DNA of 64,000 nt, taken from an uncultured Chthonomonas sp. (lineage in GTDB: Bacteria; Armatimonadota; Fimbriimonadia; Fimbriimonadales; Fimbriimonadaceae). Shown here one piece after another: positions 1 to 64,000 of the stretch; positions within the stretch are counted from its first letter, which is position 1; the number at the start of each line of letters is the position of its first letter. Position numbers and translations under genes: made by a program. The notes under the pieces are model-generated. The model was not told where the DNA came from. It did not search any database and saw only the letters and a list, made by a program, of their open reading frames with translations. The stretch covers positions 3,146-67,145 of the forward strand of contig CAZBXR010000002.1 in NCBI GenBank assembly GCA_964496145.1. The letters are read 5' to 3'.

Positions 1-525
1 GGGATGCAACAGCGACTCTGTCTCTCGCGATGTTTGGTTCACGATCCCATGCTGCTTCTGCTGGACGAACCCGCAAGCGGACTCGATCCCCGCGCGCGCG
101 CCGACTTAAAAGACCTGATGGTGGAGCTCGGAAGAATGGGCAAAATCATCATCGTGTCTTCGCACATCTTGCCCGAACTTGCGGGGTTCTGCAACAAGGT
201 CGGAATCATCGAGCGAGGGCGGATGTTGGCGATGGGAAATGTCGCTGACATCGTCCGAAGTATCCGGCCCGTCCGATCGCTGGTCATCAAGGTGCTTGAT
301 AGTGCCGAGGCGGCAGCGGATACCGCTCGATCCCACGGGGCCGTTCAAGGGGTTGCCGTGTTGGACGAAAAGTCTCTCAAGGTCGAGTTCAATGGCGACT
401 TTGACGAGCAAAGCGTCTTGCTCAAGACGTTGCTACAAAACAACGTTCGAGTCCTCGAGTTCCACGAAGATTCAGCGGATCTCGAAGACGTCTTCCTTAC
501 TCTGACGACGGGGGCCGTGAACTAA
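1..525 (+). CDS. ABC transporter ATP-binding protein, C-terminal part (5' end lies outside the window)
   Basis: The reading frame is open to the window edge. It shows an ABC signature remnant GMQQRL, Walker B LLLLDEPASGLD and H-loop SSHIL. Confidence 0.85.
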   Translation, partial: GMQQRLCLSRCLVHDPMLLLLDEPASGLDPRARADLKDLMVELGRMGKIIIVSSHILPELAGFCNKVGIIERGRMLAMGNVADIVRSIRPVRSLVIKVLDSAEAAADTARSHGAVQGVAVLDEKSLKVEFNGDFDEQSVLLKTLLQNNVRVLEFHEDSADLEDVFLTLTTGAVN

Positions 526-529
526 AGGC

Positions 530-2116
530 ATGACTCGCTTCTTCCACAACTTGTATCGAGACTATTTCGACAATGCCGCGAGCACTCGAGATTTTCGTTC
601 GCAGCTGCGTGGAAACCGGGTCGTGTTGATGTGGACGACGTATTTGCTGATCCTGACGGTCGTGGCCCTGGTGGCCTACGCGGGCGCCACGGATTCCTCC
701 ACCTATTCGAGCATTCCCGAGATTCAGGCTTCGATGCAGAGCTACTACCGTGGGATGATGGTTTCTCTCGCAGTAGCCATCACGATCATCGCCCCGGTGC
801 TCACCGCATCTTCGATGGCCGATGAGCGCATCCGCCAATCGCTTGAACTCGTGGTGACCTCTCCTGCCGATGCCCGCTATCTCTTGGTGGGAAAAATTCT
901 TTCGTCCCTGCGCTTCACGGCCGTCCTCATCTTTTTGGCACTTCCCGCCGCATCCGTGGGAGTGGTCTTGGGCGGCGCCACATGGCTTGAAGTCTTCGTC
1001 CATTCGCTCCTCATCATGATCTCCGCCGGGGTGCTTGCGGCCATCGGTATTGTGGTGGGGCTGACTTCTGTTGTGCCGCGAATGGCCGTGATCTCGGCAC
1101 TCTCCTTCGCGATCCTCTACCAAGTCTGTTTTCTCTTTATCACGATGGTGTTAGGGGCAACGCGCATCTTCGGTGGCACCGGCGTCGGAGACGAACCTTG
1201 GATTCTGAGCATGAGCCCGTTCGTATCCATCTTTCGGCCGATTACGTCTACAACGATCGCGGGAATCGCGATTCCGAACGTTCTCATCGCGGCGATTGCC
1301 ACGGCACTCATTGTCGGGCTGATTATCCTGAATACGGCCGCCACGCTTTCCAGCTATTGCTCCAAAGATGTCCGAAAGTTTCGGATTGTCTCGATCGTGC
1401 TCGCATTCGTTCTTCCCCCGATGTTTGTTCAGGGGTTAAGCGGTTCCATCGGGCCTCTCGCATCCCCACGAGCCTCCTTCGGTGCCACGACAGCAGGACC
1501 TTCTGCGTGGGTCGTCGCCACAGGAATCTTTCATTTCCTCGCGGCCATCTATGTCCTCTCGATCCCCGTTTACTTCGTCGTGACGCGCTTTGGAGATCGA
1601 AAATACCGGTTCGATGAGTGGTTCAACATCAAGAAACTGTTCTTGCATGTGCCTTCCAGTTCTTTCCTCTACGGCCTGGTGATTTACCTGGCAGGGTTCT
1701 TCAGCCTGTTCGTGACCCAGTGGGTTGCTACCCGAACCACAAAGGATTTGGCTCTTTTCCCTCTCGCCGGAGCGTATTGGCTCGCATTTCTGTGGCTCCT
1801 GTTTGCTTACTCCCGGCTCACCTCACGGCGCGAACTGTGGGACTTCCGCAACGCGAAGAGGAGGATTCAGTCCATTCCTGTCATCGCTCTAGGCGTGATC
1901 ATTGCCGTAATCGGCGCGATCGTGGCCATTCTCACCGCCAATGACCCAACTGGCAAGTACTCGTTCCTATTCAAGATTCACCCTATGTATCCTATCTTTG
2001 AGCCAGACACGATGTATAGCTTGGGGATATTCTGGACGGTCGTTTTCGCGGCACTGGGATACAGAATCCACCGTAGAAATGTGAAAGAGTTCGCCGTCCC
2101 ACCGAAGTTCAAATGA
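530..2116 (+). CDS. polytopic membrane protein, probable ABC-2-type permease partner
   Basis: It starts 4 nt after the ATPase stop and has many hydrophobic segments along its 528 aa. Its stop overlaps the next start (ATGA at 2113-2116). Confidence 0.6.
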   Translation: MTRFFHNLYRDYFDNAASTRDFRSQLRGNRVVLMWTTYLLILTVVALVAYAGATDSSTYSSIPEIQASMQSYYRGMMVSLAVAITIIAPVLTASSMADERIRQSLELVVTSPADARYLLVGKILSSLRFTAVLIFLALPAASVGVVLGGATWLEVFVHSLLIMISAGVLAAIGIVVGLTSVVPRMAVISALSFAILYQVCFLFITMVLGATRIFGGTGVGDEPWILSMSPFVSIFRPITSTTIAGIAIPNVLIAAIATALIVGLIILNTAATLSSYCSKDVRKFRIVSIVLAFVLPPMFVQGLSGSIGPLASPRASFGATTAGPSAWVVATGIFHFLAAIYVLSIPVYFVVTRFGDRKYRFDEWFNIKKLFLHVPSSSFLYGLVIYLAGFFSLFVTQWVATRTTKDLALFPLAGAYWLAFLWLLFAYSRLTSRRELWDFRNAKRRIQSIPVIALGVIIAVIGAIVAILTANDPTGKYSFLFKIHPMYPIFEPDTMYSLGIFWTVVFAALGYRIHRRNVKEFAVPPKFK

Positions 2117-4809
2117 GTAGCATTCCTCTCGACCTCAGTTCCTTTAGCAAGCGAGCCAAGCGCGCTCTTGCGTGGAGCGCTCTTGGGCGTGGGTTACTCG
2201 TCTCCAGCCTTCTTGCGCTGGTCTTGGCCGCATTAGATTTCTTCAGAGTGATCTGGATGCCATTGGAACTCTTCGTCGGCGTCCTCGCCGCTGGACCCCT
2301 CGTTGGAATTCTCTGGGCGACCACGAGAAAGCTCTCTGATCAAGATTTGGCCGCAAGCATCGACCGAAGAGCAGGACTCAAGGACCAAACCTCGACCGCC
2401 ATTGAGGTGTCGGGCGAGTCGGCTCTCGAACCCCTCTTGAAGACGGCGGCATCGAACGCTCTGACCTCTCGCCCTGCGAAAGAGATCTTCCCCATTCAGA
2501 TGAAGCGGGCCCACTGGGTGGGTCTGGTGATCGCCGTGGTTGCCGGAGGCCTCTACTACGCGGGTGTCACGGGGGTCTTTCTTTCCTCAAACAAAACAAC
2601 CGAGCTTTCGGAAGTTAAGGCTCTTGCGCCCGAGGTGGAGAAGATTGCCCGGGATATCAAGCCTCCCTTAGCCGATGATCCTTTCGGGGGTGAGACCCGC
2701 GAGATCACGGGCAACCTAGAGAAGTTTGCTCGGGAAATGGAAATGGGTCGGTTGCCACGAGAGGAAGCCCTCACAAAAGCAAACAAGATTCTCGATGACG
2801 CCAAGGCCCTTGAGGAGAAAAGATTTAAGGCGGCCGAAACCGGCCTCAACAATGCCGAAGCGTCGCTAAAGGCCATGGCCCTCGACCGTGCTCAAAAATC
2901 GATGGGCGAAGCCGCGATTCCCATGTCGGCCGATCAAAAAGAAATGTCGGCGGCGCAGCTGAGTACGGAAAATCCTAGTCTCTCCGCAGAATCGCTCAAA
3001 GCCCAAGCGGATGCTCTCCAGTCCCAGATCGATGGTCTGAAAAAGCAGTTGAGCGGAACACAGGGGAATGAAGGGAAGGCGCTCACCCAAAGTGAAGTCG
3101 CCAAACTGCAATCGGCGCTCAAGCAAGCTGAGGCTCAACAGCGACAGGTGGAGACGGCCAGACGCGCTCAAGACGAACTCTCTAAAATGCTCGACAACCC
3201 CGTCTCTCGCGAGATGATGGATATGGGCGATAGGCTGGGGAAGGAACTCCAACGCCGCTTGAACGGCGAGGCACCTCAGATGTCCGACGCAGACCTAAAA
3301 TTCATGTCGGACCGATTGCAAGAGCTAAAGAAACAAGCGGGCGGCAACGAAGCGCAGCAAAAGATGGCTCAGGCGGTCCAACAAGCCCTGAACCAGATGC
3401 AGGCCGCTTCGGAAATGGGCGAGCAAATGCGAAAGCTGGCCGAGACCATGGACATCCAGCAACAGCTGAACAAGAATCAGCAGACGCAAGCGGCCTCTCC
3501 TGAACTCCAACGTCAGTTGGAGAAAATGCTCGCCGACCCGAAGTTTGCCGACATGCAAAAGCAGCTTCAGGAAGCGATGAAGAAGTCGAATTCTCCAGAA
3601 GGCTTCTTGTCGAAGGAGCAATCCCAAGCGATCGAGAAGGAGCTGGCGAGGGCCGCTTCGAAAACAGGGGCCGAACCTGCCGCGAAGGAGACTCTCGAAG
3701 CCTTGCAGTCCGGAGCCAAAGCCCTCGAGGCGCCATCGATGAGCCCTCAGGATATCGACGCACTGAAGAAGGCTCTCGATGAGGCGAGGCAGATCGCCGA
3801 GAACGGCAAGCGAGACAAAGATTCGCAGCCTGTTTCACCTGAGGTGCAACAAGCGATGCGAGATCTTATGAACTCGTTGTCTGCCCAAGAATTGCAAAAA
3901 GCCGCGGAGAAAGCGGCTCAAGAAGCCGCGAAGGCCGCCGAGCAGGCCGCAAAGCAACTCACCAAAGAGGACTTGCAAAAGCTCCGAGAGCTTGCCAACA
4001 CGATCACCGAGCGGCACCCCGAAGACAGCGCCATTCAACCTCCGCTCGAGAGCCTCCAAGAGCAACTCGGTCGACTTGAGGAGGGCAAGATGGATGCAAA
4101 ACAAGCCGAACAGTTGCGCCAAGCCGTGGAGCAATCGAAGTCTCTCGCCGAGAGCGGCAAGACTCCGAATGGACAGCAGCAAGCCTCGCCTGAAGGCCAA
4201 CAGAGCATGAGCGAGTTGATGGCTTCGCCAGAAATGAAGAAGCTGGCCGAAGCCTTGCAAAGTCAAGCGCAAAATGGCCAGAGTCCGCAAAGCCCGATGA
4301 GCCCACAGCAGATGCAGCAGATGATGCAACGGATGCAGCAAATGGCCCAGCAACTGCAATCGACGCCAGGAGGCCAACAACTCGCGCGGCAACTCTCGCA
4401 GGCCATGAACGCGGGCGGCCAAGGAACGAATCCTCAGGCCATGCAGCAGATGATGTCCGCGCTGAACGCGATGCGGCAGGCATCGCAAGGTTTGGGTGAA
4501 ACAGGCGGTCGAGGAAGCGACCCTTATACCGGCCAAGGTCAGCTGAACAAGAACGGACAATTCAAAGACTTCAAGAGCGGTTCTAAGCTGGGTGGCATTC
4601 GCGGAGAACGTGGAAATCAAGGTTCGGAGACGTACATGGACATCAAGGGGCCGACCCGGTTGGGCGGAGCCTCCAGCGTCCCGTATACAAAGGTGATCTC
4701 CGGATACGAGCGACAAGCCGAAAAGGCCATCACCACAAAGAAGATTCCCAAGAAACGAGAAGGGCGCGTAAAGGACTACTTCGAATCCCTGCGTCAAGGC
4801 AAAAAATGA
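2113..4809 (+). CDS. membrane-anchored giant coiled-coil protein, E/K/Q/A/M-rich (DUF4175-like architecture, by inference)
   Basis: This 898-aa ORF has three N-terminal hydrophobic segments followed by about 700 aa of heptad-like, low-complexity sequence. The C-terminal tail reads IPKKREGRVKDYFESL. It is coupled by ATGA overlaps on both sides. Confidence 0.65.
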   Translation: MSSIPLDLSSFSKRAKRALAWSALGRGLLVSSLLALVLAALDFFRVIWMPLELFVGVLAAGPLVGILWATTRKLSDQDLAASIDRRAGLKDQTSTAIEVSGESALEPLLKTAASNALTSRPAKEIFPIQMKRAHWVGLVIAVVAGGLYYAGVTGVFLSSNKTTELSEVKALAPEVEKIARDIKPPLADDPFGGETREITGNLEKFAREMEMGRLPREEALTKANKILDDAKALEEKRFKAAETGLNNAEASLKAMALDRAQKSMGEAAIPMSADQKEMSAAQLSTENPSLSAESLKAQADALQSQIDGLKKQLSGTQGNEGKALTQSEVAKLQSALKQAEAQQRQVETARRAQDELSKMLDNPVSREMMDMGDRLGKELQRRLNGEAPQMSDADLKFMSDRLQELKKQAGGNEAQQKMAQAVQQALNQMQAASEMGEQMRKLAETMDIQQQLNKNQQTQAASPELQRQLEKMLADPKFADMQKQLQEAMKKSNSPEGFLSKEQSQAIEKELARAASKTGAEPAAKETLEALQSGAKALEAPSMSPQDIDALKKALDEARQIAENGKRDKDSQPVSPEVQQAMRDLMNSLSAQELQKAAEKAAQEAAKAAEQAAKQLTKEDLQKLRELANTITERHPEDSAIQPPLESLQEQLGRLEEGKMDAKQAEQLRQAVEQSKSLAESGKTPNGQQQASPEGQQSMSELMASPEMKKLAEALQSQAQNGQSPQSPMSPQQMQQMMQRMQQMAQQLQSTPGGQQLARQLSQAMNAGGQGTNPQAMQQMMSALNAMRQASQGLGETGGRGSDPYTGQGQLNKNGQFKDFKSGSKLGGIRGERGNQGSETYMDIKGPTRLGGASSVPYTKVISGYERQAEKAITTKKIPKKREGRVKDYFESLRQGKK

Positions 4810-5795
4810 GTATCGAGGCACAAGTAGCAAAGTTTTCTGAGGTCCTGTCGGCCCTCCGCACCGAGGTTCGTCGTCACATCATCGGCCAAGAGGACGTGGT
4901 GGACGCCGTGCTCGTCGCGCTGTTTTCAAACGGCCACATCTTGCTTGAGGGTATGCCAGGGCTAGGAAAAACGCTCTTGCTCAAGACCCTCGCGTCGGCC
5001 CTGCAAATGGACTTTAACCGGATCCAATTCACTCCGGACTTGATGCCCGCCGACGTGACTGGAACCAATGTCCTCCGCGATGGAAAGTTTGAGTTTCGAA
5101 AAGGGCCGGTGTTCACAAACATTCTTTTGGCCGACGAAATCAACCGAGCCACGCCAAAAACCCAAAGCTCTTTGCTGGAAGCCATGCAAGAGCGAACGGT
5201 CACAGCAGGTGGGCAGCGATTTAGTCTGGAACCTCCATTCTTGGTGATGGCGACTCAAAACCCCATCGAGCAGGAAGGGACGTATCCTCTCCCCGAAGCT
5301 CAGTTAGACCGGTTTATGCTGAAGGTGGATGTCCCTCTCCCGCCGCAAGACGACTGGAAGAAAATCCTTGAGCTCACGACGGGAGGCGCCCAAGATTCCG
5401 TCAAGGGAGTCGCCACAAGAGACGAGATTTTGGCCCTCCAAGCGGTGGTCAGAGAGGTCCCGATTAGCAATGGTGTGATGGAACATGCCATTCGTCTCGT
5501 GCGAGGCACCCACCGCGAAGATGCCCATGCCTGCAGCGACGTCAAGTCGTATGTTCGCTATGGCTCGTCGCCACGGGGAGCCCAATCACTCCTGTTGGGC
5601 GGCAAGGTCCAGGCTCTCATGGATGGACGGCTGAACGTCTCGAAAGAAGACCTGCACAAGTCGTATCTGTCCACGCTTCGCCACCGAATCTTGTTGAATT
5701 TCGAGGCCGATGCCGAGGGAATCACCCCGGACATGATCCTTTCCAAACAGCTTCAATCGGTGATTGAGGCGGATCGCGATCCGATTCGAGCATAG
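4806..5795 (+). CDS. MoxR-family AAA+ ATPase
   Basis: Walker A is GMPGLGKT and Walker B is LLADEINR. The length (329 aa) and the position upstream of DUF58/VWA genes are typical of MoxR. Confidence 0.9.
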   Translation: MSIEAQVAKFSEVLSALRTEVRRHIIGQEDVVDAVLVALFSNGHILLEGMPGLGKTLLLKTLASALQMDFNRIQFTPDLMPADVTGTNVLRDGKFEFRKGPVFTNILLADEINRATPKTQSSLLEAMQERTVTAGGQRFSLEPPFLVMATQNPIEQEGTYPLPEAQLDRFMLKVDVPLPPQDDWKKILELTTGGAQDSVKGVATRDEILALQAVVREVPISNGVMEHAIRLVRGTHREDAHACSDVKSYVRYGSSPRGAQSLLLGGKVQALMDGRLNVSKEDLHKSYLSTLRHRILLNFEADAEGITPDMILSKQLQSVIEADRDPIRA

Positions 5796-5806
5796 TTTTT
5801 TAAGGC

Positions 5807-6688
5807 ATGGCTACCGCTCTCGACATCCTGACGGCGCGTGAATTGCGCGCCATCGAGCCTCTCGTTTTGTTGCCTCGCAAGAGTCCGCGTGGCCAAGTTC
5901 GTGGTGAGCGGCAGTCGAAGGCGAAGGGCGTGAGCATCGAGTTCTCAGACAACCGAGAGTATGCCGAGGGCGACGATCTGCGTCACCTCGACTGGAATAT
6001 CCTCGCCCGGCTCGGCACCCCGGTCATGAAGGTCTACCACGATGAACAGGACCTTCAAGTTCATTTGCTCGTGGATCGATCGAAGAGCATGGAGACGGGA
6101 TCGCCATCGAAACGAGACGCGGCCAATCGTTGGGCTCAGGCTCTCTCGATGATTGCGCTCAACGGCGGCGACAGCCTCACGTTGTATCGATTGGGGGAAA
6201 CAGGCCCCGTTCCGCGCTCGCTTCGAGGTCGGCAAGCAAGCCCTAAAGTCACACGTTGGCTTCAAACGGGCGAGGCGCTCGACGCCACCCTTTCCACGAG
6301 TTTGCGTGCGTTTGGGCGAACTCGACCCAAGCCCGGAATCGCCATTCTGATCACCGATGGGCTTGACCCCTCGATGGCACAGAGCATCCAGGAGCTAAGC
6401 TCTTTACGCCTAGAACTCTGGGTGATCCAAATCCTCTCCCCACAAGAAGTTGAACCTGAGTTAGAGGGTGACCTGCGCTTGGTGGACGTAGAAACCAACC
6501 AGATGGTGGAAATCACCGCGAATCGTGATGCGATTCTGGCGTACAAGGCCAATTTGGCGGAGCATCAGCAAGCCCTAAGAGCGGCCGTCACAAAGGTGGG
6601 AGGCCGCATTGCACAGGTGACATCGGCCACGCCAATTGAGTCCATTCTCACCCGCGTCATGATTCCAGAACGGTGGGTGAGCGGATGA
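5807..6688 (+). CDS. DUF58 domain protein (MoxR-associated)
   Basis: It carries the DLRHLDWNILARLG motif typical of DUF58 and has the usual MoxR-DUF58-VWA synteny. Confidence 0.8.
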   Translation: MATALDILTARELRAIEPLVLLPRKSPRGQVRGERQSKAKGVSIEFSDNREYAEGDDLRHLDWNILARLGTPVMKVYHDEQDLQVHLLVDRSKSMETGSPSKRDAANRWAQALSMIALNGGDSLTLYRLGETGPVPRSLRGRQASPKVTRWLQTGEALDATLSTSLRAFGRTRPKPGIAILITDGLDPSMAQSIQELSSLRLELWVIQILSPQEVEPELEGDLRLVDVETNQMVEITANRDAILAYKANLAEHQQALRAAVTKVGGRIAQVTSATPIESILTRVMIPERWVSG

Positions 6689-8499
6689 ATTTCGCGGCCC
6701 TTGGTAGCCTTCTTTGGCTGATCCCCGGGATCGGGTTCATCGTGGCCCTGTACATGATGCGGATGCGCCGCAAAGACACGCCCATTGCGGGAACATTTCT
6801 TTGGCCGCCGATGACGTACGAGTTGCGCTCGAACTCCATGTTTCAGCGGCTCCGATTCAGCTGGCTGATGGTTTTGCAGATCCTCGCCCTCGCTCTCGTC
6901 ATTCTCGCGCTGGCGAAACCCCAAGTCTTGCAACGGGCAAGCCAGGCAAAAGTCACCGCCGTCATTCTCGACACCAGTGCGAGCATGGGAAGCGTAGATG
7001 TGGCTCCCAGCCGACTGGAGCAGGCCAAGCAGCGGGTGGAGAAGATGATCGGCTCCGTCCGAACAGGCGAAAGACTCGCGGTGATCGACGCGGGGGCAAC
7101 CCCCCGGGTGGTCTTTCCGCTCTCGCAGGACACCGTTCTCATGCGGGACCGCCTAAAGCAGGTCGAGGCCTCGGATGCTCCTGGAAACATGTCGGAAGCC
7201 TTGAAACTGGCCGCAAGTCTCGTCGGGAACATGGAAGGGGGCGAGATTGTGGTTCTCTCCGATGGTGTTTTCTCTCCCGTTTCCAATTTTTCTCCGGGGA
7301 AGGCCGCCGTCCGCTACATCAAGATCGGCGAGAAGGATAAGAATCTTGCCGTCGATGCGCTCGGCCCGAACAGAGAAGGCACCGAAGTCTTTCTGGGAAT
7401 CTCCAACACGGGATCGGTCGATGCGTCGACAAAGGTCACGTTGACTCTCGATGGAAAAGTCATCAACTCTTATGAGATCACTTTGGCCCCCAAGGCGCGG
7501 GATAGTCGCTCTATCCCCATCACGAAACGAGGGTCGATTTTGGTCGCGCGTCTTGAGGCGGAGGACTCTCTTGCCGCCGACAACTTCGGCGCCGCGTCGC
7601 TCAATCAGCAGAGCACCATCCGCACGCTTTTGGTGAGCGACGGCGACTTTTTCTTAGAGCGAGCCCTCGTTTTAGACCCGCGCATCCAACTCGAACGCTC
7701 TGCAACGGTCACCGAGGATGCAAAAAGAGGGGTCTACGATCTCGTCATCTTCGAAGGGAAGCCCATCCAACCGGTCGTGGCTCGAGCCGTCATGAGCTTT
7801 GGCTCGGAATCGAGGGAAGGGGCGATCACGACCTCGGGCCAAGTCTTAAAACCGAAAGTCGACGAGACTTCTGACTCGCCGGTCTTCGAAGGGGTCGATC
7901 TCTCGGCGGCATTTATTGACTCTGCCAAGCGATATTCGGTGGGGAAGAACAGCCAGGTGCTCGCGAGTGCGAAGGGCATTCCTTTGGTGGTCATGCAAAC
8001 TCGACCCCGACCCGAGATTCACGTGGCCTTCCGCCCCGGCGAATCTGATTTTCCGTTGTTGGTTGGGTTTCCGATCTTCATCGCAAATGCCCTGGAAGCG
8101 CTCGTGGATGAGGTCGCAAAGGAAGGCGTGGTCGTGGCCGATGTGGGACGGACGATCTTCCTTCCCGCCGCTCCGTTGGGCGTCGCCGCCGACCTCACCG
8201 GGCCCGGAATCGAGGGCAAGATTGAGGTGAAGTCGGTCGATCAGCAGTACCTCTTACGGGATATCCGAAAGGTTGGCCGATACAAACTTGCCTGGCCCGG
8301 GGGTGAAAGAACGATCCTTGCCAAATTAAGCTCGGCGACGGAATCGAATCTTGCTCCGAAAGACAGCCTTTCCGTGGGCGGCTCCACAGTCCGCGAATCA
8401 AATTCTGTCCTGACCATGGGTGATCTTTGGCGCTGGGCCGTTGTCTTTGGCCTGCTTGTTCTCGCCACAGAATGGTGGCTCTTTGCGAGGAAGTCATGA
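6685..8499 (+). CDS. BatA-like protein: N-terminal double-transmembrane domain plus VWA domain
   Basis: The chosen ATG at 6685 overlaps the DUF58 stop (ATGA). The N-terminus reads FAALGSLLWLIPGIGFIVALYMMRMRRK, the MIDAS-like motif is VILDTSASMG, and there is a C-terminal transmembrane segment. Confidence 0.8.
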   Translation: MNFAALGSLLWLIPGIGFIVALYMMRMRRKDTPIAGTFLWPPMTYELRSNSMFQRLRFSWLMVLQILALALVILALAKPQVLQRASQAKVTAVILDTSASMGSVDVAPSRLEQAKQRVEKMIGSVRTGERLAVIDAGATPRVVFPLSQDTVLMRDRLKQVEASDAPGNMSEALKLAASLVGNMEGGEIVVLSDGVFSPVSNFSPGKAAVRYIKIGEKDKNLAVDALGPNREGTEVFLGISNTGSVDASTKVTLTLDGKVINSYEITLAPKARDSRSIPITKRGSILVARLEAEDSLAADNFGAASLNQQSTIRTLLVSDGDFFLERALVLDPRIQLERSATVTEDAKRGVYDLVIFEGKPIQPVVARAVMSFGSESREGAITTSGQVLKPKVDETSDSPVFEGVDLSAAFIDSAKRYSVGKNSQVLASAKGIPLVVMQTRPRPEIHVAFRPGESDFPLLVGFPIFIANALEALVDEVAKEGVVVADVGRTIFLPAAPLGVAADLTGPGIEGKIEVKSVDQQYLLRDIRKVGRYKLAWPGGERTILAKLSSATESNLAPKDSLSVGGSTVRESNSVLTMGDLWRWAVVFGLLVLATEWWLFARKS

Positions 8500-11351
8500 T
8501 CGGTTTTACCGCCCCGCAGTGGTTGTTCCTCTTGATTCCGGTGGTCGTCGGGCTCTTGCTCAGCTTTCGGTCGGTCGGGGGCATGCGAAAGGGCAGGAAG
8601 ATTGCCGCGTTTGTCATACGCGGTCTGGTGGCCACTCTGCTCATCGTCGCTTTGGCCGGACCCCAGTGGAGAATTCAAAACTCCGGTATCTGCACGATTT
8701 TCGTGCTCGACCGTTCGGATAGTATCCCCAGTGCGGCTCAAGAGAAGCAACGAGAGTTTGTGCAAAAGGCGATCTCGCTTCTGCCAAACGAGGATGAGGC
8801 CGGAATCGTTGTTTTTGGCAAAGAGCCGCAGATCGAGATCTCCTCGTCAAAATCTCCTCGATTTGTCCGTGTGACCAGCAAGCTCTCTGGCTCGGGGTCC
8901 GATATCGCGGCTGCGATTCGTCTTGCCTTGGCCGCTTTTCCAGAGGGCAAGGGGAAGAGGATTGTGCTCGTTTCAGATGGAAACGAGACTCTCGGAGATG
9001 CGAAAGAGGCGGCCTACATGGCGGCGGCCGAGGGGGCCCGTTTGGATACGGTGATGGTCGGACCCGAAGGTGACTACCGAGAAGCCACGATCGGTGGCCT
9101 CACGGTCCCGAGCGAGACTCGCGCCGATCAGCCGATTGAACCCGTGGTCGAAGTGAACGCCAACTCCCCGATGCGAGCCACGATCCAACTCGACCGAGAT
9201 GGAATCACGGTGGGTACGAAGACGGTCGACCTGACCGAAGGCGCGAACCGAATTCCGTTCGAGGATCGGCTTGCGAACCCCGGCACATTTCGGTACCGAG
9301 CCACTTTAACCAGTACGTCCGACGGGGATCAACGAAACAACCTCGGTGTAGGCTACGTCCGCGTGCTCGGTCGTCCCAAGGTGCTCCTCATCCAAGGAGA
9401 AGCCGCTGATCTCTCCTTGGCCAATGCCTTGCGGTTGCAAGGTGTCGAGACCGATGTTGTCACCGGCTTCCAGTTGCCGACGCGTATCGAGCAGGTGCAG
9501 TCTTATGCCGCAATCTTGTTGAACAACATTAACGCGGAGCGAGTGTTGCCAAAGCAGATGGATTTGCTGCGCACTGTCGCCCGAGACGCGGGAATTGGGT
9601 TTGGAATGATTGGTGGGGAAGATTCCTTCCTCCCTGGTGGTTGGTTCGGGACGTCCGTGGCCGAAGTCCTTCCAATCGACATGAATGTTCGCCAGCGAAA
9701 GACTTTCCCGAGCACGGCCATTGCAATCGTGGCCGACATGTCGGGCTCCATGTCCATGGAAGAAGACGGCATCCCGAAGTACATGCTCGCCATCGAGGCC
9801 GCGAAGAAGACGATTGACCTTCTCTCTCCCCTCGATCGTGTGGGGGTCGCGGGAAGTACCGACATGATCGAATGGGTGGCCCCGATTCAGCGGCTCACCA
9901 ATAAAGACGATGTCAAGCGACAAGTAGAACAACTTGGACCGGGCGGAGGAGGCATCTATATCGAGCCTTCGCTCGAATTCGCGGACAAAAACCTTTCCCG
10001 CGAAGAAACAAAGATTCGTCACCTCATCTTGTTGGCCGATGGCGCAGATTGTGATACATGGGGCGATTCGATGACGAAGGTCGCGGACATGCGAAAGCGA
10101 AAGATCACGACTTCGGTGGTTGCGATCGGAAAAGGGCAGTACCTAGGACAACTGCAGAATCTGGCGAAACTGGGCGGTGGAAACTACTATCTGGCCGAAA
10201 GGGCCAGTCAACTCCCGGCCATCTTCACGCAAGATGCGGCCCTCATGTCACGCTCCGCAATCGAAGAATTCGCTTTCATCCCCAAGGTGGCCTTTGGCGA
10301 TGAGATGACCCGAGGATTGACCGAGAATCTGCCTCCGCTTCTTGGATACTGCCTCGTGGATTCGAAGCCTCTTTCTCGCGTTAGCATGCGCTCGACGAAG
10401 GACGATCCATTGCTCGTGACTGGGCAGTACGGCCTCGCCACCACTTTTGCCTTTATGAGCGATGCCAAGTCTCAGTGGGCCCAAAAGTGGGTTCCTTGGC
10501 AGGGTTTCGGGCCGTTTTGGGCGCAGGTCGCCCGGACGATTGCGACCAAGGTCTCGGACAACCGATTCCAAATTTCTACCACGCAGCAAAATGGGTTAGG
10601 GAAGGTCCAGGTCTTGGCGACCAACGCAAACGGGGTGAGCCTGAATGGTGCCGGTCTCCAGGTGCAGGTTGGGCTCCCCAATGGCGAAAGTGCTCAGATT
10701 CCGTTACGCCAGACCGCCCCGGGGATGTACGAGACCGAGTTCGACGCATCGGAGCAGGGGTCCTATGTCGTTTCCGTCGTCGAGAAGGGTGAGGGTAGGG
10801 ACATTGTCACGTCCTCCGGCTTCTCGGTCGCCTATCCTCCTGAGTATCGCTCGGTGCGTCCGAATCCCGAGTTTTTGGGGCGACTGGCCGATACCGGCGG
10901 CGGAAAGCTGGTGAGCCAGCCTGAAAACGTGATTCGTCCACTCGAAAACAAGGGGCGAACAATCAAGGACATCTGGGCATGGTTTGTGGGAATCGCGGCC
11001 TGGCTGTTCCTCGTGGATATCTCGGTTCGCCGGCTCATGGTGACGTGGTCCGATCTCTTTGGCCTCCTCAAGCGGAAGAAAACTTCGCGCGGGACTTCAA
11101 CCCGGGCGGTCCGCCTCGAACAATTGGGCGCCGCGAAAACGAAGCGGGCCCCGAAAAAAGACCCCGCCACTTCGAACCCGGGGCCAATCCTCACCGAAAC
11201 GAGGCAGCCGATTCAGGTTCCACCGCCTGTCGAAAGTGCTCCTCAGCCTAGTCAAGAGAAATCAGACGTTTCAATGCCGTCGCAAGACCCTTCGACAACA
11301 GCGGGTCGGTTGCTAGCGGCTAAGCGAAAGCGACACGACCAAAAAGAGTAG
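8496..11351 (+). CDS. large membrane protein with two VWA domains (BatB-like)
   Basis: The chosen ATG at 8496 overlaps the upstream stop (ATGA). It has an N-terminal double transmembrane segment, DxSxS motifs FVLDRSDS and IVADMSGSMS, a late transmembrane segment and a Pro-rich basic tail. Confidence 0.8.
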   Translation: MIGFTAPQWLFLLIPVVVGLLLSFRSVGGMRKGRKIAAFVIRGLVATLLIVALAGPQWRIQNSGICTIFVLDRSDSIPSAAQEKQREFVQKAISLLPNEDEAGIVVFGKEPQIEISSSKSPRFVRVTSKLSGSGSDIAAAIRLALAAFPEGKGKRIVLVSDGNETLGDAKEAAYMAAAEGARLDTVMVGPEGDYREATIGGLTVPSETRADQPIEPVVEVNANSPMRATIQLDRDGITVGTKTVDLTEGANRIPFEDRLANPGTFRYRATLTSTSDGDQRNNLGVGYVRVLGRPKVLLIQGEAADLSLANALRLQGVETDVVTGFQLPTRIEQVQSYAAILLNNINAERVLPKQMDLLRTVARDAGIGFGMIGGEDSFLPGGWFGTSVAEVLPIDMNVRQRKTFPSTAIAIVADMSGSMSMEEDGIPKYMLAIEAAKKTIDLLSPLDRVGVAGSTDMIEWVAPIQRLTNKDDVKRQVEQLGPGGGGIYIEPSLEFADKNLSREETKIRHLILLADGADCDTWGDSMTKVADMRKRKITTSVVAIGKGQYLGQLQNLAKLGGGNYYLAERASQLPAIFTQDAALMSRSAIEEFAFIPKVAFGDEMTRGLTENLPPLLGYCLVDSKPLSRVSMRSTKDDPLLVTGQYGLATTFAFMSDAKSQWAQKWVPWQGFGPFWAQVARTIATKVSDNRFQISTTQQNGLGKVQVLATNANGVSLNGAGLQVQVGLPNGESAQIPLRQTAPGMYETEFDASEQGSYVVSVVEKGEGRDIVTSSGFSVAYPPEYRSVRPNPEFLGRLADTGGGKLVSQPENVIRPLENKGRTIKDIWAWFVGIAAWLFLVDISVRRLMVTWSDLFGLLKRKKTSRGTSTRAVRLEQLGAAKTKRAPKKDPATSNPGPILTETRQPIQVPPPVESAPQPSQEKSDVSMPSQDPSTTAGRLLAAKRKRHDQKE

Positions 11352-11369
11352 CTAGTCAATTCGTGACCC

Positions 11370-11951
11370 CTACTTCTTCGCGAGGTTTCTCAGTATCTCG
11401 CTACCTAAGGCAATCGTAAACAAGTACGTAGTTACGGAAGCGAGAGAGACCATGCAAAAAGCAAAGTACCTTCCGAGATTGCTCCACCACTTGGCGGATG
11501 GTTCTGTCCCCTTGCAGTATGAGTGAGCAATACCTAACACCAACCCAAGCGGCATCAGCATAACAACTCCTCCGTTGTCGGATACAAACCTGTAAAGGAC
11601 AGCAAAGACAGAAACCCACGGAGACGCCCAGAATGCGGCGGAGAAGACAGCGTCTGTTGGGGATACTGGTTTCTTCCAGAAGATCGCAAGGAGTGAGTGA
11701 AAGGCTATGAATGGGAACAGAATGAGGAAACAAAGCACAGTCGCTCCAAGTGCTCCATCAATAATTGCCGTGACGGTGTCCTTTGAGTAATCCCCGCCTG
11801 TCAACATAGCTACGAGAATCATGATGACGGAGCAAGTTAGTGATTCATTCGCCTTTTTTGATGCATCGCCTTGTCCATCATCTCCTTGCAGGGGCCCTCC
11901 AACCAGGCCCTCTAACCAAGAGATCACATGAGATAGGGGAGCAAATTTCAC
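11370..11951 (-). CDS. hypothetical polytopic membrane protein
   Basis: This 193-aa ORF has about five hydrophobic segments. Its start overlaps the stop of the upstream gene by 4 nt, and it has lower GC than its surroundings. Confidence 0.55.
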   Translation of the reverse strand: MKFAPLSHVISWLEGLVGGPLQGDDGQGDASKKANESLTCSVIMILVAMLTGGDYSKDTVTAIIDGALGATVLCFLILFPFIAFHSLLAIFWKKPVSPTDAVFSAAFWASPWVSVFAVLYRFVSDNGGVVMLMPLGLVLGIAHSYCKGTEPSAKWWSNLGRYFAFCMVSLASVTTYLFTIALGSEILRNLAKK

Positions 11952-12850
11952 GATGTGTACGCGCTTGCCAGAGACTCGGCTAAGGACGCAACGCTCTTGC
12001 CCGATCTGTACCGTGGCTTAAAAAACATTGTGCGAAGCTGACTCTTCAGTTTTTTGACTCGGTCATCTCGCGTACCTAAGGAAAAGGCAAGCACAACAAA
12101 TGCGAAAATAGCGAGTACGGTCACCAGCGGTGGCGTGCCGTCGGTCTGCGCGAGGATTCGCTTGCGTACTTCATGGTATCCGGGCCGACTCATCGCGATG
12201 AGGCTGGTACTTGCAATCACGTCAGGAAAACTAGAAAGGGACTCAAAGGTCTCAGCAACGATCAACAGCGTCTGAAGCTTCTCCTCAATGTCAATTTGAG
12301 ATTGGATCGGACCGGATCCCTCGACGTGTTTTCGGAGCATTATTGCAATCTCAGCATACTGTTTCGCTGCCATTTCGGTCCCTGCATCCGAACGAATCTG
12401 GTCTAGCTGAATGGAGACACTCCGGATAAATGAAACATGATTAGCCATGAATTTCAGCGCCAACCCCTTTGCGCCAGCAGCTTCCGAAAGTCGCTCTCGA
12501 ACGTCCTTCAGCGCCGCGCGCGTGGAATGGATCTGTTCACCCGCGCCCCTGAGGGCATTCGATAGCATCGTAACATCTTTGCTTTCAAGGATTCCCGGGG
12601 GAACGACTTCGAGTGAGTTAATCGTATTCGAGAGACTTTCAATGGTGGCGTCAAGAAGTCTTGCTGGCTTCTCAAAGACCTCCGCCCCAAGAGTTGATAA
12701 CAACGTAACCGTGAGTGAGTCCGCAGCGGCCGCGATGACTTCGTTGTCGGCTGGGACCCACTCTTCTGGCCGCATTTCGTCCAGGAAGAACCCGACCGAA
12801 GCTAAAGCTGGAAGCCCGGTAATCAACTGCCTTCGAGATAGATTTGTCAT
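11948..12850 (-). CDS. hypothetical protein with a Tat-like N-terminus and a C-terminal transmembrane anchor
   Basis: This 300-aa ORF starts MTNLSRRQLITGLPALASVGFFL, has a helical central region and a hydrophobic segment PPLVTVLAIFAFVVLAFSL near the C-terminus. Confidence 0.55.
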   Translation of the reverse strand: MTNLSRRQLITGLPALASVGFFLDEMRPEEWVPADNEVIAAAADSLTVTLLSTLGAEVFEKPARLLDATIESLSNTINSLEVVPPGILESKDVTMLSNALRGAGEQIHSTRAALKDVRERLSEAAGAKGLALKFMANHVSFIRSVSIQLDQIRSDAGTEMAAKQYAEIAIMLRKHVEGSGPIQSQIDIEEKLQTLLIVAETFESLSSFPDVIASTSLIAMSRPGYHEVRKRILAQTDGTPPLVTVLAIFAFVVLAFSLGTRDDRVKKLKSQLRTMFFKPRYRSGKSVASLAESLASAYTS

Positions 12851-13207
12851 TGCACAATATTACACTCATCTCGCGTATGGAAAGTCCAGGTGTCTTCGCC
12901 TGAACATTCCAGAAGGTTGCCCGACTAGACATTTTTGGATGAGATCACGGCGCCGATCTCGGTCACAATTCCCTATCTTCAGGGAACCACCGGGTGCCTC
13001 CCAAACCCGACCGCAGACGCAGTGTGCTCCCGGTCATTGGTGAGTTGTAGCGAAGACCAAGCGTTGAGGTTGTCTGTCAAAGGATTACTCAGCATGAGCC
13101 TCGATTGTCTACAAATGTGTTGTGTGCCCTATCATGTCGGATGTAAGAGAAGAAGAACAGGCCAAGACGATGAATATGCGGCAGGCATTCATGTACACTG
13201 ATAGGCC

Positions 13208-13582
13208 GTGGGATTTCTGAAGAATCGGTCCTTGTGGACATTCCGAAAAGACATTGTCGCTACGATCCTCGTAGCGATTCTCACGTTTACGAGCGGGACG
13301 GCGTTCTTGCCCAAGACCCCGCGTGGCATTCAATGCCCAAACCATGTCTCTTGCGAGGTTCACTCCAAGAAGTTCCACCAGTGCGAGTGCGCCGAGCGAG
13401 CGTCTTCGGGCGCGACTCAGAAATCAGGACTCAGCCTTACGGCGGAATTTCCGATCCCTGTCGACTTTTCCGCGCTGGGGCCTAGGATTGAGCGCGACTG
13501 GAGTGTGATGGAGATTCGAGAGGAGATGCCTACCCTCCGAAATCCTAGTCCTGCGACTCCGCCTCCCGATCTGGCTTCGTAG
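13208..13582 (+). CDS. hypothetical small membrane protein with a Cys/His cluster
   Basis: The start is GTG. There is one hydrophobic segment (IVATILVAILTFTSGTAFL) followed by CPNHVSCEVHSKKFHQCEC. Third-position GC looks coding-like on a hand count. No family was recognised. Confidence 0.35.
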   Translation: MGFLKNRSLWTFRKDIVATILVAILTFTSGTAFLPKTPRGIQCPNHVSCEVHSKKFHQCECAERASSGATQKSGLSLTAEFPIPVDFSALGPRIERDWSVMEIREEMPTLRNPSPATPPPDLAS

Positions 13583-13641
13583 TTCGTCCCTGTTTCGGGC
13601 CGCGTTGCGCCTGAAGCCCTTTCTAGTTGGAGGAAACGAAC

Positions 13642-14382
13642 ATGAAGCGAGACAACCCCATGCCCACGCGAATGTGGCTTGGCATCGCGACTTTGGGTGC
13701 AGTAGCTGTTCTTGCCTACACTTTTGTGGCGGGAAAAAAGCCGCTTGCCCAAGCGGGAGAACTTGACCCCAATCTAGGGGTGGAAGACGAGAAGGCGCTC
13801 TCTGAATTGGTCCTGCGTGAGCAGAAAAACCATCCGGCCACCCCGGAGATGAAAGAAGCCGCGAATTCCCTGGAAGGGAAGCCTGCCCCTGCCTTTGATC
13901 TCTTGGGGATCAAGGGAGAGAGACATACGCAAGCGAGTCTCACAACCGGAAAGCCGCTCCTCATCTTCTTCGTCGAAAAGGAGTGCCCGTGTTGCCTCGG
14001 TGCCAAATATTACGTCGAGCGCATCGACGAGATGTATGAGGGCAAGATGAATACGGTCGCGATCATCAACGCCGACAAAAAGGTGGCAGAGGCTTGGGCC
14101 CACGTCACAAAGGCGAACTTCGACGTACTGATGGATCCTGCTCAGAAGGTGATTCGAGCCTACGGGGCCGAACGGGGCGTGTACACCACGCTCGTCGGAC
14201 CAGGCGGAAAAATCGAAAAAGCATACGCGGGTTATTCACTCGATATGCTGAAGGACCTCTCTTCAAGGATTGCAAAACTTGCCAACATCCCGGAGCCAAA
14301 ATTTGCCATGAGCAAGGCTCCCACGACTCTCACGTCAGGATGCACATTTCCTGAACCAGACCCATCTACAACAAATCCATGA
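13642..14382 (+). CDS. membrane-anchored thioredoxin-fold (redoxin/TlpA-like) protein, CPCC active site
   Basis: GGAGGA lies 7 nt upstream of the ATG at 13642. It has an N-terminal anchor and shows KPAPAFDL...FFVEKECPCCLG. Confidence 0.8.
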   Translation: MKRDNPMPTRMWLGIATLGAVAVLAYTFVAGKKPLAQAGELDPNLGVEDEKALSELVLREQKNHPATPEMKEAANSLEGKPAPAFDLLGIKGERHTQASLTTGKPLLIFFVEKECPCCLGAKYYVERIDEMYEGKMNTVAIINADKKVAEAWAHVTKANFDVLMDPAQKVIRAYGAERGVYTTLVGPGGKIEKAYAGYSLDMLKDLSSRIAKLANIPEPKFAMSKAPTTLTSGCTFPEPDPSTTNP

Positions 14383-14927
14383 AAACTCTTACAACTTTCA
14401 CTCTCGCTGCTATCGTGCTTGCCGGCACCGCCATCGCGGAAGAGCCCTGCAAGTGTAAACCGCTGCCTTCCTTTAAGTTGGCCGCGACAAACGGAAAGAC
14501 CTACACCCAATCGGACATGACAAAGAAGGCCACCGTCGTGGTTTTCCTGAAGGCTGGTTGCCCTCACAATCCTAAGGCTGTTAGTGACCTGAACCGGCTC
14601 ATGACAGATCTGACTTCAAAGGTCTGGGTCGTGGGCGTGGTCGATCTCGACGCCAAGGCCGCGAAGAAGTACGCCAGCGAACTGAAGGTCAAGTTCCCTC
14701 TCATCGCCGATGCAAACAAGAAGGTCGTGAACGGTTTTGGCGCCAAGCGAAGCCTGGATATGGCGATTGTCTGCTCTCACGATAAGAAGGTCGCTCAAGT
14801 CTGGGAAGGCTACAACCAAGCAAGTCTGAAGGAACTCGTCGTCTCACTTCCTGGGCACGGCGGACCTACGCTCAAGATGGATTACTCCAAGTATCCAAAG
14901 AGCCTCGTCTCTGGTTGCGGATTCTAA
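14379..14927 (+). CDS. secreted thioredoxin-fold paralogue with a degenerate CPHN motif
   Basis: It has an ATGA overlap with the previous gene and a signal peptide. The sequence KPLPSFKL...VFLKAGCPHNPK is alignable to the upstream gene. Confidence 0.75.
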   Translation: MKTLTTFTLAAIVLAGTAIAEEPCKCKPLPSFKLAATNGKTYTQSDMTKKATVVVFLKAGCPHNPKAVSDLNRLMTDLTSKVWVVGVVDLDAKAAKKYASELKVKFPLIADANKKVVNGFGAKRSLDMAIVCSHDKKVAQVWEGYNQASLKELVVSLPGHGGPTLKMDYSKYPKSLVSGCGF

Positions 14928-14948
14928 ACAAGAGTCGAACCTAGCTTT

Positions 14949-14983
14949 CGCCCGTGCACTCTAGGGTGCACGGGCGTTTTTCT
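14949..14983 (+). terminator. rho-independent terminator after the redoxin pair
   Basis: CGCCCGTGCAC-TCTAGG-GTGCACGGGCG forms a perfect 11-bp stem and is followed by TTTTTCT. Confidence 0.8.
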
Positions 14984-15106
14984 TGTGGTGGAAACCCCTG
15001 CCGGAGTTTGAGGGTATGAATTCTGTGTGGTCCTTCAGCAACCATCTCCTCCGTCCCGAGTTGGAAAGAAGGGTTTGTGTTTCGGCAGACCCCGGAAGTC
15101 TAGTCC

Positions 15107-15430
15107 ATGGGAGGATCGATGAACATTGATGTTGGCATAGCTGTTTGGGCTGTCCTCGCCACGGCGGTTTTTCTGCGTATGGTTGTTGCCGAACCAAGGT
15201 TCACAAACGCCCGCAAACGAGGTTGCGTCCTCGGTGTCGTCGTGATGTTCGCCTCTTTCTGTCATCCGGCAACATATGGGATCGGAATTCTCCTTTCCAT
15301 TTTTCTCTCCGTGATTTTCGTACACCTCACCACGTTAGGGGAGCGCCCCATTCATGATGAGCTCATCAGAGAGTTCGAGAAGAAGGAACTGGAAAAGTCT
15401 AGGATCGCTTCGCGCAATCCAATCCCGTGA
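15107..15430 (+). CDS. hypothetical small membrane protein
   Basis: This 107-aa ORF has three hydrophobic segments. An alternative ATG lies at 15119, after GGAGGA. Confidence 0.5.
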   Translation: MGGSMNIDVGIAVWAVLATAVFLRMVVAEPRFTNARKRGCVLGVVVMFASFCHPATYGIGILLSIFLSVIFVHLTTLGERPIHDELIREFEKKELEKSRIASRNPIP

Positions 15431-15436
15431 CACAAA

Positions 15437-15835
15437 ATGAATCATCGACGTCAATTCAGACTCTCTAGGCGATTCACACTCGGGATGTACACCCTAGGGC
15501 TGGCAGGTTTTCTCGTGTATCTATTGGCGGCCTTGATCGGGTTGTCGGGCTTGCATCCAGTTCCGGGGATCAATGCCGAAGGCCTAAAGAAGGGTGATTC
15601 CGTGACGATTGGCAGAGAGCTCTACAAAGTGATCCGTGCCGAAAGGTGCGGATTTGGTTGGTGCGATGAAAAGGTCTACGTCCGGACGGCCACGAAGACG
15701 GTTGAGCTCGGAGTAACCCTGCGCCGATCCACCCTCCTCTTTTGCAGTGCAGGCACCCTCTTCGGTTTGATCCTTTCTCTTCGAGGTCTTGGGAAAAGTC
15801 GTGATGTCATAGCCGGCGAAAGCCTTCGCAGATAA
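15437..15835 (+). CDS. hypothetical membrane protein
   Basis: This 132-aa ORF starts 6 nt after the previous gene and has N- and C-terminal hydrophobic segments. Confidence 0.5.
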   Translation: MNHRRQFRLSRRFTLGMYTLGLAGFLVYLLAALIGLSGLHPVPGINAEGLKKGDSVTIGRELYKVIRAERCGFGWCDEKVYVRTATKTVELGVTLRRSTLLFCSAGTLFGLILSLRGLGKSRDVIAGESLRR

Positions 15836-15919
15836 ATGCGTGAGCGGTTGTCACATTCGTTCAAGAGTCCTGCGATATAAGTCAAGACCTGATGAAATTG
15901 CGCGCTCGCGCGGGTCGGA

Positions 15920-16591
15920 ATGACAATGAACAAATTCTCTGCTCTCGTCGGAATCGTTTTCCTTGCCAGTATCTCCTCGGCTCAAATCGTGCGGTACGAC
16001 AACACGACCACCGCATTCACTGCCGCCGTAGCAAGCAATAATCTGAATGAAGTCTGGGGAGACATGCTCACGCTCTCCGGTCCCGGCCTGCTGAGCAAAC
16101 ACACCTTTGGAATTTGGAATTCTGCGCAAAGCGGGAATACTGGAAACATCGTCGCGGGAACCTTTACGATCAAGTTTTATGACAACACGGTCCCGTTTGT
16201 GTCGGGTCCCATCACGAATCCCCTACTGGGATCTTACACATTACCGGTGAATTTTGGCTCCACTCCGGTGTTGCCAGGGTCATTCCAACTCGTGACGGCC
16301 ACGGGACTCGCCTCGCTCAACATCAATCTCCCCACCAACATCTTGATCACTCAAAGCTTTCAGCAGACCGTTGGATCAAGCATCCGGTATGGGGTGGCGA
16401 GCGGCTCGAATCCCACGACTGGATCAAGCAACAACGCGTTTTTAACAACGCTTAGCCTGAACGGGTTCATCAGCCAGTCGGGAAACTCGGGGAACCTCTA
16501 CTACAAGGTAGAAGTTGTCCCAGAGCCGACTTCGTTGGCGGCTCTAGCACTGGGTGGTTTATGGGTTGCAAGACGAAAGCGGAACCGTTAG
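15920..16591 (+). CDS. PEP-CTERM sorting-domain secreted protein
   Basis: It has a signal peptide and the C-terminus reads [24 protein letters not shown]. Confidence 0.8.
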
Positions 16592-18267
16592 TGAGTGACC
16601 GCGCCTAGGTGGGCAGAAGAGACTGTTTTGGCGTAACGCCTGAGCGCACCTCCCGGGGCCACCACCTCGGGAGGCGTCCAGTTCGCTTTTCGGCGGAGAA
16701 GTTCGGCGGGGTCGATCTGAAAATCAAGACGGAATGACTCGGCATCGACCGTGATTTGATCCCCATCTTCGACGAAGGCAATAGGACCCCCGTCCACCGC
16801 TTCGGGGCACACGTGCCCCACCATCAGACCTTTCGTCGCGCCGCTAAACCGGCCGTCTGTGAGTAGAGCCACGGAATCGCCCAGACCTTGACCCACGAGA
16901 GCGGCGGTGACTCCGAGCATTTCGCGCATCCCGGGCCCTCCCTTGGGCCCTTCGTAGCGAATGACGAGTACCTCGCCTTGTTGAATGGACTTCGCTTGGA
17001 CAGCCGCCATTGCTTCTTCTTCAGAATCAAAAACCCGGGCAGGACCCGTGTGAGCGAGCTTTTTCACCCCTGCCGTTTTCACGACTCCACCATTTGGTGC
17101 AAGATTGCCGTAAACCGCGACCAACCCTCCGGTTGGGTGCAACGGCTGGTCGACGCCTCGGACCACCTGACCGAGAGGCGGCATGGGAACATCCGCCAAG
17201 CACTCCGCCATCGTCTTGCCCGTGACCGTAAGGCAGTCTCCGTGCAGCAGGCCAGCCTCCACGAGAACCTTGAGCACCGCAGGCACGCCCCCGGCGGCGT
17301 GGAGATCAGTCATCACATATTGACCGCCTGGTCGTAGATCTCCGATAAGCGGCGTGTCTTGACTGATCGCGTGAATCTCTTCCAAGGTGATCGAGAGACC
17401 CAACTCGTGGGCGATCGCCGGCAGGTGGAGCGCAATGTTCGTGCTTCCCCCGGTGGCAACCGCCACGCGCACCGCGTTCTCCAACGAACGCCTCGTGATA
17501 ATCTGAGAAGGCCGAATTCCAGTTCGAACGGCATGGAGAACCGCCCGACTAACCATTTGGTGCACAGAGCTTCGCTCGCCCGAATCGTCCTCCGCCGGAG
17601 GGCTGGAGGACCCCGGAACGGCCATGCCCAGCGCCTCGGCGACACACGCCATCGTGTTCGCCGTGTACTGACCTCCGCAGGCTCCCGCTCCCGGGCAAAC
17701 CGCGCACTCGACAGCCTTCAGTTCGTCGGCATCGATCCGACCTGCTGAATAGGCCCCCGCCGCCTCGAATGCGTCTTGGATCGTCACGTCTTTGTCCCGA
17801 TGCCGCCCCGGCTTGATCGTGCCCCCGTACAGAAACACGCTAGGAACGTCCAGCCGCGCCATCGCCATGAGCATTCCGGGGAGACTCTTGTCGCACCCGG
17901 CGATCCCCACCAGCGCGTCATAGCAGTGAGCTCTCATCATGAGCTCGACCGAATCCGCGATCACCTCCCGGCTCACGAGAGAGGCTTTCATTCCCTCGTG
18001 ACCCATGGCGATGCCGTCGCTGACGCTGATCGTGTTGAACCGGCGGGCCGTGCCCCCGTCCTGCATCACGAGTTCAGCGATTCGCGCCGCCTGCGTGTCG
18101 AGGTTCACGTTGCAAGGAGTTGCCTCGCTCCAAACACTCGCCACCCCCACCCAGGGCTGGGCCATGTGCTGGTCTCCCAGCCCCATGGCGCGCAGCATGG
18201 CCCGGTTGGCCGTTTTATCAACCCCTTCCGTGATCGTCCGCGATTTGTGTCTGGGGTCCCACGTCAT
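16588..18267 (-). CDS. ilvD: dihydroxy-acid dehydratase
   Basis: This is a full-length 559-aa IlvD-like sequence with [11 protein letters not shown] and [11 protein letters not shown]. Confidence 0.95.
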
Positions 18268-19271
18268 ACAGGGACCTGCTTGGATTTCAGGAACGGCATC
18301 ATGCCGCGTAACTCCCGGCCAACGCCCTCGATCGGGTGTTTGCCCTCGTCCTCGCGGATGGAGGTCATTTCAGGGCGTCCTCTTTCCACCTCGCGAACCC
18401 AGCGCTCGGCGAAGGCCCCCGACTGAATATCTTTAAGAAGATCGCGCATGGCCTCTCGCGATTCGGCGTTGATCACGCGCTTCCCGGCCACGTAGTCGCC
18501 CCACTCGGCGGTATCGCTGATGCTGTATCGCATGTAGCTGAGGCCGCCTTCATATAATAGGTCTACGATGAGTTTCATCTCGTGGAGACATTCAAAATAG
18601 GCTGCCTCCGGTTGATACCCGGCCTCTGTGAGAGTCTCAAATCCAGCCTTGATCAGTTCCGTAAGGCCGCCGCAGAGAACAGCTTGCTCGCCGAACAAGT
18701 CGGTCTCGGTTTCCTCCTTGAACGTGGTCTCCAAGATTCCGGCTTGGGCGCAGCCGATGCCCCATCCATAGCTGAGAGCAATCTCTTTCGTGTCTCCGGT
18801 GGCGTCTTGGTGAACCGCGACCAGGGCAGGCATGCCATTGCCAGATTGATATTCAGCACGAAGCCGGTGCCCCGGCCCCTTGGGCGCAATCATCGCGACA
18901 TTCACGTTCGCCGGAGGCGAAATGCGATTGTAGTGAATGTTGAATCCATGGGCGAACAAGAGCGTCTGGCCATCGCGCAGATAGGGCGCGACCTCCGCCT
19001 CATAAATGTCCTTCATGGGGACATCGGGGACGCAGAACATGAGCACGTCTGCCCACTGTGTGGCCTCGGCGACACTGAGAACCTTCACGCCATGTGCCTG
19101 CGCTTTCATGCGCGAATTGGAGTTTTCGTGGAGCCCCACGGCGACGGTGCCGCCGCTCTCTTGTAGGTTCAGCGCGTGGGCATGCCCCTGACTGCCGAAT
19201 CCGAGAATCGCGACCTTTTTGCCTTTAATCAGGTCCGGCTGAGTTTGATTGGTGTAGTAAATCGTTGCCAT
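18264..19271 (-). CDS. ilvC: ketol-acid reductoisomerase
   Basis: It contains the [13 protein letters not shown] Rossmann motif, is 335 aa long, and has a 4-nt overlap with ilvD. Confidence 0.95.
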
Positions 19272-19288
19272 GATGTTAAAAATCTCCG

Positions 19289-19771
19289 TTATTTCACTCG
19301 GATGGCAACGAGGCCACTCCGAACAAGTTGTCGAATCCCGTAGGGGGAAAGGAGGGAAGCGAGGTGGTCGATCTTGGTCGGTTCGTCGGCCACCTGAAGA
19401 GTCACCGCGTGGTGCTCGAGGTGAACGATGCTACAACCCAACGTTTGGGCGATATCGAGGACCGCGCGACGCGTGCCTTCTTCAATCGCGACCTCAAACA
19501 GCGCCAACTCGCGTTGCACGCTTTCTTGCTGTTGCAAGTCGTCGACCTCGACAACGTCGACCTGCTTTTCAAGTTGCCGAACGCATTGGCGAAGGACGAG
19601 GTCATCTCCCTCGACAAGCAACGTCACGCGAGAAAAACCTTCCTGTTCGCAATCGCCCGCGTTGATGCTCGCGATATTGAACATTCGGCGGCGGAAGAGG
19701 CTCGTCAGCCGGTTCATCGTGCCGGGCTCGTTGTGAACCACGGCGGTGATCGTGTGGAGCGTGGTGCTCAT
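19289..19771 (-). CDS. ilvN: acetolactate synthase small (regulatory) subunit
   Basis: This is a 160-aa ACT-domain protein whose start overlaps the stop of the large-subunit gene ilvB by 4 nt. Confidence 0.9.
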
Positions 19772-21486
19772 CGTGAAACCTCCTGAGTTTTCGGAGCCGC
19801 TGGGTCCAGCAGCACATTGTCGTTCGAGGCCCCCGCCGCGACCATCGGATACACGTTGTCTTCCATCAACACCTTGAATTCGCAGAGCACGACACCTTTC
19901 GTTTCGCGTGCTTTTTGCATCATCTCGGTGAGGTGGCTAGCATCGTCGCACGAGAAATACGCGACCTCGTAGGCTTCTGCCAGCTTCTCGTAGTTCGGAT
20001 TGCCCATCGCCACATGGCTGTGCCGATTTTCATAAAAGAGCTCTTGCCATTGCCGCACCATGCCCAAGAATCCGTTGTTGATCAAGCAGATTCTTACGTT
20101 GATGTTGTTTTCGACCGCTGTGATCAGCTCTTGCAGGGTCATTTGGAACCCGCCATCGCCCACCACGGCCCAGACCTCCTTCTCGGGGTGCGCGAATGCC
20201 GCTCCCATGGCTGAGGGGAAGCCAAAACCCATGGTGCCTAGCCCCCCGCTACTGACCCATTGGAAGGGTCGGCGGTACTTATACAGTTGGGCGGCCCACA
20301 TTTGGTGTTGCCCCACGTCGGTGCAGATAATCGCATCCGAATCTGTCTGTCGGTTCAATTCGGCGATGACCTGCCGGGCATACAGTTTTCCAGGTTCGGA
20401 GGGGGGCACAAAGATCGGATGTTGGGAGCGCCAGTTGTCCAAGATCTCCCACCACTCGGGATGCGTTGCCGGGGCGGCGGCTGAGACGAAAGCGGGAAGG
20501 CTCTCAGACAAGTCTCCGGGGAGAATGACTTCGGTTTCGACGACCTTTGAGAACTCGCTTCGGTCGATATCGAAGTGGATGATCTTGGCATGGGGGGCAA
20601 ACCCGTTCACCTTGCCTGTCAAACGATCATCCCAGCGCATGCCGATTCCGATGACGAGATCGGCGTGCTGGACCGCCATGGTGGAAGTGTATTCCCCGTG
20701 CATTCCCATCATGCCAAGCGATCGCTTGTCCATTCGGTCGAGGTTTCCGAGACCCAGCATGGTGCTGATCACGGGAAGATCGCACTTTTCGGCAAGCTCC
20801 GCGAGGGCCGCTGAGGTATCCGACCAGAGGACGCCCGCGCCCGCAATGACGACCGGTTTCCGTGATTCGGCGAGGAGTTTGACGGCTCTTTCGATTTGCG
20901 CATAGTTGACCGGCTCAGAGGGTCGATACCCGGCCCGCTCCACTTTCTCAGGGAAATCCCGGGTCGTGGCGGCGATAAACACATCTTTTGGGACATCGAC
21001 CAACACGGGCCCTTTACGCCCTGTGTTGGCGAGATAGAACGCCTCGGCCATGACGTGGGGCAGCTCATCGACATGCCGCACGAGATAATTGTGCTTCGTG
21101 ATGGGGATGGTGATTCCTTGGATGTCGGTCTCTTGAAAGGCATCGGTGCCGATGGCCCACGAGTTGACGTTGCCAGTGAGGACCACCATGGGGATGCTGT
21201 CCATCATGGCGGTGGCGATGCCCGTGACAAGGTTGGTCGCGCCGGGGCCGCTTGTGGCGAGACACACGCCAACTTCTCCGGTCGAGCGAGCATAGCCATC
21301 GGCCATGTGGGCCGCGCACTGCTCGTGGCGCACGAGGACGTGATGGACCTCGGGCCAGTTCAACATTTCGTCGTAAAGGGGGAGGACGACACCTCCCGGG
21401 TATCCGAAGATCGTTCGAATTCCATGATTGACCAGGGCCTGCATGATAATTTGGGCGCCGGTACGTTGCTTTGGTTCTTCACTCAT
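19768..21486 (-). CDS. ilvB: acetolactate synthase large subunit
   Basis: It is 572 aa long with the ThDP motif VVGDGGFQM...INNG. Confidence 0.95.
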   Translation of the reverse strand: MSEEPKQRTGAQIIMQALVNHGIRTIFGYPGGVVLPLYDEMLNWPEVHHVLVRHEQCAAHMADGYARSTGEVGVCLATSGPGATNLVTGIATAMMDSIPMVVLTGNVNSWAIGTDAFQETDIQGITIPITKHNYLVRHVDELPHVMAEAFYLANTGRKGPVLVDVPKDVFIAATTRDFPEKVERAGYRPSEPVNYAQIERAVKLLAESRKPVVIAGAGVLWSDTSAALAELAEKCDLPVISTMLGLGNLDRMDKRSLGMMGMHGEYTSTMAVQHADLVIGIGMRWDDRLTGKVNGFAPHAKIIHFDIDRSEFSKVVETEVILPGDLSESLPAFVSAAAPATHPEWWEILDNWRSQHPIFVPPSEPGKLYARQVIAELNRQTDSDAIICTDVGQHQMWAAQLYKYRRPFQWVSSGGLGTMGFGFPSAMGAAFAHPEKEVWAVVGDGGFQMTLQELITAVENNINVRICLINNGFLGMVRQWQELFYENRHSHVAMGNPNYEKLAEAYEVAYFSCDDASHLTEMMQKARETKGVVLCEFKVLMEDNVYPMVAAGASNDNVLLDPAAPKTQEVSR

Positions 21487-21530
21487 AGGTTTGGTTCCTG
21501 TTTGCTGCCCGTGGCGCCGTTGCCTCTGGC

Positions 21531-21564
21531 AAAAAAGAAACCCTTCCTGGCTTTCCAGGAAGGG
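21531..21564 (-). terminator. attenuator terminator in the ilvB leader
   Basis: The minus strand reads CCCTTCCTGG-AAAG-CCAGGAAGGG, a perfect 10-bp stem, followed by TTTCTTTTTT. It lies 44 nt upstream of the ilvB ATG. Confidence 0.8.
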
Positions 21565-21595
21565 CTCTCAAGTTTCTTTGTTGTGCGCTTCCTGG

Positions 21596-21706
21596 TTACG
21601 TTCTTGTAAGAATAAGGACGACGACGAGAAGGAGACCGACGACAACAAGACCAAGGCCCGGAAGGACTCGGCTGTTTTCGTTCAGTTCGTTCGTCAGAAA
21701 GCTCAC
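21596..21706 (-). CDS. candidate ilv leader peptide (36 codons, Leu/Val/Ile-rich)
   Basis: The ORF runs from GTG to TAA and encodes VSFLTNELNENSRVLPGLGLVVVGLLLVVVLILTRT. Its stop abuts a segment that can pair with the terminator 5' arm. No ATG or clear SD is present. Confidence 0.55.
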   Translation of the reverse strand: MSFLTNELNENSRVLPGLGLVVVGLLLVVVLILTRT

Positions 21707-21815
21707 GACGCTTTTATCTTACTACACTTTTCGCTAGGTCAGGAGGCGAGTCTTGGCCCAGTCTGTAAAAAAGTCGTCGTTTCAGGGGTGCGGGTGGTAA
21801 CATGGCGGCCAAGCC

Positions 21816-22217
21816 ATGAGAAAAGAGTCTTTGATCAATTTCGTGCTCCTAGGAGGGTTCCTCATGATGCTCCTTGAGATTCGAGTCATGCACCTCTACG
21901 AACTCAAAGACCATTGGCAGACATGGATTCCGCTCTTCTATTGCGTGCTCGCAATGGCGGCATGTTTCATGTCGGGATCGAAAAATGTGAAGTTGGCGCG
22001 CGCCGCCGTCTGGATATTTGCCCTCGGATTGTTGGTCGGTCCTCTGGGTCTCTATTTCCATCTCGACGGAAGCCTAAAACCGTTGCAACCGCTTTTTGGC
22101 ATGGGCGAACCCGATGGAGGCCCCCCGCCGTTGGCCCCTCTGGGGCTTGCTGGTCTCGCGGCAATCGGCCTCATCAACGGCTGGCCGAAGAAGGGTGAAG
22201 AGTTAGCTCGTGCTTAA
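21816..22217 (+). CDS. hypothetical membrane protein (4 hydrophobic segments)
   Basis: This 133-aa ORF overlaps the next gene by 8 nt. Confidence 0.55.
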   Translation: MRKESLINFVLLGGFLMMLLEIRVMHLYELKDHWQTWIPLFYCVLAMAACFMSGSKNVKLARAAVWIFALGLLVGPLGLYFHLDGSLKPLQPLFGMGEPDGGPPPLAPLGLAGLAAIGLINGWPKKGEELARA

Positions 22218-22740
22218 GTATCAATTCATCCGGAAAGCCCACCGATGGGTGGGGCTGTTGTCGAGCCTTTTCCTCATTGTCATTTCCGCCACGGGATTCT
22301 TGCTCGCGATCAAGGGAAACGTCGCTTGGATGCGACCCCCCGTCGTGGAGACCTTCCCGACCGAGAGCTTTTTGCAGGTAGTCGGGCCAGGGGTGGCCAT
22401 GGATGCGGCTTTTGCGAAGAACCTCCCCGAACTGCAGACCCCTTCGGATGTCGATCGAGTGGACTATCGCCCCAAGGACAACGTGTTCAAGGTGCTGAGC
22501 AAAAAGGGGTACTGGGAGGTGCAGGTGGACGGGACCTCAGGCCGCGTGCTCCAAGTGGCAAAGCGAAATGATCAGCTCACCGAGGACATCCACGACATGT
22601 CGTTCTTTGCGGAGTTCACGCACAAATGGGTCTTGCCGGTCGTGGCCGCCTCGCTCTTTCTCCTCGGCGTGAGCGGAATCGTGATCTTCCTCAATCCTGT
22701 TTTCCGGCGGCGCGCCCACCGGAAAAACTCAGGGAATTGA
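22210..22740 (+). CDS. PepSY-associated transmembrane-helix / PepSY-like protein
   Basis: The N-terminus IRKAHRWVGLLSSLFLIVISATGFLLAI is typical of PepSY_TM. There is also a C-terminal transmembrane segment. Confidence 0.65.
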   Translation: MLKYQFIRKAHRWVGLLSSLFLIVISATGFLLAIKGNVAWMRPPVVETFPTESFLQVVGPGVAMDAAFAKNLPELQTPSDVDRVDYRPKDNVFKVLSKKGYWEVQVDGTSGRVLQVAKRNDQLTEDIHDMSFFAEFTHKWVLPVVAASLFLLGVSGIVIFLNPVFRRRAHRKNSGN

Positions 22741-22870
22741 TTCGCTTTCGCGCCTTGCCTCCGCCCCCCGAACGACTCGCCCTTCGGGCGAGACTCCCTT
22801 ACTTCCCCCCGCCCGAGTCCGCCGTTGGCGGCCTTTTCCCGGGCGAGAGGCGGCGGCGCGAGCCGAGAGG

Positions 22871-23839
22871 TTACCGACGTCGCTTGCGAAGGAACAATCC
22901 AAGGCCGCTGGCCAAGGCGAGCATAGTTCCTGGCTCGGGGGCCACTACAATGTCGAAGTCCAGTGCCGTGGCTGTGGGAGAATTCCCAAGGCTTACGGAA
23001 GGATAGAACGAACGGCTCGCCTCATCCCAAAAGATGAGGTCGTGGTTCGCAGAGGCGCTGGTGTCCCACAAATTCATGTATCCCGTGTGGGTCCATGCGC
23101 CCCCAATGGTGCCGCTCGTAGAGAAGGGGAAAGTCCACGGGGCCGATATCGAAGTTGACCCGACACCCCCTGCGGTGTAGACCCTGCTTGGTCTGCTGAA
23201 CTCATCCTGAGCGATCATCTTGTTCCCGAGGAGATCAAGATTGAAGAATGGAGACCCGGAGGCCGTTGTAAGGGTATCTACCAGCACAGGTGACAACCCC
23301 GAAGAATTCCAGCGATAGAGTCGATTGCCAAGACTGGTGGTGGTGTTTTGAACCAGACCGTAGAAATCGCCATTGGGCGCCTGGACACCGTCGTAAAACG
23401 TCTGGAGTGTTCCGCTTGGAGCGGCGAATGCCCCTATGAACGCCCCGTTCGACGTCCATCGGCCAATCTCGTTTGAACCACCGAACGAGCCGGAAAGGAT
23501 GTAGTTTCCGCTGTTATCGAACGAGATGTTCGTATAATTTGAGGGCGCGGCAAAGTTCACGGAGCGAAGTAGCGAGCCTGTATTGTAATTGAATACCGAA
23601 ATGCGACTTCCTGACGTGGAACTGTAACTCAGTACGTGCGCGGTGCCGTCACTTTGATTGATGGCAAGCTTTCTGGCACCGGTGATTCTTCCCGTTCCAA
23701 ACTTTCCAAGATACGCTGCTGTCTCAACGCCGTATCGGTAGACCTCGGTCGCGGTCAAAACCAGACCCAACTCAAAACTTGCAAAAGATGCTGATGGAAG
23801 CGCCAGCGCAGCCAGCAACACAAGATGTCCTCTTCTCAT
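22871..23839 (-). CDS. PEP-CTERM sorting-domain secreted protein
   Basis: The start was chosen at MRRGHLVLLAALALPSASFA. The C-terminus reads VAPEPGTMLALASGLGLFLRKRRR. Confidence 0.8.
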   Translation of the reverse strand: MRRGHLVLLAALALPSASFASFELGLVLTATEVYRYGVETAAYLGKFGTGRITGARKLAINQSDGTAHVLSYSSTSGSRISVFNYNTGSLLRSVNFAAPSNYTNISFDNSGNYILSGSFGGSNEIGRWTSNGAFIGAFAAPSGTLQTFYDGVQAPNGDFYGLVQNTTTSLGNRLYRWNSSGLSPVLVDTLTTASGSPFFNLDLLGNKMIAQDEFSRPSRVYTAGGVGSTSISAPWTFPFSTSGTIGGAWTHTGYMNLWDTSASANHDLIFWDEASRSFYPSVSLGNSPTATALDFDIVVAPEPGTMLALASGLGLFLRKRRR

Positions 23840-23871
23840 GGCTGTATGATACAGCAACATCCCCGAATTTC

Positions 23872-25059
23872 CTAGTCTTTCGCACCCCGAAAGAATGACG
23901 GTTCTGGCTTTTCTTCTTCGACTTGCTCATCCGTGTCCGCCTGGAGCCCCAAAATCATATGGCCGATCCACGGGGCTGCGCACAGGAAAATGAGAATCGT
24001 CGCCGGTACGAACATTGCGGCGCCAGCGCTGACCAATATCCCAATCAGGTTCACGGCTCCGTGTCGCCGGAGGGTTCGTCGAACTGACTCGGTACATTCG
24101 ATTTCTGGCGAAGTCAGGTAGATCCTGCGGACGCATTCCAACGCAACAAGATTCCCCAGAATGAGCAGCAGCGCATATTCTCCGGGGAAAATCGAGCCCG
24201 GATCGAGCAAGATAGCCTTCTTCACGCCCATCGCCAGAGTCACGATCCCGACCGTGAGCGGAAAGTGCAGGTAGAGCCATGCCCGGAAGCGTCTCACCCC
24301 GTCGGAGTCGACTACAGGACGCCCCTCTGCGCCTCGAACCCCCATGAAGTAGGCCCACCAAATGCCAAAGGCAACGGTAAAGCCCCCCAGCGCCGTGGCG
24401 AGAGTCACCCAGTGGAACGGGGTGCCTTGGAGCCCCACCACGATTCCGGCCACGCTTTCGCCCAAAACAATGATCGTGAACAATCCGAGTCGCTCCGGGA
24501 CGTGATGAAAGTGGGGAGGAATAAGAATATTGTATTGGCCTGCGGTCAGAGGAGTCGCAAAATCGATCGCGATAGCAAGCAGCCAAAGAGTCCAGCGATA
24601 CGGCTCCGGCAACAGCAAACTAAATCCCCAAATAGAAGCTGCAATCCCAAATCCCAGGGCGTAACGGGTGGTAAGAGGTCGGGCACGAGGAATGTGCAGG
24701 CCAGCCCGCAGATACTCCCAAACCAAGAGCGTTCGGATCCCTATGTACGCGAGGACAAAGTAGCCTGAGTTCCCGGCGATGGCGCTCGGAATGGCGACGG
24801 CCATGCAGGCCACCAGAAACATCTGCGCCGCCGTCACGATCTGGTGAACGAGGTCGTTCGTATCAAAACGAGTGAGATAAAAGGTGTGGCCCACCCACGC
24901 CCACCAGACCGGAAGGAGCAAGAGTAGTGTCGCCATCCAACCCTTCATGGAATAGTGCTCGGCAAGCTGAGTCGCAGATTGGTTGATGGCCACCACGAAG
25001 ATTAGATCAAAAAAGAGTTCCAGCCAGGTCGCCTTGCGGTCGCTGTGTACATCCGTCAT
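23872..25059 (-). CDS. low-temperature-requirement A (LtrA) family membrane protein
   Basis: It contains KATWLELFFDLIFVVAINQ and is a polytopic membrane protein. The start was chosen at MTDVHSD. Confidence 0.75.
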   Translation of the reverse strand: MTDVHSDRKATWLELFFDLIFVVAINQSATQLAEHYSMKGWMATLLLLLPVWWAWVGHTFYLTRFDTNDLVHQIVTAAQMFLVACMAVAIPSAIAGNSGYFVLAYIGIRTLLVWEYLRAGLHIPRARPLTTRYALGFGIAASIWGFSLLLPEPYRWTLWLLAIAIDFATPLTAGQYNILIPPHFHHVPERLGLFTIIVLGESVAGIVVGLQGTPFHWVTLATALGGFTVAFGIWWAYFMGVRGAEGRPVVDSDGVRRFRAWLYLHFPLTVGIVTLAMGVKKAILLDPGSIFPGEYALLLILGNLVALECVRRIYLTSPEIECTESVRRTLRRHGAVNLIGILVSAGAAMFVPATILIFLCAAPWIGHMILGLQADTDEQVEEEKPEPSFFRGAKD

Positions 25060-25165
25060 TCGTGGCGGAATGAGTGTATTGGCTCGGAGGGTGTATCGGC
25101 GAAGACGGCGCACGGCGCAAGTCTACTTCCCCAAACTTTGTGATGGGGCGTGTAAGCTCTCAAAC

Positions 25166-25843
25166 ATGGTGTGGTCCATTCAGATCGTTACACTCTTGGT
25201 CGCTGCGAATGTTGCAGCCCCGAGAGACGTGTATCTCGCGCATCTTATCACTCACCCCCGGGCGGCGGAGAGCCAGCGCGGATTTACACAAGCCCAAATG
25301 GCTGAAATGCAGGCAGACCACGTGCGCAACTTGGGGGCATTGGCGAAGGCCAATAAGAACATTTTTGCTGGACCTTTGGGCGAAAACATCGCGCTCCGCG
25401 GGATCGTGGTGATGCCGGTGAAGTCTGCGTTCGAGGCCCACCAGTGCTTTGCGTCCGATCCTTTCATCAAGAACGATATTCTAATGGTGAAGACCATGCG
25501 TTGGACCATGAGAGAGTCGGGTCTTGTCGATGGATCGAACCTCCCCTTCGTTATCGGGCAGTACGGCCTTGGGTATGCCATCCGAAAGAACGCTTTTGCC
25601 CCCGAGCCTTCGGCGGACGAGAAGAAAGCCCATGAAGAGGTACTGGCTGCTGCCGATCGGGACGGAGTGTTAGGGATGTATGGCCCCGTGCAAGATGCCC
25701 ACTACGCAGAGGCCTATGTTTTTAAGATCTCGGATGCTCCTCGCGTGAAGGCGATTTTTGAGGCGAGCCCCCTGTTCAAGTCTGGCCGGTATGCGTTTGA
25801 ATATCACTCCCAGTATGCGGTGAAAGGCATGTTTGGGAACTAG
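25166..25843 (+). CDS. secreted protein with two YciI-like domains
   Basis: The internal ATG at 25166 gives a signal-like N-terminus. There are two YciI-like halves, containing FAGPL...DPF and YGPV...ASPLF respectively. Confidence 0.6.
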   Translation: MVWSIQIVTLLVAANVAAPRDVYLAHLITHPRAAESQRGFTQAQMAEMQADHVRNLGALAKANKNIFAGPLGENIALRGIVVMPVKSAFEAHQCFASDPFIKNDILMVKTMRWTMRESGLVDGSNLPFVIGQYGLGYAIRKNAFAPEPSADEKKAHEEVLAAADRDGVLGMYGPVQDAHYAEAYVFKISDAPRVKAIFEASPLFKSGRYAFEYHSQYAVKGMFGN

Positions 25844-25870
25844 AATTGGCACTGTGCCATATATACTTGC

Positions 25871-26968
25871 ATGCTCGCTTCTGTCTTGCCCCTCTTGGTT
25901 TCTGGCATCGTCGCTTGGAAACAACCTTACAAGCCTGTATCGAATCCGGAAGACGTTCGGGCGGCGATGGTCCAGCACCAAAAAACTGGGGACGAAGTTT
26001 TCCTTCGCGGGACGGTCCTCACCATTGTCACAAACTCCACTGCGCCAAAAGTTCAGTTTTCCTCCCCCATCCAGGCGAAGTTATCGAAGGTTGAAGGGAC
26101 CGACTATTGGGCAGCTCAGCTCGAGGGGAAGAACTGGAACCAGGCTTTCTTTTCGTATTCGATCCAGGATGGATCGGACCGAAGCAAGATCAAGACAAAG
26201 AACTGGTTCGGACCCCTAGCGCCTCGATTTCCTCGTCAGGTCTCTTCTGTAAAAGGCACCCTCGAAACCTTCGAGCTAGATATGGGCAATTCAGGAATGA
26301 AGCGTAAGGTGCTCGTCTATCTGCCCCCGAACGCCCCTAAAGGCATTCCCGTGGTGTATCTCACCGACGGAGAAAGCGCTCGCTCGTACGCCCCAGCGGT
26401 GGAGGCGGCGATTCAAGACGGCCAGATTCGACCGATCGCGATGGTCGGGGTGTACTCAGGGCCATACCAAGGGAAAATTGAGGAAGGATACAATGTGGAG
26501 CTTGACTTGAGGGCAACGGAATACCTCCATGTTTTAGGCAAGCCAGATTTCGAACGTCACCTCAAATTCTTTTCTGGGCAAGTCCCGGCTTGGGCCGAAC
26601 AGAAGTTTGGCGTCTCGAACAAGAGGGAAGATCGAGTCTTACACGGATTTTCGAATGGAGGCGCGTTTGCCGTGGTGGCCTCGATCCTCGCGCTCGAGGT
26701 CTTTGGTTATGTTTTGCCCTACTCGGTAGCGGCCACCGAGAGTCCGCGCAACCTGCAAAAGCTCTTTGGCGCGCAACGGCTCTCTGACTACTATTTCGCC
26801 TCGGGAACGCTAGAGCCTTTCATCGAGAACTCATACCGGATGGCGAAGCTCTTCCAAGACAACCGTGCCAAGGTTGTCCAACGAAACTACTTTGAAGCGG
26901 GCCATGACTTCCTCATGTGGAATCTTGCGTTTGTCAATCACCTAAAACAGATATTCCCAAAAGAGTGA
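25871..26968 (+). CDS. esterase family protein (enterochelin-esterase-like, alpha/beta hydrolase)
   Basis: It has the GFSNGG nucleophile elbow and an N-terminal beta-sandwich-like region. It is 365 aa long. Confidence 0.7.
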   Translation: MLASVLPLLVSGIVAWKQPYKPVSNPEDVRAAMVQHQKTGDEVFLRGTVLTIVTNSTAPKVQFSSPIQAKLSKVEGTDYWAAQLEGKNWNQAFFSYSIQDGSDRSKIKTKNWFGPLAPRFPRQVSSVKGTLETFELDMGNSGMKRKVLVYLPPNAPKGIPVVYLTDGESARSYAPAVEAAIQDGQIRPIAMVGVYSGPYQGKIEEGYNVELDLRATEYLHVLGKPDFERHLKFFSGQVPAWAEQKFGVSNKREDRVLHGFSNGGAFAVVASILALEVFGYVLPYSVAATESPRNLQKLFGAQRLSDYYFASGTLEPFIENSYRMAKLFQDNRAKVVQRNYFEAGHDFLMWNLAFVNHLKQIFPKE

Positions 26969-26990
26969 GGATTCGGTATAGACTACCGGT

Positions 26991-27659
26991 GTGCGAAAAG
27001 ATAAGGATCTTGTGGAAGCTCTGGCAATGCTGAAGGAAACGCCCCCCGATATCGTGGGGCAACGCCTCCGCAGAGCAAGGGTGAAACAGGGTCTCTCCAT
27101 CCGCGATTTAGCCGCTCGTGCGGAGATAAGCAAGTCCTCCGTGGTTCGGGTCGAATCTGGCGAACCCTCGCACGGACGGACGATTGTCAAACTTTGCCGT
27201 GCACTAGGTTTGCACCTCGCGGGGCTCCTCACGCCTCCTCCCAATGATGTTCCTTTCGTTCTTCACACTCGCGCCGATGACAAGTGGTTTGACATGCACA
27301 ACTACGGCGACGGGCCCTTCCCCGATAACTCGGTGGAATACCGACAGAAGTTAGCCTCGGAAGGGAAGCTTGATGTCGGAATCCTCCTTTTGACCAATCG
27401 CCTTGGCGGCGGCATGATGTTGCCCGTTCTGGGCGAACTTTACGGCCCCAGCGAACCTCGCCGGCACACGGGAGAAGAGATGGTTTACGTCTTGGAAAAC
27501 GATTTGCTCATTCGCATTGGCGATAAAGAGATCACAGTTCGACCCGGCGAGGCGATCACGTTTTGGAGCGCAGAGGAACACGTGTACAGTCCTGCTGAGC
27601 CGGGCAAAGTCACGCGATTCCTTTCTATTCGCATCGACTATGTCCGTTCTTTGCAATAA
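26991..27659 (+). CDS. XRE-family HTH regulator with a C-terminal cupin domain
   Basis: The HTH region reads LRRARVKQGLSIRDLAARAEISKSSVVRVESGE, and the C-terminus is cupin-like. Confidence 0.8.
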   Translation: MRKDKDLVEALAMLKETPPDIVGQRLRRARVKQGLSIRDLAARAEISKSSVVRVESGEPSHGRTIVKLCRALGLHLAGLLTPPPNDVPFVLHTRADDKWFDMHNYGDGPFPDNSVEYRQKLASEGKLDVGILLLTNRLGGGMMLPVLGELYGPSEPRRHTGEEMVYVLENDLLIRIGDKEITVRPGEAITFWSAEEHVYSPAEPGKVTRFLSIRIDYVRSLQ

Positions 27660-27718
27660 ATAATCTTCAAAAGCGCAACTTATTCGCGGCCCTTCGGGTT
27701 AAGATAGGGATTCATATC

Positions 27719-28087
27719 ATGAAACCCATCGTCATTCTCGCAGCGCTGTGCTTCACCGGCGCGACTCTCTCTACGGCTCAGCAGGCTCCGGTCGCAAAAC
27801 AAGACCAGACTTCCTACGAATCGGTTCAACGAATTCTTGACACCTATTGTGTCGGTTGCCACAGCGGGGACCGCGCAAAGGGCGGAATTCGCTTGACGAG
27901 TTACGACGAAGTCATGGATAGTAACGTGATCGTTGAAAAGAACCCAGGAAAGAGCCGTCTCTACAAGGCGGTTACCGGAGCCAAAGGGGTTCGAAAGATG
28001 CCTCCTGGACGGGGACCCTCGCTCAACAAATCACAGCTAAACAAAATCGAAACTTGGATCGCGCAAGGCGCGAAAAACGACGAATGA
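27719..28087 (+). CDS. secreted mono-haem c-type cytochrome domain protein (PSCyt1-like)
   Basis: It has a signal peptide, CVGCHSGDRAKGGIRLTSY and KMPP. Confidence 0.75.
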   Translation: MKPIVILAALCFTGATLSTAQQAPVAKQDQTSYESVQRILDTYCVGCHSGDRAKGGIRLTSYDEVMDSNVIVEKNPGKSRLYKAVTGAKGVRKMPPGRGPSLNKSQLNKIETWIAQGAKNDE

Positions 28088-28515
28088 AGAATCGACTCCT
28101 CCTTCTCTCCATTGCCCTTGTGGGCATCTCTATTCTTGGTTGTGGATCCGGTAGCACCGAAGAAACCACCAAGAAAGAAGAATCAGCCCCCGCGAGTGCT
28201 TCGAAAGAAGCGGCTCCTTCCGCACCTGTGGCGGCGGGATTTGCGGCCGTGCAAGCTGTGCTTACGAAGAATTGTGCAAATTGCCATTCTGGCCCCGACG
28301 CAAAGGAAGGCGTGAAGCTCACGAGCTATGAAGAAGTCATGGCGGGCGGCGAACACGGCCCGATCGTGAAGGCCGGAGACCCCGAGGCAAGCCTGCTCTA
28401 CAAGGTGATCTCAGGAGCGCCCGGAGTCAAAAAAATGCCGCCGAAAGCACCGCTTTCGACGGACGAGATTGCCCTGATCGCCGACTGGATCAAGGCAGGA
28501 GCGGCAAAGAGCTAA
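28084..28515 (+). CDS. lipoprotein with a PSCyt1-like c-type cytochrome domain
   Basis: It has an ATGA overlap with the previous gene, the lipobox ILGCGS, CANCHSGPDAKEGVKLTSY and KMPP. Confidence 0.75.
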   Translation: MKNRLLLLSIALVGISILGCGSGSTEETTKKEESAPASASKEAAPSAPVAAGFAAVQAVLTKNCANCHSGPDAKEGVKLTSYEEVMAGGEHGPIVKAGDPEASLLYKVISGAPGVKKMPPKAPLSTDEIALIADWIKAGAAKS

Positions 28516-28992
28516 CTACTCAGTCTTAGCCTGCCAATCCTTCGAAGTATTTCCAACGTCCTTTACTACCTTGTCCACGACCCGCTTCATCACATCCGGT
28601 GTGATGGAGCGGTTGTCTATGGGGTGAGCCAACATCAACCTGTCATCCTTCGTGAGGTAGAAGAAGGATGGCTGGACGGATCCATTTTGCCGAAGAAGCG
28701 CCTTGAATTGGTCACCAGTTGGATTCGATCCTAGATGAACCGTCAGCCAAACGTAATTCTTGCTTGGAGAAATTTCGGCCCCTACGGGGATGTTAAACGC
28801 GTCGGTCTTGACGTCAATCTGGGCTTTTTCCTTGCCAACCTCCGTTCCGATATCCTTGACTGTGTATCCCAGATTCGAAATCATCGTTTTCAGCTTAGGG
28901 TAGTCAAGCTGGTCTGGTTCGGCAAAGCCGATAAGTACGGGAATCGCACAAGTGACGGCAACGAGCCCGAAAATCTTTGTTCGCGTCTTCAT
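28516..28992 (-). CDS. hypothetical secreted protein (possibly YbjN-like fold)
   Basis: The start was chosen at MKTRTKIFGLVAVTCAIPVLIGFA. The assignment to a family is weak. Confidence 0.5.
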   Translation of the reverse strand: MKTRTKIFGLVAVTCAIPVLIGFAEPDQLDYPKLKTMISNLGYTVKDIGTEVGKEKAQIDVKTDAFNIPVGAEISPSKNYVWLTVHLGSNPTGDQFKALLRQNGSVQPSFFYLTKDDRLMLAHPIDNRSITPDVMKRVVDKVVKDVGNTSKDWQAKTE

Positions 28993-29110
28993 GCCTCTTA
29001 TTATAGGCGAGCGATTCAGGATCTGCCGCCATTTCGCACGATATAGAGTCGCGTGGGTCGATCTCTCTGGCAAGCAGAGGGGCCTTTCCTTCAAGATAAG
29101 GAGAAGAACC

Positions 29111-29911
29111 ATGTTTACTCTTGCCGTTTCTCTCTCCATCCTTCCCGTCCTCGCTTTGGGCGCGCCTTCGGTAGAAGGTAGTACCGTCACCTATACATCG
29201 GGCGGTGAGAAAATGGAGGGCTATGTTGCGTATCAGCCGGCCCTCTCCAGTGTCCGCCCCGGAATCTTAATCGTCCACCAGTGGGCGGGCCTGACTGAGT
29301 ACGAAAAGATGCGTGCTCGCCAACTCGCCGAACTTGGCTACGTGGCATTCTGCGTGGACATCTATGGCCAAGGGGTTCGTCCGGAAACCGCGGCTGAACG
29401 AGGCAAACAGGCAGGATTTTACAAAGGAAACCGGCCCCTCTTCCGAGAAAGGCTCGCGTCTGGCCTGAAAGAGCTCACCATGATGAAGAATGTCGACACG
29501 AAGCAGGTCGCGGTGATCGGTTATTGCTTCGGGGGAACAGGCGCGCTTGAGCTGGCGAGATCGGGAGCCGATGTAAAGGGCGCGGTCAGTTTCCACGGCG
29601 GTCTCGATAACCCCACCCCAGAAAACGCAAAGAATATTAGGGCGAAGGTGCTGGTCCTTCACGGTGCCGACGACCCATTTGTCCCCAAGGCTCAAGTCGA
29701 TGCGTTCAAGGCAGAAATGAAGGCGGCAAAGAAGCCTTTTGAGTTCGTGGCGTACCCAGGAGCTGTCCACTCCTTTACGCACAAAGACGCCGGAAACGAC
29801 CCGAAGACAGGCGCTGCTTACAACGAAGAAGCGGACAAAAAGAGCTGGGCGGCGATGCTTTCGTTCTTCAACAAGATTTTCAAAACGAAGTCCATCGGAA
29901 CCTCCCGCTGA
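29111..29911 (+). CDS. dienelactone hydrolase family protein, secreted
   Basis: AAGGAGAAG lies upstream of the ATG at 29111. Motifs are GYCFGG, LHGADD and GAVHSF. Confidence 0.85.
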   Translation: MFTLAVSLSILPVLALGAPSVEGSTVTYTSGGEKMEGYVAYQPALSSVRPGILIVHQWAGLTEYEKMRARQLAELGYVAFCVDIYGQGVRPETAAERGKQAGFYKGNRPLFRERLASGLKELTMMKNVDTKQVAVIGYCFGGTGALELARSGADVKGAVSFHGGLDNPTPENAKNIRAKVLVLHGADDPFVPKAQVDAFKAEMKAAKKPFEFVAYPGAVHSFTHKDAGNDPKTGAAYNEEADKKSWAAMLSFFNKIFKTKSIGTSR

Positions 29912-29954
29912 GGGAACGTTGATTCCGTCGACGCGGAATACTCGAAAGTAAAAG

Positions 29955-29981
29955 TGCCGCCCCTGTGGAAAGGGGGCGGCA
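29955..29981 (-). terminator. hairpin terminator between convergent genes
   Basis: TGCCGCCCC-N9-GGGGCGGCA forms the stem. A T-rich run follows on the minus strand. Confidence 0.6.
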
Positions 29982-30019
29982 AACTACATAGATTGCTTTT
30001 GGAAAGAAGTTTGAAGAAG

Positions 30020-30739
30020 TTACTTCTTGTTGCGTCGTCGGCTGATGGCGGCAAGACCAAGGCCGATGGCTGCGATGGAAGCAGGTTCTGGAACTGGGCT
30101 ACCGGCGACTTCGACCATGTCGAAGCGGAGAGTTCCTGTGGTTCCGTAAGCTGCACCGGACGAGCTCACATAGGCGCTCGTCGAAGGAGCGAAGATCGTG
30201 GTGACTCGGAACCCGAAGTTTGCGTTGTTGTTCACGCCTGCGATGGCAGAAAGGTCAACTGTTCGGTCGTTGAACCAAGTGTCGCCCGAAGTCGCTTCGA
30301 AAACTCCACCGTTGAGCAAGCCAACGGAAGAGAAATTGGTGCCGTCCGTGGTGTATTCGAATTGAATGAACTTGCTCACCGAGTTGCTGTGTCGGTTGTC
30401 CCATTGCACAATAATGTCTTTTTGACCGAGTGTGGAAACGTTGAATCGAGCGCCTCGTGTTCCCGAGCCTGTGCCTTGAGCTGCCCAAGTGGAAAGGTTC
30501 CAAGCTGCATCGTCTGCCACTTCGGGATCGGTCGAGCCGGTTCCGCTGTTGCCGGAAGCGAATGTTGAGGTCGCGCCACCGAGGAGAGCGGCCGTGCCTG
30601 CGCCAACCTTTGGAGAGAGCGTTCCGGTTCCGGTGTTCGCGTCGCTTGGTTGCGAATTGAAGTCCCAGAGAGTGATGATCGCGGCCTGCGAGGACGCAGC
30701 CATTGCGGCGAGAGCGAGAAGAGACAGGGTTGTTTTCAT
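30020..30739 (-). CDS. PEP-CTERM sorting-domain secreted protein
   Basis: The start was chosen at MKTTLSLLALAAMAASSQA. The C-terminus reads VPEPASIAAIGLGLAAISRRRNKK. Confidence 0.8.
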   Translation of the reverse strand: MKTTLSLLALAAMAASSQAAIITLWDFNSQPSDANTGTGTLSPKVGAGTAALLGGATSTFASGNSGTGSTDPEVADDAAWNLSTWAAQGTGSGTRGARFNVSTLGQKDIIVQWDNRHSNSVSKFIQFEYTTDGTNFSSVGLLNGGVFEATSGDTWFNDRTVDLSAIAGVNNNANFGFRVTTIFAPSTSAYVSSSGAAYGTTGTLRFDMVEVAGSPVPEPASIAAIGLGLAAISRRRNKK

Positions 30740-30860
30740 GGTCGTTTTTCCTTTCGTACCGATCCAATCGATCGGTAAGTCTATTGTTTCGTGGGGATGT
30801 TGAGGCAAGGTTAAGGGCGGGCAGGCTTAGCAGAACCTTAACCCGCCCTCGTTCCTTTGT

Positions 30861-32318
30861 TTAGAGAATCTCGTCCCCAGCCAGGTTGTAGTTGTCGCTG
30901 AGGATGAAGTAGTCGAGCAGATCGACTGAACCGTCCTCGTTGAAGTCGGCGTTGGCATCGAATCCTGCGTCGCCCGTCGAGAGGTTGTAGCTATCGGAGA
31001 GAGCGAAGTAGTCGAGCAAATCGATGCTGTTGTCGCCGTTGGCGTCGCCATTTGGCAAGATCACCGTGGGAAGCGTCACCGACGCTCCGTTGGCAACGAA
31101 CGAGGCACTTGCTTTTTGGAGCCAGTGGCCCGTTCGAACGTAAACCTTGTGCGATCCGCTCACAGCCTTCGTCGTAACCGTGAGATTTCCAGCGAAGTTC
31201 ACGAATCCGTTTGTGGTGTCCACAACGTTTCCGTTCGCATCCACAACGACCGCGGTCAACGTCTTATCGGCGTCGAGATCGAAGTCGCCGAGGTTCACCG
31301 GAACCACGACTTCAGTCGTCGCCGATGGAGATTCGGCGATGCCTCGGAAAATGTAGTTCGTAGGAGCCGTGGCGATGACCGTGCTGCTGCTCAGATCCTC
31401 GGGAACCTTGACGAGAGTGGCGCCGCTGGCGCGCAGGCCGTAGAAGAACCCATCCTTATAGATGAAGTTGTTCATACCGCCCGTGGTGGCACCGGTTCGG
31501 CCTGTTTCCACCCAGACTCCGCTCTGAAGTTCGAAGCGAACGAGACCAAAGGCATTCGTGCTGCTGCTGAGGATGACCTTCGTGGGCGAAAGGAACACAA
31601 AGTCTCGGATCGAACCCGCAAGCCCGATCAACGGATTTGCAAGAACGAGGCTGGTCGGCGTTCCGTTGATTTGGTAGAACGAGTTTCCGAGGGTCTGTCC
31701 GCCAAAGACGTTGTCATCGGAGCTGGTGTAAAAAATATCGGAGCCGTAGAACCCAAGGGCTCGAACGCTCGTTCGGTCGCCGTCCAGCGCGGGGAAGTCA
31801 GTGATTTTCGTCCCCGTTGAACTGCCCCAACTGAAGAGGTCAACGCCGCCCGTGCCAGTTCCTGTGTAGATCGTGTTGCCATCTTTCGAGATTGCGGTGC
31901 GGAAACTATCTCCGTCAGTTTGATCAATCCCGAGCACGCGACCGAAGTCAACCACTCCGCTGGCGGGGATTCGTGCGACCATTCGATCGGAGAAAAGCCC
32001 CGGTTGCCCGACGCCAGGAGCATCGGCATAACCCGCTACCAAGAGGTACCGACCGTCTTGGCTCAGGGTGACTTGGTTCTCCGAGGTCTCGTCGGGTTGA
32101 CCTGTGATTCGCTGACCCGCGGTTGTGAATGGCATGGGGACGTCCACGCCAACCTGGGTTCCCGCGGTGCTGTATTGCCGAAGCGTGATCGGATACGTCG
32201 TGGCGGCCGAGGTGGCGGTCCCGTCGCCCAACATGGTCACGACCAAGTTTCCGGACGAGAAGTTTGCGAAGCTCTGGGCGGTGAGGCCCGCGAGAAGAAG
32301 AGTCGAGAGTTTTTTCAT
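30861..32318 (-). CDS. secreted protein with a C-terminal pair of dockerin-like Ca-binding repeats
   Basis: The start was chosen at MKKLSTLLLAGLTAQSFA. The C-terminus reads GDANGDNSIDLLDYFALSDSYN...DFNEDGSVDLLDYFILSDNYN. Confidence 0.8.
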   Translation of the reverse strand: MKKLSTLLLAGLTAQSFANFSSGNLVVTMLGDGTATSAATTYPITLRQYSTAGTQVGVDVPMPFTTAGQRITGQPDETSENQVTLSQDGRYLLVAGYADAPGVGQPGLFSDRMVARIPASGVVDFGRVLGIDQTDGDSFRTAISKDGNTIYTGTGTGGVDLFSWGSSTGTKITDFPALDGDRTSVRALGFYGSDIFYTSSDDNVFGGQTLGNSFYQINGTPTSLVLANPLIGLAGSIRDFVFLSPTKVILSSSTNAFGLVRFELQSGVWVETGRTGATTGGMNNFIYKDGFFYGLRASGATLVKVPEDLSSSTVIATAPTNYIFRGIAESPSATTEVVVPVNLGDFDLDADKTLTAVVVDANGNVVDTTNGFVNFAGNLTVTTKAVSGSHKVYVRTGHWLQKASASFVANGASVTLPTVILPNGDANGDNSIDLLDYFALSDSYNLSTGDAGFDANADFNEDGSVDLLDYFILSDNYNLAGDEIL

Positions 32319-32349
32319 AGCAATGGTCCTTTCTTTCGTGCGAAATGCG

Positions 32350-33240
32350 TTAGCGGCTGATGCAGGTTCCGTTCGGGGCGAGTTCATCAGAGGCAGAAGT
32401 CCAGCCTCCGCAGTCTCCGGTAGCTCCACCGGCTCCGTCTTCAGGAAGTCGGAAACCCCAATCTGTTGCCTGAGGCTCGGTTCGGCGTCGCTCGGAACTA
32501 AACCGGTACTTCATGTAACCGGCGTGACCGTCGATGTAGACCACGTTTCCGCCGTCGTTATGGGGAAACTGCTTGCCGCGATCTTGGCCGGTGTCGTGGA
32601 GGTTCCGGGCCTGGATCCCGTCCAGCCCCGAGTTCACGGTGAGGAGCTTCCACAGCTCGTCCCCTTCCATATCCGGGTCAATGCCTTCTAGGAACAAATA
32701 GCTTCCGGCGGGGTCTTCCCACGTGGTTGCGCTCGGCCAGTCGTCAGAGATGTGCTCGTTCAACGAGTAATTGGTGTAGTAAAAGTATCGATTTGCGGCG
32801 TCTCGCTGTAGCCCGTGGCTCTCGGCAAAGGTTCGGAACTGGGCAATGGTGCATCCGCCCCGGGTCCAGTTGCCGGCGCCATCGAGAATCTGGAGGCGCT
32901 TGCTCGTGGGGCAAGTATAGATATCGCCCCCGGTCCCCTTGAAATTGTCCGGAGCCTTCTTTTGAAGGTACGGGCGCATGAGGAATGGCCAGTAGTGTTT
33001 GCCCCAGTCTCCGCCGGGAGCCGTACTACATGTGTTTCCGGAGAAGTATTGGTCGTCGTAGTCTCCGAGGTAGAGAACGGACGCGGTGCCAAGCTGCTTC
33101 ATGTTGCTCAAGCAGACGGTCTTTTTGGCCGCGCTTTTCGCTTGGGCAAAGACAGGGAAGAGGATCGCGGCAAGGATTGCGATAATCGCAATCACGACAA
33201 GAAGCTCGATCAGGGTGAATGCTCGTGGAGCGGTCTTCAT
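32350..33240 (-). CDS. prepilin-type N-terminal cleavage/methylation domain protein, H-X9-DG (DUF1559-like)
   Basis: It contains [24 protein letters not shown] and [12 protein letters not shown]. Confidence 0.85.
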
Positions 33241-33348
33241 CTTGGCCCCAGTATCGGCGGCCCTTGTTAAGTGAAGATTGTCAACCGGTTAAGGGAATGT
33301 GATTCACAAAGAAATGCTCGAAATAACCGACCAAGCGCCCGGTGGGGG

Positions 33349-33377
33349 TTGAAAATCCAGCGGGCGTCTGGTATGAT
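33349..33377 (+). promoter_or_regulatory. sigma70-type promoter for rpmJ-rpsM-rpsK-rpoA-rplQ
   Basis: TTGAAA, a 17-nt spacer and TATGAT (with TG 2 nt upstream) lie about 115 nt upstream of the rpmJ ATG. Confidence 0.6.
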
Positions 33378-33493
33378 ACGAGGTCGCGCAAGCGTGTGCG
33401 CTCCTTTTCTTGTCACCGCGAGGAGCACGCTGCTGCCGAACCTTTATTTGCCCCGAAACGGGCACCTTGAAGAAGATAGACGCAGGAAAACCC

Positions 33494-33607
33494 ATGAAAG
33501 TCAGGGCCAGTGTGAAAAAGATTTGTGACAAGTGCAAGGTCATTAAGCGGGCAGGTGTTGTCCGCGTGATCTGCGTGAACCCTAAGCATAAGCAGCGACA
33601 GGGCTAA
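33494..33607 (+). CDS. rpmJ: 50S ribosomal protein L36
   Basis: It encodes [37 protein letters not shown]. It is shorter than the listed ORF at 33410. Confidence 0.95.
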
Positions 33608-33628
33608 TCCGGAGGAACCAAGAAAAAA

Positions 33629-34003
33629 GTGGCACGTATTGCCGGTATCGATCTACCGCGAGAAAAAGCGATTCTGTACGCTCTTCCCCTTATTTACGGG
33701 ATAGGGCGCGTAAACGCGCGTATCATTATTGAGCGCGCCGGTCTAGACCCCCGAACCAAGGTGAAGGAACTCACCGATGCCCAAGTGGGTAAGTTGCGGG
33801 AAATGATCGATGACTATCAAGTCGAAGGAGACCTGCGCCGCGAGGTGTACGCCAACATTCGACGACTGATGGAAATCGGTTGTTATCGCGGGCTCCGCCA
33901 CCGACGTGGTCTGCCAACGCGGGGTCAACGAACTCGAAGCAACGCCCGAACTCGAAAGGGTAAGGCCAAGACCGTTGCTGGAAAGAAGAAGGCGAAGAAG
34001 TAA
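33629..34003 (+). CDS. rpsM: 30S ribosomal protein S13
   Basis: From a GTG start it encodes [12 protein letters not shown]... Confidence 0.95.
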
Positions 34004-34013
34004 GGAATAACCC

Positions 34014-34406
34014 ATGGCAAGAAAGCAAGTCGTACGAGGAAAGCAAAAAGAAAAACGACAGGTGCCCGTGGGGAATGCCTACATTCAAAGCACCTTCAAC
34101 AACACGATTGTTACGCTCACAGACCCCCAGGGCAATACGCTCTGCTGGTCGAGCGCAGGCAACGTCAACTTTAAGGGAAGCCGAAAGGGCACGCCATTTG
34201 CCGCCCAATTGGCAAGCGAAAACGCCGTCAAGAAGAGCTATGACTTCGGTCTGCGCAAGGTGGATGTTTTCGTGTGCGGTCCCGGAAGCGGTCGCGAAAC
34301 TGCGATTCGCGCCCTCCAAGCTGCTGGCCTGGAAGTTATGTCCATCCGCGACGTGACTCCTCTCCCGCACAACGGTTGCCGCCCTCCTAAGAAGCGACGC
34401 GTCTAA
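34014..34406 (+). CDS. rpsK: 30S ribosomal protein S11
   Basis: The sequence [18 protein letters not shown] is typical of S11. Confidence 0.95.
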
Positions 34407-34508
34407 TGATGGTGGACCTGAGAAGTCTTTGACCTCTCAGGTCCTATCGTCTAGCCCTGACTCAAAAAATTTATTGAACTAGCCCTGCATTGACAGGGCC
34501 CACGAACT

Positions 34509-35501
34509 ATGCCGCATATCCAAACTCTTGAACTGAACTCGGAAACTGGAAAGTTTGTGCTGGAGCCGCTTGAGCGCGGATTCGGCCAAACGATCGGGAA
34601 TGCCCTGCGCCGGGTGCTCCTTAGCCAGATCCAAGGCGCGGCCATTACGGCTATCAAGATCGATAAGGTCTTCCACGAGTTTGCTCCTATTCCCGGAGTG
34701 AAGGAAGACACCACTCAGCTCATTCTTAACCTGAAGAACGTTGCGATCCGATGCGATTTCGAAACCACCCCTCCGGACGAAGTCGTACTTCAACTCGACG
34801 TGAAGGGTCCTGGACGAGTGACAGGCGCCGATATCGTTTGCCCACCAGGAACCGTGGTGGTGAATCCCGACGTGTACATCGCCACGATCAGTGATGCGAA
34901 GTCCAGTCTCACCATGGACCTCTTCGTCAATTGGGGTAGCGGATACGTCCTCCCCGATAAGCAAGAGAAGTACAAGGGGACCATCGGGATCATCGCCGTC
35001 GGAAGCCAATTCACCCCGGTACGAAAGAGCAACTACATCGTAGAAGCCACCCGTGTGGGAACTCGAACCGACTACGAGCGGCTCATTCTTGATATCGAAA
35101 CCAACGGTGCCGTCTCGCCAAACGATGCTTTGACGCAGGCTGCCCACATCCTGGATAAGTATTTCCGCATGTTCTTCGAACTGGGTCGCTCGCTGGCCGA
35201 TTTCGAAGACATCGAGGAAGATGACGAGGACGAAGGTCTCACCAACGTTCCCGACATCAAAATCGAAGAGCTCGATTTCTCGCAACGAACGTTCAACTGC
35301 CTCCGACGAGCCAACCTTGGCACCCTAAGAGCATTGGCCGGCGTCACAGAAGCTGACCTGAGCGGAATTCGCGGTTTCGGGAAAAAGTCGCTCACGGAAG
35401 TGCGCGAAAAGCTTGCTGAGCATGGCCTCGCATTGAAGCCCCCCAAGGGCGGATACCGAGCCATTGATCTCCTCGACGATGATGAGGAAGACTTCGACTG
35501 A
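34509..35501 (+). CDS. rpoA: DNA-directed RNA polymerase alpha subunit
   Basis: It is 330 aa long, with an NTD, a CTD containing SQRTFNCLRRANL, and an acidic tail. Confidence 0.95.
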   Translation: MPHIQTLELNSETGKFVLEPLERGFGQTIGNALRRVLLSQIQGAAITAIKIDKVFHEFAPIPGVKEDTTQLILNLKNVAIRCDFETTPPDEVVLQLDVKGPGRVTGADIVCPPGTVVVNPDVYIATISDAKSSLTMDLFVNWGSGYVLPDKQEKYKGTIGIIAVGSQFTPVRKSNYIVEATRVGTRTDYERLILDIETNGAVSPNDALTQAAHILDKYFRMFFELGRSLADFEDIEEDDEDEGLTNVPDIKIEELDFSQRTFNCLRRANLGTLRALAGVTEADLSGIRGFGKKSLTEVREKLAEHGLALKPPKGGYRAIDLLDDDEEDFD

Positions 35502-35542
35502 GACTAGATCTCATTCTTTAAGGACCATTTAGGAAAGCCAAA

Positions 35543-35992
35543 ATGAGGCACAAGAACGACCATAGAAAACTCGGATTGCCAAGCGATCAGCGGCGAGCAC
35601 TTCTCACGAATCTGACTCGTCAAATGATCCGCCACGGCTACGTGCACACCACCTTCGGCCGAGCCAAGGAACTTCAGCGATTGACCGATCGAATGATCAC
35701 TCTCGCAAAGAAGAACGACCTGGCCGCTCGACGCGAAGCGCGAAAGGTGCTCGTGGGCCACAGTAGCTCCTCGCCGAAGCCAGTCAAACTCCTGGCCGGA
35801 AAGAGCGACCTCGAAAAGCTACAACTCCTCAAGGAAAGAAGCTTGATCAACGGGGAAGACCTCGTGAAGCACCTTTTCGATGTAGTTGGACCGCGATTCA
35901 AGGATCGACCAGGCGGCTACACTCGACTGACGAAAACGGGCGTGCGACGCGGCGATGCCGCTACCACTGCAATCGTGGAGTTTGTCGACTAA
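35543..35992 (+). CDS. rplQ: 50S ribosomal protein L17
   Basis: It starts MRHKNDHRKLGLPSDQRRALL... Confidence 0.95.
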   Translation: MRHKNDHRKLGLPSDQRRALLTNLTRQMIRHGYVHTTFGRAKELQRLTDRMITLAKKNDLAARREARKVLVGHSSSSPKPVKLLAGKSDLEKLQLLKERSLINGEDLVKHLFDVVGPRFKDRPGGYTRLTKTGVRRGDAATTAIVEFVD

Positions 35993-36806
35993 AAGAATTC
36001 AGCTTGTCGTCGCATACGACGGCACTGATTTTTGCGGCTGGGCCGCGCAAAAAGGACTGAGAACAGTCCACAGCATATTGACAACTGAAGTTCGCCAGAT
36101 CACAGGCGAGGAAACTGTACTCGTTGGAGCAAGTCGGACCGACAGCGGAGCCCACGCAAAGGGTCAAGTTTGTCACTTTGAAACCGAAGTTCCAATCGAG
36201 CCAAGTCGATGGGCCACCATCTTGAATCGAAAACTACCGGGAGATCTCGCGGTCGTTCGATCCAAACAGGTTCCCAAAACTTGCCACAGTCGATTCAGCC
36301 CGCTCGACCGGCACTATCGATACCGAATTCACATGGGAGTGCGCGATCCAGAACGAGATCGCTACACCTTCAATACTTGGTACAAAATCGATGCTGGTCA
36401 AATTCATCTTGCGGCGCAAGTCTTGCAAGGAGTCCACGATTTCCGTGGATTTAGTGAAGAACTAGAAGAGGATGCGAACTCCATTCGCGAAATCTACTCC
36501 ATTCAAGTCTCGCAACGAAAAGATGAGATCCATCTTGATATCGTCGGAACGGCTTTCCTCCGAGGCATGATGAGACGGATCGCGGGAGGGCTCTTCGAGG
36601 TAGGACGGGGACATCGACCCGCCGAAGATCTGAAAACTCTTTTGAATCCCAAAACTCGGGATTCTCTTGTGTGGCCGGTCGTGCTCCCTGCACGAGGGTT
36701 GACACTCATGAAGATAAGGTACGGGCGACCGTATCATGGCGAATCTCAGTTGTATGAGAAAGAAACAAATTTAGAACAAACCATACGGGAAATGAACAAT
36801 GAATAG
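35955..36806 (+). CDS. truA: tRNA pseudouridine(38-40) synthase
   Basis: It contains YDGTDFCGWAAQ and RTDSGAHAKGQV. The start is uncertain; a TTG at 35982 would shorten the overlap with rplQ. Confidence 0.9.
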   Translation: MPLPLQSWSLSTKRIQLVVAYDGTDFCGWAAQKGLRTVHSILTTEVRQITGEETVLVGASRTDSGAHAKGQVCHFETEVPIEPSRWATILNRKLPGDLAVVRSKQVPKTCHSRFSPLDRHYRYRIHMGVRDPERDRYTFNTWYKIDAGQIHLAAQVLQGVHDFRGFSEELEEDANSIREIYSIQVSQRKDEIHLDIVGTAFLRGMMRRIAGGLFEVGRGHRPAEDLKTLLNPKTRDSLVWPVVLPARGLTLMKIRYGRPYHGESQLYEKETNLEQTIREMNNE

Positions 36807-37236
36807 GACCTATAGCGCAAAACCAAATGATATTGAGCGCAAGTGGTACGTTGTGGACGCTACTGGCATCCCCATCGGCCGACTCGCTGCTCAGGTGGCA
36901 AAGGTGCTTCGCGGAAAGCATAAGCCAACCTTTACCTACAACCAAGACGTAGGTGACAACGTGATCGTGATCAACGCTGAGCGAGCCGTAATGACCGGCC
37001 GCAAAGAGAACGAATTGATCTACTGGCACACCGGATGGCCCGGTGGTCTTCGAAACGTGAGCCGAGGAAAGCTCATGGAAGATGATCCTGTCAAACTGGT
37101 CGAGAAAGTGATCTGGGGAATGATCCCGAAGACCAAACTCGGTCGAGCCACCTTCAAGAAGCTCAAGGTTTATACAGGACCTGACCACAAGCACGAGGCG
37201 CAACAGCCAGAAGTGCTGACCATCGGCAAGAAGTAA
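36799..37236 (+). CDS. rplM: 50S ribosomal protein L13
   Basis: The KWYVVDA motif and the 145-aa length fit L13. Confidence 0.95.
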   Translation: MNRTYSAKPNDIERKWYVVDATGIPIGRLAAQVAKVLRGKHKPTFTYNQDVGDNVIVINAERAVMTGRKENELIYWHTGWPGGLRNVSRGKLMEDDPVKLVEKVIWGMIPKTKLGRATFKKLKVYTGPDHKHEAQQPEVLTIGKK

Positions 37237-37256
37237 GGTCCTAAGAGAAACAAATT

Positions 37257-37649
37257 ATGGCAACTGAACGCAACTACGGAACAGGTCGACGCAAGAGCGC
37301 AATCGCTCGCGTTTGGCTTCAGCCTGGCGAAGGCAAGATTTCTATCAACGATCGCGATTTCAAGGAGTACTTGGGCCGACCGGTGCTTGAGATCCTTGTA
37401 AAGAGCCCGATTGTCCAACTGGATATCGATGGCAAGTACGACATCAAGGCCACGACGAAGGGCGGCGGGATCACCGGCCAAGCCGGTGCAGTCCGACTCG
37501 GCATTGCTCGAGCCTTGGTCGAAATGGACGAAAACCTCCGCAAGCCTCTGCGAGCGGCAGGCTTCCTTACCCGCGATCCTCGCGTGAAGGAACGAAAGAA
37601 GTACGGACGAAAGAAGGCGCGACGCGGCTTCCAGTTCGTCAAGCGATAA
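37257..37649 (+). CDS. rpsI: 30S ribosomal protein S9
   Basis: It contains [12 protein letters not shown] and ends in [12 protein letters not shown]. Confidence 0.95.
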
Positions 37650-37680
37650 GAACCCATTCTCCCGAATATTGGTTTGTAAC

Positions 37681-37714
37681 AGATTGCCCTGCACCATTTG
37701 GTGCAGGGCAATCT
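37681..37714 (+). terminator. hairpin after rpsI
   Basis: AGATTGCCCTGCACC-ATTT-GGTGCAGGGCAATCT forms a perfect 15-bp stem. The downstream T-tract is weak. Confidence 0.65.
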
Positions 37715-37830
37715 GCGTTCAACTCTTCTGCCCCCCGCACTGTCTCCTTGTGCAGCCCACCTAAACCTTGTCCTAGTAAAGATCACTGAACTAGGCAAAA
37801 CTCAGAACCGAAGGGGCGAAGCCCGGTATC

Positions 37831-38970
37831 ATGGACTCTATTGTCATGGTGGACCCCCGAGTAACGAAGCTCGCAGAGCAACTCTGTTCTTTTTCGTGTG
37901 AATTAGGCGCGGACGATTCCGTCCTCATTCACGCATTTGATATCCCTGATGAGGTCGTGGCCGAATTCGTCCGCGTTGCCTACACCTACGGATCAAAAGT
38001 CTTTGTGCGCAGGGAGAGCACGATGGTTCGCCGCGCGATGATGCACGGGATGACGGAAGCCAACGCCGCTGGCCATGCCGACATCGAAAAGTACGAGATG
38101 GAACGCATGACCGCGTACATTGCTCTGCGCGGAGCTCATAACAACCTCGAACTTGCCGAAGTGCCGGGAGAGATCTCCTCGATGTGGAGCAAGGTCTATT
38201 CCACGCCGGTCGTTTTTGGCGTACGAGTTCCAAAGACCAAGTGGGTCGCCCTGCGATGGCCGAATCCGGCGTTTGCGCAAATGGCGAGCATGAGCACCCC
38301 CGCTTTTGAAGACTTCTACTTTAAGGTCTGCACCCTCGATTACGGCAAAATGGCCGAGGCCGCCAAGCCGCTCGAAGACCTGATGAACCGAACCGACCGA
38401 GTGAAGATCACCGGCCCCGGAACCCACCTGGAATTCAGCATCAAGGGAATCGGAGCCGTGCCTTGCTCAGGCAACCGAAACATCCCGGACGGCGAATGCT
38501 TCTCGGCTCCCGTCAAGACCTCGATGAACGGGCATGTGCAGTACAACACCGTCTCGCTATATCAGGGAGTGGAGTTCAAAAACATCTTCTTCCGAGTAGA
38601 AAACGGCCGCATTGTGGAAGCCAAGTGCGATGGCCAAACCGAGAAACTAAACGAGATTTTGGATACGGATGAAGGCGCTCGCTACTTTGGCGAATGGTCG
38701 CTCGGCTACAACCCCCACGTCTTGCACCCGATGAAGGACACGCTTTTCGATGAGAAGATCGCTGGCTCGTTCCACCTCACGCCCGGAAACGCCTACGATC
38801 CGCCCGGAGGAAACGGGAATGTGTCCTCGGTCCACTGGGATATCGTGTGTATCCAAAGAGAAGACTACGGCGGAGGGGAAATCTACTTCGATGATGTTCT
38901 GATTCGCAAAGACGGCATCTTCACGCTTCCCGAATTGCAGGGATTGAATCCACAGGAGTTGGGACGATGA
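37831..38970 (+). CDS. aminopeptidase, M29 (AmpS/PepS-like) family
   Basis: The 379-aa length and overall sequence resemble thermophilic-metalloprotease-type aminopeptidases. Confidence 0.75.
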   Translation: MDSIVMVDPRVTKLAEQLCSFSCELGADDSVLIHAFDIPDEVVAEFVRVAYTYGSKVFVRRESTMVRRAMMHGMTEANAAGHADIEKYEMERMTAYIALRGAHNNLELAEVPGEISSMWSKVYSTPVVFGVRVPKTKWVALRWPNPAFAQMASMSTPAFEDFYFKVCTLDYGKMAEAAKPLEDLMNRTDRVKITGPGTHLEFSIKGIGAVPCSGNRNIPDGECFSAPVKTSMNGHVQYNTVSLYQGVEFKNIFFRVENGRIVEAKCDGQTEKLNEILDTDEGARYFGEWSLGYNPHVLHPMKDTLFDEKIAGSFHLTPGNAYDPPGGNGNVSSVHWDIVCIQREDYGGGEIYFDDVLIRKDGIFTLPELQGLNPQELGR

Positions 38971-39275
38971 CCATGTTTCGCCGATTGTATTGGGTGACGG
39001 AAGAGCACGGCGCCGATGGCAGTGTCCACGCCACCGGCGTGTACACGTCGGTCCCCGACCTACTAGAAAAGGGACTGAGACTTGTTGAAGGCGAGAGCTC
39101 CCACCTCACCTTGAAACTCGTCAAGCTCGATTCTCGAAAAGGCCCCATCGGAGCGTGGGGGAAAGAAAACCTTGCTTCGCTCGAATCGGAGATGCAGCAG
39201 TTCATCGAGACCGGTGAAATGACCATCGAGCATGTGAACAACTTGGTCGACGGATTGCACGCATTCTGGAAATAG
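38967..39275 (+). CDS. hypothetical protein (102 aa)
   Basis: It has an ATGA overlap with the aminopeptidase stop. No family was recognised. Confidence 0.5.
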   Translation: MTMFRRLYWVTEEHGADGSVHATGVYTSVPDLLEKGLRLVEGESSHLTLKLVKLDSRKGPIGAWGKENLASLESEMQQFIETGEMTIEHVNNLVDGLHAFWK

Positions 39276-39282
39276 GCTCGCC

Positions 39283-40218
39283 ATGATACTTGTGTACGGC
39301 ACGGTCTGCTTAGATAGGGTTCGACACGTGCGGTCTCTCCCCCCGCTGGGCGGTTACTCCGAGATTCTCGAGGAAACCGACCATCTAGGGGGTGAGGCAA
39401 GTAATACGTCGGTTGCCCTCGCCAGGTGGGGCAGCGATGTTCGGTTGTTTGCGAACGCGATTGGTCAAGGGCCTTCGGCGGATTTTGTGATTCGTCAGCT
39501 CATGCAAAATGGGTTGACGCTCTCCAGTCCCCTCTCGAACGATCGCCCTGCGCCCTACTGTGAGATCTACGTCACGGATGATGGCGAACGGACGATGTTT
39601 GGCTATGGGTTCCTTCAGATGCACGAAGAAGTAGACCCAACTACCGCCCCTTACGAGGCTGGAGGATGGTTTACCGCCGACCGGAATCACGGCGATGCCG
39701 CGAACCGAGCCGTTTCGCTCGCCGCCGAACAAGGCATGAGCCTGTACTTGCTCGATTTTGTGTACGACGAGGATCTGCGTCCCCCGGGCTCGATCATCCA
39801 ATCGAGTACCGACCACGTGGGGAGCCACGGAAACACGCAGCGGAACCTGGAATGGGTCTCGGCCTTTGCCCAGCGCACGAAATGCACCACCATACTCAGT
39901 GACGGCCCGAACGGGTTTTGCGTCGGCGATCCCTCGGGCGAATCGTACGCTTTTCCCCCGTTCCCATGTCCAACCATGGTCGATTCTACCGGGGCGGGCG
40001 ATGTCTTTCGAGCGGGAATGCTTTACGGGCTGGACCAAGGCTGGTCTTTGCCCGGCTGCTTCCGCTTTGCCTCCGCGGCGGGCTGCCTGAACTGTCGGTC
40101 GTGGGGAGGCAACGCCGGAGTCCCTCATCTCGATGAAGTTCGGGACTTGATTGCAAAAAATCCTAGAATAGCGAAGCAGTATGAGATTGACTTCGTCAAT
40201 GAATTTGCCTCTAGCTAG
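39283..40218 (+). CDS. PfkB-family carbohydrate/nucleoside kinase
   Basis: It contains DSTGAGDVFRAG and has a ribokinase-like layout. Confidence 0.8.
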   Translation: MILVYGTVCLDRVRHVRSLPPLGGYSEILEETDHLGGEASNTSVALARWGSDVRLFANAIGQGPSADFVIRQLMQNGLTLSSPLSNDRPAPYCEIYVTDDGERTMFGYGFLQMHEEVDPTTAPYEAGGWFTADRNHGDAANRAVSLAAEQGMSLYLLDFVYDEDLRPPGSIIQSSTDHVGSHGNTQRNLEWVSAFAQRTKCTTILSDGPNGFCVGDPSGESYAFPPFPCPTMVDSTGAGDVFRAGMLYGLDQGWSLPGCFRFASAAGCLNCRSWGGNAGVPHLDEVRDLIAKNPRIAKQYEIDFVNEFASS

Positions 40219-40262
40219 GATTCACGCGAATAGCGGTATTCTTGCTCTCTAAGGAACAACCC

Positions 40263-40832
40263 ATGACACAATTATTGTCCTCACTCGCACTCGTCCTCTC
40301 TATCGCTGCAACAAAGGTAGACGAACCCACCCCGGACATGATGGCCGAAATGATGAAGCCTCCCAAGGAAATGGGGCAAGTCTCCTGGCTTCTCGGAAAG
40401 TGGGACGGCGACATGGAATTCAGCTTCGGCGGACCTCCGTCGAAGGGTACTGGCACCATCGAATTCAAAATGACCATGAAAGGTCGTTATATGGAAGGGA
40501 CGCACACCTATACCGAGAAGACGATAGGCTATCAAGAGGGTGCCAGCCTCATGACCTTCGATCCTGAAAAGAAGAAGTGGCGGGCGCACTGGTTCGATTC
40601 GACCACGGCCGAGATCATGGAAGTGAAAGGCGACCTCACTGGCAACAAGATTTCTCTTGAGTCTGGCCCGATGGACCAACCGATGATGGGTGGAGCCTTC
40701 CGGTATCGCAACTCCTACGAGAAATCTGGCAAGGGCTTTGTGATGATGCTGGATATGGTCCAGACGAAAGATGGAAAAGATGTCGGAGCCTGGGTGAACA
40801 TCATCAAGGGCACCTTTACCAAGGCAAAGTAA
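40263..40832 (+). CDS. secreted DUF1579-like protein
   Basis: AAGGAA lies upstream of the ATG at 40263. It has a signal peptide and WLLGKWDGDMEF. The family call is made from memory. Confidence 0.55.
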   Translation: MTQLLSSLALVLSIAATKVDEPTPDMMAEMMKPPKEMGQVSWLLGKWDGDMEFSFGGPPSKGTGTIEFKMTMKGRYMEGTHTYTEKTIGYQEGASLMTFDPEKKKWRAHWFDSTTAEIMEVKGDLTGNKISLESGPMDQPMMGGAFRYRNSYEKSGKGFVMMLDMVQTKDGKDVGAWVNIIKGTFTKAK

Positions 40833-40927
40833 GGTCGATCTATTGGAGCATGGGGGCGAGCGCATTGGCGTTCGCCCCATTGTTACGTCCCAAGCTGAAA
40901 AGTCATTTCAACTTTAACACGAGGGTC

Positions 40928-40965
40928 TTGACATACTCTGCATTGCAGTTCTACAATGCAGAGTA
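40928..40965 (+). promoter_or_regulatory. consensus-like promoter overlapped by a perfect 10-bp inverted repeat (candidate PadR operator)
   Basis: TTGACA (40928-40933), an 18-nt spacer and TACAAT (40952-40957) form the promoter. The inverted repeat is TACTCTGCAT (40934-40943), 12 nt, then ATGCAGAGTA (40956-40965). Confidence 0.55.
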
Positions 40966-41306
40966 TGGGCAATCACGTGCTTGGCACAATGGAACGTCAC
41001 CTGATGACGATCATCAGGAACTCCGGGAACTCGATTTCGGGTTACGATCTACGTGAGGCGTATGGACAGGTCTCCGGTAGGTACCTCTCCATTGGTCAAC
41101 TTTACTCAACGTTGGAACGGCTCGAAACAAAGGGTTTTGTATATCATGAGACCGTCGCCGGAGACGAGGCAAGGGGAGGGCGTCGTCAGCGATTGTTTGC
41201 TCTGGGAGGTATTGGGCAACAAGCGTTGTCAGAAGCGGAAAACCTCGAGATTAACTTGGCAAAGTTTCGACTTGGGCTTACTCAATGCGGAGGAACAAGT
41301 GCCTAA
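40956..41306 (+). CDS. PadR-family transcriptional regulator
   Basis: The winged-helix region reads SGYDLREAYGQVSGRYLSIGQLYSTLERLETKGFV. An alternative ATG lies at 40965. Confidence 0.85.
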   Translation: MQSMGNHVLGTMERHLMTIIRNSGNSISGYDLREAYGQVSGRYLSIGQLYSTLERLETKGFVYHETVAGDEARGGRRQRLFALGGIGQQALSEAENLEINLAKFRLGLTQCGGTSA

Positions 41307-41871
41307 CAGAGGAAAACACAAAAATATCCGGATTTCTCGCGATTATGGGAGAGAATTCGAAAGTCAAAAGGAACAAACTAACAAGATTTTGCGCGGGAAG
41401 CAAGACCTTGCCACTATTTTTCTGAGACAAGTGCGGATGCTGTATGCGTTTGGGACTAGCGAAGCAGGCCAACGAATATTCACAGCCTTAAGCCTAGTTT
41501 GGGTCTCGGGCTATCTGGGACTTTGGGCTATCACCAGGCATTGGTTCCCTCTTACCGTGTCTTGTTTTGGCTTCCTCGCTTTAGTTGCCCATTATGTTTG
41601 TCAAGGGTATGAACCCAATAAACTTACGATCTCGGTACGTTTTCAAACGCTGAGGCAGGCAAAACCTGAATGGACATTTCTCCTTCCCGAATCTATCCGG
41701 GAAGAGGTGGAAGGAGACATACTGCAGAAAAAGAAGGCTATGATCGATGCTGGCCAAGCGAATTGGTTCGTATCGTTGTGCTGCAACTTTGAATTCTTTG
41801 TCGCTGTGGTCAGGCTTACCCTGCCGACTATCCTGAAGATCATGATGGCTTGGCGTGGTAAGGCGGGATAG
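41299..41871 (+). CDS. hypothetical membrane protein coupled to PadR
   Basis: The GTG at 41299 follows GGAGGA by 5 nt and overlaps the padR end by 8 nt. There are several hydrophobic segments. The upstream part of the listed ORF at 41053 is an out-of-frame overlap with padR. Confidence 0.55.
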   Translation: MPNRGKHKNIRISRDYGREFESQKEQTNKILRGKQDLATIFLRQVRMLYAFGTSEAGQRIFTALSLVWVSGYLGLWAITRHWFPLTVSCFGFLALVAHYVCQGYEPNKLTISVRFQTLRQAKPEWTFLLPESIREEVEGDILQKKKAMIDAGQANWFVSLCCNFEFFVAVVRLTLPTILKIMMAWRGKAG

Positions 41872-41913
41872 TAAGCGCCATTGAGGGGGGAACGGACAGG
41901 TACCATCAATCGT

Positions 41914-42540
41914 ATGAACCCACGTCCTGTCATCCCCGTCGCGCACGATTTTGTCTGCCCATGGTGCTGGGTGGGTTGGCACCAAGCCAAGCAGATGCAA
42001 GAAGAGTTCGGCGTCGAGATCGAATGGCGCGGGTACGAACTGTTTCCAGAGTGGATGGCTTTTCCGTCCTCGGCGCCCGCCAAGCCCGATAGCGTCAAGA
42101 GTGATCGTCCTGTCACCCCCACGAAAATGCAGCTGGCCTATGCTGCACAAGGCATGAATCCGCCGACCAACAAGTTCAAGGGGGATATTCGCACCCACAA
42201 GGCCCACGAGCTTGTCGAGCTCGCAAAGACAGTGAACAAGGCCGATGCGATGGTGGAGCGACTGTACCGCGCACTTTGGGAAGAAGGGAAGAATATTGAT
42301 GATGCCGACGTACTTGTGGCAGAGGCGGCGGCGGTGGCCCTCAACGAGGCAGATGCCCGAGCCGTGATCGAAGAATTTCCCTTCAAGAACAATATAGTCG
42401 AGTACGATGACGACGCCTACGCTACGGGTGTGTACAACGTACCAACATTTTTCATCGGCGGGGAGCGCTACGCCGAGCAGCCCTACCGGGTCCTCCGGCC
42501 CGCGCTTGCTCAGGCGATTCAGGCCCCGGAGTACGCTTGA
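41914..42540 (+). CDS. DsbA-family thiol oxidoreductase (FrnE/HCCA-isomerase-like)
   Basis: It contains FVCPWCWVG and VYNVPTFFIGG. Confidence 0.75.
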   Translation: MNPRPVIPVAHDFVCPWCWVGWHQAKQMQEEFGVEIEWRGYELFPEWMAFPSSAPAKPDSVKSDRPVTPTKMQLAYAAQGMNPPTNKFKGDIRTHKAHELVELAKTVNKADAMVERLYRALWEEGKNIDDADVLVAEAAAVALNEADARAVIEEFPFKNNIVEYDDDAYATGVYNVPTFFIGGERYAEQPYRVLRPALAQAIQAPEYA

Positions 42541-43205
42541 CGGCCTGGCCAGACCTTCAGTTTCCTGACCCGCCGCGCCACCGGCCGTATATCGTGACCA
42601 ACATGGTCACGACCCTCGACGGAAAGTCTATTCTCGGGGAACGGAACGAGTCGGTCATGGGTTTAGGCTCCAAAACCGACTACGAAACGCTCCGATTTCT
42701 TCAATCGAAGGTTGATGCGGTTCTCATCGGTGCGAACACCCTTCGAGCCACGAAGAACATCTGGTACCCAAAAAAGTTGATACGATTGGTGCTAACAAGG
42801 GATGGAAACGTGCCCTTGGAATCAAGATTTTTCACAGATCCTGGAATGGCGATCATCGTTTCTGATTCTGTTTCTGTGAATTGGCATGATGTTGGGTTTA
42901 TGTCGTTTTTTGATCCGGAAGTCTTTGCAGGCCACCTCCGAGATGTGTTTGGTGTTAAGCGCCTTCTCGTCGAAGGCGGCAGCGAAACAAACGCGCTCTT
43001 TTTTGCGAAGGATATGGTGGATGAACTTTTTCTCACCCTCGCTCCCAAGGTCAAGCTGGGAGCCAATCTCCCTACCTATGCCGGCGGAGATCCTTTGGAT
43101 AAAGAGGATGTGCTTCGCTGGCGGCTCGTGGGTTGTCAGCCCATCGAAGACGAGGTCTTTCTGCGCTACCGGCGCGATCGCGCCGAAGGGGCAAAAGTAA
43201 AGTGA
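42537..43205 (+). CDS. RibD C-terminal domain / dihydrofolate-reductase-like protein
   Basis: It contains VTTLDGKS and LLVEGGSETNALF. Its TTG start overlaps the upstream stop. Confidence 0.7.
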   Translation: MTAWPDLQFPDPPRHRPYIVTNMVTTLDGKSILGERNESVMGLGSKTDYETLRFLQSKVDAVLIGANTLRATKNIWYPKKLIRLVLTRDGNVPLESRFFTDPGMAIIVSDSVSVNWHDVGFMSFFDPEVFAGHLRDVFGVKRLLVEGGSETNALFFAKDMVDELFLTLAPKVKLGANLPTYAGGDPLDKEDVLRWRLVGCQPIEDEVFLRYRRDRAEGAKVK

Positions 43206-44353
43206 GGACCAAGGGCCATCCCCTCGCCCCCAAGAACTTTTTGCTGAGAAATGCAGGGAAGACCCTGCCGCTCGTGGCGGTGATCATCCTTGCGGTGATG
43301 CTCATCGCGGGCATTGTCTCGCTTATCAACTCCATCCCTTTCAGCATTCGAACGATCTATGACTATTCGAAGCGCTACACCGGAGTGACCCCGCGTGGAG
43401 ACGCGACACTCTCCCCCCTGCTGAAGGAGAGGATCGAAAAAGGGGCGCCTGTCAAGTTGAATCGCGTGATGACGTGCCGCGCCTCGGACTCGGTCGTCAA
43501 AAGCATAGTCGGAAAGTGGCCTTTCGTCATCCTCGGCCTCAATCAAGATGATATGCGCTACTACCTGAAGGAGATGGGTGGAGAGGAAATCGTCGGCCGA
43601 CTGCCAAAAGTCAAGGAGGCGGGAGCCGTGGTGAGCGAGCCTCTCGCCCGGAATCTTGGATTGAAGATTGGCGACGATTTGCTCGGGCCGGACAAGTTAG
43701 AGGGTTACTCCCCCAATAAGGTCAAGGTGGTGGGAATCGCGCAAACGCAGCGGTGGCTTGCCATTGTCCCGATTGAATATCACCAGGCGTACCATTTCCC
43801 GCCCATCGACGTGCTTGCGGCCTTTGCCGAAGACCCGCGTGACCAAAAGAAGCTGGACGACTGGATCGAACAGGAATTTGATGGAGAACGGGCGAGGGTG
43901 TACAGCTACGGCTTGTTAGAAAAAGACACGAGCCAGATGTTCAATATCTTGTACAAGGTCCTGAACGTGGTTATTGGCACCTTGGTGGTGGTCATCACCT
44001 TCATGATGGGCATGCTCATGAACATCTATCAGCGGCAGCGCATCCAGGAGTTTGGCCTCCTGCAGGCTCTTGGCTACACGAAGGCGTTCCTGCTACGGCG
44101 GGTGATTGTAGAGTCTGTGGTGGTCGTGCTTTTCGGATGGGTGGCAGGCGTGGCGATTGCGTTTGGCCTCCTCAATCTCACCAAGAAAATCCTCATGGAC
44201 CCCAGCGCATTCGCGCTGAATGTCCTCGATCCCGTGGCGTACCTTTACACGGTTCCTGCGCCTATTGCGATCCTCGGGGTGGCATGGTTTACGGTCCACC
44301 GCACCTTCCGTTCGTTCGATCCGGTGGGAATCGTCGAAAGGAGGCTCGTATGA
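43202..44353 (+). CDS. ABC transporter permease, FtsX/MacB-like
   Basis: The GTG start overlaps the upstream stop (GTGA). It has an N-terminal transmembrane segment, a large loop and a C-terminal bundle of three transmembrane segments. Confidence 0.7.
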   Translation: MRTKGHPLAPKNFLLRNAGKTLPLVAVIILAVMLIAGIVSLINSIPFSIRTIYDYSKRYTGVTPRGDATLSPLLKERIEKGAPVKLNRVMTCRASDSVVKSIVGKWPFVILGLNQDDMRYYLKEMGGEEIVGRLPKVKEAGAVVSEPLARNLGLKIGDDLLGPDKLEGYSPNKVKVVGIAQTQRWLAIVPIEYHQAYHFPPIDVLAAFAEDPRDQKKLDDWIEQEFDGERARVYSYGLLEKDTSQMFNILYKVLNVVIGTLVVVITFMMGMLMNIYQRQRIQEFGLLQALGYTKAFLLRRVIVESVVVVLFGWVAGVAIAFGLLNLTKKILMDPSAFALNVLDPVAYLYTVPAPIAILGVAWFTVHRTFRSFDPVGIVERRLV

Positions 44354-45009
44354 TTCGAGCCGATCAGGTTTCGCTCATTTACCAAGACCACGGCAAAGAG
44401 GTGGCCGCCTGTCTCGATATCTCCGTCGAAATCCATCCAGGAGAGTTTGTCGGAATTCTAGGGCCCTCTGGTTCGGGGAAATCGAGCCTTTTGTTCTTGC
44501 TGAGCGGGATGAAAACGCCCAGCCGAGGCCGGGTTTTGGTGGATGACATTGATCTTGCGACTCTCAACGATGCCCAGCGGGCGGAGCTTCGGCTCAGGCG
44601 GTTCGGATTTGTGTTTCAACACCCATTTCTTCTGGGATATCTTTCTATCGCCGAAAATGTGGCGGCGGCTCGGATCGAGAAAGATTCCATGGACGAGGCG
44701 ATGGACCTTCTCTCCCGGCTAGGGTTGGGGGAAAAGGCGCACCGGCTGCCCCACGAGCTGAGTGGAGGTGAGAAACAACGTGCGTGTCTCGCCCGGGCCC
44801 TCATGGGCAGTCCCGACGTGATTTTTGCGGACGAACCGACCGCGGCTTTGGATCATAAGAACGGCCAGATGGTGGTCGATCTTCTGCAAGAACAACGAAA
44901 AGGCGGGGCATTGGTCCTTGTCACTCACGATCCCACAATCTTAGAAAGCGCGGGCCGAATTTTGCGGGTAGAGGACGGAATGATAGCCGAAATCATCAGT
45001 CAATCCTGA
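44350..45009 (+). CDS. ABC transporter ATP-binding protein (MacB/LolD-like)
   Basis: It has an ATGA overlap with the permease gene. Motifs are GPSGSGKSSLL, LSGGEKQRACLARAL and VIFADEPT. Confidence 0.9.
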   Translation: MIRADQVSLIYQDHGKEVAACLDISVEIHPGEFVGILGPSGSGKSSLLFLLSGMKTPSRGRVLVDDIDLATLNDAQRAELRLRRFGFVFQHPFLLGYLSIAENVAAARIEKDSMDEAMDLLSRLGLGEKAHRLPHELSGGEKQRACLARALMGSPDVIFADEPTAALDHKNGQMVVDLLQEQRKGGALVLVTHDPTILESAGRILRVEDGMIAEIISQS

Positions 45010-45617
45010 AAATCGACGTCAAAAACGTGGATTCTCATAAAAACCCCCTTGGGCCTTGTTGTGCCCGCGTTTGCAGAAAATGCCCCAGTCTTTGCGGGTT
45101 TTCGCACATTTTCGCCCTAGAGGGTCCAATTGGCATGGGTCTTTCGGTACAATTTCCCCCTGCGTCCCGCTTCGAAGCGAACATTCGCTAGAAAAAGGAC
45201 GACCAACGTTCGGAGAATTAATGTAGCAGAAGAATGGAAAGTCGATCGATCCTTAGGCTAACGGGCCGGTGCCCGGGTTTTGGGGACACTCTCAACGCAA
45301 TTGCAAACGAGATCGGTCACTGGGTTCTGTACATCTCCAACTCCTCGTCAACTGGTCGGGTTTCTCCCGGAAGCGCTCCACGCTGCCGGTCCGCCATTCT
45401 CACTTTTAGGGAAACTTGATTGGATAAAATCCTACACATAACATCCGCCACACTGGCTTTCGCTGCACTTGCCCCCTCGCTTGAGGTCGGACAGTCCTCT
45501 TTGCTTCAACGTCTGTTCCGACGTTTCCGGAAAGTAAAACCTGAACCCGTTTCAGTCTTGGCTCCGCCACCGACTGTGCGCAATGAGGGCGGTTGGACTT
45601 TCGTTCAATGCGACGAC

Positions 45618-46043
45618 ATGGATTCGTTCACAGCGTGGCTTGAAAAGGATGAACAGGGTCTCCCATTTAGTGACGGGGAATCTCCGTCCCTAGGCTCTCA
45701 CCTTCTTGTCGAGCTTTTCGATTGCAATCCTGAATCGCTGAAGCTAGAAAGCACGGTGGGGAAGGCTATGATTGATGCCGCAGTGGTGAGCGAAGCGACG
45801 ATTGTCGCCGACAGCTTCCACGAGTTCAAGCCTTATGGCGTGTCGGGCGCGGTCATCATTCAAGAATCCCACTACACAATCCACACGTGGCCAGAGCATG
45901 GCTATGCCGCAGTTGACCTGTTCTACTGTGGGGGAACTATTCACGTTCACAAGGCCATGGATACGCTCAAGGAGCGGTTCCAGCCCGGCCGAGTGAAGTT
46001 CCTCGTCGTGCGACGAGGCGTTCAGTCCGAAGTCGAACGATAA
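45618..46043 (+). CDS. speH: S-adenosylmethionine decarboxylase proenzyme (class 1, SpeH-like)
   Basis: It contains YGVSGAVIIQESHYTIHTWPEHGYAAVDLFYCG. The start is uncertain because the ORF is open back to a TTG at 45420. Confidence 0.8.
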   Translation: MDSFTAWLEKDEQGLPFSDGESPSLGSHLLVELFDCNPESLKLESTVGKAMIDAAVVSEATIVADSFHEFKPYGVSGAVIIQESHYTIHTWPEHGYAAVDLFYCGGTIHVHKAMDTLKERFQPGRVKFLVVRRGVQSEVER

Positions 46044-46066
46044 GTTCGTCGTCGAATCATAAGGGA

Positions 46067-46103
46067 AAGCCCCTCCGTATCGTTACAGAGGGGCTTTTTG
46101 CGT
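46067..46103 (+). terminator. rho-independent terminator shared by convergent genes
   Basis: AAAGCCCCTC-N11-GAGGGGCTTT is followed by TTGCGTTTG. Confidence 0.7.
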
Positions 46104-46129
46104 TTGCTGTCCGTGCTGTTAGAGGGTGT

Positions 46130-47002
46130 TCAGTCCTTTGGCTCGAGAATCGAGATTTCTAGGCTGTACTTGCCCGTGCTAGGAATCGTCATCGGACCTT
46201 GCTTTGTGACCTCTTGGAAAGGCACATCTTTGCAAGCCAACTTGAGCAGCCGACCCGTTGCCTTCTCGACAAGAACGGTGTACGAGATTGAACGAGTCGA
46301 TGTTTGCTCGAATGACTGATCCACGCCGGCGGCGCCGTCGGCCTTGAAAACGGATTGAATCGTGCCGTTGATTTCAAGCTTGAGAGCATCCCATTTTTGG
46401 AATTTCTCTTCCCCAACGAACTTGACTTCCAAGTTTTCCTTCGCGTAAGGAATGCCCGTGGACTTTTCTTCACGCTCGATCTTCCAAGTGGCCCCTGGCG
46501 CAACCGCCTCGCCCGGGAATCTCAACGATCCCGAAAGATCTCGGAAATAGGTTCGGATCATCCGCTGAATGTTGCTCGGGGAAGATCCAAAGCTCAATGG
46601 GTTCCATTCGCCCAGGCTCGTGACCCTCGCCGTCGCACTCAGGTCACTTGGAAAGCTCGGAGGTACCGGAGGTTCGGGATCAATCGTAATCTTGTTGTCC
46701 GTGACCTTAAGCTCTACCTCGGCGCTCTTTCCATCCGGATCTACCTTCGATGTCGTCAGTGTGCAAACCGACGATTTGTCGCGGGAAATGGTCATATCCT
46801 GTCCGCCGAGCGAAGCCATATCCATGGTGGTGGACGACTTTTCCTTAAAGCTGTACATCGTCTTTTCGCCCACCCGGAAGGTGCGTTGAATAAGTACCTT
46901 TTCAGCTTCTGAAGGTCGAGTAGCGGCCGGCGCAAAATGCAAAACGCCCATCGACGCCATGAGAGTCACGCAAGGAACGAGATAGGTTCTGAGATTTTTC
47001 AT
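46130..47002 (-). CDS. secreted hypothetical protein, tandem paralogue 1 of 3
   Basis: The start was chosen at MKNLRTYLVPCVTLMASMGVLHFAPA. It shares sequence blocks with the next two genes. Confidence 0.75.
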   Translation of the reverse strand: MKNLRTYLVPCVTLMASMGVLHFAPAATRPSEAEKVLIQRTFRVGEKTMYSFKEKSSTTMDMASLGGQDMTISRDKSSVCTLTTSKVDPDGKSAEVELKVTDNKITIDPEPPVPPSFPSDLSATARVTSLGEWNPLSFGSSPSNIQRMIRTYFRDLSGSLRFPGEAVAPGATWKIEREEKSTGIPYAKENLEVKFVGEEKFQKWDALKLEINGTIQSVFKADGAAGVDQSFEQTSTRSISYTVLVEKATGRLLKLACKDVPFQEVTKQGPMTIPSTGKYSLEISILEPKD

Positions 47003-47106
47003 AGTCAAGACTGCCAAGAGGTGGCTCAGCCCACCGGTGTCAAGGGCGGGAGTTGTGACTAAATATTACTGATTGTAATAAAATAGAGTTCCGAAGAACG
47101 CAGCGT

Positions 47107-47144
47107 AAAAAGAAGCACCCCTGAAGCCGTTGGATTCAGAGGTG
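47107..47144 (-). terminator. rho-independent terminator after paralogue 2
   Basis: The minus strand reads CACCTCTGAA-N9-TTCAGGGGTG, a 10-bp stem with one G-U pair, followed by CTTCTTTTT. Confidence 0.65.
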
Positions 47145-47173
47145 TTAAGAGTTCTCGAAAGGGCTGGTTTTCC

Positions 47174-48037
47174 CTAGTTAACGATCGAGATTTCAGTGCT
47201 GTACGAGCCCGTAACAGGGAACTTCGTCGAACTTCTGGTGACGACCATACTCTGTGGCACATCCTTACACTCGAGTCGGAGCAACTGCCCAGTAGCTTTG
47301 TCCACGAGCACAGTCGTAGAGACGGATCGATCCATATCTTGTCGGACAGGATTGCTCGCACCGGTGTCGCCTTCTGCGATGAGTGCAGACTGAATCTTCC
47401 CCTTGAGCTCCAGCCTTAGAGCGTTCCACCGTTGGAACTTCTCCTCCCCGACGAACCGGACGTCGAGGGTCTCCTTGCCATAGGGGCTCGTCGGAGATTC
47501 TTCGTTTCGAACGATCTGCCACGAACTTCCTGGTCGAATGGGTTTTTCCGGGAACGTGAGGCACCCTGTTAGGTCGCGAAACAATGCGCGAACATGATCC
47601 ACGTGGTATGAAGTTTTCGACCTGCATTCAATACTGCTCACTTCGCCTCGAGGCGTGATCTTCGCCGTAGCCGAATACTCTGTCAGGTATCGGGGCGGTT
47701 TCGGAAATTCTGGATTCAGAGAAACCTTATGGTCTTTTACTTCTAGCTTTACATCTGCGCTCGATCCATCGGGGGCCACCTTGACCGTCTCCAGAGAGCA
47801 CACGGATGTATTGGTGATCTCCGTGGTCACGTTCTTTGCCTTCGCAGAACTCATATCAAAGGTAGTCATCGCACTTTCCTTGAAGGTGTAAGTCGCCTTC
47901 TCTCCTACCTGGAAGGTACGACGCATGAGAACTTCGCCATGGCTGGGCGATTCACCATCTGCAGAGGAGAAGTGGAAAACCGCAAACGTGGCGAGTAGGG
48001 TCACACAAGGGATGAGCAAGATTCGATAGTTTTTCAT
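47174..48037 (-). CDS. secreted hypothetical protein, tandem paralogue 2 of 3
   Basis: The start was chosen at MKNYRILLIPCVTLLATFAVFHFSSA. The longer listed ORF would run through the upstream terminator. Confidence 0.75.
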   Translation of the reverse strand: MKNYRILLIPCVTLLATFAVFHFSSADGESPSHGEVLMRRTFQVGEKATYTFKESAMTTFDMSSAKAKNVTTEITNTSVCSLETVKVAPDGSSADVKLEVKDHKVSLNPEFPKPPRYLTEYSATAKITPRGEVSSIECRSKTSYHVDHVRALFRDLTGCLTFPEKPIRPGSSWQIVRNEESPTSPYGKETLDVRFVGEEKFQRWNALRLELKGKIQSALIAEGDTGASNPVRQDMDRSVSTTVLVDKATGQLLRLECKDVPQSMVVTRSSTKFPVTGSYSTEISIVN

Positions 48038-48154
48038 GGGATTCACTATGGAGGCCTCTCCCCGACGCCTTCGCCGGGAGGAGGTTTTCACTTGTAACAA
48101 AATGTAATAGTATTTCGTTCCCCGAAGAGTCACTGTTCCATTGAGGCGGATCTG

Positions 48155-48191
48155 AAAAACAAATCGCCCTGAAGCCAAGGGCTTCAGGGCG
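48155..48191 (-). terminator. rho-independent terminator after paralogue 3
   Basis: CGCCCTGAAGC and GCTTCAGGGCG form a perfect stem. On the minus strand it is followed by ATTTGTTTTT. Confidence 0.8.
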
Positions 48192-48212
48192 ATAGAGAGT
48201 TCTTGAAGGGGC

Positions 48213-49079
48213 TTACTTCGCGAACTCAGCGATGACCATTTCGGTGCTGTAGATTCCGTCCATTGGAATGCTCATTCCGCTCATTTCGGTGCTGATCTTG
48301 AGAGGAACGCTCTTCGCTTCCATCTTCACCAGTCGGCCGGTGGCCTTCTCAATGTAGACGACGGAGTTGACGGTGGCTTCAGAAATCGACTTCATCGGTC
48401 CCATGCCCATGCCGTCTTGAGACTCCGTGGTCATCTTCGAGGTCCCACTCAGTTCGAGCTTGAGGACGTCCATCTTGAACAGCTTCTCTTCGCCAACGAG
48501 CTTGATCTTGATCTTGGTGTCGCCGTCTCCAGCCATCGACTTTCCTGTCTTTTCATAAGACCAGGATTCGCCGATACCGACTTCCTTGTCAGGGAATTCG
48601 AAGATTGAGACCAGCAGCTCAAGTGTGGCTCCCGCCATCGTCTTCATCATGTCGCTGACGCCTTCTGTCTTCGTGTCGGTGACCTTGTTTCGGTCAGAGA
48701 TCTTTCCGGTGAGCGAAAATTCCTTCGGAAACTCAGGCGCTCCGGGCATGGCGGGCTCCATGGTCATCACGTTGTCGGTGATCTTAACCTCGAGGTCGGC
48801 GGATTTCTTATCTTCTGCAACCTTCTTGATGGTCATCGCCGCCTTGAGCGATGTCGTCACCGTCATGGTCATGTTGGGCGCGCCAAATGAACTCAGGTCA
48901 AGGTTTCCGTCATAAACGTTTGTGAACTTGTATTCGGTTTTCTCGCCTTCAACAAAAACTCTCTTGATCGTGAATTTTGTTGCCGCTGGCTTTGTGTCAA
49001 CCGCGGGATCTTGATGGGCGAATGCGAGTGACGAAAGGGTGAGGACGCTCAAAATGAGTCCGGACTTTAAGGCTTTCAT
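48213..49079 (-). CDS. secreted hypothetical protein, tandem paralogue 3 of 3
   Basis: The start was chosen at MKALKSGLILSVLTLSSLAFA. It is the more divergent member of the family. Confidence 0.75.
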   Translation of the reverse strand: MKALKSGLILSVLTLSSLAFAHQDPAVDTKPAATKFTIKRVFVEGEKTEYKFTNVYDGNLDLSSFGAPNMTMTVTTSLKAAMTIKKVAEDKKSADLEVKITDNVMTMEPAMPGAPEFPKEFSLTGKISDRNKVTDTKTEGVSDMMKTMAGATLELLVSIFEFPDKEVGIGESWSYEKTGKSMAGDGDTKIKIKLVGEEKLFKMDVLKLELSGTSKMTTESQDGMGMGPMKSISEATVNSVVYIEKATGRLVKMEAKSVPLKISTEMSGMSIPMDGIYSTEMVIAEFAK

Positions 49080-49234
49080 GAGTGTGAATAATCTCCAAAT
49101 CAGCCATGGCACTCGCATCGCGAGAACCCATGCATAACAAGAGTATAAACGACTGAAATCGTCTCTGTGTTTCACCCCGGACATTCACGGGACCTTTGGC
49201 AAACCAAGATGGCGTAGATGTATCCTGTAATCTA

Positions 49235-50305
49235 ATGCGACCCCAGTCTCTTGAGTTCTTAAAAACGATCGTCAACACGCCTTCTCCCTCTGGATATGAG
49301 GAAAATGCGGCCTCTGTATATCGGGCCTACTGCAAAGATTTCGCGGACGATATCACGACCGATGTGCACGGAAACGTGGCCGCGATCTTGAACCCTCAGG
49401 CTGATTTTCGCATCATGCTCGCCGGGCACATGGACGAGATCGGGCTGATCATCCATTACATTGACGACCAAGGCTTTTTGTATTTCAAGACCATCGGCGG
49501 CCACGACGGCTCCATCATCGTCGGCCAGCGAGTGTGGGTCCACGGCAAAGAGCGCGTGGCAGGAGTCATTGGCCGAAAGGCCATCCATCTTTTGGACGAC
49601 GACGAACGCAAGAAGCGGCCAGAGCCAAAGGACCTTTGGATCGATATCGGAGCTTCAACAAGAGAGGAGGCCGAGGCTCTCATCTCGCTCGGCGATGTCG
49701 CGACCTACCAATGGGAGTTTCAACACCTGTTGGGAGATCGAGCCACCGCTCGCGGCTTCGATAACAAAATGGGTTCATTTATCGTCGCCGAAGCGCTGCG
49801 CTACCTCAAAGAGTCGGGCAAACTCCACCCGAACGTGGGCGTTTATGCCGTGGCGACTGTCCAGGAGGAAATCGGGCTGCGGGGGGCTCGTACGAGTGCG
49901 TACGGAATCAATCCGCAGGTCGGCCTCGCGGTCGACGTCAACCACGCCATCGACTACCCAGGAATGAGCAAGACGAGATACGGGCAGTGCGATGTGGGCA
50001 AGGGGGCAACCATCACTCGGGGGGCAAACACAAACCCGATCGTCTTCCGGATGATCAAGGAAGTTGCCGCCGCCGCTGGCATCCCGCTTCAAATCGATGT
50101 AGAGCCCGCCGGAACAGGAACGGATGGAAACGCGATGCAACTCAACCGCGCCGGTATGGCCGTGGGCGTCCTTGGGATCGCCGAGCGCTATATGCACACG
50201 CCCTGCGAGGTCCTCTCGCTGACCGATGTGGACGGCTGCGCCCGCCTCATGGCGGAGTTCTGCGCCGCGGTCACTCCCGAGACGAGTTTCATCCCCGGCA
50301 CGTAA
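49235..50305 (+). CDS. M42-family peptidase (glutamyl aminopeptidase / FrvX-like)
   Basis: It contains PSPSGYEE, GHMDEIGL and FDNKMGS. Confidence 0.85.
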   Translation: MRPQSLEFLKTIVNTPSPSGYEENAASVYRAYCKDFADDITTDVHGNVAAILNPQADFRIMLAGHMDEIGLIIHYIDDQGFLYFKTIGGHDGSIIVGQRVWVHGKERVAGVIGRKAIHLLDDDERKKRPEPKDLWIDIGASTREEAEALISLGDVATYQWEFQHLLGDRATARGFDNKMGSFIVAEALRYLKESGKLHPNVGVYAVATVQEEIGLRGARTSAYGINPQVGLAVDVNHAIDYPGMSKTRYGQCDVGKGATITRGANTNPIVFRMIKEVAAAAGIPLQIDVEPAGTGTDGNAMQLNRAGMAVGVLGIAERYMHTPCEVLSLTDVDGCARLMAEFCAAVTPETSFIPGT

Positions 50306-50315
50306 TCCATTCATA

Positions 50316-51062
50316 ATGGAGAGCGTGACCAAGAACCGAAGTGGGCTTTGGATTCTCGCGACCGGATTGGTCGCGATCGTGCTCACGTTCTTGCCCGGGC
50401 GAGCGGCCGGTTTCAACGACCCCGATACCGCGCGACTGGTGATTGTGCACGTATCGTGCGCCATCACCACCGCGATTTGGCTACTCGTCGCGGGATACTG
50501 GGCTTTTCGATCGCTCAAGACCGAGAAACCGGCGGAAGATCACCGACTCCATGCGGCGTGGGACCTCTCCACGATGCTTGCGGGGCTGACTCTGTTGACG
50601 GGCATTCTCTTCAGCAAACTGCAATGGAATGCATGGTGGCAGTGGGACCCCCGGCAAACCTCGTTCCTCCTTGTCATGATCATCCTCCTTGCCGGGGCCG
50701 CGTTGCGGTCAGGTCAGGGAGATGCTGCTAGGGGGAGGGTGGTCTCGGCGGGATACGCCCTCGCGGCGATGCTCCCGACGATCTTCCTGATCTTCGTTTT
50801 CCCGCGGCTGAATAAGGTGGCGACCGATTCGAATCACCCCACAAACACGCTGCTCCAGGGTCAACTCGATACCACGTTCTCATGGTGCCTGCGCCTCATG
50901 GGACTGTTTCTGCTGGTCGCCTTGCTGGCCCTCTGGCGCGAACGCGTGGCGGCCCTTACCCTCCAAACAAAACTAACTGACGCTCATGCAAACATGGATT
51001 TTGATCTCAATGCTCCCGATTCTGGCCCTACTGTTCGGCCTGTGGGCGTACGCGAGGACTAG
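50316..51062 (+). CDS. ccmC: cytochrome c assembly protein, CcmC-like haem exporter
   Basis: It is a polytopic membrane protein with the Trp-rich motif WNAWWQWDPRQTS. Confidence 0.65.
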   Translation: MESVTKNRSGLWILATGLVAIVLTFLPGRAAGFNDPDTARLVIVHVSCAITTAIWLLVAGYWAFRSLKTEKPAEDHRLHAAWDLSTMLAGLTLLTGILFSKLQWNAWWQWDPRQTSFLLVMIILLAGAALRSGQGDAARGRVVSAGYALAAMLPTIFLIFVFPRLNKVATDSNHPTNTLLQGQLDTTFSWCLRLMGLFLLVALLALWRERVAALTLQTKLTDAHANMDFDLNAPDSGPTVRPVGVRED

Positions 51063-51120
51063 CGCAAAACTCCAGCGAGAGGCTCAGCGCGGGCTTGATC
51101 AGGTCAAGGAGTCCCGCTAG
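50986..51120 (+). CDS. candidate CcmD-like small membrane protein (44 aa, not in the ORF track)
   Basis: It encodes MQTWILISMLPILALLFGLWAYARTSAKLQREAQRGLDQVKESR. It overlaps the ccmC-like 3' end, and its TAG stop abuts the ribE GTG. Confidence 0.4.
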   Translation: MQTWILISMLPILALLFGLWAYARTSAKLQREAQRGLDQVKESR

Positions 51121-51720
51121 GTGTTCACCGGCATTGTGCAGGGAATGGGCACAGTTCGGTCCTTCGTCGGACCTCGACTCGTCGTCGGGTTTGAGAGCGG
51201 ATTATGGCCCAACGACCCCCTGGTCATCGGCGAGAGTGTGGCCGTCAGCGGCTGTTGTCTCACCGTGGTGGAAACCGCCGACGAATCGATGGCTTTCGAT
51301 GTAAGCGAAGAGACGCTCCGTTTGACGGCCCTGGGTGGTTGGCGGGAAAACACGCGAGTCAACCTGGAACGGGCGATGCGCCCCATGGATCGATTTGGTG
51401 GACACATTGTCCAAGGCCATGTGGATGGAATCGCGCAGGTGGAAAGTATTCAGGAGCTTTCTGGATCGTGGGAGATGGTTTTCTCCTACCCCGAAAAGTT
51501 CTCGCCCCTGGTCGTACCCAAGGGATCCATCTGCCTCGATGGGATCAGTTTGACCATTGTTTCGCCTGTCAAGAACCGATTTGGCATCGCCGTCATTCCG
51601 CATACTTGGGCCGAGACCACACTGTCCTTCCGCCAGCCCGGCGATCGCTTGAACGTCGAGTTTGACGCCCTTGCAAAGCACGTTCAAGCCCTCCTCGCCC
51701 ACGTGCCGCTATCCTCGTAA
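51121..51720 (+). CDS. ribE: riboflavin synthase alpha chain
   Basis: From a GTG start it encodes (M)FTGIVQGMGTV. It has two lumazine-binding repeats and is 199 aa long. Confidence 0.9.
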   Translation: MFTGIVQGMGTVRSFVGPRLVVGFESGLWPNDPLVIGESVAVSGCCLTVVETADESMAFDVSEETLRLTALGGWRENTRVNLERAMRPMDRFGGHIVQGHVDGIAQVESIQELSGSWEMVFSYPEKFSPLVVPKGSICLDGISLTIVSPVKNRFGIAVIPHTWAETTLSFRQPGDRLNVEFDALAKHVQALLAHVPLSS

Positions 51721-51835
51721 AAAAAATAGGGACTATAGTCCCGGGCGGCCATTTTCATCGAACAATACGTTCGTACAATTCGCCATACTATCGTAACAAG
51801 ATTCAATTAATCTAGAGCGGAGAATACGAATAAAC

Positions 51836-52438
51836 ATGAACAGATCAAGAAGAGAAATCGATCCCGCTGCAACACGCCGAGCCATCTTGAGCTCCGCAAC
51901 ACGCGTTTTTGCAGATCGAGGATACGCCGGGGCGTCTTACCAGCACATCGCGGATGAGGCAGGTCTCCAAAAGTCCCACATTCAGTACCACTTTGGCACC
52001 AAGGAAGAGCTTTGGCGAACCGTGGTGGACTATGTCACCAGAGAATTTACGATTGAATTCGAACGTCTTCTTGACGAGGGCAGTCCAAGTTTTGAACAAG
52101 TGATTCGTGTTCGACACAACGTTCTCACCAATCGACCGGAATATGTCCGACTCCTGGGGTGGATGTGCCTCGATGAAGCTCCGATTCCTGCGACCATGCA
52201 AGAGCGAACACGGCAATTTCTGACGTCCGTTCTGGGAATGCCGATGGAAGAATGTCGTGCCGATGTGCCACGTGAGCATTTGTTCGCGATCGCCTTTGGA
52301 GCCCTGCACGGATACTTCCTTTTCAGAAGATTGGTGGAAGTGGAGGGAGCCCCGGATATGGATTTGACAGAATCGGCGTATCTTGAATCTCTACTCAAAG
52401 TACTTTTTTCAAAGACCGAAGTGAAGTCGGCCGCTTAA
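51836..52438 (+). CDS. TetR-family transcriptional regulator
   Basis: The N-terminal HTH region reads ILSSATRVFADRGYAGASYQHIADEAGLQKSHIQYHF. Confidence 0.85.
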   Translation: MNRSRREIDPAATRRAILSSATRVFADRGYAGASYQHIADEAGLQKSHIQYHFGTKEELWRTVVDYVTREFTIEFERLLDEGSPSFEQVIRVRHNVLTNRPEYVRLLGWMCLDEAPIPATMQERTRQFLTSVLGMPMEECRADVPREHLFAIAFGALHGYFLFRRLVEVEGAPDMDLTESAYLESLLKVLFSKTEVKSAA

Positions 52439-52539
52439 GAGCTGACTCACGCCAAAACAACACAAGACAAGCAAGCCCATAGGGGCCGTGTGTAACCCTC
52501 AAACAACCGCGGCCCCATTTTTTTCTGTATCATCTCCGC

Positions 52540-53268
52540 ATGAACATCGCAGGGTCTCCCTGGTACCGATTCGTGCGCTCCTTTTGCGGCAACATTGTTT
52601 TTCGCATCACCGGGGGATTTGAGGTGAAGGGTGCGGAGAACGTCCCGTCCAGTGGCCCGCTTTTGGTGGCTCCCACACATTTTTCGAATTTCGATCCTCC
52701 CGCCGTGGCTGCGGCGTTGCGGACTCGGGCCCTCAGCTTTATGGCAAAAGAGGAGCTCTTCAAGTATCCGGGGCTTTCCCATCTCATTCGCTCGCTCAAT
52801 GCTTTCCCTTTTGCGAGGGGAAAGGGCGACACGGAAGCCATCCGAAAGGCAATCCAACTTCTGCAGGAGGGAAGGGCCGTCCTCGTGTTTCCTGAGGGCA
52901 CCCGGGGGGATGGGGTCACGCTAGGGACGATCAGCCCAGGGATTGGAGTGTTCGCTCGAAAGAGCGATGCATGGGTTTTGCCTATTGCCATCGTGGGGAG
53001 CCACATCACCCTCGGCAAGGGACAGGCTCTGCCAAAACGCCACAAGATGGTGGTCACGATTGGCAAGCCATTCAAGTTTGCCGAGGCGACCGCTTTGCAT
53101 CCCGATCTCGATGCCCGGCATGCGTTTACAAAGGAGTTGGAAACGAGGTTGCTGGATTTATGCGCAAGCGAAGGGCTGCACCTTAAAACCGAGCCACATA
53201 CCAAGCCCCAAGTTGAGTCCGGTTCTGTTGAAACATCCACTGAACCGCGACATTCTGAAACGGTTTGA
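52540..53268 (+). CDS. plsC: 1-acyl-sn-glycerol-3-phosphate acyltransferase
   Basis: The HX4D motif is THFSNFD, and FPEGTRG is present. Confidence 0.8.
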   Translation: MNIAGSPWYRFVRSFCGNIVFRITGGFEVKGAENVPSSGPLLVAPTHFSNFDPPAVAAALRTRALSFMAKEELFKYPGLSHLIRSLNAFPFARGKGDTEAIRKAIQLLQEGRAVLVFPEGTRGDGVTLGTISPGIGVFARKSDAWVLPIAIVGSHITLGKGQALPKRHKMVVTIGKPFKFAEATALHPDLDARHAFTKELETRLLDLCASEGLHLKTEPHTKPQVESGSVETSTEPRHSETV

Positions 53269-53797
53269 TCTCAATGCCCGCCGACGCGTCTCTCGAATCG
53301 TGCTCGATGATGAAGTTGAATTGCTTGGAAAAGGGGACCCTTGCGCCCAAGAAGATGCCCTTGTACCGATTCGTACCCGCCCCAATCGTGAGTTCGGCGG
53401 GAACATCTTGATTCAGCGTTCCTGTTAGCCCTAGGTTCCATGTGACCACGGCGTAGGCCGAGCGTCCTTGCGGGGTTTGATCGGCGATATCCTCAATCCC
53501 AAAGGCGATGCCAGGCAGAGTGTCTGTGAAAGGCGGCAGATATTGGTAGCTAAGCGAGATCGAATCACTTTCCCCTCGGGCTCGCTCATGGATTCTTCCG
53601 AGGCGCAGCTCGAATCCTTCTAGCACGGGCAAGGACACTTCTGTAAGTCCACGACCGATCGCCCCTTGGTTGGCCAGGTGTCGGACCTTGGCCGTCCCCT
53701 TCAGAGTCTTGTACGCCGTTGGGATTCTGACCAACGTGTCGGCCTGCGCGAGGGACAGGCAACCGAGGACCGCTGCGGAAATCGCATGGATACGCAT
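53183..53797 (-). CDS. putative outer-membrane beta-barrel protein
   Basis: The start was chosen at MRIHAISAAVLGCLSLAQA. It has an alternating beta-like pattern and ends with a C-terminal aromatic residue (...AWYVARF). Confidence 0.55.
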   Translation of the reverse strand: MRIHAISAAVLGCLSLAQADTLVRIPTAYKTLKGTAKVRHLANQGAIGRGLTEVSLPVLEGFELRLGRIHERARGESDSISLSYQYLPPFTDTLPGIAFGIEDIADQTPQGRSAYAVVTWNLGLTGTLNQDVPAELTIGAGTNRYKGIFLGARVPFSKQFNFIIEHDSRDASAGIEIKPFQNVAVQWMFQQNRTQLGAWYVARF

Positions 53798-53822
53798 AGG
53801 CGAGACGATACCTGGAGAGCCC

Positions 53823-55292
53823 TCAGTCAAGGTCAAGGGTCGGGGCGGGGAGGGCATCGGGTTCGACTTCTTCTTCGATGTCCAACACATCCTCTGATGT
53901 CTGCACCACGGCGAGCGGGCGAACCACTTGATCGATGTCCTTCGGCTCCTCCAGAGCTTTCTGCTTGTTATACAAGGTCTTGAGCTTCGAGGCGCGCCGA
54001 ACAACACTCTTTTCAAGAGTTCCCACGGAGAGGTTGAAAGCGTTCACGGCAGTTTCTAGATTTCGCCCTAGTTTCGCATAGTGGTCCATGAAAGTGTGAA
54101 TTCCATCGTATAGGTTGCTCCCCAGTTTTGCCACTTCGCGCGCACTCTTGGTGAGATCCTCTTGACGCCAACCGATGGCGACAGCCCGGAGCAGGGCAAT
54201 TAGCGTGACGGGTGTTGCAATAAGCACACCAGACTCGGCGCCAAAGTCAAGTAGTGTCGGGTCCTGCTCCACCGCCGCCGAGAACATGGACTCGAGCGGA
54301 AGAAACATGACGATGAGGTCGGCTGAATCGGCAACAGCCTTGTCGTAGTTCTTTTTGCGCAAAGAAAGTAGGTGATTCTTAACCGTTGCCGCGAACGCCT
54401 TCATTCTTTCCTCTCGTTCCCCGTCGTGGAGGGCTTCGATGCTCTGTGTATAGGCATCCATCGGAGACTTAGCATCGATGATGATGTTCCTGTTGTTGGG
54501 CAGGCGCACGATGACATCGGGCCGAATACGTCCGCTTTCGGTTGGATGCGACTCCTCTGTAACAAAATCGCAACGCTCGACCAAGCCAGCAAATTCCACG
54601 ATCCGCTTGAGTTGTATTTCGCCCCAGGATCCTCGCTGCTTTGGGTTGCGAAGAACGTTCGAGAGCTTTCCTGTTTCAGAGCGCAAAAGTCGCTGATCGT
54701 CGCGGAGTTCGTCAAGCGTGTGCTTGAGGTTTTGGAATGAAGAAACGCGGTCCTTTTCCAGGTTCTCCGTCTTCTTGCCCAGGTCTTGGAGTTGCTCGTG
54801 GATAGGCTTGACAAGACCCTCGATTGCAGCCCGCCGAGCCTCAAGGTCGGTCTTCGATTCTTCTTTGATAGACTTAAAGTTCTCGGACGCCATTTCGAGG
54901 AACGACTTTTGAGACTTCGCCACCGCCTCGGCGGCCATGGCCTCAAAGCTCTTCTTTAGGTTCTCTTCGGCTTGTCGCAGAGTCTCGATCTGCTTTTGAT
55001 GGGACTCTTCATCGCTTTGGATCTTCTGCTGAAGTGCGCTGATTTTGCCCTCTGAGATGCGCCACTCTTCTCGGTACCGACCGGCTTCCGCGAGCTGAGT
55101 TTCGAGCTCTTCCATTCGGGTTGCTCGTTCGGCAGCGGCGGCAAGGCGGATGTTGGCATCACCCAATTGGGTTTGTGATTCCTGCAAAGCAGCTTCACGA
55201 AGCGCCAGTTTCTTGTTCGTGATGGTCCAAACGACGAAGGCAGCAAGGCCAGCGCCAACCACAAAGATGAGAGCTCCAAGAGCAAGGTCCAT
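53823..55292 (-). CDS. rmuC: DNA recombination protein RmuC
   Basis: It has an N-terminal transmembrane segment, a coiled coil and a C-terminal RmuC nuclease-like domain. It is 489 aa long. Confidence 0.85.
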   Translation of the reverse strand: MDLALGALIFVVGAGLAAFVVWTITNKKLALREAALQESQTQLGDANIRLAAAAERATRMEELETQLAEAGRYREEWRISEGKISALQQKIQSDEESHQKQIETLRQAEENLKKSFEAMAAEAVAKSQKSFLEMASENFKSIKEESKTDLEARRAAIEGLVKPIHEQLQDLGKKTENLEKDRVSSFQNLKHTLDELRDDQRLLRSETGKLSNVLRNPKQRGSWGEIQLKRIVEFAGLVERCDFVTEESHPTESGRIRPDVIVRLPNNRNIIIDAKSPMDAYTQSIEALHDGEREERMKAFAATVKNHLLSLRKKNYDKAVADSADLIVMFLPLESMFSAAVEQDPTLLDFGAESGVLIATPVTLIALLRAVAIGWRQEDLTKSAREVAKLGSNLYDGIHTFMDHYAKLGRNLETAVNAFNLSVGTLEKSVVRRASKLKTLYNKQKALEEPKDIDQVVRPLAVVQTSEDVLDIEEEVEPDALPAPTLDLD

Positions 55293-55324
55293 CTTTATAG
55301 TGTAGCAAAAAGGTGAGTGTTTGT

Positions 55325-55678
55325 CTACTGAAGTCGGGTCACTTTCGGCGGTTTCTCGTCAAGAATTTGATCGAGATACGTGCCTTGCACGACTCCTACC
55401 GTCCATTGCCCGGTTTCGTCGGCTGGTCTTTCGTGCCAATCGTAGAGAAATCCTTCCACCAATTCTCGTTCGTGAACGATCCGGCGCAACCGGTGTATGG
55501 GGAGGTAAGTCTCCTTGAGGACTGGGTACCAGTCGGCGGGCAAGGGGGGTTGCATGAGTCGGTAGTCATCCGTGACGTCAATCACCACAACCTTTGCTAA
55601 GTTGTATTTCCACAGTGCATCCTGCATCTCAGCGGCCATCAGGGGTACAGACGTCGGTCTGGGGAAACAACGATTCAA
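55325..55678 (-). CDS. hypothetical protein (117 aa)
   Basis: The ORF lies 32 nt upstream of rmuC on the same strand. No family was recognised. Confidence 0.4.
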   Translation of the reverse strand: MNRCFPRPTSVPLMAAEMQDALWKYNLAKVVVIDVTDDYRLMQPPLPADWYPVLKETYLPIHRLRRIVHERELVEGFLYDWHERPADETGQWTVGVVQGTYLDQILDEKPPKVTRLQ

Positions 55679-55803
55679 AGAATTTTTTAAGCTGAATTTG
55701 AGTCTGTGGTAAATCCTGACAATTCTTGTTGTAAAATCAATTCGGACCTTACAATACTTGCGTCTTTGGATGGGTCCAATTTTTAGCCATCATAGGTAAA
55801 TAT

Positions 55804-56757
55804 ATGAAAAATTTTCAAAAGGCATTTACGCTGATTGAGCTCCTTGTAGTCATCGCGATCATTGCTATCCTTGCTGCGATTCTCTTCCCTGTCTTCAGCC
55901 AGGCGAAGGAAGCCGCCAAAAAGACCCAAGCCATCAGCAACGCCAAGCAAACGGCGACCGCGCTCATTATGTATGCGGGGGATGCGGACGACCTCCTCCC
56001 CTGCGGCCTTGTTCCTAACCTGAGCACGCCGGGCACTATCAGATATCGAGTAAACGATGATACGAATCAGAATCCTGCGGGCTGGTTCAACTTTCCGGGT
56101 GGACAAGATGAGCACGCGCTCATGTGGAACAACACAGCTCAGCCGTACATGAAAAACTATGATTTGCTCAATGCGGCAACTCCAAGTATTCGAATCACTG
56201 GTGCGACCTGGACGCCGGGTTATGCCGCTCAGCTAAAGCAACCTAAGGATGCCCACTTTACGTTCAACGGATTCTTGCACCACTACTCCCTCAGCGCGAT
56301 CGAAGCTCAGTCTACGCTTCCCCTCGTTTGGGAAGGTTGGGGCAAGCTCTCGAAGTTAGGTGCCGCGGCAGCAAATCCTCGGTTGAACTGCAATGCGACT
56401 GGACCTTGCGTTTACAATCCGGCAGGAATGCCACAAACCGGAGCTACAGGCGGAGGAATGTACTCCATTACTTATCCTCACCGAGGGCAAGGAGGGCCGA
56501 AAATGTGGGTCTGGGGCAAGGGCATGATCTTTGTCGGGGCAGATTCATCTGCGCGCATGGTTCAACTCGGCAATGGAAACAAGCAAGCCTTTCCAACGAG
56601 CACGAATACAGTCAACTTCTTCCACTGGATAGATCGAGACGGATATATCTGTGACCCCCTGCAGTTTCCAGAATGCTCGTATTCGATTCGCGGTCGATTC
56701 GTGAATAACATTCTGTTTATCGCGGCATTCTCGCCTGACAATACTTTTGCAAACTAA
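55804..56757 (+). CDS. prepilin-type N-terminal cleavage/methylation domain protein (DUF1559-like, no clear H-X9-DG)
   Basis: It contains [24 protein letters not shown]. Confidence 0.8.
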
Positions 56758-56758
56758 T

Positions 56759-56983
56759 ATGAGAAGAGCTACTTTCGCATTCGTCGTTTTGACCTGCCTC
56801 TTTGTTGTAGGTTGCGGGAACAAGGAAGAGAGTGCGCCTGTGACAGAGGGTAGCGGTACGGCCGCCCCCGCACCGGCACAGCCTGCCGCAGAGGCGCCTC
56901 CGACTCCACAACAGGTGGAGACGGGTTCAGGAAGTTCCGGCCTACGGTCGGTCCCACCTACCCAAGAAGGGGACCGTGGTTAG
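56759..56983 (+). CDS. small Pro/Ala-rich lipoprotein
   Basis: It starts MRRATFAFVVLTCLFVVGCGN, which contains a lipobox. It begins 1 nt after the pseudopilin stop. Confidence 0.55.
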   Translation: MRRATFAFVVLTCLFVVGCGNKEESAPVTEGSGTAAPAPAQPAAEAPPTPQQVETGSGSSGLRSVPPTQEGDRG

Positions 56984-57192
56984 GTCAGTAATAGGCCTCT
57001 TCGGATTACGTTGGGAAACTCGTTGGAGCTTCTTGACCCCACGGAAAGGACATTGAACGAGGAAATCGATGGACGGCACGCTGTATGCCGAATTGAGGGT
57101 CGGGTGGAGTACCGTTGGTGCTTAAAAGGTAGCTTTTTGGCTGATCACCCGACCATAATTGATACGGCGATCAGACGTATCGCAATATTACC

Positions 57193-58431
57193 ATGCAAAA
57201 ATTAAGTCTGTTTATCATCCTTGCTGTTTCGATACCATCCGTTGCGACGGCTAACAATTTCGAGTTTCACGACTGGGGCTCTCTCACCGGCAGAGCTTCA
57301 GAGATGGGGACCAGTTTCAATCCTGCCGCACCTGCCGCAGTGGCCAATTACAATGTAGATCCATCATCGGTATTCGCTCCACCGACTGGAGCCGAGTCGA
57401 TTGGCATTACGGCAAGAGTAAGAGCCAATCCCATGTCCCTACCCGACGTCAACGATCCTTTGCTGTACGCTGGGATCATGTCGATGTCAGGCACGCCGGC
57501 GTTCAAAGTGGATTACATTCACTTGGGCACGACGGGACGGCACGCAATCTCGATTTTTGCGACTGTCACGGCTAGTGTTACTGCAACTCCAAAGCTGATG
57601 GATTGGGTTACCTGGTTTCCCCCTTCGATTACCCCCGCAATAACAGTCGATGTTTATGGTAATTCGGTTCCTGAGTTTGGTATGTCCTCGCTCTACAAGA
57701 GAACTAGTGGCCCCTTTACAGTGAGCGACTCTTCTGAAAAACAGGTTACGGTAAAGGCCATCATGGACATCGTTTCGAACCAGACTCTCGGGTGGTCTCG
57801 AGGATTGGGCTTCTTCGTTCCTCTTGGGAGCGTAACTTGCAGGACATTTCAACAAAAGCATTACCCCGTTGGAGGAATTAACTCCGAGTCAAGCTCCGAG
57901 GCTAGTGTCGGGGTGCAAGCTACTGGCTTTACATACTCCTTGCTTCAAACCAGACCCTGGAGACCCTTTATCCCCGGTACGTCTCACACTTCGGGGCCTG
58001 CAAGGGGATTTTACGCGCGGATCAAGAATTCAAGCGGCGGTCTTTTGGAAGAATTCGCGTACGCCATGATACCTACGGACGAAGGAATCTACTTTGATCC
58101 CCTTGGGGCGTATTCTGGCGACGGGTCTTTGGAGTTAACCTCAAAGGGGATGCTGAGGAAGATCGTCTCTCTATCCATAGTTAACGGCGTCGTCCAACCA
58201 GGGGGTAGCATCCAGTTGCACTTTGGGGACATTAACGAAGATAACGCGGTCGATTTGCTTGACTACTTTGTCTTAAGTGACTACTACGGCTATACTGTTG
58301 ATGACGATGAGTATTACTATCTTAATGCAGACGGGAAGTGGGGATATCACGCCGACCTGAACCTGGATAACTCAGTGGACCTACTGGACTACATGATCAT
58401 ATCCGACAACTATAATTTAGTTGGTGATTGA
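57193..58431 (+). CDS. secreted protein with a C-terminal pair of dockerin-like Ca-binding repeats
   Basis: It has a signal peptide. The C-terminus reads GDINEDNAVDLLDYFVLSDYYG...DLNLDNSVDLLDYMIISDNYN. Confidence 0.8.
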   Translation: MQKLSLFIILAVSIPSVATANNFEFHDWGSLTGRASEMGTSFNPAAPAAVANYNVDPSSVFAPPTGAESIGITARVRANPMSLPDVNDPLLYAGIMSMSGTPAFKVDYIHLGTTGRHAISIFATVTASVTATPKLMDWVTWFPPSITPAITVDVYGNSVPEFGMSSLYKRTSGPFTVSDSSEKQVTVKAIMDIVSNQTLGWSRGLGFFVPLGSVTCRTFQQKHYPVGGINSESSSEASVGVQATGFTYSLLQTRPWRPFIPGTSHTSGPARGFYARIKNSSGGLLEEFAYAMIPTDEGIYFDPLGAYSGDGSLELTSKGMLRKIVSLSIVNGVVQPGGSIQLHFGDINEDNAVDLLDYFVLSDYYGYTVDDDEYYYLNADGKWGYHADLNLDNSVDLLDYMIISDNYNLVGD

Positions 58432-58460
58432 CGGCACGTTGATTGCTCGCGAAAATCCGA

Positions 58461-58497
58461 AAAAGGTCACTCTCTTAGGAGAGTGACCTTTTTGTTT
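58461..58497. terminator. bidirectional rho-independent terminator
   Basis: AAAAAGGTCACTCTC-TTAG-GAGAGTGACCTTTTT lies between the convergent dockerin-tail gene and motB. Confidence 0.85.
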
Positions 58498-58523
58498 CGA
58501 TTGCGCTGAGCGGTTCTGGGAAC

Positions 58524-59426
58524 CTACTCGTCTTTGCGAATCACCGTCGGTGAGGGTTTGATGTTCACGGGCGTCTTGAAGACTCCCTGAACCTTCTCCC
58601 TCAAGATGTCTTGTGGGAGATTTGAAGTTCGATCTCCGCCCCGCCAGGTGAATGGCAGAAGGACGGTCACGCGCCGGTTGCTAAAGTGATAAGGGTCGGA
58701 CGTGTTCTTCAGCCGGGTCGGCCCGTAGGCGCGCACCTCAAGAAACTGGTTACTGGGCACCCCGGTGCCTCTCAGGGCTCTTCGCATGGCAAAGGCTCGG
58801 TCGTTGGACAAATCCCAGTTGTCGTATCCGTTGCCGTTGTAGGGTCGGGCGTCGGTGTGACCTTCCACAACAATCTTCCGCTTCGTTTTTGCCAAAATGG
58901 GGGCGATGCGGGAGATCAATTGCATGGCACCGCTTCGAATTTGAGCACTTCCGATTTCGAAGAATACGGCACCGGAATTCTCGACAAAGTCGATCTCCAA
59001 CCCCTCTTCGCTCACGTTCACGTCGACGTTTGCATAAAGCGACTTCAGATTTGGATCGCCCGAGGCGGCTTGTTTGATCTCTTTCTTGATCTCATCGCCG
59101 GTGGCGGCCGCGCTTGACTTTTCGCCGCTCACATCGCTTGCGCCCATGCCCTTCTTGTCTGCCGAAGCCGGGTTGTACTGGCTCCCGCCCGAAGGCTGGA
59201 TGTTCACCCGAGACTTAGGTTCGTTCTTTGTAAATCCGATCGGGTCATTGAAGTACCCCTGAATCATGGACTTGGTGCTTTCCGACATGCCCATGATCCA
59301 CATAACCATGAAGAAGGCCATCATAGCCGTCACGAAGTCGGCGTAAGCAACCTTCCAGGCTCCGCCGTGGTGACCATGCTCATGGCCCTTTTTCTTCTTA
59401 ATGATAATGGGGGTGCCGTCTGCCAT
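58524..59426 (-). CDS. motB: flagellar-type stator protein MotB (OmpA-like C-terminus)
   Basis: It contains AWKVAYADFVTAMMAFFMVMW and VEGHTDARPY...NWDLSNDRA. Confidence 0.85.
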   Translation of the reverse strand: MADGTPIIIKKKKGHEHGHHGGAWKVAYADFVTAMMAFFMVMWIMGMSESTKSMIQGYFNDPIGFTKNEPKSRVNIQPSGGSQYNPASADKKGMGASDVSGEKSSAAATGDEIKKEIKQAASGDPNLKSLYANVDVNVSEEGLEIDFVENSGAVFFEIGSAQIRSGAMQLISRIAPILAKTKRKIVVEGHTDARPYNGNGYDNWDLSNDRAFAMRRALRGTGVPSNQFLEVRAYGPTRLKNTSDPYHFSNRRVTVLLPFTWRGGDRTSNLPQDILREKVQGVFKTPVNIKPSPTVIRKDE

Positions 59427-59430
59427 GATC

Positions 59431-60291
59431 TTACGCTGCCTTTTCTTCCTTCACGGAAGTTTCCATTTCGGTGAATCCAGGTCGGACTTCTGGAACGATG
59501 TTTCGTCGAGCAAACTCGACGCAGGTGATGGGGGATTCCCCACGAGCAAAACTAAAGAGAGCAAACCGGATGCAGTTCATGTACTGCTCCTCGCTCTTCA
59601 AGCGGAAGTCGATCGCCTTCGCCATGGGGCCAAAGACACCATAAGCAAGCAAAATTCCGACGAAGGTACCGACAAGAGCGGCTGCAACCGATTGTCCGAT
59701 TGCAGCGGCGTCTCCACCGATCTTTCCCATCGTGATGATGACGCCCAAAACGGCGGCGACGATACCGAAACCAGGCATCGCGTCTCCCACGGTTTGGATA
59801 CAGTTCATGGGCTGCTTTGCCTCGGCGTGCGCCGTCTCGAGGTCCAATTCCATCATCTCTGAGAGGTCATGCGGGCCTACAGCACCGGTCAAAATCACTT
59901 TCATGGTGTCGCAGAAGAAATCGACCGCGTGATGGTTTGACAAAAACGTTGGAAACTTCTTGATGATCTCAGACTCGGCGGGCATTTCGACGTGCTTTTC
60001 CAATCCGAGGAGCCCTTCCTTTCGCGCAATCGTAAAGAGCTGATACATCATCTTGAGGAGCTCAAGGAACGCGGGCTTGGTGAAAGGGTCAGGTTTGAGA
60101 AGGCCCATCACGGCCTTGATCGCCTTGGTAAACCCGCTCATGCCGTCCGATGCAATCATCGAACCGACCGCCGCACCACCGAGAATGATAAATTCAGTGG
60201 GCTGGATAAGAACGGCAATGTTTCCGTGGTGAAGTATGTAACCCAGGAGGGTTGCCACAATCACGATACCGATGCCGATAAATGTAAACAT
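59431..60291 (-). CDS. motA: stator protein MotA (MotA/TolQ/ExbB channel family)
   Basis: The start was chosen at MFTFIGIGIVIVATLLGYILHHGN. It has four transmembrane segments. Confidence 0.85.
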   Translation of the reverse strand: MFTFIGIGIVIVATLLGYILHHGNIAVLIQPTEFIILGGAAVGSMIASDGMSGFTKAIKAVMGLLKPDPFTKPAFLELLKMMYQLFTIARKEGLLGLEKHVEMPAESEIIKKFPTFLSNHHAVDFFCDTMKVILTGAVGPHDLSEMMELDLETAHAEAKQPMNCIQTVGDAMPGFGIVAAVLGVIITMGKIGGDAAAIGQSVAAALVGTFVGILLAYGVFGPMAKAIDFRLKSEEQYMNCIRFALFSFARGESPITCVEFARRNIVPEVRPGFTEMETSVKEEKAA

Positions 60292-60404
60292 AACTCGAGT
60301 CCTGACACGCGGACGCCTTGCGCAAGTGGCGTCTGTGGTAAGTATCGGCAAATTCACCAGGCTCCCTTAGCCCCTATTCGGCGTCTTGTACAATAGATTT
60401 CTTC

Positions 60405-62213
60405 ATGCCCAACTTTGTCTCTTCCACCTCGCCTCGGGTGCAACTGCTTGATTCTCACACCGTGAACCAAATCGCGGCGGGAGAAGTGGTTGAGCGTCCC
60501 GCGTCGGTGGTGAAGGAGCTGGTCGAGAACGCTTTGGACGCGGGAGCCACGACCATCGATGTTCTGATCGAGGAAAGTGGCCGCGAGCGTATTCGCGTCC
60601 GTGACAACGGGTGCGGAATGTCAAAGGAGGATCTCCTTATGAGCCTTCAAAGACATGCGACCTCCAAAATCACGCGGTTTGAGGACTTGAGTCAGGCGAC
60701 CACGCTGGGGTTCAGGGGGGAAGCGGTTCCGAGCATCGGATCGGTGAGTCGGATGACGATTACCACCGGAGAAGACGGGAGCCTGCGGCACAGCGTGACT
60801 GTGTATGGCGGAGAAATCGGCCCGATTTCGGCAACCGCCGGGCCACGGGGGACGGAAGTTCTCGTCGAAGAATTGTTTTTCAATACGCCGGCCCGGCTGA
60901 AGTTTATGAAGTCAGACTCGACCGAGATGAGTCAGGCTTTGGAGGCGGTCCAGCGCCTCGCCATGGTGCACCCCGGCGTCCGGTTCTCGTTTAGCAATGG
61001 GAAGACGGTCCTTCTCCAAACAGATGGAAGTGGTGAACTGTTGCCGGTGATTGCAGAGATTTGGGGGCGCGATGTGGCCCGGACCCTGGCTGAACTAGAT
61101 CACTATGAGAACGGAGTCCGTGTGCGGGGATTTATCTCTCCTCCCCACCTCACTAAAAGCACGAGGCAGTATCAATGGTTCTTCGTCAATGGCCGACCGA
61201 TTCGCTCGCGACAGCTTCAAACGGCCCTCGACATTGCGTATCGATCGCTCACCCCCGACAAGCGATTTCCGCTCGCGGCGATGCACATCGATGTCGATCC
61301 CGCGCGGGTGGATGCAAATGTCTCCCCCACCAAGAATGAAGTCAAGTTTCAACATGAGCGAGACGTGTTTGATGCCCTTCGGCATGCTGTGAAAGTGGCC
61401 TTGCTGCAGCAGGGCATGGTGCCCGATGCGGCGGGTCTCGCTCGCGCGAATGAGGCGCTCAGGCAAGTGCAGGGAGCCTCGCCCACATTCGATTTCCCGA
61501 TGTCCTCGTCGCCTGGGGCGCCTTCGATGGGCCTCGTGGATGCCGCCATCCTTGCCCAGTCACCTCTTTTCGCTCATTCTCAGCTCACGTCCACGCCCGC
61601 GCCTCCCGTCGATGGGCAAAACGAGTACCAAAAGCTCCTGAGCGGCTTGCGTGTCGTGGGGCAGATCATGAACACCTTCATCCTTGCGGAGAATGATGAG
61701 GGGTTGCTGATCGTGGATCAGCATGTGGCACACGAGAGAATTTTGTATGAGCGATTGGTTCGAGATCGGGGCATGGGCCTCGTCGAATCTCAAACTCTGC
61801 TTGCTCCAGAGCCGTTGACCCTTGAGAAGCGGGTGATCGCCCTTCTGAGCGACAAGCTCGACGAAATCCGCTCGCTTGGATTCGTCCTAGAGCCATTTGG
61901 CGACGATACGCTTCTTGTTCGCGCGGTGCCCGCTGCGATCAAGAACAAGAATCCTGTGGGTGTTCTTCGTGGAGTCATCGAAGAACTTGTCGATGGAGAC
62001 GCTTCGGGGTGCGTGATGCCGGCGCGGGACTCGATCTTGATCATGTGCAGTTGCAAGATGGCGGTGAAGGCGGGAGATCCGATGAGCTTGCCCGAAATGG
62101 AAAAGCTTCTTGTCGATCTCGCCGAAACGGAGAACCCCTACCTCTGCCCGCACGGAAGACCCATCACGATTGTCCTCAACAAGGGCGAATTGCTGAGAAA
62201 ATTCAAGCGGTAG
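60405..62213 (+). CDS. mutL: DNA mismatch repair protein MutL
   Basis: It contains NQIAAGEVVERPASVVKELVENALDAG and the C-terminal CPHGRP motif. Confidence 0.95.
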   Translation: MPNFVSSTSPRVQLLDSHTVNQIAAGEVVERPASVVKELVENALDAGATTIDVLIEESGRERIRVRDNGCGMSKEDLLMSLQRHATSKITRFEDLSQATTLGFRGEAVPSIGSVSRMTITTGEDGSLRHSVTVYGGEIGPISATAGPRGTEVLVEELFFNTPARLKFMKSDSTEMSQALEAVQRLAMVHPGVRFSFSNGKTVLLQTDGSGELLPVIAEIWGRDVARTLAELDHYENGVRVRGFISPPHLTKSTRQYQWFFVNGRPIRSRQLQTALDIAYRSLTPDKRFPLAAMHIDVDPARVDANVSPTKNEVKFQHERDVFDALRHAVKVALLQQGMVPDAAGLARANEALRQVQGASPTFDFPMSSSPGAPSMGLVDAAILAQSPLFAHSQLTSTPAPPVDGQNEYQKLLSGLRVVGQIMNTFILAENDEGLLIVDQHVAHERILYERLVRDRGMGLVESQTLLAPEPLTLEKRVIALLSDKLDEIRSLGFVLEPFGDDTLLVRAVPAAIKNKNPVGVLRGVIEELVDGDASGCVMPARDSILIMCSCKMAVKAGDPMSLPEMEKLLVDLAETENPYLCPHGRPITIVLNKGELLRKFKR

Positions 62214-63264
62214 GCGCGACCGACTTGAGCTTTGGGGCGCCCATGAAGGGTCGCTCGAATGCCAGGTGAAACAGGTAACAAGCTCCCAAAATGAGCGGGG
62301 AACAGGCCAGCAAGTAGGCAAACTGCTCAAGAGGCGTTTTCACCGCACTGGGTCGATATACGAACAGTGCCTGGAGCAACGGGTGGTGCATGAGATATAA
62401 GCTGTACGAGAACCCCCCCAGCCAGTAGAGCGGACGGCACCCAAGAATCTTGTTGAGCGCCCACTGAGGGGTGGCCGTGAGGGCGACGAGCAAGACCGCC
62501 GTCCCAGTTCCGAAAAGAAGATCGGGGAGGATCACGCTTTTCGCCTGTTGCGCGGTGAGGCAACCAAACCCGAGGAGCACGAGGGACACCAGCCCGACGA
62601 GGTTTGCGGGAACCTTCCCCAGCCCACGAGCCTTCGCCCACCACGCGGCACACCCACCGAGCGCAAAGAGCCAAAGATACCAAAAGTAGAGTTTGGGGGC
62701 GGAAGGGATGAGCAGAAATGCCGCCCAGACCGCCACCGCGGCCACCGCGAGCTGCGAGAGGACACCGAGGCGAGCCCGGATCGCCACGAGAAGAGGGAAG
62801 GCAATGTACAGTTGCGCCTCGATGGCGATACTCCACAGCACCCCGTTGATCTTGTACATCCATGCCGGATGGAAGTTATGAACCAGAAAAAGATGTGCCA
62901 CCACATTCTCTGTCGTGAGAGGGACGTATTGGGTGAACGGAAGACCGGGCTGATGTTGGGTCACTCCCAGGCAGATGAGGATGCTGAAAAGGAGACACGC
63001 GTAGTACGGCGGCAAGATTCTGCGCGCCCGACGACGAAGGTAAGGCAAAAAGCCCGAGAAATCGCCTTGTTCGGATCGCTTGAAGAGAGCAAGTTGGAGA
63101 GAAAAGCCGGAAAGGACGATGAATGCCGCCACCGCGAGATGCCCAAACCACAGGGGCTTCGTGAGCTGTGAGAGCAACAGCGGGTGGTTCTCCGGGAGCC
63201 ACATCTTTCGAAGAGGATCGACCATCGTGGCCATGTGGCCGATGGCGACATAGAGCGCAGCCAA
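62203..63264 (-). CDS. acyltransferase family 3 membrane protein (N-terminus probably extends to about 63306)
   Basis: It is polytopic. The listed TTG start cuts through the family's conserved N-terminal motif, which continues in frame upstream as IQSIEGIRG. Confidence 0.75.
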   Translation of the reverse strand: MAALYVAIGHMATMVDPLRKMWLPENHPLLLSQLTKPLWFGHLAVAAFIVLSGFSLQLALFKRSEQGDFSGFLPYLRRRARRILPPYYACLLFSILICLGVTQHQPGLPFTQYVPLTTENVVAHLFLVHNFHPAWMYKINGVLWSIAIEAQLYIAFPLLVAIRARLGVLSQLAVAAVAVWAAFLLIPSAPKLYFWYLWLFALGGCAAWWAKARGLGKVPANLVGLVSLVLLGFGCLTAQQAKSVILPDLLFGTGTAVLLVALTATPQWALNKILGCRPLYWLGGFSYSLYLMHHPLLQALFVYRPSAVKTPLEQFAYLLACSPLILGACYLFHLAFERPFMGAPKLKSVAPTA

Positions 63265-63302
63265 GCCGCGAATTCCCTCGATACTCTGGATCTTGTCTGT
63301 GG

Positions 63303-64000
63303 CTATCCTCGTTCCACCCCGACTTGGAGCTCTTCGATTCGAGAGCGGTAGCGTTGCAAGAGCTCTTGCGCATGGTCGGGGTCCTTGCCTTCAGAGAAGA
63401 TGTGGAAGATGGGTTCAAACGAGTCTGGGAGGACGAGCGCCCAGCCTCCCTCGGTGTGGATTTTGATTCCGTCGGTCAAATCGACGTTCTCGTCTTGGTG
63501 TTCTTCGGTGATGAGACGCATCACAGTGCCTTTGGCTTCCCACGGGCAACGGACCTGCTCATATCCCATGATCAAGTCGGGCAACTCGTCGACAAGTTCT
63601 GGGAGAGACTCATTTTTCGCTTGGAGAAGCATCGTAAGTCTCGCAAGCGTGAACATGGCATCGAAACCAGGGTGAAAGGCAGGATAGATGAACCCTCCGT
63701 GGTGATCGCAAGCGAGCATGACGTCTTCGCGCATGGCTCCCGCCATGAGCGATCTCGTATCGGCTTTTGTCCGAATCACGCGGCCTTTGTGCAACTCGAT
63801 GAGCTTCGAAATGGTTTCGCTCGTGTTGATGGGAAGGGCGATGGTGGCCCCTGGGTTGGCATCGGCGACGAGCATCGCGATGAGAGCCTGGAGTTGGTGC
63901 CCGGTGAGGATCCGTCCCCGGCCATCCACAACCGAGATCCGCTCCCCCTCGTTGGTGAAGAGCACCCCGAGGTCGTAGCCAAGCGTTCCGACGATATGTT
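63303..64000 (-). CDS. phosphoglucomutase/phosphomannomutase-family protein, C-terminal part (5' end lies outside the window)
   Basis: The frame is open to the window edge. It resembles domains III-IV of alpha-D-phosphohexomutases (GGFIYP..., DGIKI...GWALVLPD). Confidence 0.7.
   Translation of the reverse strand, partial: HIVGTLGYDLGVLFTNEGERISVVDGRGRILTGHQLQALIAMLVADANPGATIALPINTSETISKLIELHKGRVIRTKADTRSLMAGAMREDVMLACDHHGGFIYPAFHPGFDAMFTLARLTMLLQAKNESLPELVDELPDLIMGYEQVRCPWEAKGTVMRLITEEHQDENVDLTDGIKIHTEGGWALVLPDSFEPIFHIFSEGKDPDHAQELLQRYRSRIEELQVGVERG

Follow-up and report, generated by a model that had tools for sequence, protein, structure and literature searches.

In Escherichia coli the leaders of ilvBN (ivbL), ilvGMEDA (ilvL) and leu (leuL) are about 28-32 codons long and contain runs of Val, Leu and Ile codons, rare Leu codons being found in the leu leader, and in Bacillota ilvB is under T-box control. 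Attenuation by upstream open reading frames (uORFs) is common for ilvB, as exemplified by ilvB-OMG and other uORF-type motifs, and in some bacteria ilvB is controlled by ppGpp riboswitches (PMC10272879). In Corynebacterium glutamicum the ilvBNC leader (IlvL; the 'ilvB-II motif') has its transcription start 1 nt from the start codon, is devoid of a ribosome-binding site and responds to branched-chain amino acids (BCAA) by experiment (Morbach 2000, as summarized in PMC11857589). Leaderless regulatory ORFs are furthermore described for Deinococcus deserti, with 14 predicted leader peptides on RNA-seq-backed transcripts that begin with 5'-AUG or GUG (PMC4007540), and for mycobacteria, where leaderless polycysteine attenuator ORFs are described (bioRxiv 10.1101/834739). 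A literature search for leader-peptide attenuation in Armatimonadota returned no report.

Here we describe an element upstream of ilvBNCD in the window, by which we mean the whole stretch of 64 kb of DNA that was analysed. The element is very probably a ribosome-mediated (leader-peptide) transcription attenuator that adjusts expression of the operon to how much charged tRNA is available for Leu, Val and Ile. The underlying arrangement of BCAA-rich leader ORF, terminator and antiterminator is real and not due to chance, and it is of the textbook amino-acid-sensing attenuator type. It offers no new understanding of attenuation itself. It would extend the leaderless form of classical leader-peptide attenuation to Armatimonadota (class Fimbriimonadia). 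In addition it draws attention to a small ORF that is overlooked in annotation or labelled as a hypothetical protein, and it shows how promoter, start codon and terminator are arranged in a little-studied phylum.

The locus resembles the C. glutamicum ilvBNC attenuator in having a BCAA-rich leader ORF ahead of the ilv genes, an intrinsic terminator that faces a competing antiterminator, and a leader ORF without a ribosome-binding site (PMC11857589). Its GTG start likewise has counterparts among the representatives of the C. glutamicum-type 'ilvB-II motif', which start with AUG, GUG or UUG (PMC10272879). The C. glutamicum peptide is however just 15-17 residues long compared to 36 here, its ORF is found inside hairpin H1 of a three-hairpin model whereas the antiterminator strand here is found just past the stop codon, and the two loci belong to different phyla and have neither sequence similarity nor a shared Rfam model match. 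With the ivbL, ilvL and leuL attenuators of E. coli the locus shares the Val/Leu/Ile runs and a terminator that is mutually exclusive with the antiterminator, and the over-use of CTT and ATT described below is reminiscent of the rare Leu codons of the leu leader. The E. coli leaders differ in having a 5' UTR with a Shine-Dalgarno sequence, while the ORF here appears leaderless, and in having a 1:2 protector (pause) hairpin over the regulatory codons, while no supported protector is found over the BCAA run here; nor do the Rfam Leu_leader and related models match.

The leaderless leaders of D. deserti and the polycysteine uORFs of mycobacteria are short regulatory ORFs that start, with AUG or GUG, no more than 1 nt from the 5' terminus of the RNA and precede genes for amino-acid biosynthesis or tRNA synthetases (PMC4007540; bioRxiv 10.1101/834739), a layout that the locus appears to share. 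These, however, are other phyla and other amino acids, and the leaderless start is read from promoter spacing here but from RNA-seq in D. deserti. Of 155 distant loci, 25, which come from Chloroflexi, Acidobacteria, Myxococcota and other groups, carry ahead of ilvB a BCAA-run ORF with a terminator behind it, as against 3 on the reverse strand, which agrees with uORF attenuation being common for ilvB (PMC10272879). Three loci from Chloroflexi, L030, L106 and L007, resemble the window in that the terminator 3' arm is repeated at the end of the ORF, but there the repeat lies within the last codons and not past the stop. To ilvB-OMG, the other uORF motifs and these BCAA leaders there is no detectable similarity at the level of sequence or covariance model.

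Results

Organization of the ilvB leader

The features of the locus are collected in Table 1. All four genes of the operon score above the NCBIfam cut-offs, which bears out the ilvBNCD identity proposed in the initial annotation. The ATG of ilvB (21486-21484) is preceded by a Shine-Dalgarno-like AGGAA at 21499-21495, and the neighbouring gene on the opposite side (21816-22217, plus strand) is divergent. Since the hairpin described below sits in this divergent intergenic region, it ends no neighbouring gene.

Table 1. Coordinates of the elements of the ilvB leader and its operon within the window.
Feature	Position	Strand	Details	Basis
-10-like promoter hexamer	21716..21721	-	TAAGAT, ends 9 nt before GTG	Sequence and conserved spacing
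Leader ORF	21596..21706	-	GTG start 21706-21704, 36 codons, TAA stop 21598-21596; peptide VSFLTNELNENSRVLPGLGLVVVGLLLVVVLILTRT	
Segment A (tentative)	21695..21702	-	GCTTTCTG, nt 5-12 of presumed transcript, complementary to CAGGAAGC in B	Folding, window statistics
Regulatory codon run	21608..21655	-	Codons 18-33, proposed ribosome stall zone	14/16 Leu/Val/Ile
Segment B, 5' strand of antiterminator	21585..21595	-	CCAGGAAGCGC, core CCAGGAAG at 21595-21588	Folding, window statistics, covariation
Segment C, terminator 5' arm, also used by antiterminator	21555..21567	-	GAGCCCTTCCTGG	Terminator scan, folding, covariation
Terminator loop	21551..21554	-	AAAG	Terminator scan
Segment D, terminator 3' arm	21538..21550	-	CCAGGAAGGGTTT	Terminator scan, folding (dG -22.4 kcal/mol), covariation
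T-tract of intrinsic terminator	21531..21540	-	TTTCTTTTTT; first three T also lengthen the stem	Sequence, terminator scan
Operon ilvB-ilvN-ilvC-ilvD, proposed target of regulation	16588..21486	-	ilvB 19768-21486	Profile matches

Read along the minus strand, the leader has the order TAAGAT-aaaagcgtc-GTG AGC TTT CTG ... CTT ATT CTT ACA AGA ACG TAA-CCAGGAAG-cgcacaacaaagaaacttgagag-CCCTTCCTGG-AAAG-CCAGGAAGGG-TTTCTTTTTT, with 109 nt between the stop of the ORF and the ATG of ilvB on the same strand. The ORF itself had been reported before, and its coordinates and translation were reproduced exactly, as was the count of 14 Leu, Val or Ile among residues 18-33, the other two being Gly. The whole peptide contains 10 Leu, 7 Val and 1 Ile and is thus BCAA in 18 of its 36 positions, and the last BCAA codon is found 3 codons before the stop (1-4 in the relatives introduced below). 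The GTG is the sole in-frame start downstream of the preceding stop codon, and the notion that it is the true start is supported by the leader peptide of the relative L175, since the N-terminus of that peptide (MSLFVAQNSLNE...) is similar to that of the window (VSFLTNELNE...).

Segment B begins at the base directly 3' of the stop codon, and over its first 8 nt it repeats exactly the sequence with which the terminator 3' arm opens. The remaining sequence likewise is as the initial annotation had it: the core of B is separated by a spacer of 23 nt from the perfect hairpin, which is in turn followed by the T-tract. The terminator scanner finds a stem of 13 pairs (21567-21538) with a dG of -22.4 kcal/mol, and the terminator as a whole (21567-21531) ends 44 nt short of ilvB. 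When the 3' arm is absent from the fold, B and C of the window form an antiterminator helix of -15.6 kcal/mol. The 25 nt that follow the stop pair with the 5' arm at -16.5 kcal/mol, a value that 0.7% of 25-nt windows drawn at random from this region attain (p = 0.007), and the leader as a whole folds with z = -2.74 relative to dinucleotide shuffles.

This combination is found just once in the window. Among its 84 terminator-like hairpins (dG <= -12 kcal/mol) only that of the ilvB leader follows the end of a BCAA-rich ORF, with 14 BCAA among the last 20 residues of the preceding ORF compared to 8 for the runner-up, and a scan of the whole 64 kb found no second amino-acid-rich leader followed by a terminator.

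Conservation in relatives

A scan of IlvB across genome and metagenome contigs gave one close relative, L001 (63% identity), all others being at or below 52%, and the other close relatives were obtained by protein search followed by contig look-ups. The protein search returned one cluster at 99% identity, a 1.4-Mb JGI contig among its members, and about 120 relatives at 63-76%, with Fimbriimonas ginsengisoli at 68%. By its IlvB the window thus falls within Armatimonadota, close to the Fimbriimonadaceae, and its host is a Fimbriimonadia-like member of the phylum. From these we compared the ilvB upstream regions of 12 distinct relatives with IlvB 63-76% identical, giving 13 sequences with the window. 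The relatives are Fimbriimonadia-like Armatimonadota, the cultured F. ginsengisoli being among them.

All 12 relatives have the same five-part layout of a -10-like hexamer, an ORF, a stop, a copy of the terminator 3' arm, and a terminator with T-tract. Their leader ORFs comprise 32-43 codons, 34-51% of which encode Leu, Val or Ile, with the run in the 3' half, and most begin with ATG. The copy of the 3' arm, with the consensus CCGGGAAG, follows 0-11 nt past the stop, and a further 18-27 nt downstream of it is the terminator, with the consensus GCCTTCCCGG-loop-CCGGGAAGGC and a T-tract. In L175 the ORF, in the frame chosen by the gene finder, ends ACG TAA CCGGGAAG as in the window. Gene callers list a short gene at the position of the leader in L164, L175 and L176, while in the annotation of the F. 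ginsengisoli locus the ORF is uncalled. In this cultured strain, Gsoil 348, the homologous leader lies at L166 1207-1311, which corresponds to about CP007139.1:208943-209047. Across the 13 sequences the peptides are alike in length and composition but have little sequence in common. The three-segment layout with a BCAA-rich leader, claimed for the window, thus holds in 13/13, and a BCAA mini-ORF is present in each of the relatives. Past the terminator, most relatives have a further small hairpin that is conserved.

In all 13 sequences the RNA between the stop and the terminator loop folds as B:C, with dG from -13.6 to -18.6 kcal/mol, and the terminators range from -21 to -32 kcal/mol. Covariation was assessed in an alignment of hand-curated blocks (A2) with 12 nt each of B, C and D, the spacer and loop being removed; this replaced a MAFFT alignment of the stop-to-terminator region (A1) because the latter misplaced segment B in L166, L167 and L164. 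For the antiterminator 86% of the cells are paired and 7 of 10 pairs have changed on both sides, and for the terminator the figures are 94% and 8 of 12; in either case none of 500 shuffles matches, although these controls exaggerate independence because the 13 aligned sequences are related. Sliding the register of the antiterminator makes its pairing fall to 31-62%.

The compensatory changes span B, C and D at once. Where the window has CCAGGAAG / CTTCCTGG / CCAGGAAG, L001 has CCGGGAAG / CTTCCCGG / CCGGGAAG and L169 has GGGAAGACC / GGTCTTCCC / GGGAAGACC, and in L164 and L167 one additional C in segment C is accompanied by an additional G in both B and D. Furthermore, in L169 and L176 an A of the terminator loop, just 3' of the stem, has a U as its partner in B (CUGGG for CCGGG), and since this pair serves the antiterminator only, B is selected for pairing with C and is not a mere duplicate of D. 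An antiterminator that competes for the 5' arm, as envisaged in the initial annotation, is therefore well supported by the B:C fold, the covariation and the comparison with random windows. The 13-member alignment with its three-way compensatory changes should also be usable for a covariance model.

Promoter and leaderless start

The GTG start, the absence of a Shine-Dalgarno sequence before it and the TAAGAT some 9 nt upstream had been listed as weak points. All three are indeed seen, but compared across the relatives they prove to be a trait of the family and favour the attenuator model. In 13/13 sequences the leader start is preceded, at a distance of 7-10 nt, by the end of a TAnnnT hexamer, as opposed to 2% at random positions or random ATG, GTG or TTG triplets, this evidence being partly circular for L001, L164, L166 and L176, because their starts were picked among alternatives by that very spacing. 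A -35 element that matches TTGACA or TTGCAA in at least 4 of 6 positions with a spacer of 16-18 nt is found in 10/13, compared to 0.5-0.6% at random. Thus L164 reads TTGCAA-17-TAAGAT-9-GTG, with the -10, the 9-nt spacing and the GTG the same as in the window, L167 reads TTGCAA-17-TATTAT-9-TTG, L165 and L170 both read TTGCAA-17-TAACCT-8-ATG and L171 reads TTGCAT-17-TATGAT-7-ATG. The window's own -35 is poor (TCCTGA), and a scan of 21300-22300 with a sigma-70 consensus found no promoter; the leader promoter is therefore placed solely by means of the conserved -10 spacing.

Because of this spacing transcription would be expected to begin no more than 3 nt ahead of the start codon (0-3 nt). In the window, standard spacing gives a 5' UTR of about 3 nt ahead of the GTG, and such a start is less than ideal for leaderless translation. 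Nonetheless the mRNA from which the ORF is read is probably leaderless or nearly so, and the earlier suggestion of a nearly leaderless transcript is favoured by the conserved hexamer spacing as well as by the C. glutamicum ilvBNC precedent. The locus also suggests that leaderless translation is at work in the Fimbriimonadia lineage.

Discussion

Proposed mechanism

The analysis establishes the sequence elements, their mutually exclusive pairings, the conservation and covariation of these and the geometry, whereas the start of transcription, the translation of the ORF, the ribosome footprints and the response to BCAA are inferred. On this basis events at the locus may be envisaged as follows. 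Transcription would begin at most a few nucleotides upstream of the GTG, and the 36-codon ORF would be read from the resulting (near-)leaderless mRNA. When BCAA are ample, the ribosome would pass the Leu/Val/Ile run and reach the TAA, where it would cover the adjacent segment B, a masking that is to be expected from what is generally known of ribosome footprint sizes. With B covered, C and D would pair to form the terminator, and transcription would end at the T-tract 44 nt before ilvB. When BCAA are scarce, the ribosome would stall in codons 18-33, and B would be left uncovered even if the stall occurred at the last BCAA codon. Free B, made about 30 nt before C, would then capture C in the antiterminator (about -16 kcal/mol), and with D lacking a partner RNA polymerase would continue into ilvB. 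The geometry needed for the ribosome-position logic of the initial annotation is present, since in the window B starts 0 nt past the stop, the distance in the relatives being 0-11 nt, and since the last BCAA codon precedes the stop by 1-4 codons. If the locus is indeed such an attenuator, changing the core of segment B from CCAGGAAG to CCACCAAG would be expected to give constitutive termination.

Alternative explanations

It might be argued that a small hydrophobic (membrane) peptide is encoded here by a gene in its own right, the mini-ORF, which would have a terminator of its own, that ilvB has its own promoter, and that the repeat of the 3' arm is non-regulatory. Indeed the peptide resembles a single transmembrane helix, and similar ORFs are taken for hypothetical proteins by the gene callers in three relatives. 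The sequence of the peptide is however unconserved beyond its composition and length, whereas compensatory changes have kept the RNA pairings intact, and B covaries with the 5' arm even at positions that the terminator does not use. In addition, the ORF is always found immediately upstream of ilvB and co-oriented with it in the relatives, similar BCAA-run ORFs with terminators precede ilvB in distant loci far more often than on the reverse strand, and the 44 G+C-rich nt between the terminator and ilvB contain no promoter-like site in the sigma-70 consensus scan. We therefore regard an independent peptide gene as most improbable.

That the switch is real but set by an RNA-binding protein, by uncharged tRNA in a T-box-like fashion or by a small-molecule riboswitch, with the ORF being incidental, is likewise very unlikely, even though T-boxes and ppGpp riboswitches do control ilvB elsewhere and a second input could be provided by the small hairpin that most relatives have past the terminator. 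Neither a T-box nor a ppGpp aptamer would fit into so short and simple a leader, and the open frame, the BCAA enrichment, the length and the position of B relative to the stop are kept in 13/13 sequences while the nucleotides drift. Furthermore, a search of the window region with all models of Rfam 15 gave only noise at E <= 10, the best match reaching 19.6 bits where the gathering score is 54, and none of the 12 relatives has a match at gathering score. A T-box, a riboswitch and a curated leader family were rejected on these grounds, and the element belongs to no curated RNA family.

A possible fourth segment

The attenuator reading in its pure three-segment form would predict read-through in the absence of any leader translation. 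In a four-segment (trp-like) variant, a 5'-terminal segment A (GCUUUCUG, 21702-21695) would pair with B on transcripts that are untranslated or already terminated, and this would keep B off C and allow the terminator to form. A:B would also hide the leaderless start, and an initiating or queued ribosome at the 5' end would in turn block A:B. In the window the full-length minimum free energy (MFE) fold contains A:B (GCUUUCUG : CAGGAAGC) together with C:D, and the A:B helix is found in the MFE fold whenever C is absent or locked in the terminator. The duplex amounts to -12.2 kcal/mol (p = 0.01) and is second best among 90 windows of the ORF. In folds that stop short of C, the MFE structure of 8/13 sequences has B paired to nt 1-14 of the transcript. 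In the window, L165, L170 and L171 the A:B duplex outperforms 99% of random windows, and in L173 it is marginal. A CUUYYC motif recurs at nt 6-13 in the window, L165, L173 and L175, in differing reading frames, and the 5' end that L165, L170 and L171 have in common pairs in each with a different sequence 3' of B. In C. glutamicum, furthermore, a proposed role of hairpin H1 is that of an anti-antiterminator which at the same time prevents leaderless initiation (PMC11857589).

On the other hand A:B is not significant in 8/13 sequences, including L175 and L001, whose leader peptides are the most like that of the window, and its support amounts to about two independent observations because L165, L170 and L171 are closely related. 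A ribosome stalled 40-85 nt downstream leaves A unmasked, and a second ribosome or a kinetic argument is therefore needed. The other conceivable partner for B, a 'segment 1' within the CTT-rich BCAA run itself, was rejected, since synonymous recoding gave equal or better pairing in 13/13 sequences and none of the 13 had a selected partner at p <= 0.05. The fourth segment is thus possible but rather doubtful. We consider it unlikely that the extreme 5' end of the transcript, with the bases beside the GTG, and B form a closed-loop, dual-level switch peculiar to leaderless leaders, in which their pairing would act both as an anti-antiterminator and as a block to 70S initiation. If this were nevertheless the case, the loading of ribosomes at the 5' end would, beyond stalling at BCAA codons, decide between termination and read-through, and taken together with the conserved downstream hairpin this would set the ilvB leader of Fimbriimonadia apart as an RNA family of its own that responds to more than one input.

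Codon usage and internal structure of the leader ORFs

The minor Leu codon CTT occupies 6 of the 10 leader Leu positions in the window but makes up 15% in ilvBNCD. Over all the leader ORFs 58 of 109 Leu codons are CTT and 42 of about 46 Ile codons are ATT, where 24 and 17, respectively, are expected from the usage in ilvB, and this over-use may make the sensing sharper. Pairing with B does not account for it, given the outcome of the synonymous recoding above. The leader ORFs also contain a long internal hairpin, folding better than shuffles in 9/13 sequences (z <= -1.8; -1.82 in the window), for which a function as a pause signal is conceivable.

Distribution and codon usage of the leader

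A homologous leader is present in the cultured Fimbriimonas ginsengisoli Gsoil 348, where a GTG start, 34 codons and a TAA are followed by ACCTGGGAAG and then the terminator, and where the existing annotation calls no gene at the leader position; this strain would be a practical host for experiments on the leader. Further afield, 25 of the 155 distant ilvB loci carry an ORF with a run of Leu, Val or Ile codons (BCAA) upstream of ilvB and a terminator within 20-45 nt, as compared to 3 on the reverse strand. They include loci from Chloroflexi (L007, L030, L048, L106), Acidobacteria-like (L037, L041, L060, L062, L110, L117, L122, L143, L159) and Myxococcota-like (L043, L070) genomes. The terminator 3' arm is copied within the last ORF codons (..PVGEA*) in L030, L106 and L007, and ..GPA* is a common ending among the Acidobacteria-like leaders.

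Relative to the usage of the adjacent ilvB genes, the leader ORFs of the window (21596-21706, minus strand) and of its relatives (L001, L164-L177) over-use both CTT (58 of 109 Leu codons, 24 expected) and ATT (42 of about 46 Ile codons, 17 expected), a strong excess of U-ending codons. Pairing with segment B, the antiterminator 5' strand directly or shortly after the leader stop, was ruled out as the cause by a synonymous-recoding test.

Additional hairpins and ilvB starts

In most relatives, the stretch from the attenuator terminator to the ilvB Shine-Dalgarno sequence furthermore contains a conserved small hairpin of the form CGAC-N6-GUCG, whose loop approximates AAnGnC; its counterpart in the window is weak. 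RNAalifold predicts a stem of 5 bp in which some changes affect both strands. The hairpin could serve as an additional regulatory input or mark a processing site. An extended imperfect hairpin, having its apex near codon 15, is likewise predicted inside the leader ORF, and at equivalent positions in the relatives. Nine of the 13 leader ORFs fold better than their shuffles (z <= -1.8; -1.82 for the window), and the predicted structure may serve to pause RNA polymerase.

The ilvB starts as called or matched in the relatives L171 (~1471) and L001 (~1300) are probably too far downstream; an in-frame ATG lies upstream in L171 (MNQRSGAEIVM), and AAGGAG followed by ATG precedes the matched region in L001.

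Other features of the window

C-terminal PEP-CTERM sorting signals occur in two ORFs, one on either side of the ilv operon, which suggests that the genome has an exosortase system. Two strong hairpins are candidate bidirectional terminators, because they score as terminators on both strands.

Features of the window and of related ilvB upstream regions
Feature	Location	Strand	Remark
Small hairpin	L001 1311-1328		GCCGAC-AAGGTC-GTCGGC
Small hairpin, further carriers	L165, L166, L169, L170, L171, L173, L175, L177		terminator-ilvB gap
Small hairpin, weak counterpart	window 21524-21513	-	GGC-AACGGC-GCC
Predicted leader ORF-internal hairpin	window 21618-21695	-	about nt 12-89 of ORF
F. ginsengisoli leader	L166 1207-1311		about CP007139.1:208943-209047
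PEP-CTERM ORF	window 22871-23860	-	NCBIfam TIGR02595
PEP-CTERM ORF	window 15920-16591	+	NCBIfam TIGR02595
Strong hairpin	window 46066-46097	both	
Strong hairpin	window 58460-58493	both

Follow-up and report, generated by a model that had tools for sequence, protein, structure and literature searches.

The DNA analysed here, referred to as the window, is a stretch of 64,000 nt from an uncultured Chthonomonas sp. (Fimbriimonadaceae, Armatimonadota), namely positions 3,146-67,145 of the forward strand of contig CAZBXR010000002.1 (assembly GCA_964496145.1). It carries two cassettes, in each of which a gene for a pilin-like protein lies close to a gene for a secreted protein with a dockerin-type tail. 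The features are as follows, with cassette 1 first.

32350..33240, minus strand: pilin-like protein A gene, 296 aa, class III (prepilin) signal and H-X9-DG head
31327..32318, minus strand: passenger of protein A, residues 1-330, Sec signal peptide followed by a beta-propeller
30861..31319 including the stop codon, minus strand: tail of protein A, residues 334-485, X-module and duplicated Ca-loop dockerin (XDoc dyad)
30020..30742, minus strand: PEP-CTERM protein, 240 aa, with PF07589 and TIGR02595, a neighbour and not a conserved member of the unit
55804..56757, plus strand: pilin-like protein B, 317 aa, N-terminal 63 aa similar to A (73% identity), head unrelated
56759..56983, plus strand: ORF for a small lipoprotein (lipobox VVGC, linker rich in Pro and Ala)
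57193..58431, plus strand: protein B, 412 aa, with signal peptide, passenger, partial X-module and a long-linker dockerin from about 58108
58460..58493, plus strand: terminator-like hairpin with a 15-bp stem, directly 3' of the protein B gene
56000..58450, no strand: strain-variable block with saturated dS (0.02-0.2 in the flanking backbone), made up of the head of pilin B, the lipoprotein, and the passenger and tail of protein B
15920-16591, plus strand, and 22871-23860, minus strand: further PEP-CTERM genes from a scan of the window

In cassette 1, 31 nt separate the pilin-like A gene from the protein A ORF (32318-30861, 485 aa), whose start at MKKLSTLL is backed by a 485-aa homolog (P0001), and the PEP-CTERM gene follows the end of protein A after 118-121 nt. 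The window ORFs thus reproduce the gene order, the spacing and the two loops ending protein A that were described in the original prediction. Its second cassette at 55804-58431, said to carry an unrelated passenger, was recovered as well: proteins A and B are alike only in the tail, with identity given as 41% over the last ~107 aa and as about 60% between the tails, and passenger B has no sequence similarity to the protein A propeller. The lipoprotein ORF of cassette 2 begins 2 nt past the pilin B stop codon; it has no Pfam match and shows 52% amino acid identity to its counterpart in a syntenic locus of another strain (L013). In a six-frame motif scan of the 64 kb, prepilin N-termini and dockerin tails occur exactly twice each, every tail being paired with a pilin, and we estimate the chance of this pairing in the window at roughly 0.002, given about 65 genes. 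No terminator-like sites were found between the cassette genes. With this lack of internal terminator-like sites, the close spacing (31 nt within pair A, 2 nt from pilin B to the lipoprotein ORF) and the strong hairpin after the protein B gene, each cassette is best explained as a small operon.

Both pilin-like proteins carry a signal of the type IV pilin class, composed of a short basic leader, Gly or Ala at -1, Phe at +1, Glu at +5 and a hydrophobic helix; in A, Ala at -1, F1 and E5 are followed by a long N-terminal helix. The N_methyl model PF07963 (cut-off 21.2) scores A at 30.3 bits and B at 35.7 bits, and TIGR02532 (cut-off 16.3) scores them at 31.4 and 31.9, respectively. The AF2 model of A (pLDDT 91.3) places a helix at residues 10-60, and the profile of A matches solved pilins and GspG across residues 2-69; no structural relatives of its head were found in the PDB. 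An H-X9-DG motif is present near the C-terminus of the head. The family of A has more than 8,000 matches, the close relatives of A in Fimbriimonadia are named H-X9-DG/DUF1559 by JGI and NCBI, and JGI names one member of its 90% cluster an H-X9-DG protein. PF07596 (DUF1559) gives 15.7 bits for A, below the cut-off of 23.3, and A is thus not a member by this score, but relatives at 43-56% identity do carry the domain. B has neither a DUF1559 match nor the H-X9-DG motif, and TIGR04294 reports neither A nor B at E<=0.1. The label DUF1559-type, which had been given to these proteins, needs correction: A has the motif and relatives with the domain but is itself sub-threshold, and B does not match. 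We compared the head of pilin B with the A family and with the pilin of a further locus (L015) and rejected homology in both cases.

Protein A starts with the Sec signal peptide MKKLSTLLLAGLTAQSFA, and its AF2 model has a pLDDT of 81.9. A Foldseek search with the passenger matched LRP6 YWTD, TolB and lactonase propellers. The tail contains two ~22-residue segments, each made of a 12-residue Ca loop with Asp or Asn at positions 1, 3, 5, 9 and 12 and a following helix, as expected for a dockerin. The loops are DANGDNSIDLLD and DFNEDGSVDLLD in protein A and DINEDNAVDLLD and DLNLDNSVDLLD in protein B; read from the sequence, neither loop has lost any of the Ca-ligand positions 1, 3, 5, 9 and 12, and the helices of protein A lie at 434-442 and 467-475 in the AF2 model. 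Dockerin_1 (PF00404, cut-off 22.9) scores protein A at 23.5 bits and protein B at a sub-threshold 15.4, and the tail HMM that we built scores protein B with an E-value of 7.6e-22. The tail profile matches seven solved dockerins (E 1.7e-6 to 1e-4), and in Foldseek the protein A tail aligns with the type II XDoc structures 4wi0_B and 4u3s_B (TM 0.67, rmsd 3.8 Å over 160 columns). On the strength of the Dockerin_1 score, the profile matches to solved dockerins and the Foldseek matches, the tail is an X-module and dockerin dyad resembling type II XDoc. The two EF-hand/dockerin-like loops first noticed in the sequence are thus substantiated, by profile and structure matches for protein A and by intact loops in both proteins.

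The 240-aa protein downstream of protein A scores 26.9 bits with PF07589 (cut-off 20.7) and 24.5 with TIGR02595 (cut-off 16), and its C-terminus VPEPASIAAIGLGLAAISRRRNKK consists of the PEP motif, a transmembrane helix and a basic tail, all of which identify it as a PEP-CTERM protein. We rejected it as a third conserved member of the cassette, as related loci match only its C-terminal sorting motif. Elsewhere, one homolog of passenger A (P0032) ends in PEP-CTERM, and a PEP-CTERM protein of the genome L022 has a common N-terminus with the dockerin-tailed P0018; homologous passengers swap their tails, XDoc for PEP-CTERM.

In five genomes with differing neighbourhoods, the two genes of pair A, for the pilin-like protein and the propeller exoprotein, are adjacent and share one strand. 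Identities of pilin head and passenger to the window are 50% and 44% in L008, where the pair lies beside ATP synthase genes, 36% and 35% both in L021 (a Fimbriimonadaceae MAG) and in L022 ('Chthonomonas sp. UBA2391'), and 46% and 36% in L026, where the pair lies beside rpsB. In L026 the passenger gene is upstream of the pilin gene, the one inversion of the gene order. All five orthologs keep the dockerin tail, and its motif varies among their genomes (LLDYF, SILDYI, VTVFDYG, ITIFDYI). Relatives of pilin A in L027, L023 and L025 precede phytase-like beta-propellers that have no tail; homology between passenger A and this phytase-like partner was rejected (hhalign probability 0.3%). The gene downstream of a pilin A relative in L024 is unrelated, no pilin gene adjoins the gene for P0003, a homolog with 34% identity to protein A, and the L015 pilin gene, whose head is unrelated to heads A and B, is convergent to its tail gene and not co-oriented with it.

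Pair B varies between strains. The window and L013 share a backbone that is 95-100% identical and is interrupted by one diverged segment comprising the pilin head, the lipoprotein and the exoprotein. MotA, MotB and MutL are 100% identical in amino acid sequence (dS 0.1-0.2), and codons 1-65 of pilin B have a dS of 0.02, against 2.05 for the pilin B head. Passenger B is 35% identical to its L013 counterpart in the codon alignment and 31% in tblastn, and dS is saturated in the tail of protein B too. Diversifying selection on the head was rejected because its dN/dS is about 0.05; the divergence is that of an old, imported allele. These comparisons support an exchange of pair B between strains as one block, which could be merely one recombination tract.

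Head and passenger thus stay combined through inheritance, rearrangement and exchange. Among independent loci centred on tail genes, a pilin gene fills 2/14 adjacent slots and 0/84 of the other gene positions (Fisher p about 0.02, our count). Together with pair A in five genomes and pair B moving as a block, this upholds the recurrent link between pilin and cargo genes that the original prediction had proposed. The strongest competing reading is that such genes are neighbours without interacting: genes for surface and secreted proteins would cluster because they are co-regulated or co-transferred, and the pilin-like proteins would act elsewhere. PEP-CTERM and further XDoc genes do cluster near these loci, the PEP-CTERM neighbour is not conserved, and no genes for a cohesin, a secretin, a pilus ATPase (GspE/PilB), a platform protein or a prepilin peptidase (peptidase A24) are found among the scanned proteins of the 64-kb window. 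However, one particular subfamily of heads accompanies one particular family of passengers through five neighbourhoods and one inversion of gene order, which loose clustering would not maintain, and we regard this reading as rather unlikely.

The tail itself behaves differently. A count with a tail profile, as the original prediction had suggested, gave 3,630 protein clusters at E<=1e-10 with very diverse passengers, among them proteases, sialidase-like proteins, propellers and unknowns. Gene context was sampled by 12 exact-protein look-ups, and for 7/9 tail genes outside the window, including three in a consecutive run, the surrounding 6-8 kb contain no pilin gene. Two of the seven lie on a 1.4-Mb contig (Ga0183872_10274444) that has the exact RpoA sequence of the window and also carries a copy of pilin-like A from the window's 90%-identity cluster. 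A scan of GTDB species genomes with the tail alignment returned 11 pattern matches, none of which was confirmed, and a scan of JGI metagenome contigs returned one short locus. Tails are 75-85% identical in amino acid sequence but only 50-75% identical in DNA; the tail is selected at the protein level, under strong purifying selection. The low DNA identity also led us to reject gene conversion among tails. The XDoc tail is therefore a generic module that exoproteins of this lineage carry by the thousand, though they have little else in common and their genes mostly lie apart from pilin genes, and what is new here is the pairing of pilin and exoprotein, not the tail.

This distribution speaks against the mechanism first put forward, in which the dockerin-like tail acts as an address tag that docks cargo to the pseudopilin or pseudopilus and both form one display system. 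In its favour, both tail genes of the window adjoin its two pilin genes, every prepilin N-terminus found in roughly 190 kb of tail-centred sequence adjoins a tail gene, and the tail is kept throughout the pair A orthologs. Against it stand the pilin-less tail genes, the occurrence of the tail on about 3,600 clusters, the mutually unrelated heads of A, B and L015 next to conserved tails, the tail-less phytase-like partners and the homologous passengers that bear PEP-CTERM. In addition, the pair A tail motif differs by genome, and both window cassettes combine an LLDYF-type tail with unrelated heads. We consider the mechanism very unlikely; a generic anchor, the outcome that had been named as fatal to it, largely describes what we found. 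It is equally improbable that the cassette is a type IV pilus tip adhesin module made of a minor pilin and a PilY1-type adhesin, because, for all the conserved E5 and N-terminal helix and the adjoining gene for a Ca-binding, secreted beta-propeller protein, each cassette has a single pilin gene instead of a fimU-pilVWX-like set, Pfam and NCBIfam give no PilY1/PilC match that would place it in the tip complex, passenger B has no sequence similarity to the propeller, and pilus machinery is absent nearby.

We therefore favour, with a probability of about one half, cognate operons of pilin head and exoprotein in which XDoc is an independent tag for surface docking. Each cassette would encode a protein of the type IV pilin class, whose N-terminal assembly helix is invariant and whose globular head is specific to the cassette, together with a cognate Sec-secreted exoprotein. 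The pilin head would bind the passenger domain of its neighbour, a physical contact that we infer, and through binding the partner could be passed to, or shown on, a fibre like that of type II secretion or type IV pili, loosely as minor pilins do with the PilY1 propeller. Independently, the XDoc tail would dock the released protein on a single shared receptor of the cohesin type, encoded elsewhere, and would so take the place of a PEP-CTERM anchor. As the window holds neither a machinery nor a cohesin gene, machinery and receptor are both assumed. A broader version is speculative and, in our judgement, doubtful: DUF1559/H-X9-DG families may serve a single pilus/T2SS-like machine as its tip subunits or as adaptors for particular cargoes, with heads that recognise the adjacent exoproteins, and in Armatimonadota the cargo would be tethered through XDoc to a cohesin scaffold.

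If true, this broader version would mean pilin-coupled secretion and surface display in a non-cellulolytic, Gram-negative-type lineage. DUF1559/H-X9-DG pilin-like proteins number hundreds per genome in several phyla, and to our knowledge no function has been assigned to any of them. A partner gene that is specific to the head and remains linked to it in divergent genomes offers a concrete pair for work on binding, secretion and localisation and could open the whole family. The conserved tail on thousands of Armatimonadota exoproteins, in turn, leads us to predict that a surface scaffold of the cohesin type awaits discovery outside the cellulosomes.

Searches of the literature for pseudopilins with dockerins and for Armatimonadetes with dockerins returned nothing relevant, and in the searchable literature we found no description of a conserved partner gene of DUF1559/H-X9-DG families. 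With these families (PF07596, TIGR04294; Planctomycetota, Verrucomicrobiota, Lentisphaerota, Armatimonadota), pilin-like A shares the prepilin N-terminus, the motif and the very large family size, but its Pfam score is too low for the threshold, and B does not belong to the family. The type IVa minor pilins and their PilY1 tip complex likewise combine a pilin-class gene with an adjoining gene for a secreted, Ca-site beta-propeller protein. This is an analogy only: each cassette has one pilin gene and shows no homology to PilY1, the propeller is of another kind, and an XDoc tail is added. The XDoc of cellulosomal scaffoldins (Acetivibrio cellulolyticus ScaA, 4wi0/4u3s; Clostridium thermocellum CipA, 2b59/3kcp/4fl4) likewise ends the protein with a beta-sandwich and, directly after it, a Ca-binding dockerin with a duplicated F-hand. 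Here, in contrast, the host is a Gram-negative-type member of the Armatimonadota without cellulosome context, the bearers are proteases, sialidase-like proteins, propellers and unknowns, and the tail has a distinctive invariant DLLDYF-LSD-YN helix. The PEP-CTERM/exosortase signal, finally, also tags the C-terminus of secreted proteins in these genomes, and passengers that are homologous bear either one; PEP-CTERM, however, is a sorting peptide that spans the membrane and is cut off by exosortase, whereas XDoc is a folded protein-protein docking module.

The original prediction for the first cassette, a prepilin gene followed by genes for a dockerin-tailed secreted protein and a PEP-CTERM protein, is borne out in its gene order by both the ORFs and curated models:

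33240-32350 (-), pilin-like A, prepilin-type, 296 aa
32318-30861 (-), protein A, a signal-peptide protein of 485 aa with two dockerin-like loops at its end
30742-30020 (-), PEP-CTERM protein, 240 aa

The spacing is 31 nt between pilin-like A and protein A and 118-121 nt between protein A and the PEP-CTERM gene. The curated models score 30.3 bits for pilin-like A (N_methyl, over the cut-off), 23.5 bits for protein A (Dockerin_1, cut-off 22.9) and 26.9 bits for the 240-aa protein (PEP-CTERM, cut-off 20.7). The DUF1559 label holds for pilin-like A only in part: the H-X9-DG motif is present, but PF07596 scores 15.7 bits, under its threshold of 23.3. Relatives that are 51-56% identical carry PF07596 and are named H-X9-DG/DUF1559. 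The AF2 model of the pilin-like A head is confident (pLDDT 91.3), but we found no solved structural relative, so the structure yields no functional clue.

In the sister strain that carries L013, the syntenic locus for cassette 2, cassette 1 is 96% identical over its full extent. In sister strains, three metagenome contigs of independent origin (L028, L029 and L030) all stop 30-40 nt short of the protein A stop codon (window 30891-30901), which suggests that the strains vary, or the assembly graph forks, where the PEP-CTERM gene joins. Upstream of the cassette, at 27719-28515 (+), are two small adjoining cytochrome c genes of Planctomycete type (PSCyt1).

In a six-frame scan, prepilin N-termini and dockerin tails each occur exactly twice in the 64-kb window, and they are paired. 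The proposed recurrence of the pairing at 55804-58431 is correct as to the presence of a pilin-like and a dockerin-tailed gene, but the pilin head is unrelated to that of A and a further ORF lies in between:

56759-56983 (+), small lipoprotein ORF between the pilin-like B and protein B genes, kept in the sister strain (L013)

Pilin-like B shares only its first 63 residues with pilin-like A, and no relation of its head to the A-family head is detectable. Proteins A and B are alike over their last ~107 aa only, in agreement with the unrelated N-terminal passengers noted originally. The lipoprotein ORF begins 2 nt past the pilin-like B stop codon. Its product has a linker rich in Pro and Ala, carries a conserved peptide at the C-terminus (GSSGLRSVPP.QEGDR), and may be cassette 2's third component.

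Comparison with other genomes shows that the pilin-head and exoprotein genes form cognate pairs. For pair B, we compared the window with L013.

Pair B and surroundings, window versus L013
Backbone DNA: 95-100% identical
MotA, MotB, MutL: aa identity 100%, dS 0.10-0.20
Pilin B codons 1-65: dS 0.02
Pilin B head: aa identity 85%, dS about 2, dN/dS 0.05
Lipoprotein ORF: aa identity 52%
Passenger B: aa identity 35% (codon alignment) or 31% (tblastn), no DNA similarity
Protein B tail: aa identity 68%, dS saturated

Similarity resumes directly past a terminator-like hairpin (58460-58493), and one junction of the block falls where the coding segment for the invariant pilin N-terminus ends. A divergent block amid a near-identical backbone indicates that pilin head, lipoprotein and exoprotein were swapped together. 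About 500 bp from cassette 2, the RmuC gene (53823-55292, -) is a second, separate allelic-replacement patch, 68.5% identical in amino acids to the sister-strain copy (dS about 2) between flanking genes at 94-100%.

Passenger A stays paired with the pilin A head across different neighbourhoods.

Pair A loci, identity to the window (pilin head / passenger)
L008, JGI metagenome contig: 50% / 44%, adjoins ATP synthase genes
L021, Fimbriimonadaceae MAG: 36% / 35%, pilin, then passenger
L022, 'Chthonomonas sp. UBA2391': 36% / 35%, unrelated PEP-CTERM gene next
L026, ENA metagenome scaffold: 46% / 36%, inverted order, 122 nt gap, adjoins rpsB-tsf

In L027, L023 and L025, more distant relatives within the pilin subfamily lie upstream of phytase-like beta-propellers (PF02333, E 1.4e-56) without dockerin. 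In L027 a different propeller protein, ending in an X-module-dockerin dyad (XDoc), comes next; its homolog follows in L023, where the contig ends ahead of any tail region. Dockerin motif variants among these genomes are LLDYF, SILDYI, VTVFDYG, ITIFDYI and TIGDY, and in the window one LLDYF-type tail accompanies two unrelated pilin heads. The PEP-CTERM neighbour is not conserved. Homologous passengers from different genomes bear PEP-CTERM instead of a dockerin tail in P0032 and in L022 (8424-9674, versus P0018), which suggests that the two tails are interchangeable surface-retention devices. The window encodes two further PEP-CTERM proteins:

15920-16591 (+), PEP-CTERM protein
22871-23860 (-), PEP-CTERM protein, APEP variant, 18 bits (under cut-off)

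The latter has a propeller-like passenger that resembles a PEP-CTERM protein of L021.

Proteins A and B end in a generic XDoc module. In its AF2 model (pLDDT 81.9), protein A comprises a beta-propeller (25-330), a beta-sandwich (334-420) and a two-helix dockerin (424-485). Its C-terminal ~160 residues match the type II X-module-dockerin dyads 4wi0_B and 4u3s_B in Foldseek (TM 0.67, rmsd 3.8 Å), with further matches to 3kcp and 4fl4. Against solved dockerins the tail profile gives E-values of 1.7e-6 to 1e-4, and each of the four loops in the two exoproteins has its Ca-ligand positions intact.

Across the lineage, the XDoc dyad is a C-terminal module. Homolog searches find it at 53-78% identity on S8 peptidases, BNR/sialidase-like and trypsin-like proteins and many unknowns, and an exhaustive profile search yields 3,630 carrier clusters (50% identity) at E<=1e-10. 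Most of the best 150 matches have the full 133-position profile at the extreme C-terminus of proteins of 130-1,350 aa. The tails are 75-85% identical as protein and just 50-75% as DNA, indicating purifying selection, as would be expected for binding one common partner; the low DNA identity rules out gene conversion as the cause. At L010 (6536-11214), a trypsin-like protein, P0003 and a P0016-like protein are encoded consecutively on the same strand, all XDoc-ended and with no pilin gene near; tail genes thus also cluster among themselves.

Linkage to pilin genes was assessed in the contexts of nine tail genes at seven loci, all outside the window. Seven of the nine lack a pilin gene within 6-8 kb: P0004, P0006, three consecutive tail genes around P0003, and P0009 and P0020, both on one 1.4-Mb contig, where RpoA is identical in sequence to the window's and pilin A has a copy in the same 90%-identity cluster. 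A pilin gene adjoins P0002 and, convergently, P0039. By our count, pilin genes occupy 2/14 adjacent slots versus 0/84 other genes (Fisher p about 0.02). Pilin genes are therefore enriched beside tail genes, yet the tail is usually unlinked to them. The original prediction took the tail as an address tag that docks cargo onto the pseudopilin; this reading is disfavoured, because unrelated heads go with the same tail, some partners bear no tail at all, and pilin neighbours are missing at most tail genes.

Instead, the pilin head would bind the passenger domain of its partner, either as an adaptor in secretion or to display it on a fibre, and XDoc would dock onto a cohesin-type receptor encoded elsewhere. 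The 64-kb window contains no cohesin, secretin, pilus ATPase or prepilin peptidase gene; the rest of it is housekeeping (rpmJ-rpsM-rpsK-rpoA, ilv genes, a Bat/MoxR/VWA operon, motAB and mutL). At 46130-49184 (-), paralogous genes in tandem encode three secreted proteins of 295, 334 and 323 aa; they have motifs in common, VGEK..Y.F and VGEEKF among them, and none has a Pfam match. All named relatives are Armatimonadota MAGs, placed in Fimbriimonadia, Fimbriimonadaceae or Fimbriimonadales.

Neither a conserved pairing of a DUF1559-type pilin with an exoprotein nor an Armatimonadota family of XDoc tails turned up in the searchable literature. All parts of the cassettes are of known kinds, and the finding opens the function of DUF1559-type proteins to testing.
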